Below are positions 1 to 64,000 of a stretch of DNA of 64,000 nucleotides, one piece after another (position 1 is the stretch's first letter; every line of letters begins with the position of its first letter). The stretch is taken from positions 1,190,799 through 1,254,798 of the forward strand of contig NW_005434673.1 in the NCBI RefSeq assembly GCF_000315625.1. The letters run 5' to 3'. A program made the position numbers and the translations under genes. The notes below the pieces were generated by a model that was given only the letters and a program-made list of their open reading frames with translations, had not been told where the DNA came from and did no database searches. Source of the DNA: Guillardia theta CCMP2712. Lineage: Eukaryota > Protista > Cryptophyta.

Positions 1-1022
1 CCACATAATTCTTCACCCAGCCTCGTCACCATCAATACCCGATCAATTGTCCGCTTCTTCCTCCGCATTTTTCATTATGCTCTGCCGCCGCAGCCAGACG
101 CGTTCCGCTCATGGAAGCTCATCCATGCAGTAGCCCCAACATTGAAGGGAAGGTAGCAGGTGACAAGCGTTAGCTGTTGTCCTTGTCTCGAGCAGAGCAG
201 AGCCCGCGAGATGAAGAAAAAGGAACAACTGAGCATAGAAGAGGGAGAAACATATCTTTTGGCAATCCTCTGAGATTCTAAGGGGAAGGAGAGAATGAAG
301 GATCCCAGACAACAAGACTCCAACCATCGTTGACTTAATCTCATTGTCTTCTCCGGGCTATTCATCAATGAGAGCTGCCAGCTGTCAAAGACGCTGAAGA
401 TGAAGGTGAGACTAAAAGTGTTCACCTAGTCGTCACGACCAGGAGTGAAGTGAAAACTGGCAATATGAGCTCGGCTGAGCAGAATCACTCGTAGAAGACA
501 ACCACATGCAAGAGAAGAAGTGGCAAGACGACTGCGTCGCTCCTTCTGGCGTGTCAAACTCATTAGGTACGATCTCTTGCGGACATCATGACTTGACAAC
601 CATTACAGGAGGGGCCTCAAGTTCGAGTCAAGGAGGGGAGCAAGGAATAGAGAGAGTCATCGCGGAGTGCGCGACAGAAGAAACAAATCATCGAAGATGA
701 TAAGGAGCGGCGTCGTTGTGAAGCAGCAGGACTGGGCTGAATTCTCGTAGAGGAATATAAAGGACTTGTACAAACACATCCACGCAGAGCACAATAAGTG
801 ACCTGCAACCTGATACAACAAAACCAACCAATCGCAACCAGTCATACAAAGACCAAGGCTTTCAGCAACCACAACAAACAGCATTGAAGGCGATATATAG
901 CCACCCAGAACCGCATCGTCACCTTCGCACTCTCAACTTCTGAATTTTCCCAATTTCCTCAAGAAAAAACACGGAAATCTACAGTGTGACTGACAACTAT
1001 CCGTCAAGAAAGAGTAACTAGC

Positions 1023-1798
1023 TTATCGGCGCTGGGCCATGACCTCCGCATCGATCTTCATCTCATCCTCAGCAGCCTTGGCAAGATCAGCCAACTTCTC
1101 AGGGACAGGAGCGTTCTCGTCAAACTGAATGTCGGTGGCGTGCTTCATGAGAGCAGAGGCAACCTGATCGTGAAGTTTAGTCCTTCACACGTGCAGATGT
1201 AAATGCAAGTGAAAATGTAAGTGAAAACAGAGGAGATAACGTCCAAGGTGTGGAGCCCCAAGACCTTTGATTCACCATGGTTCACATAGAGACTCTTGAC
1301 AACAAATGCTCCACATCGACATTAACGGAGAAAGTTCAAAAGTATGGGAGAAGGACATGATTACAAATACATGATGCATGCATAACCTAAACATAGCAAC
1401 CGCAACACATTCCAATGTCCCATCACGAGCAAAGAGCAGTCAACGCTGAAAAGTCAACCAACGATATGGAATGCCGCAACCATCCAGAACACAGAACAAA
1501 TGATCATGACGCATGAAAAAACAAATAAGATGTAAATATGGTGGAGACAGGATGATCATTATGAAATTCCATCCACAGCATCATCTCAGCCCGGTCTTTT
1601 CCTTCCTCCCACCTGGTATTCAGTTCCGAGCTTGGTCATCTGGAAGGTCTCGACGGGGGCCAGAGCGTTGGAGTGCTTGGCATAGGCGATGATGCCGATG
1701 CAGGAGACAAGAGCAGCGGCGATGAGCGCGAAGACAAGGGAAAGTCTCTGCCTCTGCTGCTGCTGCTGCGGCCTGCGCGTGTCGGCGGCTCCGTACAT
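1023..1798 (-). CDS. Small single-pass membrane protein of unknown function (at least 2 exons: 1798-1613 and 1163-1023)
   Basis: ATG at 1798; hydrophobic segment LSLVFALIAAALVSCIGIIAYA; donor TACCAG|GT at 1613; acceptor ATCAG| at 1163 continues in frame VASALMKHATDIQFDENAPVPEKLADLAKAAEDEMKIDAEVMAQRR*. Confidence 0.6.
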
Positions 1799-2047
1799 GG
1801 CGGGTGAGGGTGGCTCTTCGTAGTGTCTCTTCGACTATAACCGCTGCAACCGTCGCAACCCCTGTACCCCCTACCCCCTATGACTTCGTGGATCCCGTAC
1901 AAAAGAAGCGCACCCTACCCCCGATATATCACGATCAAAATGACCAAAAAGGACCCGTTCAGCTAGTCTTCTCCAACCTGAACCCCCCCGGGCCCACTAC
2001 CGTACCCTTCAAGAGTCAGCACTAGTTACTGAATCAATCAGTAACAC

Positions 2048-2765
2048 CGGGTTAGGATTGCCGAGCCCGGCCGGACTGAGTCCGACAGTACGGTGCGGCA
2101 GGTCACCCCGGTTGCGGCCCGATCACTCAACGGTGTACGGTCACTGACAGACTGGCCCCCTCACTGGCCGCCGGGCTGGCCAGTACTGAGGGCCGGGCCG
2201 GCCCTAGCCGGGCTAGTCAGGCTACTAGGCCGCCCCGCCGCACCCGAGTCACACGGTACGGTAGTCGGACTGGCCTCACTGGCGGCCGTGCCGGGCCGTG
2301 CGTGGCGGCCGCCGGGGCCGCCGGGTGCCGCGCCCGGCCGCACCGTCGGCCCGGCGGCCGGGCCGCCCGAGCGGCCGGCCCGGCGGGCCCCCGGGGGCCC
2401 GGTGGGTCCGGCCCGGACTCCCCGCGGAGTCGGACTCGGGCACAGCCTGGCAGCGGCCGCGAGTCGCGGCGGCCCGCCCTGAGCCAGTGAGTCACTGTAC
2501 GGTTCGACGTCAGCCCAGCCTGACTCTGCCAGTGACCGTACGCCGCCGGTGCCGTTCCGAAGTTCAGCGGCCGGGCCGCGGCTGTGCGGCGGGTGACGGT
2601 CACCACGGTGGCCGCTCAGTCCTCGCCCGTGAGTTAGTGAATCATGCGACTCAGATGGCCATCCGATCATCATCCGCCCGGCCCGGTGACTGCACCGCAC
2701 GCGGCACTGCCGCCGTCCGGCCGCCCGGCGGTGCAGCATGCCGGGTGACGACTAGGTGCTAAGTT
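2048..2765. repeat. GC-rich palindrome-mosaic island
   Basis: Very GC-rich, built from short palindromic or near-palindromic words (CCGG, GGCC, GTGAC/GTCAC); perfect 16-bp palindrome GGGCCCCCGGGGGCCC at 2385-2400. Confidence 0.7.
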
Positions 2766-2829
2766 ATCTATTCCTCGTCAAACCAAACTTCTTCGTCCTC
2801 CCTCCCGTCCCACTCCAAGCTGCTCGATG

Positions 2830-3945
2830 CACCGCTGCCTGGTGAGTCTGGCGGCATTGAGAGGAAGCAACATCAGAAGGAGGAAGAGTCAACAACGACA
2901 AGAGGCTGAGGCGGACTGGAAGCTTGGGAGAGGGAGGCGAGAGAGGAGGCAAGGGGAGTGGAAGGAGAGAGGAGAGGAGAAAGTCGCTCACATGCTGCTA
3001 TCTTGGACATGCTGAATCTGCCGACGAACTCAGGGTCCGACTCCCCGTCCATGATGGTCCCTCGGATAGTGTTGTCCTCCTACAAGCATGTGAACCTCGA
3101 CCAAGACTGAGGGAAGCGGGACCATGGCAGGAGTTCCGACGTACTCTCTGTCGTCAAAGATGGTCGACAGCGTGCTTCGCTTTGGAACAGCCAGTACAAA
3201 GTCTTTATGCTTCACAGTCCAGCGAATCTTGCTATCGGTGTTGTCAGGACCGACGTCAGGGGGCAGGGAGACGGTGCTGTCGGGGTTTAGGGTGACGAAG
3301 AATGTGTTCTTAGCTCCTTCGATCTCTTGGTTGAGTGACCTGGAAGCAGCAGATCAACACAAGTTTGAGTTGCTGGTGTTCAACCAGGTGCCGGGATAGA
3401 ATTCCAAGTCCTTGTCTGAGACGACCATTTCTAGCCGCGCCTTCTGTCGCGAGCGGAGCGGCATAGCAGGGATGGCTGATTGCGCAGGGCAAGCCTGGAA
3501 GCGCAAGATGTTTCAGCATGATGTGATTTTGACGGGGAGAAAGCTAGAGCAGAGCAGCGAACTTCTGTGTGAAGGGTGATGGTAACGCAGGAAGGGTACC
3601 TTTCGTGTAAGGGCTACGTTCCTCCCGCCGCAGACTGCAAGATTGTGAGGTGAGGTGGGACCAATGGGAATGATAGGAAGAGAAGGAAGGGGGAAAGGGA
3701 TTGCACGAGGGTGAGATGCCAAGGGGATCCTACACATGTCGAGGTGGATGTGGAGGGAGGGATATGACACAGATCATGGGAGTGAGAGGGTGAAGCATGG
3801 AGAGCGTGAGGAGAAGAGAGGACGGTGCTTCTTTCTCACATGCTCGTTGTCCTCCTACGGCAAACCCTTCAGCGCTCCCTGTCGCCATCACCATTGCCGT
3901 CGCAATTACCACCGCCATAGCGACCATTGTTTTGATCCACCCCAC
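2830..3945 (-). CDS. Multi-exon gene, probable plastid-targeted protein of unknown function (3' end approximate)
   Basis: Signal peptide MGWIKTMVAMAVVIATAMVMATGSAEG followed by FAV (+1 Phe); downstream exon-like segments ...TIFDDREYVG... and EDNTIRGTIMDGESDPEFVGRFSMSKIAA bounded by AG/GT. Confidence 0.45.
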
Positions 3946-4305
3946 CCTATCTTGTTCATTCCATTTTTCGGTATCATGGTAGGGTCCTGCTTTCTTTATT
4001 ACTCAGTGCGGATGGCAAGATCGAGAGAGGAGGGGCGAGGAAGAAGTAGAGGAGGAGGGGAAGACTAGCAGGAGGTAGCAGAAGGAGGATGACTCAAGGG
4101 ACAGGCGAAGACAAGAGGGCACGATAGACAACTACGAAGATATCTACACAGGGGACGAGGAGGGGGGTAGGGGGTAGGAAGAGGAGAGGAGTGGAGGGAA
4201 GGGAGGGTGGGTGGGAAGGAGGGAAGGAGGTAGGTAGGGAGAGATGAGGACCGGGATATCTCATATTCAAGCAGGATCGCAGAATGTCTTGAAGCCAGCT
4301 CACCA

Positions 4306-5864
4306 ATGGCTGCTATTCATTTTCTTCACAAGTCCATCCTGCTCCTGCTCGTACTCCTAGTCCAACCCGCCGATACTTTCTCCACGTCCACTCCTCCTCG
4401 TGCTCCTCCCCTTCCCGGTCTTCTACCCAGGCACATCTCTCAGCGCAAGGCTGCTGGAAGCATGCAAGGAGCCAGGTCGACCTCCTTCTAACGGTCCCTT
4501 GCTCGTAACGTCCATGATGGGAACAGAATGCAGACGAGTGCGCGAGGAGCTGCCGCGTTGCAGCCCCACCTGGTGGGGAAGAGAGTTCTAGGACTTGGCG
4601 TCGCTGCCGTGGACTTCATCGCAACCGTCGATCACTTCCCTCAGGTAGATGACGCGTCCTCGTGCTGGAGCCATTGTGAATGGTTCCCTCCCAGCCGGAC
4701 GACAAGATTCGGAGCACGAGCTTCTCGATGCAAGGAGGAGGGAACTGCGCCAACACGCTGACGTGCGTGAGGAGGCTGGGGGTGGAGGCTATACTCGCAA
4801 CCAAGCTGGGAAAGGACGCCAACGGGAACTCCATTATCTCTGAGCTCAATGACGACGGCGTCTCAACCTCCTTGTGCATCTGCAAGGAAGGACTTGACTC
4901 GTACGTGACTCAACCCGTTGCCCTCTCCATCCCCTCCCATCCCTCCCCTTCTCTCCCCTTCTCTCCCTTCTCTCTCCTTCTCTCCCCTTCTCTTCCTTCT
5001 CTCCCTTCTCTGCCCTCCCTAATCCCTACTCTCCCATTCTTTCCGTACCATTCATACCCCTGTTGCATTGACATCCCCTCAACCTCATCATCACCGCCTC
5101 GATCTCCTTTTGTCTCCCTTTCTCCTTCTGTATCCTCTCCTCTCGCTCGCTCCTTATCTTACAACAGGCCCTTCACCTACATCATCGTAGACGACGCTAC
5201 TCACACCCGCACCTGCATCCACACGCCGATCCAGGAGGAGCTGCTGGAGGAAGAGGTAGCAGCTGAGTGGCTTGACGGAGTCTCCCTCCTCCACCTCGAC
5301 AGCCGCAACACCCGCGCATCGATCAAACTCGCCAAGTTGGCGAGGGAGCGCAGCATCCCCGTCGTCTTGGACGCAGAGAAGGACAGGCCGTACATGCGCG
5401 AGCTCCTGCCCCTCGCCGATGTCATAGTCACCAACTCCAAGTACCCCCTCGTCTTCGACTCTGCCGGGTTCGTCCAGGGCATGCAAGCTCTCCTCCAGCT
5501 GGGGTCGGCAAAGATGATCATCTCCACGCAGGGCGACCGGGGTTGCACTGCTCTGGTGCGCGGAGAGGACGGAGGGGGAGCGTACGAGAAGATCACGACT
5601 GAGCACATGCTCGTGAGCGGAGAGCCGTGTACTGTCTACACTTGTCCTGCGCTGCGGGTGGAGGAAGTGGTTGACACTACAGGAGCAGGAGACAGCTTCA
5701 TCGGGGGCGTGATCTATGGGGTCCTCAATGATTGGAAGATAGACAGGATCTTGATGTTCGCTTCCTACGTAGCCAGCAGGAAGATCCAAGGACGAGGGGC
5801 AAGGGAGGGGATCCCACGATGGGAAGATATACCCGAGGCGGTAAAAAGTGGTATCCAGGAGTGA
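4306..5864 (+). CDS. PfkB/ribokinase-family carbohydrate kinase, bipartite leader (probably plastid)
   Basis: VLGLGVAAVDFI, GGGNCANT and VVDTTGAGDSFIGG (pfkB signature); N-terminal signal LLLLVLLVQPADT-F; the pyrimidine-rich stretch ~4903-5167 is an intron. Confidence 0.9.
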
Positions 5865-5964
5865 TGAAAGTTTTTGCTACTCATGAACTGCATCTCTGTT
5901 ATCGCTAAGAGTTTTCATTACCACCTCATGTACTACACGTTGGCACATTCTAGTGCGAATGAGT

Positions 5965-8900
5965 TCATGCACGAGGATCAGGACGAGGGCATGGCTTGCA
6001 GTTCCAGATCTTGGTGGCGTACTCATCGATGGTACGATCAGTAGAGAAGAATCCCATCCCTGAAACAGCGTTGAGGCACTTGCGAGCCCAGGACTTCTTG
6101 TCCTTGTAAGCAGCATCGACCTTCTCCTGTTATCAAGACCGTCAGAAACAGTGAGAGTCCAAAGATATTTAACAGCACCTGGCAATCGATGTAGGCGGGG
6201 AAGTCGTGAGCAAGGAGATAACGATCACGTCCCTTCTCAATGCTGTTAAGCACAGGCTCAAAATCGACAGGGTTGCCGAAGTGGCCAGAGCGGATCATGT
6301 TCACGACATTGACGAGGCGGTGGTCCCAAGGGGCTCCCTAATCCACGAGTACTTAGCATGGGCTTTTCGGTGAAGACTGTACATCTTTACCTCAATCATG
6401 CGCCGGGTAGCATCAGCAATCTCGTGACACTTAGCTCCAAAGATGAAGATGTTCTCCTCTCCGACGTTCTCCTTGATCTCGATGTTGGCACCGTCATCAG
6501 TGCCGATGATGATACCTGTATCCCGTCTTAGTTGGAGATGAGCTACGCGCTTGAGGGGTGGAAATTACCTCCATTCATCACAAACTTCATGTTGGAGGTT
6601 CCTGAAGCCTCGGTACCGGCAGTGGAGATGTGCTCGGAGATGTCGTTGGCTGGGATGATGATCTGTGCATTTCCAACCTGCAATCATTCTCAGCCTGACC
6701 TCAAGGGAAACAGTTTGTCGACCTTGTAGTTGGGGATAAATACGAGCTTCAAGTACTGATTGGTGTCCGGATCAGAGTTGATGACACGTCCAACAGCGTT
6801 GGCAAGGGCGATGATCTTCTTTGCAATGAAATATCCGGCAGCAGCCTTTCCGCCAATGAAGCAGGTACGGGCCTGAACATTCTGCCTCTGCGCAGGGCTC
6901 ATCTTCTTGAGCTCGGAGTAGCGGTGGATGATTCCAAGAACGTTCAAGAGCTGCCTCTTGTACTCATGGATGCGCTTGACTTGAATGTCGAAGAGGGTGT
7001 TGGTGTCAACATCAACGTCAAGATGCTCCTTCACATAAGCAGCAAGGCGCTTCTTGTTCTCCAGCTTGGCAGCCATGACTTCATCGAGAACCTTGTCGTC
7101 ATTTGCGAACTTCTTGAGCCCATCGAGAAGGCTGAGATCGCGAACCCACTTGTCGCTGCCGAGGCACTTGGTGATTACGGTTGACAGGGCAGGGTTGCAC
7201 TGCAAAACAATGGCTCAGGAACAAGTCATGATTCTTCAAATAAGTACCTGTGCCATCCAGCGACGGCAGGTCACACCATTGGTGATTCCGATGAACTTGT
7301 CATTGATTCCCTTGCGCTTGTAGTACTCAACGAATTGAGGGAAGACATCGGATTTGACGATCTCGGCGTGAATGGCAGCAACACCATTGACCTTCTGAGA
7401 TCCGATGATGGCGAGATGAGCCATGCGGATCATCTTGTACTCTCCATCGCCTTCGATGACGGAGAGCTTGGAGATCATGTTGCCATCATCACCGAAGACC
7501 TCACGGACCTATGAAGCAATCAATCATTGTTGTCAATCCAGCGAATTTAGTACCTCGTTGATCCATCGGCGGTTGATCTCAAAAATGATCTCAGTGATAC
7601 GTGGAAGGAGATTCTGCATGAGGGTGACAGGCCACTTCTCGAGAGCTTCAGGAAGAACAGTGTGATTGGTGTAGGCAAACACTTTGCAAACAATGGACCT
7701 GTAAGACAAATCAGTGCGCTTGACTCAAACATAGTGAGAATATTCACCAGGCGAGAGTCCATCCAAGCTTGAAATTGTCCATCAGAAGTCGCATCAACTC
7801 AGCAACACCGATGGATGGATGGGTGTCGTTCAACTGGATGGCAACCTTCTCAGGAAGCTCCTCCCAGCTTCTTCCAGGCTTGGCAGCCACAAAGGTTTGC
7901 AAAACATCCTGACAGAAACATTCAGAGGAGAAAATTGCCTTGATGCGTGAACATATACCTGAAGGGTAGCTGACACAAAGAAGTACTGCTGCTTCAAACG
8001 AAGCTCCTTTCCAGCGTAGTTGTTGTCATTGGGATAGAGAACTTGGGTGATTTCGAGAGCACGCTGACGAGCGGCAAGGGCAGCGTTGTAGTCACCCTCA
8101 TTGAACTTGCTCAGGTCGATATCCTGATCAGGCATAGCAGACCACAGCCTCAAGGAGTTGGTGTTGAGGGTGTCGTAGCTAGAAGAAAACGATCAGATCG
8201 AAGATGCAAAAGGAGGCATGGAATACCCGGGGATGGGGACATCGTAGGCCACAGCCATGACTTTCTCCGACCCATAGAAATTGACAGCGTATTTCACATC
8301 CAATCTCTGGATTTCCCAAGGATTTCCCTTGGTGAGCCAGGTATCGGGGTATTCAACCTGGATTCCATCCTTGATGCGCTGCTCGAACATACCGTGTTCA
8401 TAACGAATTCCATAGCCCCAAGCGGGAAGGTTCAAAGTGGCCATAGAGTCCAAGAAGCAAGCAGCAAGACGACCGAGACCTCCGTTTCCAAGGGCTGCAT
8501 CCTTCTCCTGCTCAACAAGATCCTGAAGGCAAAAGCATCACTTACTCAACCTTGGGAAGGCAAGCATCTCGCACCTCGAGCTTGAATCCAATCTCCTCAA
8601 GAGCCTCCTTGTATGGCTTCTGAAGATCAAGGTTCATCAACGAGTTCAAGAGGGATCTTCCCATCAAGAACTCGAGGGACAGGTAGTAAACCCTCTTGGG
8701 GTCTTGCTTGAGGTAGTGAGCCTTGGTGTCACGCAACGACTCAACCAAGTAATCTCTGACGGAAAGAGCAACAGACTGATAGGCCGTGTGCTCATCGAAG
8801 TTGTATCGGTCAGTAGCAAGAGTGTGCTCAGCATGGTGTACCACAGACCTAGGAAATCAAGACGTCAGCTAGATCCTTACCATAAGAAATATAACAAAAG

Positions 8901-9353
8901 CGCAACCCACTTTTGGATGCTTGTTTTGTCAGCGGGCTTGTAGGTCGAAGAAATAGACCAGATCTTCTCCTTGACAGGGTCCTTGGTACCCGGGCCCGGC
9001 CTCTTGATGGAGGGATTGCTCAAGTCCTGTGTTGCAGACAGCACAGTCAGTATGGGTTGAAGATATCGCCATGTTACAGAGACGTACGAATATCTTTAGA
9101 AAGGTCAAGAACGAAGTGGGAGTTCAATCATTTGAAGCATGAGAGGGGGGAAAGGGGATACTACACTGCGATTCCAATTTAAGGAGTTGGCCAACTTTAC
9201 CTGCTGAGAAGCAGATCTTGTCATCATGGGGATTTCTTCCCCACCTCTCAGCCGGAGATTGTTGAAGAAACGTGTTGGTGCAGGAGAGAGCCGAGCCGCG
9301 TCGGCGCATGCTAAGGCAGCTAGCGCGACTACCGCCGCCGCTCGCATGCCCAT
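5965..9353 (-). CDS. Alpha-1,4-glucan (starch/glycogen) phosphorylase with signal peptide plus LRLRGG leader
   Basis: Motifs [56 protein letters not shown] site [21 protein letters not shown]; many short introns; ATG 9353/9347, stop 5965. Confidence 0.95.
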
Positions 9354-10654
9354 CGCTTGAACTTGCAAAGCCCGCAACCCCCACCCCCTCAAATCCATAG
9401 ATGTACCCACCTCCACCCATCTCCTCGTGAGCACCCCTACCCACGTGCGACTGTCCGCCCCACTACCCGTTGACATACCCTTGAGAGAACTGGTACTTTG
9501 CTAGTGTCATGGCTGACAGCACGGGTCCTTGTAGTGTAACAGGCTTATGGTGGCCCACCCCCACCCACCATGTAACATGTTGACCCCCCAGGAACACAGA
9601 ATCCTTTACGGCCACCCCCTTGCGTCCCGCGGGGTCGTGGGCGTAGATTACCCCCACCCCCTACAGATCAACAAAAAAAATGGAAAAGGTTAGTCTGTTG
9701 GTGGGTAGGGTGAGTTACTAACTGCACTTAGGGTGGGTCTCAGGTCAGTCGCTACGAGGGACGCATCGGAGGTAGACGGGGTAGGGGTGAATAGAAACAA
9801 AGGGGTGTTAAGGGTCCTTGATGAAGAGGACGGGGGTAGGACAGGCAAGCATGTCTCGAAAGGGGGGTACAGACTCTATGATGAAAAAGGGAAAAGGAAG
9901 GGTGAGAAAATGTAGGTAAGAGGTCATACTACCGTCATGATGCAGAGGAATGAGTAGTAAGGAGGGTAGGGTAGTTGCAGCTGCCCACAGGAATGCATCA
10001 CAGTCAGGTGAAGGGGTAGGGTGAGATCTGGCACAGATTCTAAAAATTGCAATTTTTTAATTGTACCATAAACACAAAATGCTACGAAGGGGGATGGTCT
10101 ACATATCTATTTATCAATAGTTAAATTACTTTTTGTGTATTAGAGTATTGCACTTGGAATATAAATGGAAGTTTTTGTAACATTGTATTGTGATTTTGTA
10201 AACAAAACTTTATAATTAAAAGTTATAGTAGCATTTGTAGGAAAACAGTATATCTATATAAGACTGCTTGCCACCTCCTGGGTTTCAGGATCATCGCGTT
10301 CAATTTCTGTATTATTATGATTTTCAAAATCAATAAAACAAATTCGAAATATATTCCTGAAAACAAAAAAGAAAGTATCGGACTCGTGAATGGAGATCGG
10401 CACTACCCCCTGACATCGATTTCGACTACCCCCAAAACTTCAAGGATTCGATGGGGTGCGGGTACGTATCTTTTAGGTCCTGTTGAGGGGTCGCAACCAC
10501 CAAATCCCTGTACAGGGCAGAATCACCCCACCCATCATTCTGAACTACACTTTAAGGGCAAGGAAGGGGTAGTCACAGTATACATGGGAGGCACATGGAG
10601 GCTTGCAGGGACAACTTCGGCAAAAATACGAACGACCCCCCGACAAGTGGTCGG

Positions 10655-11730
10655 GTCACACCGGGGCCGTACCCTTGCCGGGAACTTGGCCTGAGTCTCT
10701 CGGAGCGACCGGCCCCGCTCGGACCGTACGGCGCGTGTCAGCCGCCCGGCCCGGGCCCCGGCCGCCGGGCCCGGCGCCGCCGCCCAGTGAGCCCAGGCTC
10801 CGGGAGTCCGTCCGTCACCGTCCGCCCGGCCCGGCCCGGGCGGCGTGTCGGACCGTATCATGTCAGACCGTGGGCCACGGCGGCGTGACGGTGCCACGGT
10901 GATCCGCCGGGGACCCGCGGCGCGGCGCGGCGGCTGCCGGCGCCGGGACGGCACGGTGCCACGGTGACTCTGTGACGGACCCGGCGGCGGCGTTCAAGGG
11001 CCCGGCCCGCCCCGGGCCCGCCGCCGGGGCCGGGGGGGCGGGGGCCCCGGGGCGGCCGCCGAGCCTTCCGAAGTTCCCGGTCACTGCCGGCCCGGGCCGC
11101 TGGCTGATTCAGGCTCGGACCGTCACTGCGGCGCCGGCCGCCTACGGTCATCGGGGAGTCGGAAAGAATGAGCACTGCGGCGGACTGTTCCCGGACACTC
11201 GCCTGTACCTTCAAAGTTTGCCAGTAAGATTTACTAAGTTGAAAACGTCCGACTGATGATCCGATCCCGGCAAGCCTAACCGTTAAGTTAGCCGGCGCCG
11301 GCTGCCAGCGGCAACAGTGCCAGGCCCTTACTGGTAGGCTCCCTGAAACCGAAACTTGCCACTGAGGTGACCGTAGGCTTAAGTCGTTCCCCGGCGCCGG
11401 AAGCCCGGCTCGGTACGATTACTAGACCTGACCGTCACTGAGTGACCATCGGACCCGGTGACCCGCCGTGAACATCGGACGGGCCGCCCCGGGCCGCCGC
11501 CGCCCGCCGCCAGGCGGCCCGCGGCCGCCGTGACCGTCACTGCAGAGTGTCGCCGTGACTGGAAGACCGTACGGTACCATTGACAGTGATCGGACTGACC
11601 GTCCCGGTCCGCGGCTGCCCTCGGCCACCGTACGGTGACTCTGTGAGTGTAACTTCTCAGTCACCGTAGTAGTAAGCGGCCGCTGAACCGGGCCCGGCCC
11701 TGAGTTCAAACTGAGCCTCAGTCACTGGCC
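10655..11730. repeat. GC-rich palindrome-mosaic island
   Basis: Same word vocabulary as 2048-2765 (CCGGGCCCGG, GTCACTG, CCGTACGG, GTGAC). Confidence 0.7.
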
Positions 11731-11751
11731 ATCTCGATCAGATCACAGGCC

Positions 11752-12654
11752 CTAAAACCTGTCCAGCATATCATCAAGCCTGGACTGGTACCTCTTCTTG
11801 GTGTCCTCGTCGTCTGAGCTGAAATGGAAACCAAACACCCTCTTGAAAGTCTCGATATCTATCTGCGGCAGGCAATGAAGTTACTAGGCTCTCATGCTTC
11901 GCTCTTCTCTCCTCCGAGTACGGTTCCCGACCCCCGCCAATCCCCCCCCCCGACCTCTAGAGTCCCGGACCGTACTCCCTCCCCTCTTCCTTCGAGTCAG
12001 TCGCGGCCTTACTTGGTCGAAGTCCGACTCCCTTCTCGCAAGCCCCACCGACGCCTTGAGGTTCTCGAGATGCTGGACCTCAGGACATAAGGTCTTGAGG
12101 TTCTCCTCGATGTCGTGGAGGGTGACCTTGCCGTTGCGGTAGGAGGGGAAGCGTTTGAAGATGGCCGACATGCTGTCTTGTCCCCGAAAAGAGGTTTGCT
12201 TGGAAATGCTTGCTTGCTTTGATAAGCCGTGGTTGGTAATGCTTGCTTGCTTTGATAAGCCGTGGTTGGAAATACTTGCTTGCTTTGATAAGCCGTGGTT
12301 GGAAATACTTGCTTGCTTTGATAAGCCGTGGTTGGAAATACTTGGTTGCTTGGATAAGCCGTGATTGACAACACTTGGGTGTTTGGATAAGCCATGATGG
12401 GAAATACTTGGTTGCTTTGATAAGGCGTGTATGTTACTCATGCTGGCACTTTTATGCGCTTTGGGGGGCCGAGGCTTATTAGACAAATCGGAATCATTGG
12501 AATCTGTGCGCTGCAGGGAATCATGATTGTGATAATGCAACGTCGGATCAGAGCCTGAGCGCCTCAGGCGCGTCAAGTGCTTCGATGTTTCAAGATGCTC
12601 TTCGGGATCTCCCTGTGTAGGACAACAACCTAAGTAGGATTCTACTCCCCCCAT
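11752..12654 (-). CDS. Predicted N-myristoylated/palmitoylated protein with 11-aa repeats and a degenerate EF-hand-like C-terminus
   Basis: Starts MGGVESYLGCC; repeats SKQASISNHGL; IFKRFPSYRNGKVTLHDIEENL; splices to IDIETFKRVFGFHFSSDDEDTKKRYQSRLDDMLDRF*. Confidence 0.6.
12200..12425 (-). repeat. Coding 33-bp tandem repeat, about 6.5 units
   Basis: Unit GAAATACTTGCTTGCTTTGATAAGCCGTGGTTG (plus strand) with variants. Confidence 0.9.
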
Positions 12655-12759
12655 GCTCAATTTGTTTCACAAGTAAAAGTGACTTGGGAATGACAACACA
12701 GGAATACAGGGGACTAGGAGACTAGGTCCTACTGGGCTAGGACCCAGGTTTTCAAACCG

Positions 12760-13590
12760 ATGACTCTCAGATATGCTCCGATCCCCGACTCCGGTCGTAC
12801 TAACTTAAGGCTACTACCTACCGTAGTAGGTGACTCTCAAATTTCGGAGGAACCGAGCCGTGAGGACAGCTGCAAAAAAAAAAGCCGCAGAAACTTGAAA
12901 TTGATATACCAGATATCATCGAGTCAGGGTGGCACGGCGCTGGGAGCCTCATGCCGGGCCGGGCCACTGACCCCGGCCGGGTGAACCGTCTGACCAGTCC
13001 GGTCACTGCCCGGGCCAACTTAGTAGCCTACCGTAACTAGTACGCCGCCCCCCCAACGTCACGGTGACGGTGATCGGACGACCGTCCGGTGCGGCCCGGC
13101 CCGGCCGGGCCGCGGCCGCCGGGCCGCCGCCGGGCCGCCGCACTGCCGCGGCCGCACTAGGCGGCGGCGCCCGGCCGAGTGACTCCGACGCTCAGTGAGC
13201 GGCGGCTTTACTCAAAGTTAAGTTGAAAATCAGTGACGAGTCGGAGGACAATCAGGACTCGGAGTCTTCCGTAGAGGAGGCTTCAAGTTACCCCTGGACA
13301 GTACGGTCTGAGTGACTGACCATCGTGACTGTCGCACAGGCCGTACGGCGAGAAGACTCCCGGCTCCCGAAAGGTCGGAGCCTGAGACAGCGCGGCGAGA
13401 ACCAACCCTCATCATGCCTGCCGACTGCTGACGGCCCCCCCGAAACTTAACTGCCATGATACTTTCACAGTGACTTAATCGCGGCGCGCACTGGCAGGAC
13501 CATTCCCCCGCGCCATGCGGCCAGCGATGTCGCGGCGCTGTGCGGCCACCTCGACTGAGCGGGCAGCCACGCCGCCGGCCAACGGTCCGG
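12760..13590. repeat. GC-rich palindrome-mosaic island
   Basis: CCGGCCGGGCCGCGGCC runs, ACTAGT, AACTTAAG, GTGACTG words. Confidence 0.65.
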
Positions 13591-13753
13591 GTTCCCCCAG
13601 TAGTATGATTTTATTTTGAAGTTTAGCAAGGATTTAAAAGCAAGATGATGCAAACCGAGCATCAAGAACAAGACTTCTATCATGATTCTGAGAAGTTTGA
13701 AAAACGAGCACTGCCGCGGCCCGCACGGTTGCAACCGCTCCGGGTAATGGCCT

Positions 13754-15133
13754 TTAGTCACTATCGTCGCGACGATATCCTCGGCCGCCGCCACCCCTGC
13801 CGCCCCTGCCGCCCCTGCCGCCCCTGCCGCCTCGTCCGCCTCTCCCACCACCTGAAAATGATTACAATTCCTCTGGTCGAACGATGGTTCAGGATAAGTC
13901 TATACCACGTCCACGGAAACCGCCACGTCCTCCGCCGTAGTCATTTCCTGCGGTATGATCAGTTCCTTTCTAATCCAGGTTTTGAGACAGATGCGCTCAG
14001 AATTGTGACAAAAAATACCTGGTTGACTGCAGTCACGAGATATGTGCCCTTCTTCGCCGCAACGAAAGCACTTTCTGTCTCCTCCTCCACCACCACCACC
14101 TCCTCCTCCTCCTTCCGGACATGCCTAATCAATAGCAAAGGCTCACAAAGCATGGGATTTAGTGTAGAAAATACCCGAGAAATATGCCCAAACTTTCCGC
14201 ACTATGCATAGGAGACAGACTGTGAGATATGAACTGATGATAGCAGTAGGAACCTGATAACACTTCCTGTCGTCTTTCCCTCCAGATTCCGGGCAATCGC
14301 GTGAGATATGCCCTTCTTGATTGCATCGGAAACATTTTATGGATCCGCCTGTCAAGAAACTTCAGGGGAATACAAAAAAATTTGCTTTTGAGAGTACGAT
14401 CGCGCTGATTTCCATCGGACCGACTCTGATCATCGTGTTCATCATCATGTCTGTTGGATTTGTTCGATTTGGACTTGCTTATGCCCATGGATGCCTATGC
14501 TGAACGTTGGTATATCTCTAACACACGAAAGCTGGCAGGGAAAATGAATCGACTAAATCACCTTCTTCTTGGCTGGACCATCATCTGAAATTCTTTCAGC
14601 AAACGAAGGAAATCTATGGAAACCCTTCAATTACCTTCGGAATCATCTTCCCCAGATCCAGATCCTTGCATATCCAATTCATCATCGTCGCTATTGTCGT
14701 CACTTTCAGCATTTTTCTTCTTGGTCTTTTTGGGGCCTTTGCCCTTTTTCTTTCCTTGATCGCTCTCTGACGAAGACATATCATTGTCAGAACCTCCTTC
14801 ATCGTCGTCGTCGTCGTCGTCGCCACCGCTAGTTACAAAATGTCAATGGAGCAAGATATGACGCCAATACAGTTCCAATGATTCTCACCTTACATCGTCA
14901 TCATCTTCATCGTCGTCGTCACTATCAGCTTTTTTGGGCCTGCCCAATCCACCCCTCAATCGCAGGCCCAACACGCTACCACGCAATGCTGTCGGAGCAA
15001 GTCTGTTCGTACGCGACAGATGGAGGGGCTGAAAGTCTTGGCTTATGCTTCCTGCAACGACGATAAAGAGCAACAAGATGGTAAGGGGGACAAGCGCCCC
15101 CCGCCGCATCCTTCCCGCTCCTGCCGGTGCCAT
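13754..15133 (-). CDS. CCHC zinc-knuckle / RGG RNA-binding protein (CNBP-like) with signal peptide plus LRLRGG leader and acidic tracts
   Basis: CFRCNQEGHISRDC, CYQ|CGKFGHISR, CFRCGEEGHISRDC; C-terminal RGG repeats ending GGGGRGYRRDDSD*; N-terminal LVPLTILLLFIVVAGS...LRLRGG. Confidence 0.8.
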
Positions 15134-16460
15134 GGGACGGATCTTCTCTGTTATGCCGCAGGTAAACGGAACAGCAGGGTAGGTAGTGTGACATCTCACG
15201 TGGGGTGGTGCAGCCCGTGAATGATTTTGAGGGGGTAGGGGTACTATATTCTCAATGAATAGATAGAACCAGATCTCGTATATCATAATTGTAATCATAT
15301 AAAAAAAGGTACAAGTACCCCCACTTGTATCCAGTCGAAGGATTTGGATCAAACATTGGGTAGGGTACTCACTTTATGGGTAGGTAGAACGAAGCTTGGT
15401 GGGGGTCTGTGCGAGGGAATGCAGGGGAGCAAGTGTACCAGGAGGTTCAACAACATATTATTGTTAGTTTTATATTATTTCGTTTTTTAAGGCTAATCAC
15501 TCAAAATATTCCTTCAACTTTGGCAATTTTCTCTTTTCAGTTGAAAATCTTCATTGTGTAGCCTATTTCTTTAAAATCGAGCATATCAATAACAATTTAA
15601 ATTGTATTAGGCTGCTGAGGGTTTCAAAGGCTCTGTACCAACAACACAGCCATTCCGGTACAATTTAAAAATATTATTTTTATTATTTTTTTTAATAAAA
15701 AATCAAGATAGAAAGTTAAAAATCAGATTCGCCTCAGTTCAGAATGTAGCAAATTGGAAAAGACAGCAGCATCATATGGAAAGGGGTACTTCTAGCCATG
15801 ATTTCCTTGTTTTGGGTGGGGTGGTCATGGTCACATCCCTTGCTTGCAGCTTCTTTTTCTACCCCTACCCCTCGATACCCTTTAAAGAACCCCCACGGAT
15901 TACATTTATCAAGATTCGACATGGGTGGGTAAGATACAACAGGGGTGGGTACTCTATGACCCCTGTGTAACACCTTCTAAGACCTTTAATGTGGGGGAAA
16001 GGGGGTCAGGGGTACGACTTGGTGGTTCGATGCAAAGGGTGGGTCAAGGAAGTAATGCACATCTTAGTATGTGTAAGGGAAGAAGCTTCGCTCTAACAAG
16101 TGTAGCTGTATTGGCCCAGTCTTGGAGTGTAAGTGGGTAATGAGAGGAGGGAAAGAGCCAAGGAAGCATTATTCCGATGAGGAATGAGTGGTGGTTCAAC
16201 ACCAAGGTAGTTAAGACAAGGAGAGGTGGTCAAGATATGGAGCTATAGGGAAAGATCATTTTCGGAGGTGATGTAAATCGAAGTCGCGGCAATTTTTGTA
16301 GTGATAGCAAGCCTCAAGCATAATGTTCTATGTGCCATGCGGTTCTCTAACACATGATTTTATTGGTGAAGGATTCCATGTGAACAATTGCAGTTTATCA
16401 TGGTTCTCGTCAAGTGATGTCTCTATCGACATGTTGTGATCGTGTGTTGTTCACATTGAC

Positions 16461-18555
16461 ATGCAGAATGGTACTATCGACCCTAGCTTCTCCAACAGCA
16501 TCTCAAACATGAGCATGAATCTGCCTCCAATGTCGTCGCAGGGGATGCCCACCAACCAGGCCGCCCATCAAAACATTAACAATCGGGACATGCAAGGCAT
16601 TTCTCCTGTGCAAGTTTCACGAAACGTACAGAGACAAGGAGATGCAGCCAATGCTCCTCCACATGGATCGTTCGGATTTGGAGCGGAAGGGATACCGACG
16701 ATCAGCCATGCAGGACATGGCATGAGCTTCGCTCTCCCATCTGTGACGAGTGAGAGCGTGGCAGCCCTCGCTGCTCAGGCTACCATGTTGGCAGCTCAGC
16801 TCCGAGAGTACGAGGCAAGAGCTGCTCTGGCTGCTCTACATGTCCTCCCCGGCTCCTCCCAGCAGGCAGAATGTCAACCTAACAATGCTGCTTACCCGGC
16901 TTCGCAGCAATATTCCAGTGCGATTGCACAGGAGAGCCGTGCTTGTCAGCTACCGCAGAACACCTTCCCCATGGCGCATGCTCATCGAGGACAAGTGGAT
17001 CCAGCAGGCAGGTCGAGTGGGGGGTTTCCTTCTTGGCAAGGTACGGCGAAAGCGGTTGTATGTCCTGCGGTGATCGGTAGTGCTTTTCGTTCAGGGTCAG
17101 GAGGGGGTGCGCCTGGTGTAAATATGATGGAGTTCGAGACTGCGGAGATGAAGATGGGAAAGCAGTCACTGGACATAAGAAAGAAGAATGACAGAGACAA
17201 AAAGCGGCGAAAGTGAGAAAATCCCGAACAAATCTCTGTTTCTGTATTCACCAGATTGCAGGCGAGGAAGGATAGGAGATTTGCTTCGGAAGGTTTTATA
17301 TCTTTTGCAATCTTTCTTATCGAGCACTGACAGATTCTCTACTTGTAGCTTGACTCGTGTTTGCCGCCGGTAGAGGGGACGAGACAAGTGATCTTTGATC
17401 TGCAAAGAAAGTATATGCCTTGACCAAATGATTGACCAGAGGTCGATCAACGAAGTTTTGAGGGATGCAACAGAAGCTGTACGACAGAACCGGGGAGGAG
17501 CCAAGGTACCAAAGACCTGTCTGAGAAAACATTTCCTTATCTCGACATGCTCAACAGGAAAAAGACAACTACATGTTTTTGAAGCCTGGTGCCTTACCTG
17601 CCGGTGTTATTCGCGACGGTCTACTGTCGATCAAGGTGATCTTGGGTGATGATCACTCGCCTTTACTATTGACATTGTTCCGAACTTGTCTGCCCCTACC
17701 ATGGTTGTTCTCTTCGTGGCCCTACTTTGCATTCTGAAATCTCTGTTTCACCTCCCCCTTCCTCACTTGGTGTCATCATCGTCCACCAACCTCCAACCGC
17801 TCTTCTGACTTGTGAGATCAGGAGACTGGAATCGCAATCATCGACAACAATTTCACCATCCTAAATGCTAACGAGGCTCTCCTCAGCCTCATCGGCTGCT
17901 CCTCGGAAGAAACCTGCGACTCCGCCATGCACAATTCACCAGCCAACCAGCAGCAGCCACAAGTGGGTGTTGTCGGGAATTCAATCCACTCTTTCGTTCA
18001 TCATAGGTACGTATGCATGTTGCGGCTCGCCTTCCATCGTTGTCAGGAGATGAATTTGTTTACAGCGATGTACATTATCTACAGCTAGCGATCCAGCATG
18101 TGACAGAAGCTACTTACTTGAATGAGGGACTGAGAAGGTGGGGGGGGAGCGCGTGCCGGTCATGTACTGACAGGAGGAGGAAGATACGTGATCTCCCTCC
18201 GATTTCAGAAACGAGCGACGGGCTGCTGCCAGGCAGACAAACTGAAAGAGAGCAATCGGAACATTTCGAGCAAGCAAACCAAGATCTACGAACTGCGACC
18301 TGTCGAGGTTTCCGTTGGTTTCTGACGAGGAGGTCGCACTCACGCATGTGTTGTTTCAACTGCACTGGCAGATTGTCCCGTGTGGAGGGCCCTTGTTTGG
18401 TCGGAACTTTGTGATGTTTGTACTTCCAGTGGCAAAAGACAAGACGTGAGCGTTGAAGCTTTGTCGGTCCTCGCTCGGTGATGAGAGATGAATGCAGAGC
18501 GGACGACATCCTGGATGCCCTGGAACGATTAGCGTACAACATGGGTGAATTATGA
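16461..18555 (+). CDS. bHLH-PAS-like transcription factor (ends approximate)
   Basis: Splicing of short exons gives RKKNDRDKKRRKRGRIGDLLRKLDSCLPPVEGTRQRSINEVLRDATEAVRQ (basic-HLH); ETGIAIIDNNFTILNANEALLSLIGCSSEE is a typical PAS-domain start. Confidence 0.6.
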
Positions 18556-20239
18556 ACCTCGAAGCCGCAAGGTTGTGACGCTCGCCGGTGCGAACATGAC
18601 AGAGGTTGCGGACAAGTCGTTTCTGCCCCTGGAGATGGCAGATGAGGTGGGAAAGTTTGGTGTTGCCGTCATTGTTACAAGCGTCTTGCTGTCGGGACGA
18701 GAGTGACGGTGGCGAGCAGGTCGATTTCAATGGGGCGCACAAAGTCTGCAAGATCCATGAGGACCTTGATCCTTTCCTCGTCCTCGTCCGGATGGCGGAA
18801 CAGGTTCTGCTGTTGTCTCGTTGCTCGTCAAGACTCTGAGAGCTGTAAAACTAGGACAACGAACTTCTCAATGTGTTCGAGTCGGAGCTTGAAGGGCATG
18901 ATCTGGTTGCTACCCCTCTTCCACTGATCGCCCTCCTTTCTCCTTGCCCTCTCTGCCGTCATTCTCGTCCTTCCCCTATCTCCTCTCGTAATCGCATCTT
19001 TCAGTTCTCTGCGAATCTCATGAAAGAGCTCCGACTGTGCGTGCCCAAACGGACACACTCGAGCGAAGTCTTCAGCGACGTCGTCTTGGAGGTGACACTC
19101 GGCATGGCGCAGCGATTAGGGGCCACTGACAGGACTCGAGGTCTCATCCTACGTGAAAGACAAAATCCAGACTCAAATTCGCCGGAAAGGGGACCAGATC
19201 TTGATCCAAACCTTGATGGGGAGATGTGTGCTCTTTAGCGTTAACTTCGTCAAAGTCGGAGACGAAGTTCTTGTCAGGCCGCTCCACACCTTCACCGACA
19301 TGTCTGAGGCCAAGTAGTCCTGCCATTGCTCCCCTCCCTCCGATCTAACGGCTCGCTCTCCAGGCTCAGCAACAACATGCATAACCAGCTGGGTTCGCCG
19401 GGACGTGTGAGGCTGCTTGCGACCGGAGAGGTGTGGATCTCAGTGAACAGCGCGCTTCCTATCTCTACGCCTGGGCTAAACATGTGAGTAGTGGAGTAGG
19501 GAAGAGAGAATGAGGAGGTCTGGCTGACGGGGATGTAGAGCATGGATCAGCATGAACGGCATCATCTCGCGGGCTGGAAATGATCTGATCTCGATAAGGA
19601 GATATCCTATCTACAACAATGAGACATTCTCTCAGAGCAGAACGTGAAATTCAATCTGATGTGTTTCTCCTCTGACTGCAGTACAGGTATCGGCGATCTG
19701 CAAAGCCTGGTAACGAAACCACAGCATCTCTCCTCCTCCCGTTCCTCTCACTCCTCGCACTTCGCTTCATTTTCGGTTCCTTCTCGCTCATCTCTGCTCA
19801 GAGCAAGTCGCCCTTGGAAACTGCGAGTCGATCTGCCACCTCCTGTCGCTCTACAAGGCCTGGGTTTATCACCGCCCCCTCGCTCCTTACGATCTTCCCT
19901 CTCCGGTACGCTCTCGCGCCCTCCGCTCCTCCCTGATAAGTCTCCAGGCGGACAATAGTGAGAACTTGAGCCGGCAGAACAGCTGGGGGTCCTTGTCGGA
20001 CCTGCTCTCATGGCCGCAGAGCGCGCATGGTTCGTTTGTGAACAAAGAATGACGAAGGTGAAGGAGTAGAGTGAAACAAGATGAACATATATATGAAGTG
20101 ATTCCCTGAGCGTTCGCCGTGTTTTCATGCTTTTTTCTCCTCCGACTGCTGCGGAAGAAGGGAGGTCGCATTTTGAGCACACGGCGCAAGCAACGACACT
20201 TTAAGTTGATAGGAAGTAGATTAGAACGGATGAAGTCTC

Positions 20240-21540
20240 TCAGACAAACTCTCTCTGTGACACAGGAGAGGCGTCGCCAAGGAGGTCGTGAGCCCCGAGC
20301 AGCATGAAGCCAACAACAGCCTTGCCGATGACATCCAAGATGCAGTACATGGTGACCTGAAAACATCGTTAAGGAAGATGGAGGCGAGAGATGTAACCAG
20401 ACCTCGAAGGAGACAGAGAAGTTGCCAAAGCCTTCGGAGAAGAGCCAGACAAGAGGGTAGCAAGCAAAAACACCAATGGTGGTCCAGGCCATCTTGGAGT
20501 ACAACTTGGCGAGCTCCTCGCTCTTGCTCTTGCTCGCGTTGTCGTAGGTGCGAGCGAAGTTGAAGATGGCAGCAGCCAGTCCGAAGAGGGAGATCAAGAA
20601 CCACACCCACTTCACTTCCTGAGCGACGGAGATCGATCCCATGTAGGTTGCAGCAACCCACACGACTGTCAACACCAGTCAGCAGCGAGCTGATCAAAAG
20701 CAACGAGTTTGCAAAGAGCATGGTGGACAAGCAACAAGCCATGAGATGAACATCATCGCTCCAAGAGAGGGAGGACATGTGGAGCATCAAACATGCTCTC
20801 TGCTCACCCTGCCCAGCAACAGCATATGCCATGTCGGTGAAATCAGCTCCAGCAACGAGGCCGAGCCAGATGGCGATAACAGGAGCAGTGACAATCCAGT
20901 CGATGTACCTGAACAATGAGCGTCACCACATGCATCGCCTTGTCTCATCTCATACCTGGCGTAGAAGAATTGACGGCATCCATCAGTGACAGTCCAGCCC
21001 TGGCCAGAGAGCATGGCAAAGTCTGCCATGGCTGACCAGAAGCAGAAGAAGATTGCGCAGACATAGAACCTGATTGGAGCAAGGATCAGTTGAAGAACAT
21101 CAAGATGATAGTTCTTCCTCGTTACGAGTTTAGAACATGGTTTCATTCACACTCAGATCATGATAGCGAGATGTCTATGTACATGAGGCCAACAACGTAC
21201 ACAAAACTGACATGTGACACTTATGAAAGTGACAGGCATCATTGTAAAAATACACAAAGTTGCAAGAGATTTGACAGTGATAGGCGATACATCAAATGGT
21301 ATTCACATTTTCACACTATTTCATCACTTTCTGATCACGATGCAGAAACAAACTTTTTGCATTGTCAGCTTGCTTTGGGCCCTCCGTGACTCAACATCTT
21401 GTTTCTTACCTCTTCTGTTCGTGAGAGTTGTGCCCCTTGTAGGCGAAGACAGCAGCACTCACTCCGAGGATGAGGAACGTGATGGTCAGAGCGCCAACCC
21501 CCGTCGACCCGACCTCCTCGATCGTCGCGCACGCTGCCAT
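20240..21540 (-). CDS. Type-1 (microbial) rhodopsin, cryptophyte GtR3-like group; exons 21540-21410, 21069-20956, 20908-20808, 20665-20403, 20356-20240
   Basis: Helix C ARYIDWIVTAP, helix F CYPLVWLFSEG, helix G LDVIGK (retinal Lys); GWTVTDGCRQFFYARY resembles GtR3 as I recall it; all splice phases are consistent. Confidence 0.93.
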
Positions 21541-21998
21541 GATCCCGAAATAGCTTGACTTGCTCTCCTCGCGCCCGAAATAGCCCAGACCGCGAAAGCT
21601 GGGTGACCGCTAAGTTCCACCCGCCGGCCTGCCCGGGCCGCCGCCGGCCAGCCCGCCGGCCCGGGGCGGGCGTGACTCGTGACGTGACCTCTGGGTGACC
21701 TGGGGCGGGGTGACCGGATTCCGAAGTTCAGGAGGCTGGGCTCAGCGTACGGTCCGGGACTACACGAAACCAGAATTGAGCCTGGAGGACATGAGAGGTA
21801 GACTGTATGTTAGGATTTGAAACCCAAGCCGCCCCGATCGGACAATGGCGATGAGGAGACCTTAGCAAGACGGCTAGCCTATTAGGAAGGCCCCCCGGTG
21901 CTGAGTCATCCCACATGCTACTACATGGCTGCCTCAGTGCCCGGCAATGGAAAAATTCACTCGCCCGGCCGGCGCGCCGCGGCGTCGGGCGCGCCGCC

Positions 21999-22488
21999 TG
22001 TAAGAACTCAGGTTCTGACAAACCTCTCAGAAGTTCTTTAAGACGCGATAAGTTCAAGGGATGCGTCTAATCAGGTTGTGAACCAAGTGAAGCCTGCAGG
22101 TCCAAGCTAGTGGGCTGGAGCTTAGTCTGTGACTTAGAAGATCCGGTTGGTTGGAGCCTGGGGAAGCTGAGGCGGCGCCGGAGGAATCAAGAGGCGCCGG
22201 ATGTCGAAGAGGCAGCACTCGTACAGTGGTGGAAGTAAGGCGGTGGTGTGTGAAGGGAAGCTGTTTGGTTGGTCTTGCTGCTACGAGTGTTGGGAATAAA
22301 GTGCTGGGGATTGTTGGGAAGTTGATCTGAGTTATCTGAGGTGTTTGGTTGGCTGTGAAAGTCATTGGTGTCTTCGTGCGCACATCATCTGTGAGTCTTG
22401 GTCTTTGGACTTATCAGTCAGCTGTTGAGCTGTTCTACTAGTCATTCATCTGTGCACAGACTCTAGGAGTCAGGAATTGATTCCAATA
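21999..22488 (+). repeat. 5' LTR
   Basis: TGTAAGAACTC...GATTCCAATA; only 3 mismatches seen against the 3' LTR. Confidence 0.95.
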
Positions 22489-22699
22489 CAAAAAGAAAAT
22501 TTTCTTTTTGTATTCACGAACAAAGGAATACAAAAAGACTCTACGATAAGATTCCAAGGACAGCCGAGTTTAAGGGCTCTTGGTCTTTGTGCGTCGAATT
22601 GACAACGAGTTTGAAGGCTCTTTAAGGCTCCTGGGTGTTGTACTGTACGCTGTTACTCATTTTTTTTGGAACGGTATTGGTAACTCCAAGTTGACGATC

Positions 22700-25600
22700 A
22701 TGAGCATGCCAGATCTGCAAGAGGAGTTGAAACGAAGCCATGGTGATGTTCAGGTCGACAAGCTGAAGCATGGGAAGGTTACCTCCAAGGAAAAACTCGA
22801 GGACCTGTTCCTTCCTTTCTCAGGTGCCATGAGTCGTTTTCGTCCGAATCTTGGGGCTTGTTTCTTAAAACTGTTGGACTTGTTTCCGATTGACGAGACT
22901 GGATCGTTTGTTGGAGAATTTCATGAAATGTGGGAGTCGTCTCCAGAAGGTCTAGAAAAATTCTCTTCGCTGGAGTGGAAGATTCAGGTCACGGCGTTGT
23001 TTCTGCATGCTGGGTACATTTGGAAGAATGGGAAGAAATTCAAGGATGCTCTTGAGAAGTTTAAGAAGTTGCGAGGAAAATTCGAGGAGGCAATCGCAGC
23101 CAGCGAGGATGTGATTGATGGTGCTTCAGAGGATGGAGAGATGGGTAATCCACTCGATACATCTGTGGTTTTCTCTCCACACAAGTACCAAATATCACCG
23201 AGGTTGTTCAGATCCTCAGCTGATCGACAGGAGGTGGAAGTCTTATTTGAAGATATTGCTGAGAGTGGCAGATGTCAGGAGGAGGCAACTATCCTTTGGC
23301 ATTCTTCAAAACTTTGGCACTGGTACGCTGGAATGTAAAGCAACGAAGTGGAGCTGAGCTTATCGAGCTTACTGAGGACGAAGGGAGAGATCAGCTCAGA
23401 GCGCTAGCGAAACAGCCACTTGAGTCTGAAGAAGCCTTCTGGAGGAACGTGGACAAAATCAAGCTACTGTTTAAGAATCTCAAGGATAGTATTCAAGGTG
23501 TTGTGGGGGCACACCAAAGGATGGGGCCGTTAGAGATCCAGATCGCTGAACTCTTGCATGCCAGGTGTAAAGAATCGACTTGTGAATCGTTGCAGTCATT
23601 GGCATTGAATAGAGAATTGCGAAATTGGAAGAAGAGTAATATGAGACCAGAAAAGATTTCTCTCGACGAAATATTCCACTGGGGGCGCATCTTAAAAACT
23701 AGAAGCAAGACGACTACGACCGTGACGCCCGCGATGGATGCGAAGGGAGACGTGTCAGTGGTGAATATCACTGTGGCAAGTGAACCGATGGTACCGAATG
23801 AACCGCAGGCTGTCGGAGAAGTTGCAGTGGGCAAGAAGAGATCCTCGGGGTCAGGCGAAAATAGTGGTCAAGCGGATTCGGGAGAGAATTCTCACGTCGA
23901 TCCCAAATGGTATGGTAATTACCCAGTTCGTGGGAGTATACCTCCATCATATCCCCAAGGTATCATGTTTCCCAGCCAAGACCCGTTTTTCAATTTCTAT
24001 GCTCAAGGTCAACCCTCTATGTATCCATTTCCTATCCAAGGTCCGGTCGGGAACGTCCCAACGTTTTACCAGGCTTCTGGTCAAGCTCCTTCAGGACCTG
24101 GTAGGGCGGGACAAGATCAGGCGGCGTTTGACCCTAGCTCATACCGTGGTGGTTTCCCTGGCCGCGGAGGCGAGGGGGACGGCGGACCTAACCATACGGG
24201 TTACCGTGGCAGGGGAAGGCGGAATCAGGATGGGTACCATAATGGAGGGAGAGGAAGTTTCAAAGGAGGCTATGGTAGAGGTCAGGGTGGACAGAAAGGA
24301 CATGGAGGCAAAGGTTGGAAGGGTGGTCGAGGTCATGGAAATTTCAATCACAACCACAACTACAATAACAACAACTACAATCAAAATAATGGCAACTACA
24401 AAAATCAGCGGTTTAACCCTCGAGGGGTTGAAAGTGAACAACCGTCATCTGTCTTGCAGAATTTGTTGTCAGGGGGAGTTGTGGACGCTGAAACCACGCG
24501 CAAGATGGGGGAAGCGTTGATTCAGGCAGCTCAACGCATGGCAGCGAATGCTTCTTCAAGTTCACACAGTCACCAGCAGAAGGCTGACGCAGACGGCCAG
24601 CGGAATGAGTCAGAAAAGAAATCTTCTGTTCCTGCAAATCCATTTGAACGCTCATCGGCCCAGAATGCAACGGAATCTGCATCACAGGCTAATCGAAGGC
24701 AAGGAGCGTGGAAAGCAAATTTCACATTTGGTCTCGACTCCACGTCTACCATCGAGGAATTGCAGGAAATTGCATTGCAGGTAAAGGAGAAAGAAGGAGC
24801 TGGAGGCCATACGTTCTTGCTGGACTCTGGTGCTAATATCTCCATGGTCAAGGAAGAGTCTATGTTGTTTGATGTCCAAGCTGGACCTGAATTTCAGGTG
24901 CTTACCGCTGGAGGTACTGTCGTCTGTGATAAGGTTGGAAAATTACGACTGCAACTGGTTTGTCCAACAACTAACACCTGTCTGGACGAGATTATTGTCA
25001 ACGTTCGCGTATGCCCGCTAGTCCCAATATCGTTGCTTAGCTTGGATGATGTTCTTGGGACTGACTACCACATGTTATCACGGGGCTCCAGGAGTGCCCT
25101 AAAGTCTTACATTTGCTCAGAAGATGGTGCATTGAAAATCGATGTATTCCAACGAGATAGGTTGTACTTTTTGCAGACGGTTCTCATGGGAGATGGGAAG
25201 ATTAGTGTGGCGTGCAACAGTACAACCTCTTGCGCTGGTACGAGCAATGGTGATAATTACAGTGGGGGTCCATCAAGTTTAGTGACTCTCAAGCCAGAGG
25301 AGAACATGTGTGAGCAGTCCCGATTGTCAGCTGCGACAGAATCGGCCATCTGGCACCTTCGGCTCGGACATCTGGAAGCAAAGATTCAAAAATTACTAGC
25401 CGATTCGGTGAAGTATATCACGTGACAGCTCTCGTCCTAAGGTACAGAAGATTGTATCTGACAACGGTTCAGAATTCAGCTCTGTGGAGCTGGAGAGCTT
25501 TTTCGTTGATCATGGGATACGACATGACAAAACTCCAGAGTACTCTCAGGTCTACAATGCGTTCGCTGAACGTGGAATCAGAAGCGTAATGTCCATTCAT

Positions 25601-28600
25601 CGGACGTTACTACGTCAGAGCGGGGTACCCCGGAGCAAATGGGAATATTCCGTACAGCAGGCAGTTTTACTGTACAACATTCTGCCTAGTGGACGAAATC
25701 TAGGGTATTCCTCACCATACTTGATATATACAACCGAGCAGTTTGACTATCGCAAGCTCAAGGTTTTTGGGTGCAGCACCTTCTTCAAGAATGAACTACG
25801 CACGTCAAAGGTGGATGATCCAGCAATTCATGGTTTAAATCTGGGAAACGCGTGCGCTTTCTCTGGATATAAGGTGGGGTATTTGGTTTGGGATATCGAG
25901 CATGATAGAATCGTCCATACGAATAATCTTACGTTTGACGAGCTGTATTTTCCATTACGTTGCCGACGTTTTCAGGCATCTAATGTGGAGGATGAATTGT
26001 TGAAGGAACTAGTACCTTGTGCACCAGTGGCATCTGACGACGACGAAGACTCCTCGGAAAATGCGAGTGAAACAGAATTGCAAATTCCTGAGGAAGTTGC
26101 AACGTCTGGCAGGAAGCGACACTGTCAGAGAGGCTCTGGTCCTGACGCAAGTGAAGTTTCCGCGAGCAAGCGCCTCCAATTGGAATTTCCACCTTCCTCG
26201 GTCCAAGGCCTGACATCTGGAGATCAACGGGAGGATACAGGAGAGCTTCGGTTGAGGGATGATACCGAATATGTGCCTGACGGTGCAATGTCTCCAGTTC
26301 CTCCAGCAGGCAGAAGAACACGGAGGGATTTCAAGGCGGAGCGAGGGGTCTTGGAAAGCAAATATGTCAATCGAGATGTCGAAGTTCTTGTAAATGGTCA
26401 AGTAGAGCAAGGCAAAATTTTGCAGATGGTTTTCAAGGAGGGAAAGTTTCTCGCGCGGATTGTTTTCCCAACTCTCGACAATTACTGGGTGTTACGGTCT
26501 GTCACTGATCCTGACATCAAGTTTTTGGAACAAACCGAACAGAAGGCAATGGTGGTGCTTACAAGTGGGGAGACAATATCAGAGGTCTGCATGTTAGCAG
26601 ATTATTACTCGTGCAGCTTTCCACCGAACGTCTTTGGTGATATGACCGACCATACCAAGGTTTTTAAACCCTGTCTTGATCGTGCAGCGGATGAGATCAA
26701 GGATGTTGTCGAAGCTACAGTTGGGGGTTCGCCTGAAGTGGTTGTACTTTCCCAGCACAAGAAATTTCCACAGTATCTGCAAGTTACACATATTGTGCAG
26801 GGGTCGACTGAATCTGAAGAGATCTTGTATGTTTGGGACAGGGGGGAAGACAGGACAAGCCTTCAGCCAGCATCCCAGCGTTTTGTTCCAGTATGGAGGG
26901 ATGAGATGTACAAAACTCGTTTACAGCATGTCGATCCTGTGTCATCTGCCCCACAGGTCAGTGCTAATGTGGACCCTACTTTCAGGGATACGCGTCTTCT
27001 TGTGGCGAATCTAGCGTTGGTCTCTCCCGTATGGGACGCGGTGGAGCTGGCGTCTGACCTGTTATCTCTGATGTCTTCCGACCGTGACAATCCAACTGCA
27101 ATGCCTGAGAATCAGGCAGATTACGCGATGACAGCGGCTTGCGATGCAGGAGATGTGGAGAACGAAAGTAGTTTTGACAAGTTACCAGATCCCAAGACAA
27201 GGTCAGAGATGTTACGTCGTCCGGATCGGCATCTTTGGGAGCAGGCTGAAAAGGAGGAAATTGCGAAGATCGAAAGTCGTGGGGTCTGGGAAGTTGTTAC
27301 GCGTGATCAGAAAAAACAGGGAGTCAAATCATTCTGTAATTGCTCGCGCCTTGTGGGTGTATGCTTCAAAACGAGACGTGAAGGGCAAGATCTTGAAACG
27401 AAAGGGGCGGCTAGTTATCATGGGCAACTTACTTCCTTCATCTGAAGAATTGTTTGCACCGACTACATCGTTGGACAATATCCGGCTCTTGCTGAGCATC
27501 GCGGCAGGCAACCGTTGGAGAATCACATTCAGGGATATCTCTGCTGCTTTCTTGTATGGTGACTTGGAGGTTCCTGTGTATTTGATTCCTCCAGATATCA
27601 TGAGTCTTCCTCCTGAGTGCCTCCTCAAAGTCTTGAAGTCGCTCTATGGACTTCGCATTGCACCAAGGAGATGGTATCTTAAGTTCACGCAGGTGTTGAA
27701 GACGGTGGGAGCAAGTGGGATAGGACATGATGAGATCATCTACCGATACTCCAACTGTGCGGGGGACGTCTTGCTTCTGACTGTCTTCGTGGATGACTTA
27801 CTCATTGTCTCTCAAACTGAAGCAATTAAGATTGAGTTTCTTGAGAAGCTCAACACAGTATTCGACTTTTCGGGGAGTGAGGCAACAGGTACCTTCTTGG
27901 GCATTAAAATAGAACAGAATGACGATCAGGGTCGGATAACTTTGTCACAACAGCATTTCATTGAAAAGATTGTTGAACGCTTTGAAATCGTTGCCAGAGG
28001 TGTCAAAACGGTATTACCTGGTCACTATCTCAAGACTTATCACTTGGAGGGTAAGTTGTTGAACAAGAAGGAAGTCCGCACTTATCAGAGTCTTCTGGGG
28101 TCCATTCTCTACGTGGCAAATTGTACGAGGGTTGATATCGCATTCGCGACGAGCGTCCTTAGTCGCTTTGCTCGGGCTCCTAGGCAGTGCGATATGGATG
28201 CCTTAATTCATCTTCTACAGTACCTTTACACTACTCGGGAGGTTCAGATCGTATACCATTGTCACGGAGTATCTTACCACCAGGAGTGTTTTGTCAATGA
28301 GATGATTGCATTCAGTGATGCTGGTTGGGGTACCGAGATTATTACGAGACGGAGTCAAAGCGGATATGGAATCGTTCTGAATGGTGGGGTAGTCGTCTTC
28401 GGTTCAAAAATGCAGAAGGTTGTTGCCCTGAGTTCTTCAGAAGCTGAAATTTATGCTGCCACCACATGCGCGAAACTAGTCAAGCTTTATAGAAATCTCT
28501 TGGGTCAGATGGGATTTACGCAGACTCGTCCTACTCTCTTGCTAATCGACAATGAACCATGTCTGAGGCTTTTGTGGGACAAGCGAAGTTATAGTCGACT

Positions 28601-28784
28601 CAAACACATTGATATTCGAACGAAGTATGCTGTTGATTTGGTAGAAAAGGACGAGCTCTATCCAGAAAAGATTCATACTTCTTATCAGCCTGGTGATTTG
28701 CTGACGAAAGTTCTGCCTTTGAATCGGTGGAGGCTCCTTGGTGAATTTCTCTTCGGAGACCCCTTACCGGATATGCTGCTCTGA
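22700..28784 (+). pseudogene. Disrupted gag-pol of the copia element
   Basis: Split into four ORFs (22580-23338, 23272-25425, 25484-27445, 27144-28784) in changing frames; the N-terminal half of integrase is missing near 25400-25440. Confidence 0.88.
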
Positions 28785-29984
28785 GGATGCTCGCCTGTCA
28801 TGCTCTCTGCGCTTCATGCTCTCTGCGCTTCTGTCAGGGTCAGTGCTACTCTGTTCCCATGCCGTCAGTCGCCAAAGTTGTATGCCCCGTGTGTGATTGA
28901 CGGTGATCCGAGTTCCAGTCTCCGACAAGGAGATTCAACCGATCCTGCTGCGGTGGCTTCCAGGCTTTATCTTCCGTCTTCTATCCGATTCAGGGAGGGT
29001 GTCTCGGGTGATGTCACCGAGGAGACTCTCATGGAGAACGTGAAGGAATCGGATGAATCGGAAGGAGGATAAAGACAGACACGTCTTCCTCAAGCCTGTG
29101 GCTAGCTGCAACCAAGACATCTGTTCTAGGTTAGTATCTTAGAAACTCGCTCATCCTGATCTATGGAACCCATGACGGTAGTGAACGATGAAATTGAATG
29201 GCCAAAATGAAAATTGAGAAAGAAATGACGGATGAGTCGAGATCGATAAGTCATGTGGTTGAAATGAAAGCGCTGACGTCAAAAATGATTGTGCCTTGGC
29301 AAAACAATGATCCCCGGGGTAGATAGGATAGAAAGGGCCCATAGATTAGAAACGAGAAAATTGTGTTCAAAACAATCAGAGATCAATCAATGCATTGCAA
29401 GAATTCTGAACCTGATCTCTGGAGCTTGATTGGAATTCTAAATTCTTGGCATCATCAATGGGTGGAGATGTCTTCATTGCTCAATGCGCAAGCTTCAGAG
29501 AGGTCACACGATGACCAATCTCATCATGAGGATCAGGTTGAAGAGGAGGAGGAGCTGTCTGACTTGAAAGATGCAGATGTGTTCAGGACTTAGTCTTGAA
29601 CTGACACTGCAGGCAGCTGGGAAGAGTTTATGATGGAAGGTGAGGAGGAGCGCAGGTGTCACAGGAGGAGAAACGCAAGTGCACCAGGGTGCACACTTGA
29701 AGCGAAGGAGGAGCGCAGGAGGCATGCAAGATGGGGGATGAGCCTGTGCAGAACGGTTGATGGAGTGGTAGCAGCAAGATGACCTTGGAGAGGAGAGCAG
29801 CATGGAAGTCAGCTTGGGAAAGATGTTGATGGTCAGGTGATGGGAGCAGCTGACAACGCTGCAAGAAGCTAGAGCGAGCGTTGGAAAGGAGGACATCGCA
29901 GGGGACAGCTGCTTAGCTGTCAAGCAGATGATTTTGACAAGCTGAGAAGGTTGCAGCCTTCTGACTTGCTTCCCAAAGGGAGGG

Positions 29985-30474
29985 TGTAAGAACTCAGGTT
30001 CTGACAAACCTCTCAGAAGTTCTTTCAGACGTGATAAGTTCAAGGGATGCGTCTAATCAGGTTGTGAACCAAGTGAAGCCTGCAGGTCCAAGCTAGTGGG
30101 CTGGAGCTTAGTCTGTGACTTAGAAGATCCGGTTGGTTGGAGCCTGGGGAAGCTGAGGCGGCGCCGGAGGAATCAAGAGGCGCCGGCTGTCGAAGAGGCA
30201 GCACTCGTACAGTGGTGGAAGTAAGGCGGTGGTGTGTGAAGGGAAGCTGTTTGGTTGGTCTTGCTGCTACGAGTGTTGGGAATAAAGTGCTGGGGATTGT
30301 TGGGAAGTTGATCTGAGTTATCTGAGGTGTTTGGTTGGCTGTGAAAGTCATTGGTGTCTTCGTGCGCACATCATCTGTGAGTCTTGGTCTTTGGACTTAT
30401 CAGTCAGCTGTTGAGCTGTTCTACTAGTCATTCATCTGTGCACAGACTCTAGGAGTCAGGAATTGATTCCAATA
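29985..30474 (+). repeat. 3' LTR
   Basis: Direct repeat of 21999-22488, preceded by the polypurine tract. Confidence 0.95.
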
Positions 30475-30910
30475 CCGCCGCCAGGCCGGCGGCCGGGCCC
30501 CGGGCGCCGCACCGCCGTCCGACCGTCCGACCGTCACTGTCACCGGCTCACCGGGTGACCGGCGGCCAAGTCACAGTGAAGCCAGTTCGGACCCGACTGA
30601 TCCCGGCTGTCGACTTGTAGTAACTTGGCTAAGCCCCGCCACTGTGACACGGTACGGTCCGAGGCTGAGCCTAGCCTCGGTGATCGCCGGGATCGGACTG
30701 ACTTATCTTACTAGGCCATACTCACTGACCGGCCATCGCGCCCGCCGGGGCGGCCCGCGGCGGGCCGGCCGGGCCCAGCCTGCCAGGCACTGTCAGGCGG
30801 CACGGTTCAACGGCGCCGCGGTTGAGAGTTACCCCGGCGGCGTCGGAGACGGTCCGATCGGAGCCAGCCTGCCCGGCGGGCTCAGCCCGGCGGCCCGACT
30901 TCAATCCCTT
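30475..30910. repeat. GC-rich palindrome-mosaic island (continuation of 21590-21998, split by the LTR element)
   Basis: Same vocabulary on both flanks of the TSD. Confidence 0.7.
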
Positions 30911-31161
30911 TACTGACTTCAATGGTTTCACAGTTTAGTTAAAAATCAGGGTTTTCTTCAATAGCGGGAGGAGGAAGGTAGGATCAACATCTGGTGGTTT
31001 CGGCATCCAAGAAGAGGATCCTTGACGATCCGATCGCACCTGCACAGGCCTACTGGTTCTAGCTCTGAAATCTGCCTAGGATACCTCGTCCCGACTCTAT
31101 ACTCGCCCCTGCTCCCCCTTCAATGTCTGCTGACCTGCGAAACCTTCACTGGCTCACCTCA

Positions 31162-32594
31162 ATGAGCAAAATCTTCCTTCTCCTCCACCTCCTCCTTCTC
31201 TTCTCCTTCTTCTCTCCTTCAGATGCAAGTAGGAATCATCTGCCCGTTCTCCGCCTACCGTCCCTGCGCCTCCGAGGAGGTTACCAGCGAATCGAGCCAC
31301 AAGTGAACGCAACGTGGGATGCCCGGTCACTCAAGATGGAAATAAAGGAAAAGGGCTGGGGGGCTTGCTATTGGAAGACGAATGGAACTGAAGATTACTT
31401 GGTTTGTGCGATCTTGGATAGCAAATTGTTTGATTAAAAGCTCATGCAGGGCATTGCAGGGAGAATCTTCGCGTTCGAACCTTCAAAGTGAGTAACTCAT
31501 GCGAATGTTCCCGACGAGAGGCTGATAGACCTGCATCAGGACGTGTATCTTGCCGTTATGGAATGCCGAGATCGAAGACTTGAGTTTCCCGCGTTGGCAG
31601 GACGGCAAGGAGGTTGATTTCGAAGAGATGAAACGGGTGAATCAAGCTGGTTACCCTTTCAGATTCTGGCTTTCAAAGCTTCTCAACACCAAAGAGGAAG
31701 GCGAGAATAAGCTGAAAATTGGTGGACTGTCCTCCTTGGCCTCGCCTTTCCAACTTATTGCGTTGACAAATTCCATTCAGAGCAACTTCATGGCCCCTTA
31801 TGACTTCATCATCGCAGACCGGAAGGTAATCCGGCAGAAGTACGCGGTGAAGGAGCGTCCATTCGGCAGCAAAGACAACTGCTGGGTGTTCCAGATGCAA
31901 GGGGAGGGAGAGCCCAGGATTGTGAATATCAAGCTGGGGGAGGACGATCGTATGTTGTCGCAGAGAGAACCGATGCACGTCTTCCAGCTAGAGACCTTCA
32001 ATGCTTCCTTAGATCGCCCGGTCGACGTCACCCACGGCGTCTCAGGACTTCCTCTCTTGCTAAATGGTGAAAGAGTCTCCACGTATATCCGGTGGAAGTC
32101 AAACTTGAGGCCGATGCGCCCCAATGAAGTCACGTGGAACCCTGAGACAACAAGAGCTGCCTTCACTGCAATCTGCACGCTAGGAGAGCATGTTTGCCTC
32201 GCCACCATCTTCAAAGAGCTCACTGTGCACGAATTTGCCGTGTGCTTGCAGGTATCAAGGACGGGGAGGCGAACGTATGCGTTGATCTACATTTGGCAGG
32301 ATTTCGGAATGAGAGACGCGCTGTTGCTGGGAGGGAGTGGGGACGTTTGCAGCTGGGTTCGACAAGGTCAATCGCCGTGAATGTAAATCTTGCTGCTGAC
32401 TCTATGTGAAGAAAACACTCAAGGTGACCTTGACACAAGTTTCTTGGCCGCCAAGCCTAGATCAGGTTGTGATCGTCAGGTTTAATGGAATTCTTTCGCG
32501 ATTGAACTTGGCGCTCTCAGGTAGTACGAGATCTTTCATTCGACGAGGCATAAGGCCGCTCAATGCAGTGATAGCGGCTTATTCTAAATCATGA
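31162..32594 (+). CDS. Signal peptide plus LRLRGG leader protein with a C-terminal phosphodiester-glycosidase (NAGPA)-like region
   Basis: MSKIFLLLHLLLLFSFFSPSDA-SRNHLPVLRLPSLRLRGG; GVSGLPLLLNGE, AFTAICT, LTVHEFAVCLQDFGMRDALLLGGSGD resembles the NAGPA pattern T.xElA..l..lG..AlNLDGGGS. Confidence 0.55.
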
Positions 32595-33659
32595 TCTTCT
32601 ACCTCTTCTTGTAAATTCACTTCCGTGTGGACACTTGTTTGCTCGACCTTCTCGGCTTGTTTTCAGGGCTGACAATCCATAACACCCATCACATCTAATG
32701 CATCCTTGAACTTGGATTGACGACTTTGAGGCTATAGCATAGACATTCACGTCTTTGATAATTTCACTGTCTCTTTTCATTCTCACCCTAGGGGATCCTT
32801 CTCTAAAACCCCTTGTTTGATCGAGCACCTTCGACTTATCAATGATTGCGATGAGTCTTCAAGAAAGTTCGTATGGATAACATTAGCAGGATGAATCAAA
32901 CCAAGAAAGTTCGGGCTGAAACTTTTAGCATGGTTTCAGTCAAACTTCAACAATCCCTCACGCTCAATGTTTCGGTGGATCCACCAGCCCGATGCAGCTC
33001 CAACTTAATTCTGCTCGTTAATCCACCCTTCAATATAGGTTGCCCGACGCGACACTTTTTGGGAGGACCTACCCGCCTGCCCCGGGGCGCCATGGAGGAG
33101 CACGGGAGCATGCGAGACGTGAAGGGACAAGGGCTCTGCCGGGTCTGATCGAGCAAGCTCAGGCTGCCCTCCCCGAGTCCATCTTTGACTCCATCGACTG
33201 GTTTCAGACCAGAAGCGCTGGGCCCTAGCAGACCAACAGCTGGTTGGGCCGCATCGTTGTAGGGAATAAGTTGGAGCATGTCGAGCTCGATGTTCAGGTA
33301 TGCTGTCATGCTTGTGGCTTGCTAGCACAATGAGCATTCTTCAGTCGCAGAAGACCAAAGTGGAAGATGCGAGAGGATGAGCATTCTTCTTCGGAAGACG
33401 AGATGTTAGTAAGAGAAAAGCTCATGTGCAAGTCTCCGTATTGATGTTCAGCGCAAAGGAACTCTCAACGACCAAGACGGCTTCATCAAGAAAGCTTGCC
33501 GAGACTCTTTCTCGTGCTGGTCTGCTACAAACTCCTTGCGCTGTACGCAATCCCGACTACCTCGGGAAAAGAAACATGCCAGACGTCGAGGAAGACAAGT
33601 CGGCGGTTTGTGTCTCGAATACCAGGGCAGAGTTCGCAACGTAAGAACACTTAACTTGC

Positions 33660-34190
33660 ATGATGGGTGTGCTTTTGACCTTTCACAGAGATGCGTCGGA
33701 GCAGCAGGCTGGCTGCGATCAAGCTGAGAGCATCCAGGGCGGAAGAGCTAACCTGAGACCACACGCCATGTCCGAGGGCTGGATCAACGAAGATGAAGAT
33801 CCAGCAAGCTTCTCATTCCAGAACAACGAGGACACAGCGAGTGATGCAGATTATCAACCTCAGATACGTTCCTCCTCAGCTCTTGTTGCACGCCGAATCG
33901 AAAAGTCTCTCAAGAAGGACAACTCAGGATCCGATTCGAGCGAAGAGGAGGAAGATAAGGATGAAGATGTCGCATTTCTTTCAGTCATCTCCAAACTCAA
34001 TGAAATTTCGCCGACAAGTTTTAATGTCAAACTGTACAGGAAGAAGAAGTCTGTTCTAAGAATATTCCAAAAGGGATCTGATGACAGTGAGGATGAAACA
34101 AAAGACATGAAACAATTGTCCAACAGTGTAGTGCAAGTTGCATACCAAAGTAGACTAAACAAAATACACGGAGCACAAGATAATAGGTAA
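33660..34190 (+). CDS. Acidic/basic low-complexity protein of unknown function (probably a last exon)
   Basis: 176-aa ORF with D/E tracts and an RKKK cluster. Confidence 0.35.
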   Translation: MMGVLLTFHRDASEQQAGCDQAESIQGGRANLRPHAMSEGWINEDEDPASFSFQNNEDTASDADYQPQIRSSSALVARRIEKSLKKDNSGSDSSEEEEDKDEDVAFLSVISKLNEISPTSFNVKLYRKKKSVLRIFQKGSDDSEDETKDMKQLSNSVVQVAYQSRLNKIHGAQDNR

Positions 34191-35147
34191 AGGAACATCG
34201 TTCTAAGCAATATGATACAGTACATCATTTTGTCTCATGTTGTCTCCCTAGCTTACAAACATTGTTCCGTTGCTGTTCTCTTTGTCGTCAAATTCAAGCC
34301 GATGTGTTTACGAGTGTAATCACAAACACAGAACAACTACACATTATGTTCTGGCTGCCTGCTCGTGCTTAAGCCCTCAAACGGCTGAGCTTCCTTCTGT
34401 CTTGCCTCAAACTCTCTTGACTGTCTCCCAGCGCTGCTTGCTTGCTTTGTCCTGACTTTTTCTCACGCTCGCTTCTTCCTCTTCCACCTTGTTAGAAGCT
34501 TCCTTGCCTGTCTGCCTGCCCGCCCGTCCCCGAGCCTGCGGCCTGCCAGCTTCCTCCCTGCTCCCTCTCCACAGGAAGTAGGCCCGGGGTCGGGTAGTAG
34601 AGGGCTATTGCGGGGGTGATGACCGCACAAGGGTGGTCGTAAACGGGCGGATCAGATTTCTCCCTCAGTTCTGATCTGCAGGATGGAACGTTCTTACCCA
34701 CCAATTTCACTCAATATTACTTCGGGTAGTGTACTGACTACCCACCCATACCAGCCTTCGGGAAAAGGAGGGTTAGCACTATTTCCTGATATTCTACATT
34801 CCGCCACCTTGATGCTGCCGACCAGGTGTTCGCAATGCAGGAAGGCGTGACGAACATGGCGCTGGCGTAGCTCACGCCATGAAGAAAAGAAGATCGTCTT
34901 CCGTAACAACGCTCCAAATCCTCTACACCTTCTTCGTTGCGAAGAGGATGGTTTTTGGTATTTCCTGTCAATGCATAGCTTGTGTATTTCTTGATTTGCT
35001 TAATAACAGGGGAGGTTTGCTCAACCCTGAGTTATGGGGAAGGTTTCGCGACATCGTCGGTAACTGCTGGCAGTCTAAAACACTTCTATATTCACGTGAG
35101 AATAGCATCGACATCTGCATTGAATCACTTCCTAACATGATATCCCA

Positions 35148-38100
35148 GTCTCGAGATGAATATGGAAATCCGGTGCAAGCGCAGAATCTGTCGTACCTTG
35201 CAACCTTTCGAAACCAAAACGGGCTGCAGTTGGAAATCCAAAGTAGTCCACTCAGAGGATATGTGAAAAGCGTTTGGATGAGGGAACAGGGATCAAGTTG
35301 TCAAACGAATGGGACTTTGGTGTCCGACCGTGGCAGCGGTGGTGGTACAGGCTTCAGAGCAACTTTTGAGGTCTCTGGTGGGGCAATAGTCAACATTTCA
35401 ATTGTTTCAGGAGGAGATGGATACATATCAAGACCGTAAGCCTTTGTCTGTTTGTTCTATCGTTCCCAATGAATGCGTTTCGCAGGCTTATTGTGATCGA
35501 ATCCGGGGGTCTGGGTTGTACAGGTTATCTGTTCGGAGTTGAAATCGAATCAGCTGCAGATCATGTTGTACCCTTTATCACAACCGTGTCTGGCAGTTAC
35601 CAAGTTGCTGTCTTTCTTCTTTCTCCAGGAGGAGGATCCATCACGTATTCAAACTCTTCTAGCCAACTCTCACCCCCAACAGTTTTGATCGATCAAAATG
35701 TTTCCAATATTTCTTTATTCACGCAGCCTTCCTTCCCTTACCGCAGGTATTCAAAAATTATGTTTTCTTTCCCGTCGCTGATGGACTTGATCATTAGATT
35801 GCGATGGGATGGAGTTTTTGTAAATTTTCCAAACTTCTTTCTTGGGTCATCAGCAGGGTTGGCAAGGGGCATTGTTGAAGTGGACATATTATTCCCTGGG
35901 AGTGGATGTACTGAGGGAGGAATCCTCAAGGAAAGGTATGATTAGAATATTTATATTCTGACATTGATACAGGCCATTAGTGACTCTGGCGATGGATTCG
36001 AAGCCAGTTTCACAATTTACAAGTATTTGAACTCAAGCAATCAGGTTGCACAAGGAATACATCGCATCGGTATTTTGAATCAAGGTTCGGGATACCAAGA
36101 GCAGCCACAGTTGTACATAGCAGCAGGGGGATCAGGTTGCCAAGATTTTAAGCTTCTTCCTCTTCTATCCGACGATCACGTTCAGAATGTGTCATTCCAA
36201 CTTGCGGCCGAGGGGTAAAAGAATGATTCACCAATCGATTTTAAGTTTGACGCTAATACAACAGGCGGGCTCGATTATATGTTGGAGGATCGCTTGCGCT
36301 TCAGACAGGCTCACAATCGTTGCCTTCTCAGCAAAAAGGGACGATCAAGGACATTGTCACTTGTTCTACAAACATGGAAACGTATTCATGGATTTATAAC
36401 AGCTCAGAAGGTAGACGTTATCTGACGTCAAATGCATGCCCTTCAGTCAGTCAGATCGATGGAGTTGTTCTAGGATATTTCATCAATGCACAAATGCCCT
36501 TATATCCAAAGATATCTTTGCATCCGTTTAGTTACGGTTGGCTTTCAAGTGAAACCAGGGGAATACTAGGATTTGCTATTGATGGAGTTCCCTTCGTGCG
36601 GTTGGATTATTTTCAACAAGTCAGAACCGTATTCGCAATAGATTCTTGCAATGGTATAGTTTCCGATTCTCAATCCTATTTCTATGTCGGCTACCCTCGA
36701 TGTATACAGGACCTTTCTTCAAACTCCGGTCACTCTCCTCTTGTCGGTTTTTTACTCGATGGTTTGCCTGCCTACGGACCGAATGATGTTGACGGAGTTG
36801 TCGCTTCGTCGTTGCAAGGACCGTACAAACTAGATGAATGTGGAGGACACATGGATTCTATCCATCGATTCTATCACTATCACATTGATAGTACCTCGCA
36901 AATCAATTGCCTAAGAGGTTGTCTTGACGAATCTCGGATCTCAAGCTCATACGTAATATTTGATCGGGAGATTCCATGTCTTGAGGAAAACTTCTTCAAT
37001 GACTTCTCATCTCTTGCTTCGTTCCAAACATCAAAGAATTTCAACACCGATGGTTTGCAACCTGTAGTCGGACAGGTGGGCATGCGAGCAGGTCAGTTTC
37101 ATACTTTCGCATTTGAATTCGAGCCGTCGCGATGGTCTACTTCTCTCAGCCTCAGCTGGAGTCCATTCCCAGGAATCACCTTCCCTGTAACCCTCGCGTA
37201 TAACAAGAACGCTCTCCAGGACTGCGACTACTCCATGCCATGTAAAGCAATCATGATGGAGATTCAGCCACGACAGATTTATGAAACTTCAAGTACAGTG
37301 TCTGGAATTGACACTGTGCAGGGTATAGCGGGCTTGAACCAATTCGATTTTTCTTCTTCGACTCTGAATTTTACCGATAATGGCTTCGTTGAAGGCTATC
37401 CGAAGTATTTCTCTCGTGCAGGGTACATGAGCATCCAGCTACAAGCATATGATGTCTATGGGAATTCAATAGTTGATGGAAGTCAAGCTGTAAGTCTTTC
37501 AACCCTCTCAGTCCTTGACACTGGAGTCATTCAGAAAATTCAAGGAGACCTGGTGTACTTAGAAAATAACATCTCCCAATTTCAGAAGCCATCTGACGTA
37601 AGATTGGACATCTACATCAGATCTTGGCGTTCTCAAAACTTTTCTTCCTTTAAAATCATGTCTTTTGATGCTTCTAATTTCTCTGCAATACTATATCCAA
37701 GTATTAACGGTAGTACGCTTTCGGAGTCAAACTATCTCTTTTACGTCGTTGGTATCCTCTATCAATCAAATCAGACCGTCAGCGCTTGGAATTCAGTATT
37801 TTCGTGGGACATCTACGTCCCGACTGCTGGTTTATATGTCCTCTCAGTCAAATCTCATCGATCTTTAGAGTTTAACGGAAGTCCTTTCCTGGCAGCAGTC
37901 ATGTCTTCAAATTTCAATTCCAGTACTTCTCAAGTTTTGTCGAGATACTTTTGGAGAGTGGAGCAGTTAATTTACTTTCGTGTTGTCGCGAAAGATCGAT
38001 ATGGCAACAACTTGTCGCTGTCAATTCTGACCAATGAAAATGGTCTCGATAACTCCACCATGAATCAGTTGAGTGCTCTCCTGTATTTGCAGACCAAGCT

Positions 38101-41100
38101 TGATACAATCTCTCGAAATTTCATTTTGTCGTCAGGCAATGCTTCGTTTTTCAGTTTAAGTTCAAATGAAATCTCAAATCCTTCACATTACGTTGGTTAT
38201 CAAATCACAGTAAATGGTGAATCAAGAAATATCACTTTTCAGAGTGACTCTCCTTTCTCGAATGAATATCCAGGAGTGGTCGTAACTGTGGATGTGCCAT
38301 TCACAGTGTTGCCTCAAGCTGGAGATGTCTACATCATCTCCAAAGCAGTTTTTGTTGGAAAGGATCCAAAAGCTGGTTGTGAGGTTTTTGACAGATACGT
38401 CAATGTGTTCCACGGATATTGTCACCGAGTAGAAACGCTTGGGACATACATTCTTGAAGTCAAATATCAGAATTCCACTGTTGGGAGACCTATCACACTT
38501 TACGTCGGTGCTGGCGTGCCATGCGCAAGCACATCAGTGGCGGCAGGGGCTGGGCTCTCTCTGGCCACCGTTGGGTATCCTGCATACTTCATGTTGAGAT
38601 CGAAGGATAGATTTCTGAATGATGTGCTTCTTGATGGCCTTGACTATGTGATCCAAGCTGACAGGGCTGGGGCTTTTGAAAATCTAACGCAGTACACCAC
38701 TCCTACCAGCGTCAACGGGATGCTGAGCACAAATTTTACTCCCTGGATTACTGGTACGTATCAAATGAAGATTGTTTTTGGGCAATATCTTGTCGCATCA
38801 TCTCCATACATCGTCAGAGTGCGTTCTGGAAGATTCTGCGCAGCAGCATCCACGTTTTACGGTCCTGGACTCACGCTTGCCTCAGTTGGCATCCAATCTC
38901 GTTTCGTGGTGGTTGCAGCAGATTCGTTTTACAACTTTGTCGATTCCTTAGCATCCATATCGCCATCCTGTGTCAGTGATGTATCAAATGAAGCTTGTTC
39001 TTTACAGATGTTGATTGGCAATCAAACGTTGCACTTCATGCCAACAGAACTACACCTGGATCAGTATAATGTATTCTATGAGACTTATGGTTGGAATGCA
39101 CGTTATGAAGTAGATATCCCGATTTCAATTGGTGCAACCTCCACGACATTTCAACTGAACTTGAACCAAAGCAATTTCCAAAGTCAACTTCCGGGCATTT
39201 ATGCAACTTATTACGCCGATGATAATTTTTCTCAACCTCTTTTGACAGCTCTAGAGTATACAATAGACCGGGTCAATTCTCAGAGTTCTGTCTGCACTTT
39301 TGGAAACTCATCTCAGTTCCCCTCGTCTATTGATTATCAGAAAAACTTCTCTGTCAGGTGGGATGGTATTGTGTATCAAGATCCAGCAACAACATACGTG
39401 TATGCATTTTCTCTTGGCCAACAAATTGATAGGCTACAGTTGTGGATCGATTCTAACCTGGTCACTGATCAGTGGTATTCCTTGGGCAGTCTTTATGTAT
39501 CAAACTCTTTCTTCAACTCCAAGCCTTATCCTCTCCTGAGCTTCCGGTTGGATTTTCGGTCAAACAGTTCTTTGTTCGCAGGAATTTCCATGACACGGAG
39601 ACTATCTCAAGACTCAATTCCTACCTTTGATTCATTTTTCTACCATACAACGACACAATTTCAATTAATTGTTGTAGGTCAAGCTACTGCATTTGCAGCT
39701 GCTACCACAGCATCTGGAAGCTCGTTGACCTTGTCCACAGCTGGAGTATCATCGCAGATTACCATCACTGCAAGAGATGACCTTTATCACGAGCTAATAT
39801 TTGACTCCAACATCCAACAGATTGTGTTTTCTGCCAAGACAGGGGTGGATAGTGGAGGTCTATCGGCGACGTACTATTCGGATTCGAACTTGAAGTCTCC
39901 TGTTGTGACGAGACAACGACAGGTTGTTCAGCCACTTGCCGGTTATGCCAGTCTCACAAGACCGTTGAGCCAGCCGAGCCCAGCAAGCCCCAGCACAACA
40001 TTGAATGTTGCTTACGACAACCTCTCTAACGAATGGATTCACGCTGGAGACTTCGCTGTCATAGCCAATGAAGTAATTGAAATTCTCTCGATTTCATCCT
40101 CAACGTTGGTTGTGAATAGAAATCTCACAGGAAATGCACAGGCGCACCCTGTTGGAACGCCTTTCAACACATTCCCTTCTATCAGTCTCGTCCATGTATC
40201 GCAGTATAGTGTCAGGTGGGACGGCTTTCTCAAATCACAAAATAGCGAAGTGTACACAATATTCTTCACAGGTGTGGGTATCAGCGAGCGTGTGAAATGT
40301 TGGATAGATGATTATCTTCTAATCGATGCATGGAGTTCACTGTCAGGAACAAATCTGAATGGAACAATATTTTTTAGCAGAGCATACGACTACTATCAGA
40401 TTAAGATTGAATATTCCAACAATTTTTCTCCAGGAGGTTTTACTTTGAAATGGAGCACATCTACCATTGGAATTGAAAGCATACCCAGTGAAAACTTCTT
40501 TCAAAGTTTACACTGGCTGGATAGTCAATATCCACCTGCACACAATCAGTATCTTGTCCCTAGTTATAACACTACAGTGAGTGGTTCTTATCAGACTTCT
40601 ATTGCATCCTTCATCACCGGTGGGCTATATGCAACATATTACTCGGATGTCGATTGCACTTCCACTGCTCTACATCGTGTTGACCCCGCGATCGATTTTG
40701 ATTGGGGCTTCTACAACGCTCTACCTAGCCTGCCTCAAGACGACTTCTGCGTGCGATGGCTCGGTATGATTTCACCTTCGTCTTCTGGGACGTACACCTT
40801 CGAAGTGAAAGCCTTGAATGAGTTGAAGCTTTGGATTGATGAAGGGCTGGTGTTAGACTTGTACGAGTCGAGTTCGAGAACAAGAAGAAGTTTTCCGTTG
40901 TACTTACAGAGTAATATCTTGTACCATATCAGAATCGAGTACAAAGCATATGTTGGTCTTGCAGCAGTACAACTTTCATGGAGATCTGAGGTCATTCAAA
41001 GTTTCAGTCTGCAATCTATTTCATATCAGACGTGCAATGTCAACACTCAAACGATCTGCTTTAACGTTGACGGTCCTATTGGTGGCCTGGGATACTTAGC

Positions 41101-44100
41101 AGGAAGGTTAATGATAAGGATGAACGGAGAGATCACTCAGATCGGAACATTCAATGTCGACATTTATGGCGCTGTGAATCAGATTCACAGTAATCTCACT
41201 GGGTTCACCTTTCCGAATAAATCGATATCTTTTGAGGACATCCTGATCTTTTATCAAGATGTAAACCAAACACAGGAAACAAGCATCACAGGAATGCAAA
41301 TAATCAATGGTGGGTCTGGCTTGATACCTGGAAGATTTTTCATTTTCGGCACAAAATCTGTTGCACACGGCTACTTCATCACGAACTCAAGTGGCTCTCT
41401 AGATGCATTTGTTTTCAAGGATCACGGAACTGGATTTTACGACTTCAACCTGAATCAAAGTTCGATTAATTTGTACTTCATGGATGAAAATGTATCAATG
41501 CCTGGTTCTGTCACCAAGATTCAAGTTTCAGGATCAGCGAATGTTTCGTATTCAAACAATGGTTCTCTGGTTGTCAATTGCACGTACCCTTGTAATGGGA
41601 CAGGGCTCAGTGGCAATTGCTTTGCGTCAGGTGGGAATGTGTACTTTGTGCAAATATTGACACATGGCACTGGTTATTCGCCGACAAGTTTGCCGAGACT
41701 AGAGTGTCCGGGAGGGAATGGACAAACCTTCGAGGCGATTGTTGCAGCACAGCCATCCATTCTCCCTATCGTCGCTCGAGGAGCAAGGTTGTTTCCTGTC
41801 TTTCGAGGAAACGCTGCAGCGCTTGTTGAAAGGGAGAATCTTTTCTTCAAGACTGCCTCGATCTCTGGTTGGGATGGCGCCAACGTCGACGCTCTGAGGA
41901 TTCGAGCAAACATTATATGTGGAAGCACTTCAACTCTGACATACTCTGGTATTGGCTGGCAGCCAAAAGTAACAAGAACAGGTTTCCCTACCTCATTCAC
42001 CATTGTTGCAAGAGATGAATACGGAAATGTCTTTGATGGCAATCAATCAAGTAACTCTTTCTTCGTTGCTTATTACTATTGGGACAACTCAACGATATTT
42101 TCCAAGTGGCAAGGAATCGGAATATTGCCTTCCAGCACTTCAGGCGAGTACACTTTTGCCATTTCCGCTTCCAACCAAACTCGGGCGGGAAATTTTCTTC
42201 TAGAAACTTACTATGCAATCTCTGGAGGCTTATGGGCAACCTATTACATGGGAGGTGACTTTTCTTTAGATTGGAAAAATGTGGCATTGCTTCCTGTAGT
42301 GAGCAGGGTCGATTCTTTCATTGACTTCTCTACATCGTATGGAACTTGGCCTTCGAGTCCTACTTGCATTGCTCAGTTCTATCCGATGACTGTGAGGTGG
42401 TCTGGATTTTTTAATCCCACACTCATGCAATGCAACTCTAGCTTCCTCAGTGTAAGCCTCGTTGCAAATAGCGAACGCATCAGATTGTGGTTGGATAACC
42501 AAATCATTGTAGACCAATGGACAAGCCTGCAGTCGTTGAATACTAACATCTCTTGCTACGAGTCATCGTATTCGTACGTAAAGATTGATCTTGACTATAA
42601 AGCACGTTATGCTGAGAGAGGAATCAGCGTCCGAAGAATAGTCAATGGTTCTGCTTCGATCGTGGGGGGCTCAGAATTTTACAGCGCGTACCTCCTTCAG
42701 GGTGGTAACATATCAAGACGATTTTTGACTGACGCCGTCTGTGCAACTGCCACTTTCGTGTACGGGAGCGGAATATCCGTGGCAACGTCATATAGCCCCT
42801 CTCAGTTCTTCATCATTGCAAGAGACCAGTATCACAACCCGGCGGCTGACAATGTTTCATTCTTCGTCCAGGTACCCGGGGCTCAAAACGTCTTTTCTCG
42901 ACCCTCGTCTCCTGGAATCTTTAGTGTGGAGTACCTTCCGACGCTGCCTGGACTTCAGACTGTAAGAATTTCCCTTCCTCTACAAGGAGGCTTGTTCGCC
43001 ACATACTACTCTGACTCACTTTTCTCGATATCTTTGTACAATCGTGTCGATACAATGAGCTATGATGAGTACTTCTCCACCAATTTCTTTTCAGCTCCCA
43101 ACTATCTAGGTGCTTTGAATACAACCTTTGCTCGCTGGGGAGGACTTCTTACCCCTTGGAAGTCCAGCACATTTAATTTGTACGTTCCTCTTGTTAAGAG
43201 CGACGAGCGGGTGCGGCTTTGGGTGGATGACCGCCTGATCATAGATCAATGGACCTCACTATCTAGTGTGCAACCATTGGGAACTTTGTTCCTTGACAGC
43301 GCATTGTTCTATGATGTTACCCTTGAGTACAAGGGCATCCCGGGCATGAATGGAATTGGATTGTTCTGGTCGATCTTTGAAGACAAGACAACAGCTGTGA
43401 ACGTTTCCGGTTGTCTTTCAGGTTGTTCCTCTTCAACTTCATCAGTCAGCTTGCACGGCGAATGGTTCGAATCAACGATTGTCGTCAATGGAACTTCGTC
43501 TACTTTTTTATATGATGGAAATAGGAGCAAGGGAAGGTCATCAGTAACGTTCTCCTTTCCCCTTGCATTTGGGTTGTACTCGATTTATGTAAAATATCCA
43601 GTCGGTTCCGAGTTTGACGCAAAGGTTCCTGTCCAGGTTCTTTTCAGTGGGAAACGCTCACAATATCTGATCAACGAGACTGCAGGGAGTGGACTGTCGT
43701 TCCTTGGAACATTTTCATTTGACTCTAGGGGTGCTCAAGTGATTGTTTCCAACGATTACACCTTGAGCACAGTAGCAGTGGAGGAAGTGAGAATTTCAAA
43801 ACTGGCTGATGCTTCTCAATATCTGATTGCATCTGGGGAAGTAACTTCAGCATTATCTCCAAGACAGTTCATCATGAATTTACAAGTTGAGAAGACATCT
43901 TTGGTAGGTCAGGATCTTTTCATCAAGAACGAGAGTAGGCGAATTCTAGACTATGATGTCAAGCAAAATATCGTAACGATTGATCAGTCGTTTTCTATCG
44001 GCTTGACCTCACTTATTGGCGAAATCTCGGAATCTGATACACAGCTCCTTGTACAAAATGTGTCAGAAGCTGGAATCCTTGAGTATCAATTCATAGAGAT

Positions 44101-47100
44101 AGACTTCGAAATCTTCTCAGTCACCTCAGTGGATTCCAGCAGAAATGAGTTGACGGTCATGCGAGCTCAATTCAACACAAGGAGGCAGATTCACCTGAAT
44201 GGTAGTGTGGTTAGGAATGTTCTGTTTCCAGGAAGCATTGCAAATTCTGGTGAGATCTCAGGGGTGTTGTCCTGTACCAATCTCAAGTTGTCTCACACAG
44301 CTTCCGCCCTTTCTGGATCATATTCTGATTTCATTCTTGTCGTCGATACAACGTCGCGCGACAACGCAAGGGGTATCTTGGAATATTCTTCTCAGAGAGA
44401 AGTTTTGCTTGATGTTCCATATGTTGCTACCATCGAACCATCGTCTCGGTATATCGTCAAGTCCAGGGCTCTGTTTTGGATTGGTGGCTCCTTGGTCATG
44501 AATGGGAAGGTCTCATGCTCCCAATGCGTTGTGTCCAAGGAATTTCTCTACACAAACCCTTCGATCTCGAAAAATGTGACGGTGCATGTTGGACAGCAGC
44601 GAAATTTGTATCTCTCTGGAGCTCACTTGTCCATATCGACTGCAGGCACCCAGGGAACCTTTCAAGTTTTGGTGCAAGATCTGTTTGGCGGGAACATTCA
44701 AAATGACATTGATAAGGTGTTGTATGCAAATGCCACCCTCATCACAGATACGTACGGATATGGATCAAGCTCAGTGGTTGATGGCTTCTTGAATCAAGTT
44801 TTCGATTCATTTCAGTTGAGATTAGATGAATCTGCTCTGCCGCAAAATGGTATCTATGTTGGATATAACATCACCGTCGGAAAAGAAACAAGGAAAATTC
44901 GAGAGTACACTTCAGATAGGAATGTTACTGTAGATGTTCCTTTCAACTTGCTCAACTTCCTTTCACCAAGACAGCGATTCATAATCTCTGCTACTAACTT
45001 TCAATCGACCAGGACATGGTTTGCAGGGACTTACTGTGATATGAGCAACAGTACTAATCCATGTAATATCTCATATGTAACAACAACAGCTGGTGTATAC
45101 CTTGTACAGGTACAATACTTTCAACGCGGGGGTTTGAACGGTTTATACTTTTTGAATCAACACCTTCAGGGGAAACCATCCATGTCAAGGGTAGATGCCT
45201 CCGAATCCTTGTACGTTGGCTTTGCCTCGCTCGAGCACCTGGCGCCAGGTGCTCTCGCCATTCGATGGACGGGGCTGATTCGGCCTAGCTACTCGGAGAC
45301 CTACACCTTCATCACCAACTCGTCGGTATCTGGACCCAACGTCTTCATCGGAGGGGTGCGGGTGATCCACGGGTTTGCGACCTCTAGCTTCAAGTGGCGC
45401 AGCACAGCTGATGTCGAAGATGACCTGGTTCAAGTCTCCTTCGCAGGCACCGTAGAGCTGCAGGCCATGACCTTGTACGAAGTCATGATAGAGTACTGGA
45501 ACTTCAACCTTGCCACCGTCTTCGAGATGTGGTGGAAAAGCCCCTCTCAGAGTCTTGAGATCATTCCATCTTCCAGTCTGTATTATGCCTATGAGCAGGC
45601 TCAAAGTAGTCCGTTCGCTCTAAGAGTATTCCCAGCTGATTTCTGCTTCAACAATTTGTCGGAGTCTGACCCGACGCTGAGATGTTCGATCTACGGCAGT
45701 GTCGGGAGCATGTATGGTGCTGGAATCTCGCTTGGTACCGCTGGCGTGCTCAACACCTTCAGCTTGCAGCTGAGAGACATCTATGGCAACGTCGCGCTGA
45801 GAGACAGTTCGTCCATCGTCGCTCTCGTCAACTCTAACTGGAGGTGTGAGAGCTCAGACGACCTCTACAAGTATGCTGGGCTGTGCGAGCCTCGCCGTGC
45901 TGTAGTGGCTTCGGCGAGCGTCTCAGGGGGGCTGTACCGTTATTCGTATCTTTCTTTGACAGGCTCCTTCTCTTCTGAAGTCCTCGCGGGTGCTCGTGTT
46001 CCCGGTGGACTGTTTGCAACCTACTACACCCTGGCACCTTGTAGCGATGTGACAACAGAGCTCAGTATGACATACTCTGGCATAGCAGAGATTGTAGTTG
46101 TCAGTATAGGATCATCATGCCTGTCTGGCGGCAGCCTATCAGCATACGGAGGCGGAGGGTTTGCGTTTCTTGGCACCTTCACAGTGAGACAAGGGTCTGT
46201 TGACACCACTCGCGTTCTCAATGCAGGACTTTCCTACTGGTCCGAACCCTTGATCACCTGCTGCCAGATGATCTATGCCGTGAGCATCAGCGGGAGCGGC
46301 AGGGGGTACATGAACGGGAGCTCTGCTCTTGCTTCATGTGACGGCGTCACCGGGTGCTCAGGGACTGGGTTTGTTGGAGAGTGTATCGTGAACAACGGGA
46401 GTGTGGTGAGCATCAATATTCTCAGCTATGGATCTGGTTACAATGCTTCCGCCTTGCCGATGATTGTCTGTCCGAATGGAACAGGCCAGGTGTTGACACC
46501 GATGGTAGACATGTCTGAAGGAGGCGGCGGTTGTCAAGGAGTAGCTTTCAAAGCCATCTTGCAGACCACGACCCAAAGACCCAACAGCTGGTGGTCGTCG
46601 GATGTGAGCTCAAGTGGAGCCAGGTTCACCTTCTGTGAGAACTTGACGGCACAGAACGTGCGATTGGACTCCAGCATCGACTTCAGTGGCTCAAACTCCG
46701 CAGGCGTTGACAAGATCACGTCTTGGCCTGGCACACCCACTTTGTCGTTCACGGGGAATTCCTTCCATGTGCGATGGTTCGGATTCTTGTCGATTCCTCA
46801 GCAGGGAGATTACACGTTTGAAGCAAGCGTCAACACCTCAGATGAGAGAGTCAGGTTGTGGGTAGACAATCTAGTCGTGGTCAATCAGTGGACAAGCCTG
46901 GAGTCGCTCAATGTTGTTGGAACTTTCTACGCAAGTGCTGCAGGTTTTGTTGAGATCATGATACATTACAAGGAAGAACTGGCTGGCCAAAAGATGGTTC
47001 TGACGTGGGCAGGACCGGGATTCTCACAACAAGTGATCTCCAACAATTCTCTAGCCTACCTCGCGCAAGTTGAAGGAAGTCCAACCACCATGTACATGTT

Positions 47101-50100
47101 GCCGAATGCTCCTTGCGCTTCCACTTCCTCGGCGTCAGGTTACGGTCTAACTCTAGCGACTGCAGGACTTGTGATGACTTTTGTCGTTACCACTAGAGAT
47201 GAGTATAAGAACCTCCATCACTATCTAGACGACAACCTGCTCGGGTTCACCTTCACCTCCTACATCGATGCTGGAAGTCAGCCATACCTCTATGTCTTGC
47301 CCAACAGCTCTGCAGGCCTCGTCGCGTACGAATACAATATCACGACATCCGGCGTCCATACGTTGCACTCGTTTCTTGCGCTGTCAGGAGGGTTGAGAGC
47401 GACTTACTATAGCGACTCGAATCTTGCTGTGCCGTATCAGACCAGACGAGACAGTCTGATCGACTTTTCTAGCCTGACTCGCTCCAACGCTACCTGGCCG
47501 TTCCTCACCGAGTCACAGTTCTCAGCTCGATGGCATGGGTTCATCCGAGCCCAGTACAAAGAGCAATACACCTTCTACGTGCAACTTGCGGAGGCGGGGG
47601 AGAGAGTCGATGTTTCAGAGAGAGTGAGGTTGTGGATAAACAACCAACTGATCATTGACCAGTGGAGCTCTCTCGCTCTAGATTCAGCTGTTGGAATCTT
47701 CGATTTCACGATGTCTGATGTGCTCTACGACATAGTCTTGGAGTACAAAAGCTACAACGCTTCTACTTTCCTCCAGCTCCTATGGACTTCTGATGGACAG
47801 AATATCCCGGCTGTGTGCAGTTTCTCACCTCCATCTCCGTTTCCTCCCAAGTATTATCAGCCAGCTCTCTGCAGCTGGTCCCTGCAGTCCACGTGCAACG
47901 ACAAGGAGATCTGCTTCGCATCCAGCACGGCCATTAACGGCTTGTCAGCTGCAGGATTCGGTACCAGCGTAGCATGGATAGGAGACGTCAATGAGGATGG
48001 GGTGGAGGACGTTGCGGTCGGGGCTCCATACCAAGAGAGCAACGGCTTGATGGTTGGAGCTGTCTACATCATGCTCATGAGCCTCGACGGCAGCCTTGCA
48101 GCTCAACCCTATGCACCGTCAACTGTGATAATCACTCAGGGAGCCAACCTTGGTCTCTGCCTGTCCTGCCTCAAGGCTGGCGATCGATTTGGAAACTGTA
48201 TTGCTGCTGTTCGTGACATAGACAGGAACGGGCTCAACGACATCGCTGTTGGATCACGGAATGCTATCTTCATCGTTCTTCTGAAAAAGGATTCCTCATA
48301 TGTCTGTCAGGCATGCAACCCTGCTGTCGCCGACTACGTTGCTCTCAACATCTCCTCGTCTCTGAGTCAAGATGTAGTACCTGACTCGCTGGCTATGATG
48401 GGAGACCTTGACGGTAACGGGATCGCTGATCTGGTCTATGGTGTTGGCGCTGGCGACCCCTCCTCCCCCGGCAACGGCTACATTCAGATTGTGATGCTCT
48501 CGAGGAGTTGCGCTGGCGGACAAGCCATCTGCGTGCTGTCCTTGGCTAAGAGGATCTCCTACGTTGAGACTGTCGGAGCCAGCGCAAGCGCTTCAGCACT
48601 TTTCGGCTCCTCCTTGTCGCCTATTGGAGACTTGAACGGTGACCATGTGCCTGACATCGCTGTCGGGGCGAGCAACGAGGCATGCCAGCCGGGCTGTGCC
48701 GGAGCTGTGTACCTGCTGTTTCTTGACCGACAAGGTTGGACTGTCAGGCAATGGACCAAGATTTGTCGGAACTCGTCGGGTCTGCCAGCTGAGGACGCCG
48801 CCAGCTGCAGCAGCTCCTTCGGATGGTCAGTCGCTTCTGCCGGCGACCTCAATCATGACGGGAGGCCCGACCTCATAGTTGGCAGCAACGCTTCTGCATC
48901 CACCCAGCCAGCCAACGCTAGCATGATCTACTGGCTGCTCCTGACCAAGAGCGGTACAGTACTAGAGTCGTTGGTGGTGAAGGGAGACCGGTTTCAGCCC
49001 GAGACCTCGGTCAATGGAGTCTCTCTTTCCACAGCCTTTGACCTGAATCGAGATGGCATGCCAGACTTTGTCAGCGGAAATGCGAACCAGAATCAGAGCA
49101 TCGACTCGTTCAGCGTGTTGTTCTCTCAGAGCCTCAAGAACTGGGCATTCAACAACTCCAACACCTCAGTCAACGACTCCTTCCCCTCTGCAAGTCTCTT
49201 TGGCTCCTACTTTCTTTACAGCAATGGCACAATCTGCCAAGATGGATCACTATATGCCAACCACGAGGGCAACGCTCTCACTGGGTTATACAGCTACATC
49301 TTTGACGGGGTCGACTCCAACTGCAGGAGACGCTGTGATGAAGACAGGTTCTGCAACTTTTACACAGTTGGAGCCACCAACAGCTGTAAAACGTACCTGA
49401 GCTGTTGGAAGCAGGTGGTATCTTCAGACTCATCTACTCAGACCTTTCAAAAGAACTCCTTCTTAGCGTCTGACAACTCGCTATTGCAAGGACGATATTC
49501 CAACGCGGTTCTAACCTTCAGCAGTATTCAGGCGCCATACGCGTTATTCAGCTTCTACTACTACCTTTACAGTGACTCTTCTGCCTCGATCGACGTCAGG
49601 GTTCGTTCTGTTTCAACCGTACAGACAACCGGCTCACTGACGTCTGTTGTCAACAACTCCTACTTCAGCTTGGATTCAAACTCTCCTCCATACAACGACT
49701 GGTGGACTGGCATGTTCGTTGTGATTGGAGGAGAGACAAGGAGGATCCGGAGGTATTACCACAACAGGTATGTGTTGACGGAGGTCAGCTTCTCCTTTGA
49801 CCTCGCGGTCGGTTCACCTTTTCAAATATTCAAGAGCAGCTCCATCTGTTTCTCGCAATCTTGCTCGAGCAGTTTTGATTGGTCGACCGTATGGTCGAGT
49901 GAGGCTGCGCGGTCCCTTCCTGTGACATGGCAGTTTGTCAGCTTGAACCTTGAAGCTCACATTCAACCGGTCGAAATACAAGTTCAAGTTAGCTTCTCCA
50001 CATCAAACTCCTTCAGAGTTGGGCTGGATGGGCTTCAGACGACCTTGTTCAACAACCCCTATCGCTCATCCATCAATCGACCGCGGCTAGTCAAGAAACA

Positions 50101-51052
50101 GTTGGTGCCGTCTGCGAGGTTGTACGTTCCCTTTGAAACCGTCTCATCTCCCTTCACCTTGAATGTTCGACCCTCCTCAACTTCTCCCCAGACAAGTGTC
50201 TGTCAGGGGTGCAGCGTGACCTACCTGTCTGCTAGCTCCCTCCACAAGTTCTACATCACCTTGAAGGACTCCTTCGGCAATGTCCGTTCTGCTGTGAACG
50301 CCTCTGAGAACGGCACCTTCTTCTCCCGTCCAGCCCCCATGTTTGCCCTCCATCATGAAGACGGGCTGGTGATCTTCCTTGAATCTCTTCTCAATCTCAA
50401 TGAGGTCAAACGAAGCTCCGTCATCTTCACGTCCGGGGCTGAGTACACGGCACAGATACAGCCTTCTGAGCTCAACGAGACCAACAACGGGTACACGTTC
50501 CAAAGCTCCGAGTTTCGATTGTACTTTGCCAGAGTCGGGGGGCTGAGGGGAGACTACTTCAAGAGAGAAGAGCTTATATCTCCTGTCTTCACCAGGATCG
50601 ATGAAACCATAGATTTCTCCTTCACCACCTCCTTCCCTGGATCTCCACAGTTCATGCCCATTGACTTCTTCAGCGCCCGGTGGAAGGGCTGGGTGAGGCC
50701 CCCGTTCTCAGAGACCTTCACATTCAAGACTGAGACGCTGGCGTCCAAGAGCGTGGGAGGCATGGAGGGGGTGCGACTGTGGCTGTCGGGCGAGCACATT
50801 GGTATTCTCAACCTCATCATTGACAGGTGGGGAGGACGTGAACCTGAGTACACGGGAACGCTCAGCCTGCAGACAGACGTGCTCTACGACATCGTGTTGG
50901 AGTACAGAGACACGTACTCGAGCTCTAAAATCAGGATCCTGTGGAAATCTGCTTCCATGGGAGACACGTTCAACGTGATTCCATCCGACCGGCTGTACTA
51001 CACGATAGGAACCAACTCCACTGACGCGGCTTCCATCACTGTTGGGCCTTGA
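35148..51052 (+). CDS. Giant (>5000 aa) protein: filamin-type Ig repeats, about 9 PA14 domains, YHYH domain, FG-GAP propeller, PAN/apple-like module (true start probably near 34700, uncertain)
   Basis: Single 4910-codon open frame 36320-51052 plus short upstream exons; repeated GGLxATYY...FSVRWxG...LWID...DQW (PA14); G.GLSxAT.G...RD.YGN (filamin); HSPLVGFLLDG...LDECGGH...YHYH; GDVNEDGVEDVAVGAP repeats; CRRRCDEDRFCNFY. Confidence 0.9.
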
Positions 51053-51229
51053 GCGAAGGGGCTGTGAGATGTGGTGAATGGAAAAGAAAGGTTGCTATGT
51101 AATTTAGAATTTATCCGTGTCAAAGTTTCATGAAGCGTCCAAACTGTGAGATATGAGATATAATATCCTTTATTTGAAAGAATGGTAATGAACACACAAG
51201 TACACAATAAACAACAGCTGACTAAAGCT

Positions 51230-51799
51230 TTAGATCCTTGATTTCAAAGATATCTGAGCATCATAGAAAAACATGGAAATAGCAACAAGGGCAAGGATGC
51301 CAGAAGCAGCAAACATCGAGTATGAAATGAGGAGGAGCAAGTCCTCAAACTCCACCTTCATCCATCGCACTCTTGCGATCTTATGGCTCAATGAACGGAT
51401 GTATAGCCTTGCCTTTCTGCTTACACTGAGCCCCTTGTGGTTCTTCTTATTGCTCACCAATGAAGTGCCACTTCCGAGCTGTACGATAGGCTTGGTTTCT
51501 TGCCTGTAAGGACATGATCCTTCCATGACACGTAGAAGCTTAGGAGATCCCGATGGTTGTGGATTGCGACGGTAGTTCATAAAAGCTCCAACATTCCTTT
51601 TAGGTGCGGCATGTACGGTCTTGCCTGTATCTTTAGCAGCTGAAACATGCTTGTTCACATTGCCACGATCCACTTCTCTGATATGTCGCAGTTTTTCGAC
51701 TCCTCTTCTGGGTAAATGATGATCCTTGATTGCTTCATAAACAATGGGGCGATCTAATCGCGCTTTTACTGGTGCGGCGGGATGGCGAAAGGTTGTCAT
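51230..51799 (-). CDS. Basic protein with a C-terminal hydrophobic anchor, unknown function
   Basis: 189-aa ATG ORF ending LLLLISYSMFAASGILALVAISMFF. Confidence 0.45.
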   Translation of the reverse strand: MTTFRHPAAPVKARLDRPIVYEAIKDHHLPRRGVEKLRHIREVDRGNVNKHVSAAKDTGKTVHAAPKRNVGAFMNYRRNPQPSGSPKLLRVMEGSCPYRQETKPIVQLGSGTSLVSNKKNHKGLSVSRKARLYIRSLSHKIARVRWMKVEFEDLLLLISYSMFAASGILALVAISMFFYDAQISLKSRI

Positions 51800-53188
51800 T
51801 GGGGGCTAATTTGCGCTTTATGGGAATCGAATGAGGGTGAAGGGATATCAACCCAAGGACTGCGATGAGGGAGCAAACAATAGATCGTGTGGCAGAAGAA
51901 AGTGAGGGAGACACAGGGGAGGAGGAGGAGGAGGAGGAGGAGGAGGAGGAGGAGGAGGTGGTGGTGGTGGTGGTAGAGATGGACGAGGAGGAGTGGTGCC
52001 TGAGCACTCTGTAGGGTTGCCAAGCTTCTATGCACCGGGAGATACACAGAAGGGGTGGGTGATCTTATTGCAGGGTAGTCTCAACAGGCTCTTCGTAAAT
52101 TTGGGTAGAGTTAGGGTAGTATGCCCACAAAAGCATGGGTAAAGGGGGGGTGGGTCATATGAAAGAGTCGTTATGTAAGGGTCGGGGTGCGAAAGTTGTA
52201 TATGTAGTGAGGGAGTCAGGGTAGGAGGTGTGGCTGACCAGGGGAATCGATGACTCCCGTTTCCGGAGGGGTAGGGTATTCATGAGGACCCCTTCATGTC
52301 CCAGAGGCCTGATTGACGAAATAGGGATCATTGGGGGGTTATCAAAAAGATTCTCTTCAAGGGGAGGGGGTGGCTGTTATTCGGGGGCCAAAGGCTGTCA
52401 GCAATGAAACCCAAGAAAAGTGAAAGATTGTGTTTTCAGTCTTGGTGTGTAGTAATGCTGCCTCCTCGCAGCATCTCAGAGCCGAGCGTTGCGAAGCGTT
52501 GCATCCTGATGGCGTTTTGATGAGGGGTGTACCAAGAATTCCTTGGTCATGAGGGTGGGTAGTCGTTCTATTTTATGGCACAATAATGTAGTAAAGTCAG
52601 TTGTGCAACGTAAAGGCCGGTGGGTTTGGGCACTGTGATTGCTCGCCCTCGGGGTAGGGGTGGTAAGTCCCACAGCAAGCTGACGACTCGATGAGACTGC
52701 TGATGAGCTCACTTCCTAGGACTCGGGTCCTAGATGATATTTCACATAGGTAGTAGGTATCACAGCAGTTAATCTGGTCACCCGTCGATTCGGGAGAGAT
52801 TCTCAGGGTAGGGTGATAAAATTCTTGTCGAGGTGTAGCGAAGGGGGGTAGGGTACTCTTTTTGGGAGGAGGCGGGAAAGCCGAAGGCTTTCACAGGGAA
52901 AAAAAAAAGATAACAGGGGAGCGGATCGGAGGTTGTCCGTGTGACCGTTACCGTTGGCGACGGTTATTTCTATCAAGAAGTCAACACCGTGTGCCGTGAG
53001 AGATATGAAAGTCACGCGTCTCTGAGTGTTCGGACTGCCGCCGGGCCCCGGGTGACTGAAGTTCCCGCCGGGCGGCCCGTATGCCGGGCAGGCGACTGTG
53101 ACCTCACAGCGGGCCCCCGCCAGGCATCTTGCTGCCAGCATTGGGATCCAACCAGTGCGCCATGTGGGCAACGGGAGGACGAGGACTG

Positions 53189-54482
<1,294 letters not shown>

Positions 54483-55292
54483 TGATTGGGCGAGAGCCTC
54501 GGAGTGAGCAGGCAGTGTCCGGGTCACGGCATCGTTACTGACACGACTGAGTCGGATTATTGGGACCCTCATCGACTCCGGCCCAGCCCAGCGTTGCGAC
54601 TTGAATGAGCTGGGGCAGAGCATGTTGCCATAACTTCCTCGTCCGACTCAAACTGCTCAGTGCTGCTTGCACTGGCAGTGGCGTGGGCGGCGCCGGGCCC
54701 GGCACAGCCAGCCACGGTCGGCCTCAACGGTTGACGGCGAAGGATCGTGCCAGTAGCTGCCGCCTTCGCTCACTTCTTCGGACTGCACTGAATGGTCACG
54801 CACACCGCACTCCGGCACCTGCCAGCCGGCTGAATGGGCAACTAACTTATTGTAGTTTTGAGTCAAAAGAAACTTATTGAATGCGCATGATGGAACCCGC
54901 GATGACCGTTTGGTGTGTCAACCTCATAGAATATCCGACCCGCCTCAGAGCCGCCCCCTGGTTCGCAATGATGCGCGGGGCCGAGATCTGGTAAGCCGGG
55001 AGGAGCAGAGAGGAGGAAGAGGAAGTGGAGGGGAGGGGGGCAAGATGCGGAGCAAGGAGAGCCATGAAGCAAGGGAGAGGAGAGAGGAGGAGAAGGAAGG
55101 GAAGGGACAAAAGAAGGACTGAGGGAGGGCTGGAAGGATCGCAAGGGTACGTTGGGGGGAGGGTGGGTCGCGAGAGGTGGAGGATAGTGGGGCGATGACA
55201 AGGAAGGTCGACTCATCTTTGAATGACTTGCCCATTACAGCTCCGATGCCAGATTTCTCAAGGTGACTCACTTGTAAGAACGACGGGAAGGG

Positions 55293-58200
55293 ATGACGAC
55301 TGCAGCCGCTGTGAAGGCGCTCATGCTAGTGGCATCATGCGATGTTTCTAGCGCATTTGTCGCAGTGCTACATGCTTCACCACAGATAAAGGCTTCTGTA
55401 GCCTTGACCAGCGACTTCCATGCTCGGTCCATGAAGGATAGCCGCAGTTGGCTGGGACCGCCGCAGATGATGGGTAGTTACGTCCGCTGCAGACAGTCAG
55501 TAAGATCCCGAGAGCCGGACACAGAGGACAGTTACCTCCTGCAGTCTCAGCTGCGCGCAATCTTTCTATCTCAGTCTCTCTCGTTGTTTGCCGATAAGAT
55601 GTGGGACTTTGCAATCCCTTTCTTCCTCCTCGCCTTGAATCGCGCGGACTCTACGTCCTTTGCTCTCATCTATGCCCTTGTGACAGGAGTCGCCAACATT
55701 GCCGGGTGTCCCATAGTTCGCTACTTCACGGAGAAGTACTCTCGCATGGAAACCATCACCTTCTGTCTGTGGCTTCAGATCTCTCTAGTAGTCTCCTCCC
55801 TGCTTCTGTTACGTCTAGCGTTCTTCCTGCAAACCTACTCGGTGCTGCTCTTCTACCTCATGGTCTCTCTGGTCACCGTCACCTGCTCGCTCGCCAGCCT
55901 TGCGAGCTTTGCCAGCAACTTTGCGGTGGAGAGAGACTGGCTCAAGTGCCTGACAGGGAGGAATGAAGAGAAGCTTCAGCAGTCAGACCTTATCTTGAGA
56001 AGAATCACTCTGGTCTGCCGTGTCCTCGCTCCCATCAGCGTTGGTTTCCTGCTTGCTTCCTTCTCAGCACAAGTGGCGGCAGCAGGTACTCCAACCTGCT
56101 CCCCTTCTCCTCTCCGCTCTTCATCCCCTCCTCCTCATCCTAATCAGAATGCAGGAATCGCATTCTGGACGCTTGTCAGCACGTGTATCGAGTACTCCCT
56201 TCTCCGGGACGTCTACCTGACCAGCCCCAACCTTTCTCTTCCAAGGACGAGACCATTCAGGTTCGGCACTACTGCTTGCTGCTTCCTGTGTGCTGTTCTC
56301 TGCTGCCTGTTGTCGTGCAGCAAGCATGATGCGTTTGGTAGGAGCCCTCAGGTGGAAGGGAGGAGGGGAGGAGAGATTCTTTCCCCCACCCAGACGCTGG
56401 TGCGAGTACGAGGACGCCAACGGTGGTGGCTGGCCTACAAGGCCTCATGGAGAGAGTATATGGACCTGGACGGTTGGACGCTCCTTGCCGCATGCGTCTT
56501 CTGACCATGACGAACGATGACAGGAGATGGGATCCTCTCTCCCTCCGAGCTCTCCCTTGCCGTCCGATCAGGTGGCGCTGCTTCCTTCTTCTGCTCGTCC
56601 TCCTCTTGTCCTCGTCCTCTTTTTCATCCTCTTCCTCTTCCTCGTCGTTTACCCTCCAAGTCTTCCATTCTCAGGCCCCCCCCCCCCCCCCCATTCTCGC
56701 ATCTTTTCAGCTTTCCCGTGCTCCTTCCTCGCCTCCTCCGCCCTTCCTGCCCACCACCCTTGACACAAGGACAGGCATCGTGCGATGCTGGGACCTCTGG
56801 TTCGGCTGCGCTGTCGGTATCCTCCTCTTCACCTACATCAAACGCATCCTGGCGCTCTCCTACGTGTAAAGAAGCGGCAAGAGACATTCGAGTTAGTCAG
56901 AGGAGCGAAAGCGAAACGACGATGATGAAGACAAGGAGGAAAAGGAGGATAAGGTGCGGGAAGGATAGGGACGATGATGGTGAGAGGAGAGGAGAGGAGA
57001 GGAGAGGAGAGGAGAGGAGAGGAGAGGAGAGGAGAGGAACGCAAGGGCAGTGGGAGGGAGGGAGGGATGAAGGGAGGGAGGGATGAAGGGAGAGAAGGAT
57101 GAAGGGAGGGAAGTGTCAGGGAAGCTCCTGGACAAGAGGCACACTCGAAGCTGTTTGAGGGTACAGGAGGCAAGGAGGACATGTTGACATCTCTATTGCA
57201 CAAGTTAATCCTGAGATGCGAGAGAATCGTTTGAAGAAACACAACAGACGGTGAACTAGATCATCATCCTCCGTTGAGACAAGGGAGGATATGATAATGA
57301 TGCGATTTCTGTTGTTGAAGATGGTCTGATAAAGAAAAGATGTAGCACGCAGCTTGCCACTGGCAACCGTTTCCTCCTCTTCCTTCATCCTGTAGAACAT
57401 TCCAGGACGATGTCTTGCCATCGAGAACCAAGCACATCCTCCTGCCTTCAACTTGACCGCCCGCTCTCCTCCTGCTCGCTCACCTTCGATCTTCTCCCTC
57501 GCAGCATCGCTTGCGTGCTCGGCAGTTCGATGTAGTGCTTGAGCTCGTTGAGAGCTGCCCAGCAGACCTTCCAGCTCAATTAGAAGGATCACAAGGGAGG
57601 AGGAGTGAGAGAATGAGGGCGAAGAGCAAGAAGGGAGTAGCGTCTTGTACAGCTCGGGACGTCGCTTGCTTAATGACGCCAGGGAGAGGGAATCCTGGTT
57701 CGACGCGGAGTTTGTAGACTACCTTCGTTTCTTGCCTGCTTGTAGAAGGAGCGAAAATGTGGGAAGGTGCAAGGGAGTGAGTGAGTGAGAGAGGGGAGGA
57801 CGAACAGCTTGGTGGGAGGGACGTAGCAGATGACGCAGGGGGACTTGAAGGGCAGGGAAGAAGGGAGGGAGGAGAGGAAGGTGGAGAAGAAGGAGGACAG
57901 CAAGGAGGAGAGGAAGGAAGCTTTGGACTGACTTGCTCGTCTCGATGAAGTGATAAGAACCCTCAAGCTCCTTGATCGATCCAGCAACCGCGTGCCAGCA
58001 CATCTTGGTGGGGCGCTGGATGCAAATGAGAAGTTATGATGATGATGATGATGATGATGAGGAGGAGGAGGAGGAGGAGGAGGCGGAGGAGGAGGAGGAG
58101 GCGGAGGAGGCAACCTGGTATTCGTACTCAAAAGTACTGCTCACTGTCCTCCCGAACCTGTCGAACCCATCACATGCAAGGACAGACAGCCTACGTCGCC

Positions 58201-58346
58201 CTCACATTCCCATGGTCATCACGACTCTTCTTCCAAGGTTGTTCACTGTGCGGCTCTCCACCTTCACCTGCCCCGCTGCTCCTCACTTCCTCCTTCCTCC
58301 ACCTCCCTCACGCACCGACGATGTCGCCCTCGCCCACTTGGGATAG
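55293..58346 (+). CDS. Ferroportin (FPN1/SLC40, IREG-type) with bipartite plastid leader (3' exons uncertain)
   Basis: IFLSQSLSLFADKMWDFAIPFFL, AVERDW, LRRITLVCRVLAP; later FDVVLELVESCPADLPAQLEGSQ; leader ...CDVSSA-FV. Confidence 0.8.
56983..57037 (+). repeat. (GAGGA)n microsatellite, probably intronic
   Basis: About 11 tandem GAGGA units. Confidence 0.9.
58036..58110 (+). repeat. (GAT)n(GGA)n microsatellite; similar (GGA)n runs at ~51919, 59801, 60166, 63399, 63855
   Basis: Direct inspection. Confidence 0.9.
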
Positions 58347-59347
58347 TCTTCAAAGGCAGTCGCGACTTGGAAGCACCTGGAAGGAGTTGAGGGAGGAGGT
58401 TGGGGGTCGGAGGGCGGCGCTCACTCCTCTGCCGTTGCCCGCACCATGATGGATCGCTCGACAGCATCCGACGCTGGTTCCTGCTGGATTCGAACAGAAT
58501 TGAGCTCAAGTAGTCAGCCCAGCATCTCCAGTTTACCTCCTCCCCTCCCGCATCGGCATGCGATCCCTGCGGGTTTGAGAGACGCTGCGTGCTGAAATTC
58601 GAACGTTCTCAGGATCAGTTCGGTGAGTGCTAACGGATCTTATCGTCTCTCACATCTCAGCAAGTCCTTTCTTGACTGAAGTCTCTATCCAGTCGAAGTT
58701 GACTTGGCACAGACATGTTCGAGGTCTCACGGGTCTGTTTCGCACCTCCGCTGCATGCCCCACAAGCATCGAGTGAGCCGACGCAAGCATGCTGAGAGAT
58801 CTGTTCGACGCGGTTACCATGAACAATCTCATCGACGAGCAGGTGAATGGTGCATGCGAGGTCAGGCAAAGAGCTGGAAGTTGGAGGGAGGAGGGGAAGA
58901 GCGGGGGAGGAGGGCGACAAGAGGCAAGGATGAGGGTGACGAAGAGGAGTGATGTCTGTCTGTCTGTCTGCCCGTCTTTCTGTCTGTCTGTCTGCCTGTC
59001 TTTCTGTCTGTCTTGTTCTTACATGATCGCATACGTCCGGATCTTCCAAGCTTGCCCCGCCATTTCCGACTCCTCCCCGATTGACCCTCATCCCCGCTCT
59101 TCTCAATCAAAGCACCGACAGATCAAAACAGCCCAGTGAATCAAATCCCGGCCCTCAGTGTCACTGCTGGCAGGGCCCGGCTTCCGAGTGAGCACCCGGC
59201 CCGGGGATCCAACGGTTGCCGTCATTGGAAGGTGCGACGCGGCCTTAGGACTTGCTGAGCCTCATGCCGATGAAGTCTTTACTCGCTGTCAACTACTTGA
59301 AGAGCTATCAAGTTGCTCTGTCTCTACCGTCAAGTCACGCGGAGGAA

Positions 59348-62316
59348 CTACGCTCTGAGCATGTCGATCCTCCTCGCCAGGTTGATGTCTGCAGCTGTCA
59401 CCTGCTCCTCCAGTCATTTCACCGTCTCCTGCTGCTCCCCCTCCCTTCACCGCCCCCCCGCCCCCGGCCCCACTCCTTGGCGCCTGCCCCTCTCCTCGTC
59501 GCTCCTGCCCAACTTCACCTTTAGGTTCGCGAAGGTTCCGAGCTCGACACGCACGTGGCATCCATCTTCAAGACCGTCAGCCACAGCAGACGCGCGGACC
59601 AGCGTCTCACCCTCTTGCTCGCACTTGCTGGCGGAGTTGAGGAGGAGACTAGGATGATGGTTGGCGCGCTCGGAGAGGACAGCCACGTCATCGAGGAAGG
59701 CTGTGGCGTCAAGGAACGTCTTGAACTTGAAAGTCCTATTGCAACGTGAGAAAGTGAAGAGGATATAAGTATGAGGACGCTGATAATAATGAAGATGATC
59801 AGGAGGAGGAGGAGGAGGAGGAGGAGGAGGAGGAGGAGGAGCACCTCTGCAAGACTTCTCTGTTGGTGGAGGAGCAGGTGCCTGAGCTCCAAAGAGGGAC
59901 TGACTTCTTGACGTCCGCCATGCTCACAGGCGCGTACTTGCTGCTCTCAGTTGGCTCCTGCTTGTGCCTCTTCTCAAGGTCGCGCGTCCTTGCGCCTGCA
60001 CGACAGTTAGCATGAGGGGAGGAGGGAGGCTGTTGAGGGGAGAGAACAGCAGGAGGGGCGAGGAAGCGAGGAAGGGTAAGAAAAGGCACGGAAAGGTAGA
60101 TTGAGGATGAGGATTGAAAGGGCAAGGGGAATGGAAAAGAGATGGTAGTTGAGAAAGGATAAAGTAGAGGAGGAGGAGGAGGAGGAGGAGGAGGAGGAGG
60201 ACAGTGGAGCAGGAAGAACAAGAAAGTGGAGGAGGAAGGAGGAAATTACGGGCTTCAGCGAGCGTGACGACGTTGAGCGTCAGAGCAGCCGCACAGGTCG
60301 GGCCAACACCATGGGGTGTCGGCGTGAGGACTCGAGCGACGTCCGCGACGTCTTCCTGCACGTCGGGGAGGAGGGAGGAGAGCGAGGAAGAGAAGGTTGT
60401 GCCAACGTTGATAACGATCGCACCCTTCTTGACCATGTCCTTGGAGATGAGATGAGGAGAACCGGCACACACGAATAGCGTGTCTGCTTGCAAGCAGAGG
60501 CTTCTCAGCTCCTCCTCTGACGTCCTGCTGTGACAGACCGCCACCGTCGCGTCTGCCTGCATCAGAGCAAGAGCAAGAGGAGCGCCAAGTTTGCGGGAGC
60601 GGCCGACCACGACCGAGAGGCCGCGGGTAACGGAGGGCATGGCGCCAGAGCGGAGCAGGAGCTGCATCACTCCCTCTACAGTGCAAGGGAGGACGAGAGC
60701 TGTTGGCAGCGTCCAAGGAACCCGCGGAGGATGGCCGACCACCTCGTCCTTGCCGCTGAGCGAGAGATCGAGGCCAAGGTCGAGAGGAGGCTGGTAGATC
60801 CCCTGAGAGCCCAGGACGACGCCATGCTTGTTGGAGCCAGGGAGAAACCCTTCGGCGTCCACGTCTTTGCTGGCAACGATGACACTTCCAAGCAGCTCGG
60901 CGTCCAGCTGGGGCGGCAGGGGACGCTCGAGGAGGATGGCGTCTACCCCGTCGTCCCTGTTGAGTGACATGAGCGCGTCATGCACGCGCCCGAAGCTCGA
61001 GGACGCCGGGAGCTCGACCCTCCTCGTGTCAATCCCAACGGACTCGCAGAGGGCAGCCTTGTCAAACCAGGACCTCTCCTTTTCCGCGAAGAGCTTCAGA
61101 CGCGTCTGACCGTTGGGGTCCTTCTCCCCCACGTTCACGATGGCAAGGCAGGGCTTCCTTCCCGTCCTCGCTGCGATGGCAGCGGCGCGAGCGCCGGCCT
61201 CTTCCCGCATCATCGAGCTGACCCGCAGCCCGTCTTGGAGCAGAGACACGTCCACGCTCTGCTGCTCCTTCTCCTCTGGCCAGACCTTCTGGTCCAGCGA
61301 CAGCTGGACAGGAACGAAGGAGGAGGCGTATCCTCGAGCAGCCATGGCGTTCGACGCCTCCTGCCACCGATGGGGGTCGATGAGTCCGACCTTCTCCTCT
61401 CGTCCCTGCTCCACCACGTAGCCCAGCACGCGCTTCAGAGTGTCCAGCTGGAACTGGAACGAGTCAACCTCAGTCCCAGTCAGGCATCCCAGCTCCTCCC
61501 GCGCCTCTAGGACAGCCTCCGTCGCCTGCTCGGGCTTCTGCTGGGCCATCCTCCAGCCTTCTCGAGAGGCTCCGAGGAACTCACGGAGCGCTTGTCGCGC
61601 TGGGTCCAGCTGGAGGGTCTTCCTGGAGCAGAAGAGAACCTGAGAGTACCCGAGGGGCAAAAAGGAACGGCCGTTGCTGTCCTTGACCATGTCCTCGAGA
61701 CGGAGGACGTGTGGGGCCTCTCCCTTCAGGATCCTTTGCAGCTCCAGCAGCTCCATGCAGTCGTAGATCTGAATGGCGTCCACCTCCCCTGCCACCAGAG
61801 CCTCGACCTTCTTCTCCCTGCTCACCTCCAGGATCTCGACCTTCCTTGACAGCTGGCTGTCGGCATGAGACACGAGCGTGTGCATGAGCTCCATGCTGTC
61901 GACGTGCATCCCGATCCTCCTGCCCTCCATGTCCTTGAGATTCAGCTTCTTCAGGGAGGCGATGGCAAGAGGAGAAGAGTGAAAGACAGTCCCGAACGCC
62001 ATCGCCTTCACCCCCCTGGCGATCGCCGGGATGAGCACGTTCTGCTCCACTGTTCCCACAGCAATCTCTGCTTCCTTGCCTGCCTCTCTTCCTTTGCTGT
62101 TGTACATGGCCTGCATCCGACACACAAGCTCCGGCTCTTCACCTCCTGCTCCTTCCAGGGAACGAGTCAGGAGGACGCGTCAAGAGAAGGAGGAGCTACC
62201 TGAAGGCTTGAGCACGTTGCAGAGCAGCCCTCTCTGCTCAAAGAGGCCGAGCTTCTTTGCAACATGGATTCCCGCAAACTGAGCGGATGGAAAATAATCC
62301 AAGAACAGGTTGATGC
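59348..62316 (-). CDS. NMT1/THI5-like binding domain + FolD-like methylene-THF dehydrogenase/cyclohydrolase + pterin-4a-carbinolamine dehydratase fusion (first exon not located)
   Basis: INLFLDYFPSAQFAGIHVAKKLGLF (NMT1); KPCLAIVNVG, KDVD, LPCT, VVVGRS, TPTPHGVGP (FolD); LQRTFKFKTFLDATAFLDDVAVLSERANHHP...VTAADINLARRID (PCD); NMT1 and FolD share one exon and the splice phases into PCD are consistent. Confidence 0.85.
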
Positions 62317-63054
62317 TAGTCAATGACTTGTGCATGTTGTATTGTGGTTTCTTTCAGTGAAATGAAAGTGTTTTGATTTCTAGCGCGCTGGTTTCTTCGA
62401 CAGCGCAGGTACCTCAGAGCTTCGTCTTCTCTGTTCGATGAAAGAGAAGCTTTTCTTGCTAGCAACAAAGATTGTTGCGGTCGACGGAGTGTGTTTTGAT
62501 TTTTAAAGCGCTGGTTTCTTCGACAGCGCTGCTTCGAAGCAAATCTGCAAGGAAAGACCATCTTTCGTAAGTATTGAGATAATTCCAAATCAAGCCTTAG
62601 GTACTCAACAAGTCAGCTAGTTATCTTGCAATCCCAAAAATCCTTTCCTTCTCTTCCCCGCCTTGGTTGTCAAACAATCCCGTCCTCCCAGGTATGTCCT
62701 CCATATCCCTTGGAGGACGTTGCTTCCAAACCTCTCACCTCTCCATCCTGATCCATCCTGATCCACCGTCTCCATCCTCTCCATCCTCCTGCTTCTATCC
62801 GTCGCCTCGCTCTCCCTTCCCTTCTCCTCCTCCCGTTCCTCATCTCTCGTGCACTCTGTGGCCTCATTGTGAGAGGGAAACACAGGGGTGGGAACACAGA
62901 GGGGGTAGGGGTGGTCATGGAGAAAAGGGGGGTGAAAATAAGTGTAATCATGGGGTGGGGTAGTAAAGTTATTACTTGGGGACGTCGTAATAATAACTTG
63001 CGAGATCCTGCAAAATAATTTATTCCATTATAAATGAGTTTAGCAGGATTTCTA

Positions 63055-63240
63055 GCGGCCCCGGCTCCCGGACTCGCGGCTGACCGTTCAGTGAGTCCCG
63101 GGCCCGTCAGCGACCGTCCCGAGTCCGGGCCGGTAGGCGGCATCACTGACGGCCTTACCGACTCTGTGACGGTGACTCGGTGCCTGGCAGGGCCCAATGC
63201 CGACTGAGTGAGTCTACTCATCCGAGTCCCGCGGCCGCCA
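63055..63240. repeat. Short GC-rich palindrome-mosaic island
   Basis: CCCGGG, GAGTCCGGGCC, GTGACTC, TGAGTGAGTC words. Confidence 0.55.
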
Positions 63241-64000
63241 CCTTCCTCTCACGCGCTCCTGTACTTGTCCTCTTGCAGATTCTTCACGTAGCGATTCTTG
63301 GACAAGTTAAGGCAGCGGATGGTGAAGCGGCGATAGCTGCCATCATGGCCTGTTAGACGGCAGCAGGTGCGGGAGGGGGAGCAAGGGCCCATTAATAAGG
63401 AGGAGGAGGAGGAGGAGGAGGAGGAGGAGGAGGAGGAAGAGCAGGAGCAAGAACAGGAGGAGCAGAAGCAACAGGGGCATCAGCAGCAGCACACAGAAGC
63501 GTCACCTCTTCCACAGAGCTTTGTCCCATATGACATCCTTCTGAATATGAAGTTACCTCTGCTCATTCCTCCTCCCTTCCTCCCTCTTCCTCTTCCCTTC
63601 TTCCCCCATCATCTTCCTTGGATCCTTGCCGTACCCTCCTTCCTCTCCCTCCTCCTCCTTCCCCTCTCCCCCTTCTCCCTCTCTCCTTCTTGCTCTCCTC
63701 AACTCCCTCTCTCCCCTCTCACCCCGTCCAGCTGCGACGGCTTCCATGGGGACCACAACCAGGGGTGCCCCTCGTCCCTCACGCAGTCCTGAAGAGGAGG
63801 AAAAGGAAGTGGAGGGGAAGTAAGAGGAAATGAAGGAAAAGGAGAAATATGAGGGAGGAGGAGGAGGAGGAGGAGGAGGAGGAGGAGGAGGTGCATCGCA
63901 AGATGCAGGTGCATGTGCACTCCAGAAATAAAAAGAACTCATGGAGTTTCACTTCTGCCACCTCTAAACTTTAAGCAAAAAGATGATATGTCCGCATTGT

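What the first reader, a model, noticed from the sequence alone, without database searches (positions are those of the whole stretch)
59348..62316. Three-domain fusion: NMT1/THI5-type binding protein + divergent FolD + pterin-4a-carbinolamine dehydratase
Seen: the NMT1/THI5-like domain runs without an intron into a FolD fold. Phase-consistent splicing (GCC C|gt...ag|GC GCA; CAG AG|gt...ag|G ACT) then adds a PCD domain that the ORF track misses. Catalytic motifs are shifted: FolD YxxxK reads SWFDK, ILVQLP reads ILLERP, KDVDG reads KDVDA, DVG reads NVG. PCD keeps NHHP but has GTF at the usual TH. Known: NMT1/THI5 folds bind pyrimidine-type ligands, FolD acts on folates and PCD on pterins. Inference: a ligand-binding, oxidising and dehydrating module for pterin/folate or thiamine-pyrimidine salvage or repair, not a standard FolD. 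I do not know this architecture from characterised proteins.
Basis: partly seen in the sequence, partly recalled or inferred. Interest (0 to 1): 0.8.

Follow-up and report, generated by a model that had tools for sequence, protein, structure and literature searches.

The report
Algal queuosine enzyme behind preQ1-like riboswitch
A real three-domain fusion gene of a cryptophyte-type alga turns out to belong to the queuosine (tRNA modification) pathway and carries in its 5' leader two copies of what looks like a bacterial preQ1 riboswitch, which would be the first riboswitch class other than TPP seen in a eukaryote.

Summary
A six-exon minus-strand gene (62335-59348, 804 aa) puts ThiY/THI5-like, FolD-like and PCD-like domains on one spliced mRNA. 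Spliced RNA contigs from two studies and an identical MMETSP transcript show this.

All three domains diverge at catalytic positions, so this is not a standard FolD.

The architecture is not rare. I found 59 non-redundant relatives in eukaryotic algae. In 49 listed clusters the module is fused to QueA, and in six also to QueH. The link is therefore to queuosine, not to folate or thiamine.

The 5' UTR holds two copies of a ~45-nt hairpin with an A-rich tail. It matches the T. tengcongensis preQ1-I riboswitch at every core and ligand-contacting position. The same element, in one to at least four complete tandem copies, precedes orthologues. In related contigs it also precedes a bacterial-type Tgt, a YhhQ queuosine-precursor transporter, two SSS transporters and a penicillin-amidase-like gene.

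Rfam's model does not score the element, and the one exact pattern I scanned for is absent from 185,579 prokaryotic genomes.

Best reading: a riboswitch-controlled nuclear regulon for queuosine-precursor supply, with this protein as an NADP(H)-dependent precursor-converting enzyme. Ligand binding and the reaction are untested.

The parts
62336..62546 (-). 5' UTR (at least 211 nt), no AUG and no splice in it
   Evidence: RNA contigs X1 and X2 reach 62537 and 62546 without a joint upstream of 62199. Sequence read.
62489..62530 (-). preQ1-I-like aptamer copy 1: 7-bp P1 (A)GCGCUG/CAGCGC(U), loop UCGAAGAAAC, tail UUAAAAAUCAAAACAC
   Evidence: CM R1 hit of 60.3 bits, E 5.5e-18, at 62478-62533. MFE hairpin -9.6 kcal/mol. 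Position-by-position match to the Tte aptamer.
62366..62407 (-). preQ1-I-like aptamer copy 2, same stem-loop, tail GCUAGAAAUCAAAACAC; ends about 30 nt before the AUG
   Evidence: CM R1 hit of 51.5 bits, E 4.3e-15, at 62355-62410. The next best hit in the 64-kb window scores 7.5 bits.
62200..62335 (-). CDS exon 1 (start codon 62335-62333; first in-frame start after a stop, no targeting extension)
   Evidence: ORF list, P0001 N-terminus, joint at 62151/62200.
62152..62199 (-). intron 1, 48 nt, GT..AG, inside the NMT1-like domain
   Evidence: 'skips 48' in contigs of X1 and X2. P0001 reads ...KPSGAGGEEP....
60250..62151 (-). CDS exon 2: rest of the ThiY/THI5-like domain (to about 61262) and the FolD-like domain (61252-60250)
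   Evidence: Pfam. AF2 model pLDDT 88.5 and Foldseek FolD matches with TM about 0.85 normalised by target. N-domain model pLDDT 93.5, nearest 4nmy, 3ix1 and Thi5.
59996..60249 (-). intron 2, 254 nt, holds a (CCT)n-type repeat
   Evidence: 'skips 254'. Sequence.
59845..59995 (-). CDS exon 3: linker and start of the PCD-like domain
   Evidence: Contig pieces. P0001.
59736..59844 (-). intron 3, 109 nt, holds a triplet repeat
   Evidence: Contig pieces 59611-59737 and 59852-59994 lie 5 record letters apart. P0001 reads ...EVLQR|TFKF....
59611..59735 (-). CDS exon 4: PCD-like core with ERANHHP and the family-specific Cys768
   Evidence: Pfam PF01329 on this exon alone, 30.3 bits. Family alignment.
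   Evidence: 'skips 45'. P0001 lacks the 15 residues.
59519..59565 (-). CDS exon 5 (DGCHVRVELGTFANLK)
59402..59518 (-). intron 5, 117 nt
   Evidence: 'skips 117 (cut +4)'.
59348..59401 (-). CDS exon 6 and stop codon TAG (59350-59348); 3' UTR runs to at least 59262

Best explanation
The gene encodes a cytosolic three-domain enzyme of the alga's bacterial-type queuosine (Q) pathway. Its mRNA is controlled by two preQ1-I-type riboswitch aptamers in the 5' UTR.

Shown:
- It is one spliced mRNA and one 804-aa protein.
- All three domains fold as ThiY/THI5-like, FolD-like and PCD-like, but each has family-specific changes.
- Relatives in other algae are fused to QueA and QueH.
- The leader element is shared with tgt, yhhQ and transporter genes.
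- The element matches a solved preQ1 aptamer at its core positions.

Inferred mechanism, protein:
- The ThiY-like domain captures a free 7-deazaguanine-type precursor. Such bases share the aminopyrimidine face bound by ThiY, FolD and PCD.
- The FolD-like domain keeps the Lys, the pterin-binding Asp and the NADP site. It moves a hydride to or from the exocyclic carbon at C7, the place where methylene-THF carries its bridging carbon.
- The PCD-like domain keeps the His-His dyad. It adds or removes water at the resulting imine or carbinolamine.
- The product is preQ1, which goes to the YhhQ/Tgt/QueA/QueH route.

The two candidate reactions I favour are preQ0 to preQ1 (a QueF analogue) and cleavage of a salvaged Q-type base (queuine-like) to preQ1.

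Inferred mechanism, RNA: when preQ1 (or preQ0) is plentiful, the tandem pseudoknots fold and hinder the scanning ribosome, lowering synthesis.

Odds:
- Member of the Q pathway: about 0.85.
- The element is a 7-deazaguanine-sensing riboswitch: about 0.7.
- The enzyme yields preQ1: about 0.4.
- Either named reaction: about 0.15-0.2 each.
For: Gene and transcript.

Divergence from FolD, across 40 family members against 40 canonical FolDs:
- Inserted S-W-F-x-K, with Lys kept in 32 of 40.
- Gln replaced by Glu or Met.
- Asp477 kept in 40 of 40.
- DVG changed to NVG.
- GRS..G and HS.T kept.

Divergence from PCD:
- HHP is invariant.
- The third His is replaced.
- A new, nearly invariant Cys is present.

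AF2: pLDDT 88.5 and pTM 0.87 for the whole chain, which suggests fixed packing of the domains.

Link to Q through fusions: module+QueA in P0015, P0018, P0023 (Lotharella) and others. Module+QueA+QueH occurs in Polarella, Pyrodinium and others. In all, 49 and 6 of the 120 listed clusters show these fusions, and many are complete transcripts. Both clades of the family tree share the family-specific invariants.

Link to Q through the leader:
- The element occurs twice here and nowhere else in 64 kb.
- It lies upstream of orthologues in L001-L005, L015, L016, L022, L023, L028, L031 and L032.
- It lies upstream of a Tgt (TIGR00430, 383 bits against a cut-off of 306.75).
- It lies upstream of a queuosine precursor transporter (TIGR00697, above cut-off).
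- It lies upstream of two SSS transporters and a penicillin-amidase-family gene.

Aptamer identity:
- The Tte 33-mer and its residue roles come from PMC7641330.
- G5, U6, G8, G11, A14, C15, C16, A26-A29, C30 and A31 are identical in at least 28 of 29 copies.
- The type II hallmarks listed in PMC11625349 are present: AC before the 3' strand of P1, U after the 5' strand, a G-C floor pair and an A-rich tail.
- The outer P1 pair covaries: CG 17, UG 4, AU 2, GC 2.

Background: algae with mitochondrial bacterial-like TGT, QueA, QueG and YhhQ are reported in PMC12301720.
Against: - No assay exists for the protein or the RNA.
- Rfam's PreQ1 model gives no hit, even on 61 nt at E up to 10.
- P1 is otherwise invariant, so covariation rests on one pair.
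- The P2 pseudoknot is not supported by covariation. The pair homologous to C9-G33 is standard in 15 of 29 copies.
- Many copies come from close relatives, so they are not independent.
- Some contigs (L025, L027) start inside the repeated element, so a chimeric assembly cannot be excluded for them. L018, L021 and L026 carry it internally.
- This gene lies in the stand-alone clade of the family, not the QueA-fused clade. The two clades differ at positions 454/455 (E/Q-R against M-W), so the reaction may differ between them.
- The conserved Cys lies in the hairpin after HHP. From the canonical PCD fold I would expect it to lie away from the His dyad; this is my inference, because no model coordinates were available to check it. 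That weakens a QueF-like thioimide scheme in the PCD site.
- The Tgt in the regulon has DEL and GGSLGK where, as I recall, Z. mobilis Tgt has DEC and GGLAVGE. It may therefore accept queuine.
Confidence: 0.6

Rival explanations
1. A self-contained pterin-recycling module. The PCD-like domain dehydrates a 4a-hydroxy-tetrahydropterin or -folate. The FolD-like domain reduces the quinonoid dihydro form with NAD(P)H. The ThiY-like domain holds the cofactor. The module would serve an aromatic amino acid hydroxylase or feed electrons to QueH.
For: PCD keeps the E-x3-HHP core and scores above the Pfam cut-off. FolD keeps the NADP site and the pterin-binding Asp. The three domains are predicted to pack rigidly. 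From my own knowledge, not verified here: plant-type hydroxylases use a folate cofactor (Pribat et al. 2010).
Against: The third catalytic His of PCD is lost in nearly all members. Nothing links the family to hydroxylases. The fusions are to QueA and QueH, and the shared leader is with tgt and yhhQ. A preQ1-type aptamer would be an odd sensor for a pterin cycle.
Confidence: 0.12
2. An ordinary FolD (methylene-THF dehydrogenase/cyclohydrolase) that has picked up two accessory domains, as the database names say.
For: Both FolD Pfam domains are present. The nearest structures are FolDs, with TM about 0.85. NCBI and JGI name relatives as FolD.
Against: It scores 158.8 bits against equivalog cut-offs of 333-559. 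The Tyr of YxxxK, the Gln and the DVG Asp are systematically replaced across 40 members. There is a 35-45-aa insert between the two FolD lobes. It is co-regulated and fused with Q genes.
Confidence: 0.08
3. Thiamine-pyrimidine (HMP/FAMP) synthesis or salvage through the NMT1/THI5-like domain.
For: The nearest folds are a thiamin-bound SBP (4nmy), ThiY and Thi5.
Against: In the profile alignment, the Thi5 stretch holding Lys62 and His66 aligns to G-x-V-E-Q-N, so neither residue is kept. Identity is 15-17%. No thiamine gene occurs among the fusion partners or the genes sharing the leader.
Confidence: 0.03
4. The leader element is not a riboswitch. It is a lineage-specific repeat or a protein-binding hairpin that happens to resemble a preQ1 aptamer.
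For: There is no Rfam hit. The stem is almost invariant. The copies are tandem, as in a repeat. P2 is unsupported.
Against: It always lies in sense orientation, just upstream of start codons of functionally linked genes (module, Tgt, YhhQ, transporters). It is conserved while the flanks differ. All ligand-contacting and core positions of the Tte aptamer are kept in at least 28 of 29 copies. Only two copies occur in 64 kb.
Confidence: 0.25

Closest known systems
FolD / MTHFD dehydrogenase-cyclohydrolase (PF00763 + PF02882; e.g. 4b4u, 1b0a, 1a4i)
   Same: Two-lobe fold (TM about 0.85 normalised by target), catalytic Lys, pterin-binding Asp of KDVD, the GRS..G and HS.T NADP site, and the PGGVGP-type loop.
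   Different: An inserted S-W-F-x-K replaces YxxxK. Gln is replaced by Glu here and by Met in the QueA-type clade. DVG becomes NVG. There is a 35-45-aa disordered insert between the lobes. It scores below all NCBIfam FolD cut-offs. It sits between two other domains.
Pterin-4a-carbinolamine dehydratase / DCoH (PF01329; e.g. 3jst, 1ru0)
   Same: Same fold. The E-x3-H-H-P motif and the C-terminal Asp are kept.
   Different: The third His is Phe here and F/Y/other in the family. There is a 5-9-residue insert after HHP with a nearly invariant Cys. It scores below the NCBIfam equivalog cut-offs (47.6 against 108).
ThiY / thiamin-binding SBP 4nmy / Thi5 (PF09084 NMT1)
   Same: Type II periplasmic-binding-protein fold, TM 0.65-0.8. 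An E-Q pair in the first lobe is shared with 4nmy.
   Different: It has no signal peptide and is an internal domain of a cytosolic enzyme. The Thi5 Lys62 and His66 are absent. It has its own invariant polar set (Q19, E51, E81-Q82-N83, D130, R157, K160, Q173, Y175, E179, Y214, Q216, W245).
Class I type II preQ1 riboswitch (T. tengcongensis 33-mer; PMC7641330, PMC11625349)
   Same: Small hairpin plus A-rich tail. It has the G-C floor pair, U6, G8, G11, A14, specificity base C15 preceded by A, and CAAAACA (C25-A31). It is associated with queuosine genes.
   Different: It is eukaryotic, nuclear and on a spliced mRNA. P1 is 7 bp rather than 5. L3 is about 5 nt longer. L2 is CAC or AAAC. There is no Shine-Dalgarno platform. 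It occurs as one to at least four complete tandem copies, with a further copy cut off at a contig end in one locus. Rfam RF00522 does not detect it. The exact variant is absent from 185,579 prokaryotic genomes.
QueF (preQ0 reductase) and the bacterial queuine salvage enzymes QueK/QueL (my own knowledge; Yuan et al. 2019 is cited in PMC12301720)
   Same: They fill the same slot in the pathway: making preQ1 for Tgt. Like QueF, the module would use NADPH.
   Different: There is no sequence or fold relation. QueF is a T-fold enzyme and QueL is a radical-SAM enzyme. The reaction of the module is unknown.

Membership tests
FolD (bifunctional methylene-THF dehydrogenase/cyclohydrolase) | Two-domain FolD fold; Pfam PF00763 and PF02882 above gathering score | tested here: met
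   59.3 and 123.7 bits against cut-offs of 32.8 and 27. Foldseek TM about 0.85 to FolD structures.
FolD (bifunctional methylene-THF dehydrogenase/cyclohydrolase) | YxxxK motif: Tyr and catalytic Lys | tested here: not met
   The Lys is kept (K410; 32 of 40 family members). The Tyr is replaced by an inserted S-W-F segment that is absent from 38 of 40 canonical FolDs.
FolD (bifunctional methylene-THF dehydrogenase/cyclohydrolase) | Active-site Gln (E. coli Q98) and pterin-binding Asp (D121) | tested here: inconclusive
   The Gln is Glu454 here (family: E18, M16, Q3; canonical: Q32 of 40). Asp477 is invariant.
FolD (bifunctional methylene-THF dehydrogenase/cyclohydrolase) | NCBIfam FolD equivalog cut-off | tested here: not met
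   Best score 158.8 bits against a cut-off of 333; all 25 models listed are below cut-off.
Pterin-4a-carbinolamine dehydratase | Pfam PF01329 above gathering score; His-His-Pro dyad | tested here: met
   48.9 bits against 26. H756 and H757 are invariant in 59 sequences.
Pterin-4a-carbinolamine dehydratase | Third catalytic His (the 'TH' of DCoH; role recalled from memory) and the equivalog cut-off | tested here: not met
   Phe783 here; F/Y/I/M and others in the family, His in only 4. 47.6 bits against a cut-off of 108.
Thi5/NMT1 HMP-P synthase | PLP-binding Lys62 and substrate His66 (4esw is titled 'Thi5 H66G mutant'; roles recalled from memory) | tested here: not met
   In the profile alignment to 4h6d, the Thi5 'GLK---AMIH' stretch lies against the family 'GsvEQNilip'. 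Neither Lys nor His is kept.
ABC-transporter substrate-binding protein (ThiY-like) | Secreted, stand-alone protein with a signal peptide | tested here: not met
   The first in-frame start lies 5 residues before strand 1 of the domain. The domain is fused to two enzymes.
preQ1-I riboswitch, type II | P1 closed by a G-C pair, U directly after the 5' strand, AC directly before the 3' strand (C is the specificity base), A-rich tail (PMC11625349) | tested here: met
   Columns 10/21 G-C in 29 of 29, column 11 U in 29 of 29, columns 19-20 AC in 28 and 29 of 29, CAAAACA in at least 28 of 29.
preQ1-I riboswitch, type II | H-type pseudoknot helix P2/S2 | tested here: inconclusive
   The G11-C30 equivalent is G-C in 28 of 29 and the G8.A31 equivalent is G.A in 28 of 29. 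The C9-G33 equivalent is a standard pair in only 15 of 29, with no clear covariation.
preQ1-I riboswitch, type II | Score of the Rfam covariance model | tested here: not met
   No PreQ1 hit at gathering score or at E up to 10, even on a 61-nt stretch.
preQ1-I riboswitch, type II | Placed in leaders of queuosine synthesis or transport genes | tested here: met
   It lies upstream of Tgt (L025), a YhhQ-type transporter (L018) and the QueA-linked module (12 loci).
preQ1-I riboswitch, type II | Selective, saturable binding of preQ1 | not testable with these tools
   Needs in-line probing, ITC or a reporter assay.
Queuosine pathway component | Fusion or co-regulation with known Q enzymes in several lineages | tested here: met
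   49 clusters with QueA and 6 with QueA+QueH. Named sources are Lotharella, Polarella, Pyrodinium and a Bacillariaceae MAG. Shared leader element.

The most novel reading that the evidence does not exclude
Cryptophyte-type algae use tandem preQ1-I-class riboswitch aptamers in the 5' UTRs of nuclear, spliced mRNAs. These control a regulon for queuosine-precursor uptake and conversion: SSS transporters, a penicillin-amidase-like hydrolase, this ThiY-FolD-PCD enzyme, YhhQ and a bacterial-type Tgt. This would be the first riboswitch class other than TPP working in eukaryotes. It would act by blocking ribosome scanning rather than through splicing. It would also mark the three-domain protein as a new enzyme that supplies preQ1 in algae.
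Probability: 0.55. Interest if true: 0.95.

Novelty: new variant of a known kind. Interest (0 to 1): 0.9.

Why it matters
Three points.

(1) Kavita and Breaker (2022, PMC10043782) ask 'Where are the eukaryotic riboswitches?'. [quoted passage not shown] A 45-nt element with every core position of a solved preQ1 aptamer, sitting in leaders of tgt, yhhQ and QueA-linked genes of an alga, makes that question directly testable. A synthetic RNA and a few ligands would do it.

(2) Eukaryotes are held to depend on salvaged queuine. Bacterial-type TGT, QueA and QueG in algae were reported only in 2025 (PMC12301720), and the source of preQ1 was left open. A conserved three-domain enzyme fused to QueA and QueH in dinoflagellates, diatoms and chlorarachniophytes is the obvious candidate for that missing step.

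(3) In practice, dozens of database entries named 'tetrahydrofolate dehydrogenase/cyclohydrolase' or '4a-hydroxytetrahydrobiopterin dehydratase' are probably misnamed.

Tried and rejected
- Idea: FolD+PCD serves a folate-dependent phenylalanine hydroxylase. No link was found. A paper search for Guillardia with phenylalanine hydroxylase was empty. I dropped the idea once the QueA and QueH fusions appeared.
- 'Stand-alone bacterial' N-domain proteins (P0004, P0005). These turned out to be pieces of eukaryotic genes split by a prokaryotic gene caller.
- Search for prokaryotic relatives of the N domain. The A4 alignment was too diverse for the tool. A1 patterns gave 64 pattern matches, none confirmed.
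- QueA or QueH in the window itself: none.
- The profile word search with A2 added little.
- The ESM Atlas feature search gave only generic NMT1 clusters at 0.76.
- Rfam on the leader, four ways: no PreQ1 hit.
- P2 registers tested on the alignment: no convincing covariation.
- The element was not found upstream of QueA-type-clade transcripts (L007-L010), the TARA picoeukaryote gene (L011-L013), or L006 and L014. It seems confined to the cryptophyte-like clade.
- The scan's notes by sequence and by the word 'riboswitch' gave nothing.
- Literature: no paper was found that describes the tri-domain protein, its QueA fusion or a eukaryotic preQ1 riboswitch. The library does not hold most subscription journals.
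Full report
**1. The gene**

The region holds a 733-aa open frame on the minus strand (59924-62125), with a 51-aa frame just upstream in the same phase. Pfam finds NMT1 (PF09084), THF_DHG_CYH (PF00763) and THF_DHG_CYH_C (PF02882) in it, all above cut-off.

A word search of the protein collection returned P0001, an 804-aa product of an MMETSP transcript. It is 100% identical to the window ORF and carries PF01329 (Pterin_4a) as a fourth Pfam family. Two more proteins have the same four families: P0002 (49% identity) and P0003 from the cryptophyte Baffinella frigidus.

Laying public runs on 59100-62600 gave one spliced contig in each of two runs from different studies (2699 and 2713 nt). Each spans 59262-62546 with GT..AG introns of 48, 254, 45 and 117 nt removed. 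The contig pieces also imply a fifth intron of 109 nt. An older DNA run is unspliced.

The six CDS exons add up to 2415 nt, which is 804 codons plus TAG at 59350-59348.

The ATG at 62335 is the first in-frame start after a stop. It lies five residues before the first strand of the domain, so there is no targeting peptide.

The organism is a eukaryote with spliceosomal introns, close to cryptophytes. I did not establish the species.

**2. The three domains**

*FolD-like domain.* Alignments to solved FolDs and a comparison of 40 family members with 40 canonical FolDs show the following.
- The catalytic Lys is kept.
- The Asp of KDVD is kept in 40 of 40.
- The NADP site (GRS..G, HS.T) is kept.
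- An inserted S-W-F-x-K replaces YxxxK.
- Glu or Met replaces the active-site Gln.
- NVG replaces DVG.

The best NCBIfam FolD score is 158.8 bits against a cut-off of 333.

*PCD-like domain.* It keeps E-x3-H-H-P. The third His is lost: Phe here, and F/Y/other in relatives. A 5-9-residue insert with a nearly invariant Cys has been gained.

*N-terminal domain.* It is a remote member of the ThiY/Thi5 group. The profile search gives E = 2.7e-13 to the thiamin-bound SBP 4nmy. An AF2 model (pLDDT 93.5) is nearest to 4nmy, ThiY 3ix1 and Thi5, with TM 0.65-0.8 at 15-17% identity. The Thi5 Lys62/His66 stretch is not kept.

*Whole chain.* It models with pLDDT 88.5 and pTM 0.87. The only disordered part is a 35-45-residue insert between the FolD lobes. 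None of the three domains passes as an ordinary member of its family.

**3. Distribution and fusion partners**

An exhaustive HMMER search with P0001 found many multi-domain relatives at 30-55% identity. Mapping the domains showed the same order, N - FolD - PCD, in most of them.

The long relatives carry a C-terminal QueA domain (PF02547, E down to 1e-90). One also carries QueH (PF02677).

A search seeded on the QueA part, restricted to long proteins, listed 49 clusters with module+QueA and six with module+QueA+QueH. Named sources include Polarella glacialis, Pyrodinium bahamense, a Bacillariaceae MAG and several complete MMETSP ORFs. QueA-QueH fusions without the module were also listed, in Diacronema and Pelagomonas.

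Other named sources:
- Lotharella globosa has module+QueA.
- Pelagophyceae sp. CCMP2097 and Tetraselmis striata have the stand-alone module.

Gene neighbours (Pex2/12, DENN, WD40) and introns show that these are eukaryotic loci. No prokaryotic relative of the N domain was found.

A quick ML tree of 59 non-redundant modules separates two clades with SH-aLRT 100:
- a stand-alone clade of 13, which holds this gene, Baffinella, Tetraselmis and the pelagophyte;
- a QueA-type clade of 46, of which 41 carry QueA.

Both clades share the family-specific invariants in all three domains. They differ at positions 454/455. Many QueA-type members start with Arg/Ser-rich leaders that look like mitochondrial presequences; this is my reading by eye, not a prediction tool. 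That agrees with the mitochondrial bacterial-type Q route proposed for Chloropicon and red algae (PMC12301720).

A first-stage note reports a YhhQ-QueA fusion elsewhere in this genome. I could not check it.

**4. The leader element**

While reading the 5' UTR I saw two copies of the same hairpin with an A-rich tail: GCGCUG-UCGAAGAAAC-CAGCGC followed by ...AUCAAAACAC.

The 5' regions of orthologues carry the same element in one to at least four complete tandem copies, with a further copy cut off at a contig end in one locus. The sequence varies a little and the flanks differ. A truncated copy opens the P0002 transcript contig.

A pattern scan of JGI metagenomes and metatranscriptomes gave 16 more loci. 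In the orientation of the element, the next gene downstream is one of these:
- the tri-domain module (L022, L023, L028, L031, L032);
- a Tgt (L025). The first AUG lies 104 nt after the element. Pfam TGT E = 9e-112; NCBIfam TIGR00430 383 bits against a cut-off of 306.75;
- a YhhQ-type queuosine precursor transporter (L018). The first AUG lies 57 nt after the element. It scores above the TIGR00697 cut-off and has an Arg/Ala-rich leader;
- a sodium:solute-symporter-type gene (L021 and L026);
- a penicillin-amidase-family gene (L027).

In L018, L021 and L026 the element is internal to the contig. L025 and L027 begin inside the repeat, so a mis-join there is possible, though L025 looks like a transcript.

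A covariance model built from 29 distinct copies finds exactly two hits in the 64-kb window (60.3 and 51.5 bits). The next best scores 7.5 bits. It finds nothing upstream of QueA-type-clade transcripts or the TARA gene. The exact pattern is absent from 185,579 prokaryotic species genomes.

**5. Is it a preQ1 aptamer?**

The T. tengcongensis 33-mer is printed in PMC7641330, together with the roles of its residues:
- C15 is the specificity base;
- U6 and A29 contact the ligand;
- S2 is made of G11-C30, G8.A31, A10.A32 and C9-G33;
- the A-rich L3 lies in the minor groove of S1.

The review PMC11625349 gives the type II hallmarks: AC before the 3' strand of P1, U6, a G5-C floor pair whose O6 meets the aminomethyl group, and an A-rich tail.

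I mapped the 29 copies onto the Tte sequence. G5, U6, C7, G8, G11, C15, C16 and A26-A28 are identical in 29 of 29. A14, C25, A29, C30 and A31 are identical in 28 of 29.

The differences are a 7-bp P1 instead of 5 bp, an L3 about five nucleotides longer, and a shorter or different L2. The longer L3 is what a longer P1 would need.

The outermost P1 pair covaries: CG 17, UG 4, AU 2, GC 2, with 4 unpaired. The other six pairs never vary, so they say nothing for or against the structure. P2 is not settled. On its own, each copy folds as the P1 hairpin with a free tail.

Against membership: Rfam's model does not report it in any of four searches.

I therefore call it a preQ1-I-like aptamer, probable but unproven.

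**6. How it most likely works**

*Shown.* One mRNA, one protein, three divergent domains. Relatives are fused to the last two Q enzymes. A leader element is shared with tgt, yhhQ and transporter genes. The element matches a solved preQ1 aptamer at its functional positions.

*Inferred, regulon.* It supplies preQ1 to the bacterial-type Tgt/QueA/QueH route. In bacteria, preQ1 riboswitches control preQ1 synthesis and import genes, so the module most likely makes or liberates preQ1.

*Inferred, enzyme.* FolD chemistry is hydride transfer at a carbon attached to N5 of a 2-amino-4-oxo-pteridine, followed by hydrolysis of the iminium. The C7 side-chain carbon of 7-deazaguanines sits at the equivalent place. 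An NADP(H)-dependent step at C7-CH=N/CH2-N would therefore fit, either as reduction of preQ0 intermediates or as oxidative cleavage of a queuine-type secondary amine. The PCD-like domain would handle the carbinolamine/imine water step, and the ThiY-like domain would capture the base. Which reaction it is remains open.

*Inferred, switch.* There is no AUG and no intron in the 5' UTR, and the aptamers come in tandem. Ligand-stabilised pseudoknots that impede scanning are the simplest expression platform.

**7. Verdict**

It is wrong about the pathway.
- The protein family is a widespread, unstudied algal enzyme tied to queuosine.
- The leader element is a strong candidate for a second riboswitch class in eukaryotes.

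The two claims are independent enough that either could stand alone. Both need bench tests that are simple to set up.

Noticed in passing
window 62152-62199 and 59566-59610: This genome uses very short spliceosomal introns (48 and 45 nt, GT..AG). They are in phase and easy to read through, so ORF-based reading of other genes in this genome will make the same mistake.
   Followed up: yes
window 62351-62368 (minus): Directly after aptamer copy 2 lies a perfect 6-bp hairpin, CUUUCA-UUUCAC-UGAAAG. Its 5' strand overlaps the nucleotides that would form the 3' strand of P2, and it ends about 15 nt before the AUG. It could be a mutually exclusive structure, that is, an expression platform.
   Followed up: no
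window 59783-59851 and 60158-60209: Triplet repeats (CCT/CTC runs on the sense strand) fill much of introns 2 and 3. The read tool skipped them as repeats.
   Followed up: no
L027:574-2787 (+), L021, L026: A penicillin-amidase-family (Ntn hydrolase) gene and two sodium:solute-symporter-type genes carry the same leader element as the module, tgt and yhhQ. They are candidates for uptake and first processing of a salvaged queuosine precursor.
   Followed up: partly
L025:169-1560 (+): The Tgt behind the element passes the bacterial Tgt equivalog cut-off. It has an N-terminal extension of about 95 residues. It reads PLDELPPY and GGSLGKDKDE where, as I recall, Z. mobilis Tgt has FDECTPY and GGLAVGE, so its base specificity (preQ1 or queuine) is open.
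   Followed up: partly
P0233 (Diacronema lutheri), P0238 (Pelagomonas calceolata) and about 25 further clusters: QueA-QueH fusion proteins without the module are common in eukaryotic plankton. Other QueA partners were listed too (PF00275 EPSP-synthase-type, PF00892 EamA).
   Followed up: no
P0003 (Baffinella frigidus, NCBI): The deposited gene model repeats a stretch (VTLLPPPGAGGDEPEQ... twice) and lacks the SWFxK segment and part of the PGGVGP loop. It looks like an annotation or assembly error rather than biology.
   Followed up: no
L023:1-286, L028:1-239, L032, L001:3501-3957: The number of tandem aptamer copies varies from 1 to at least 4 complete copies between orthologous leaders; L023 has a further copy cut off at the contig start. 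Spacing is 66 to 220 nt. Contigs often break inside the array.
   Followed up: partly
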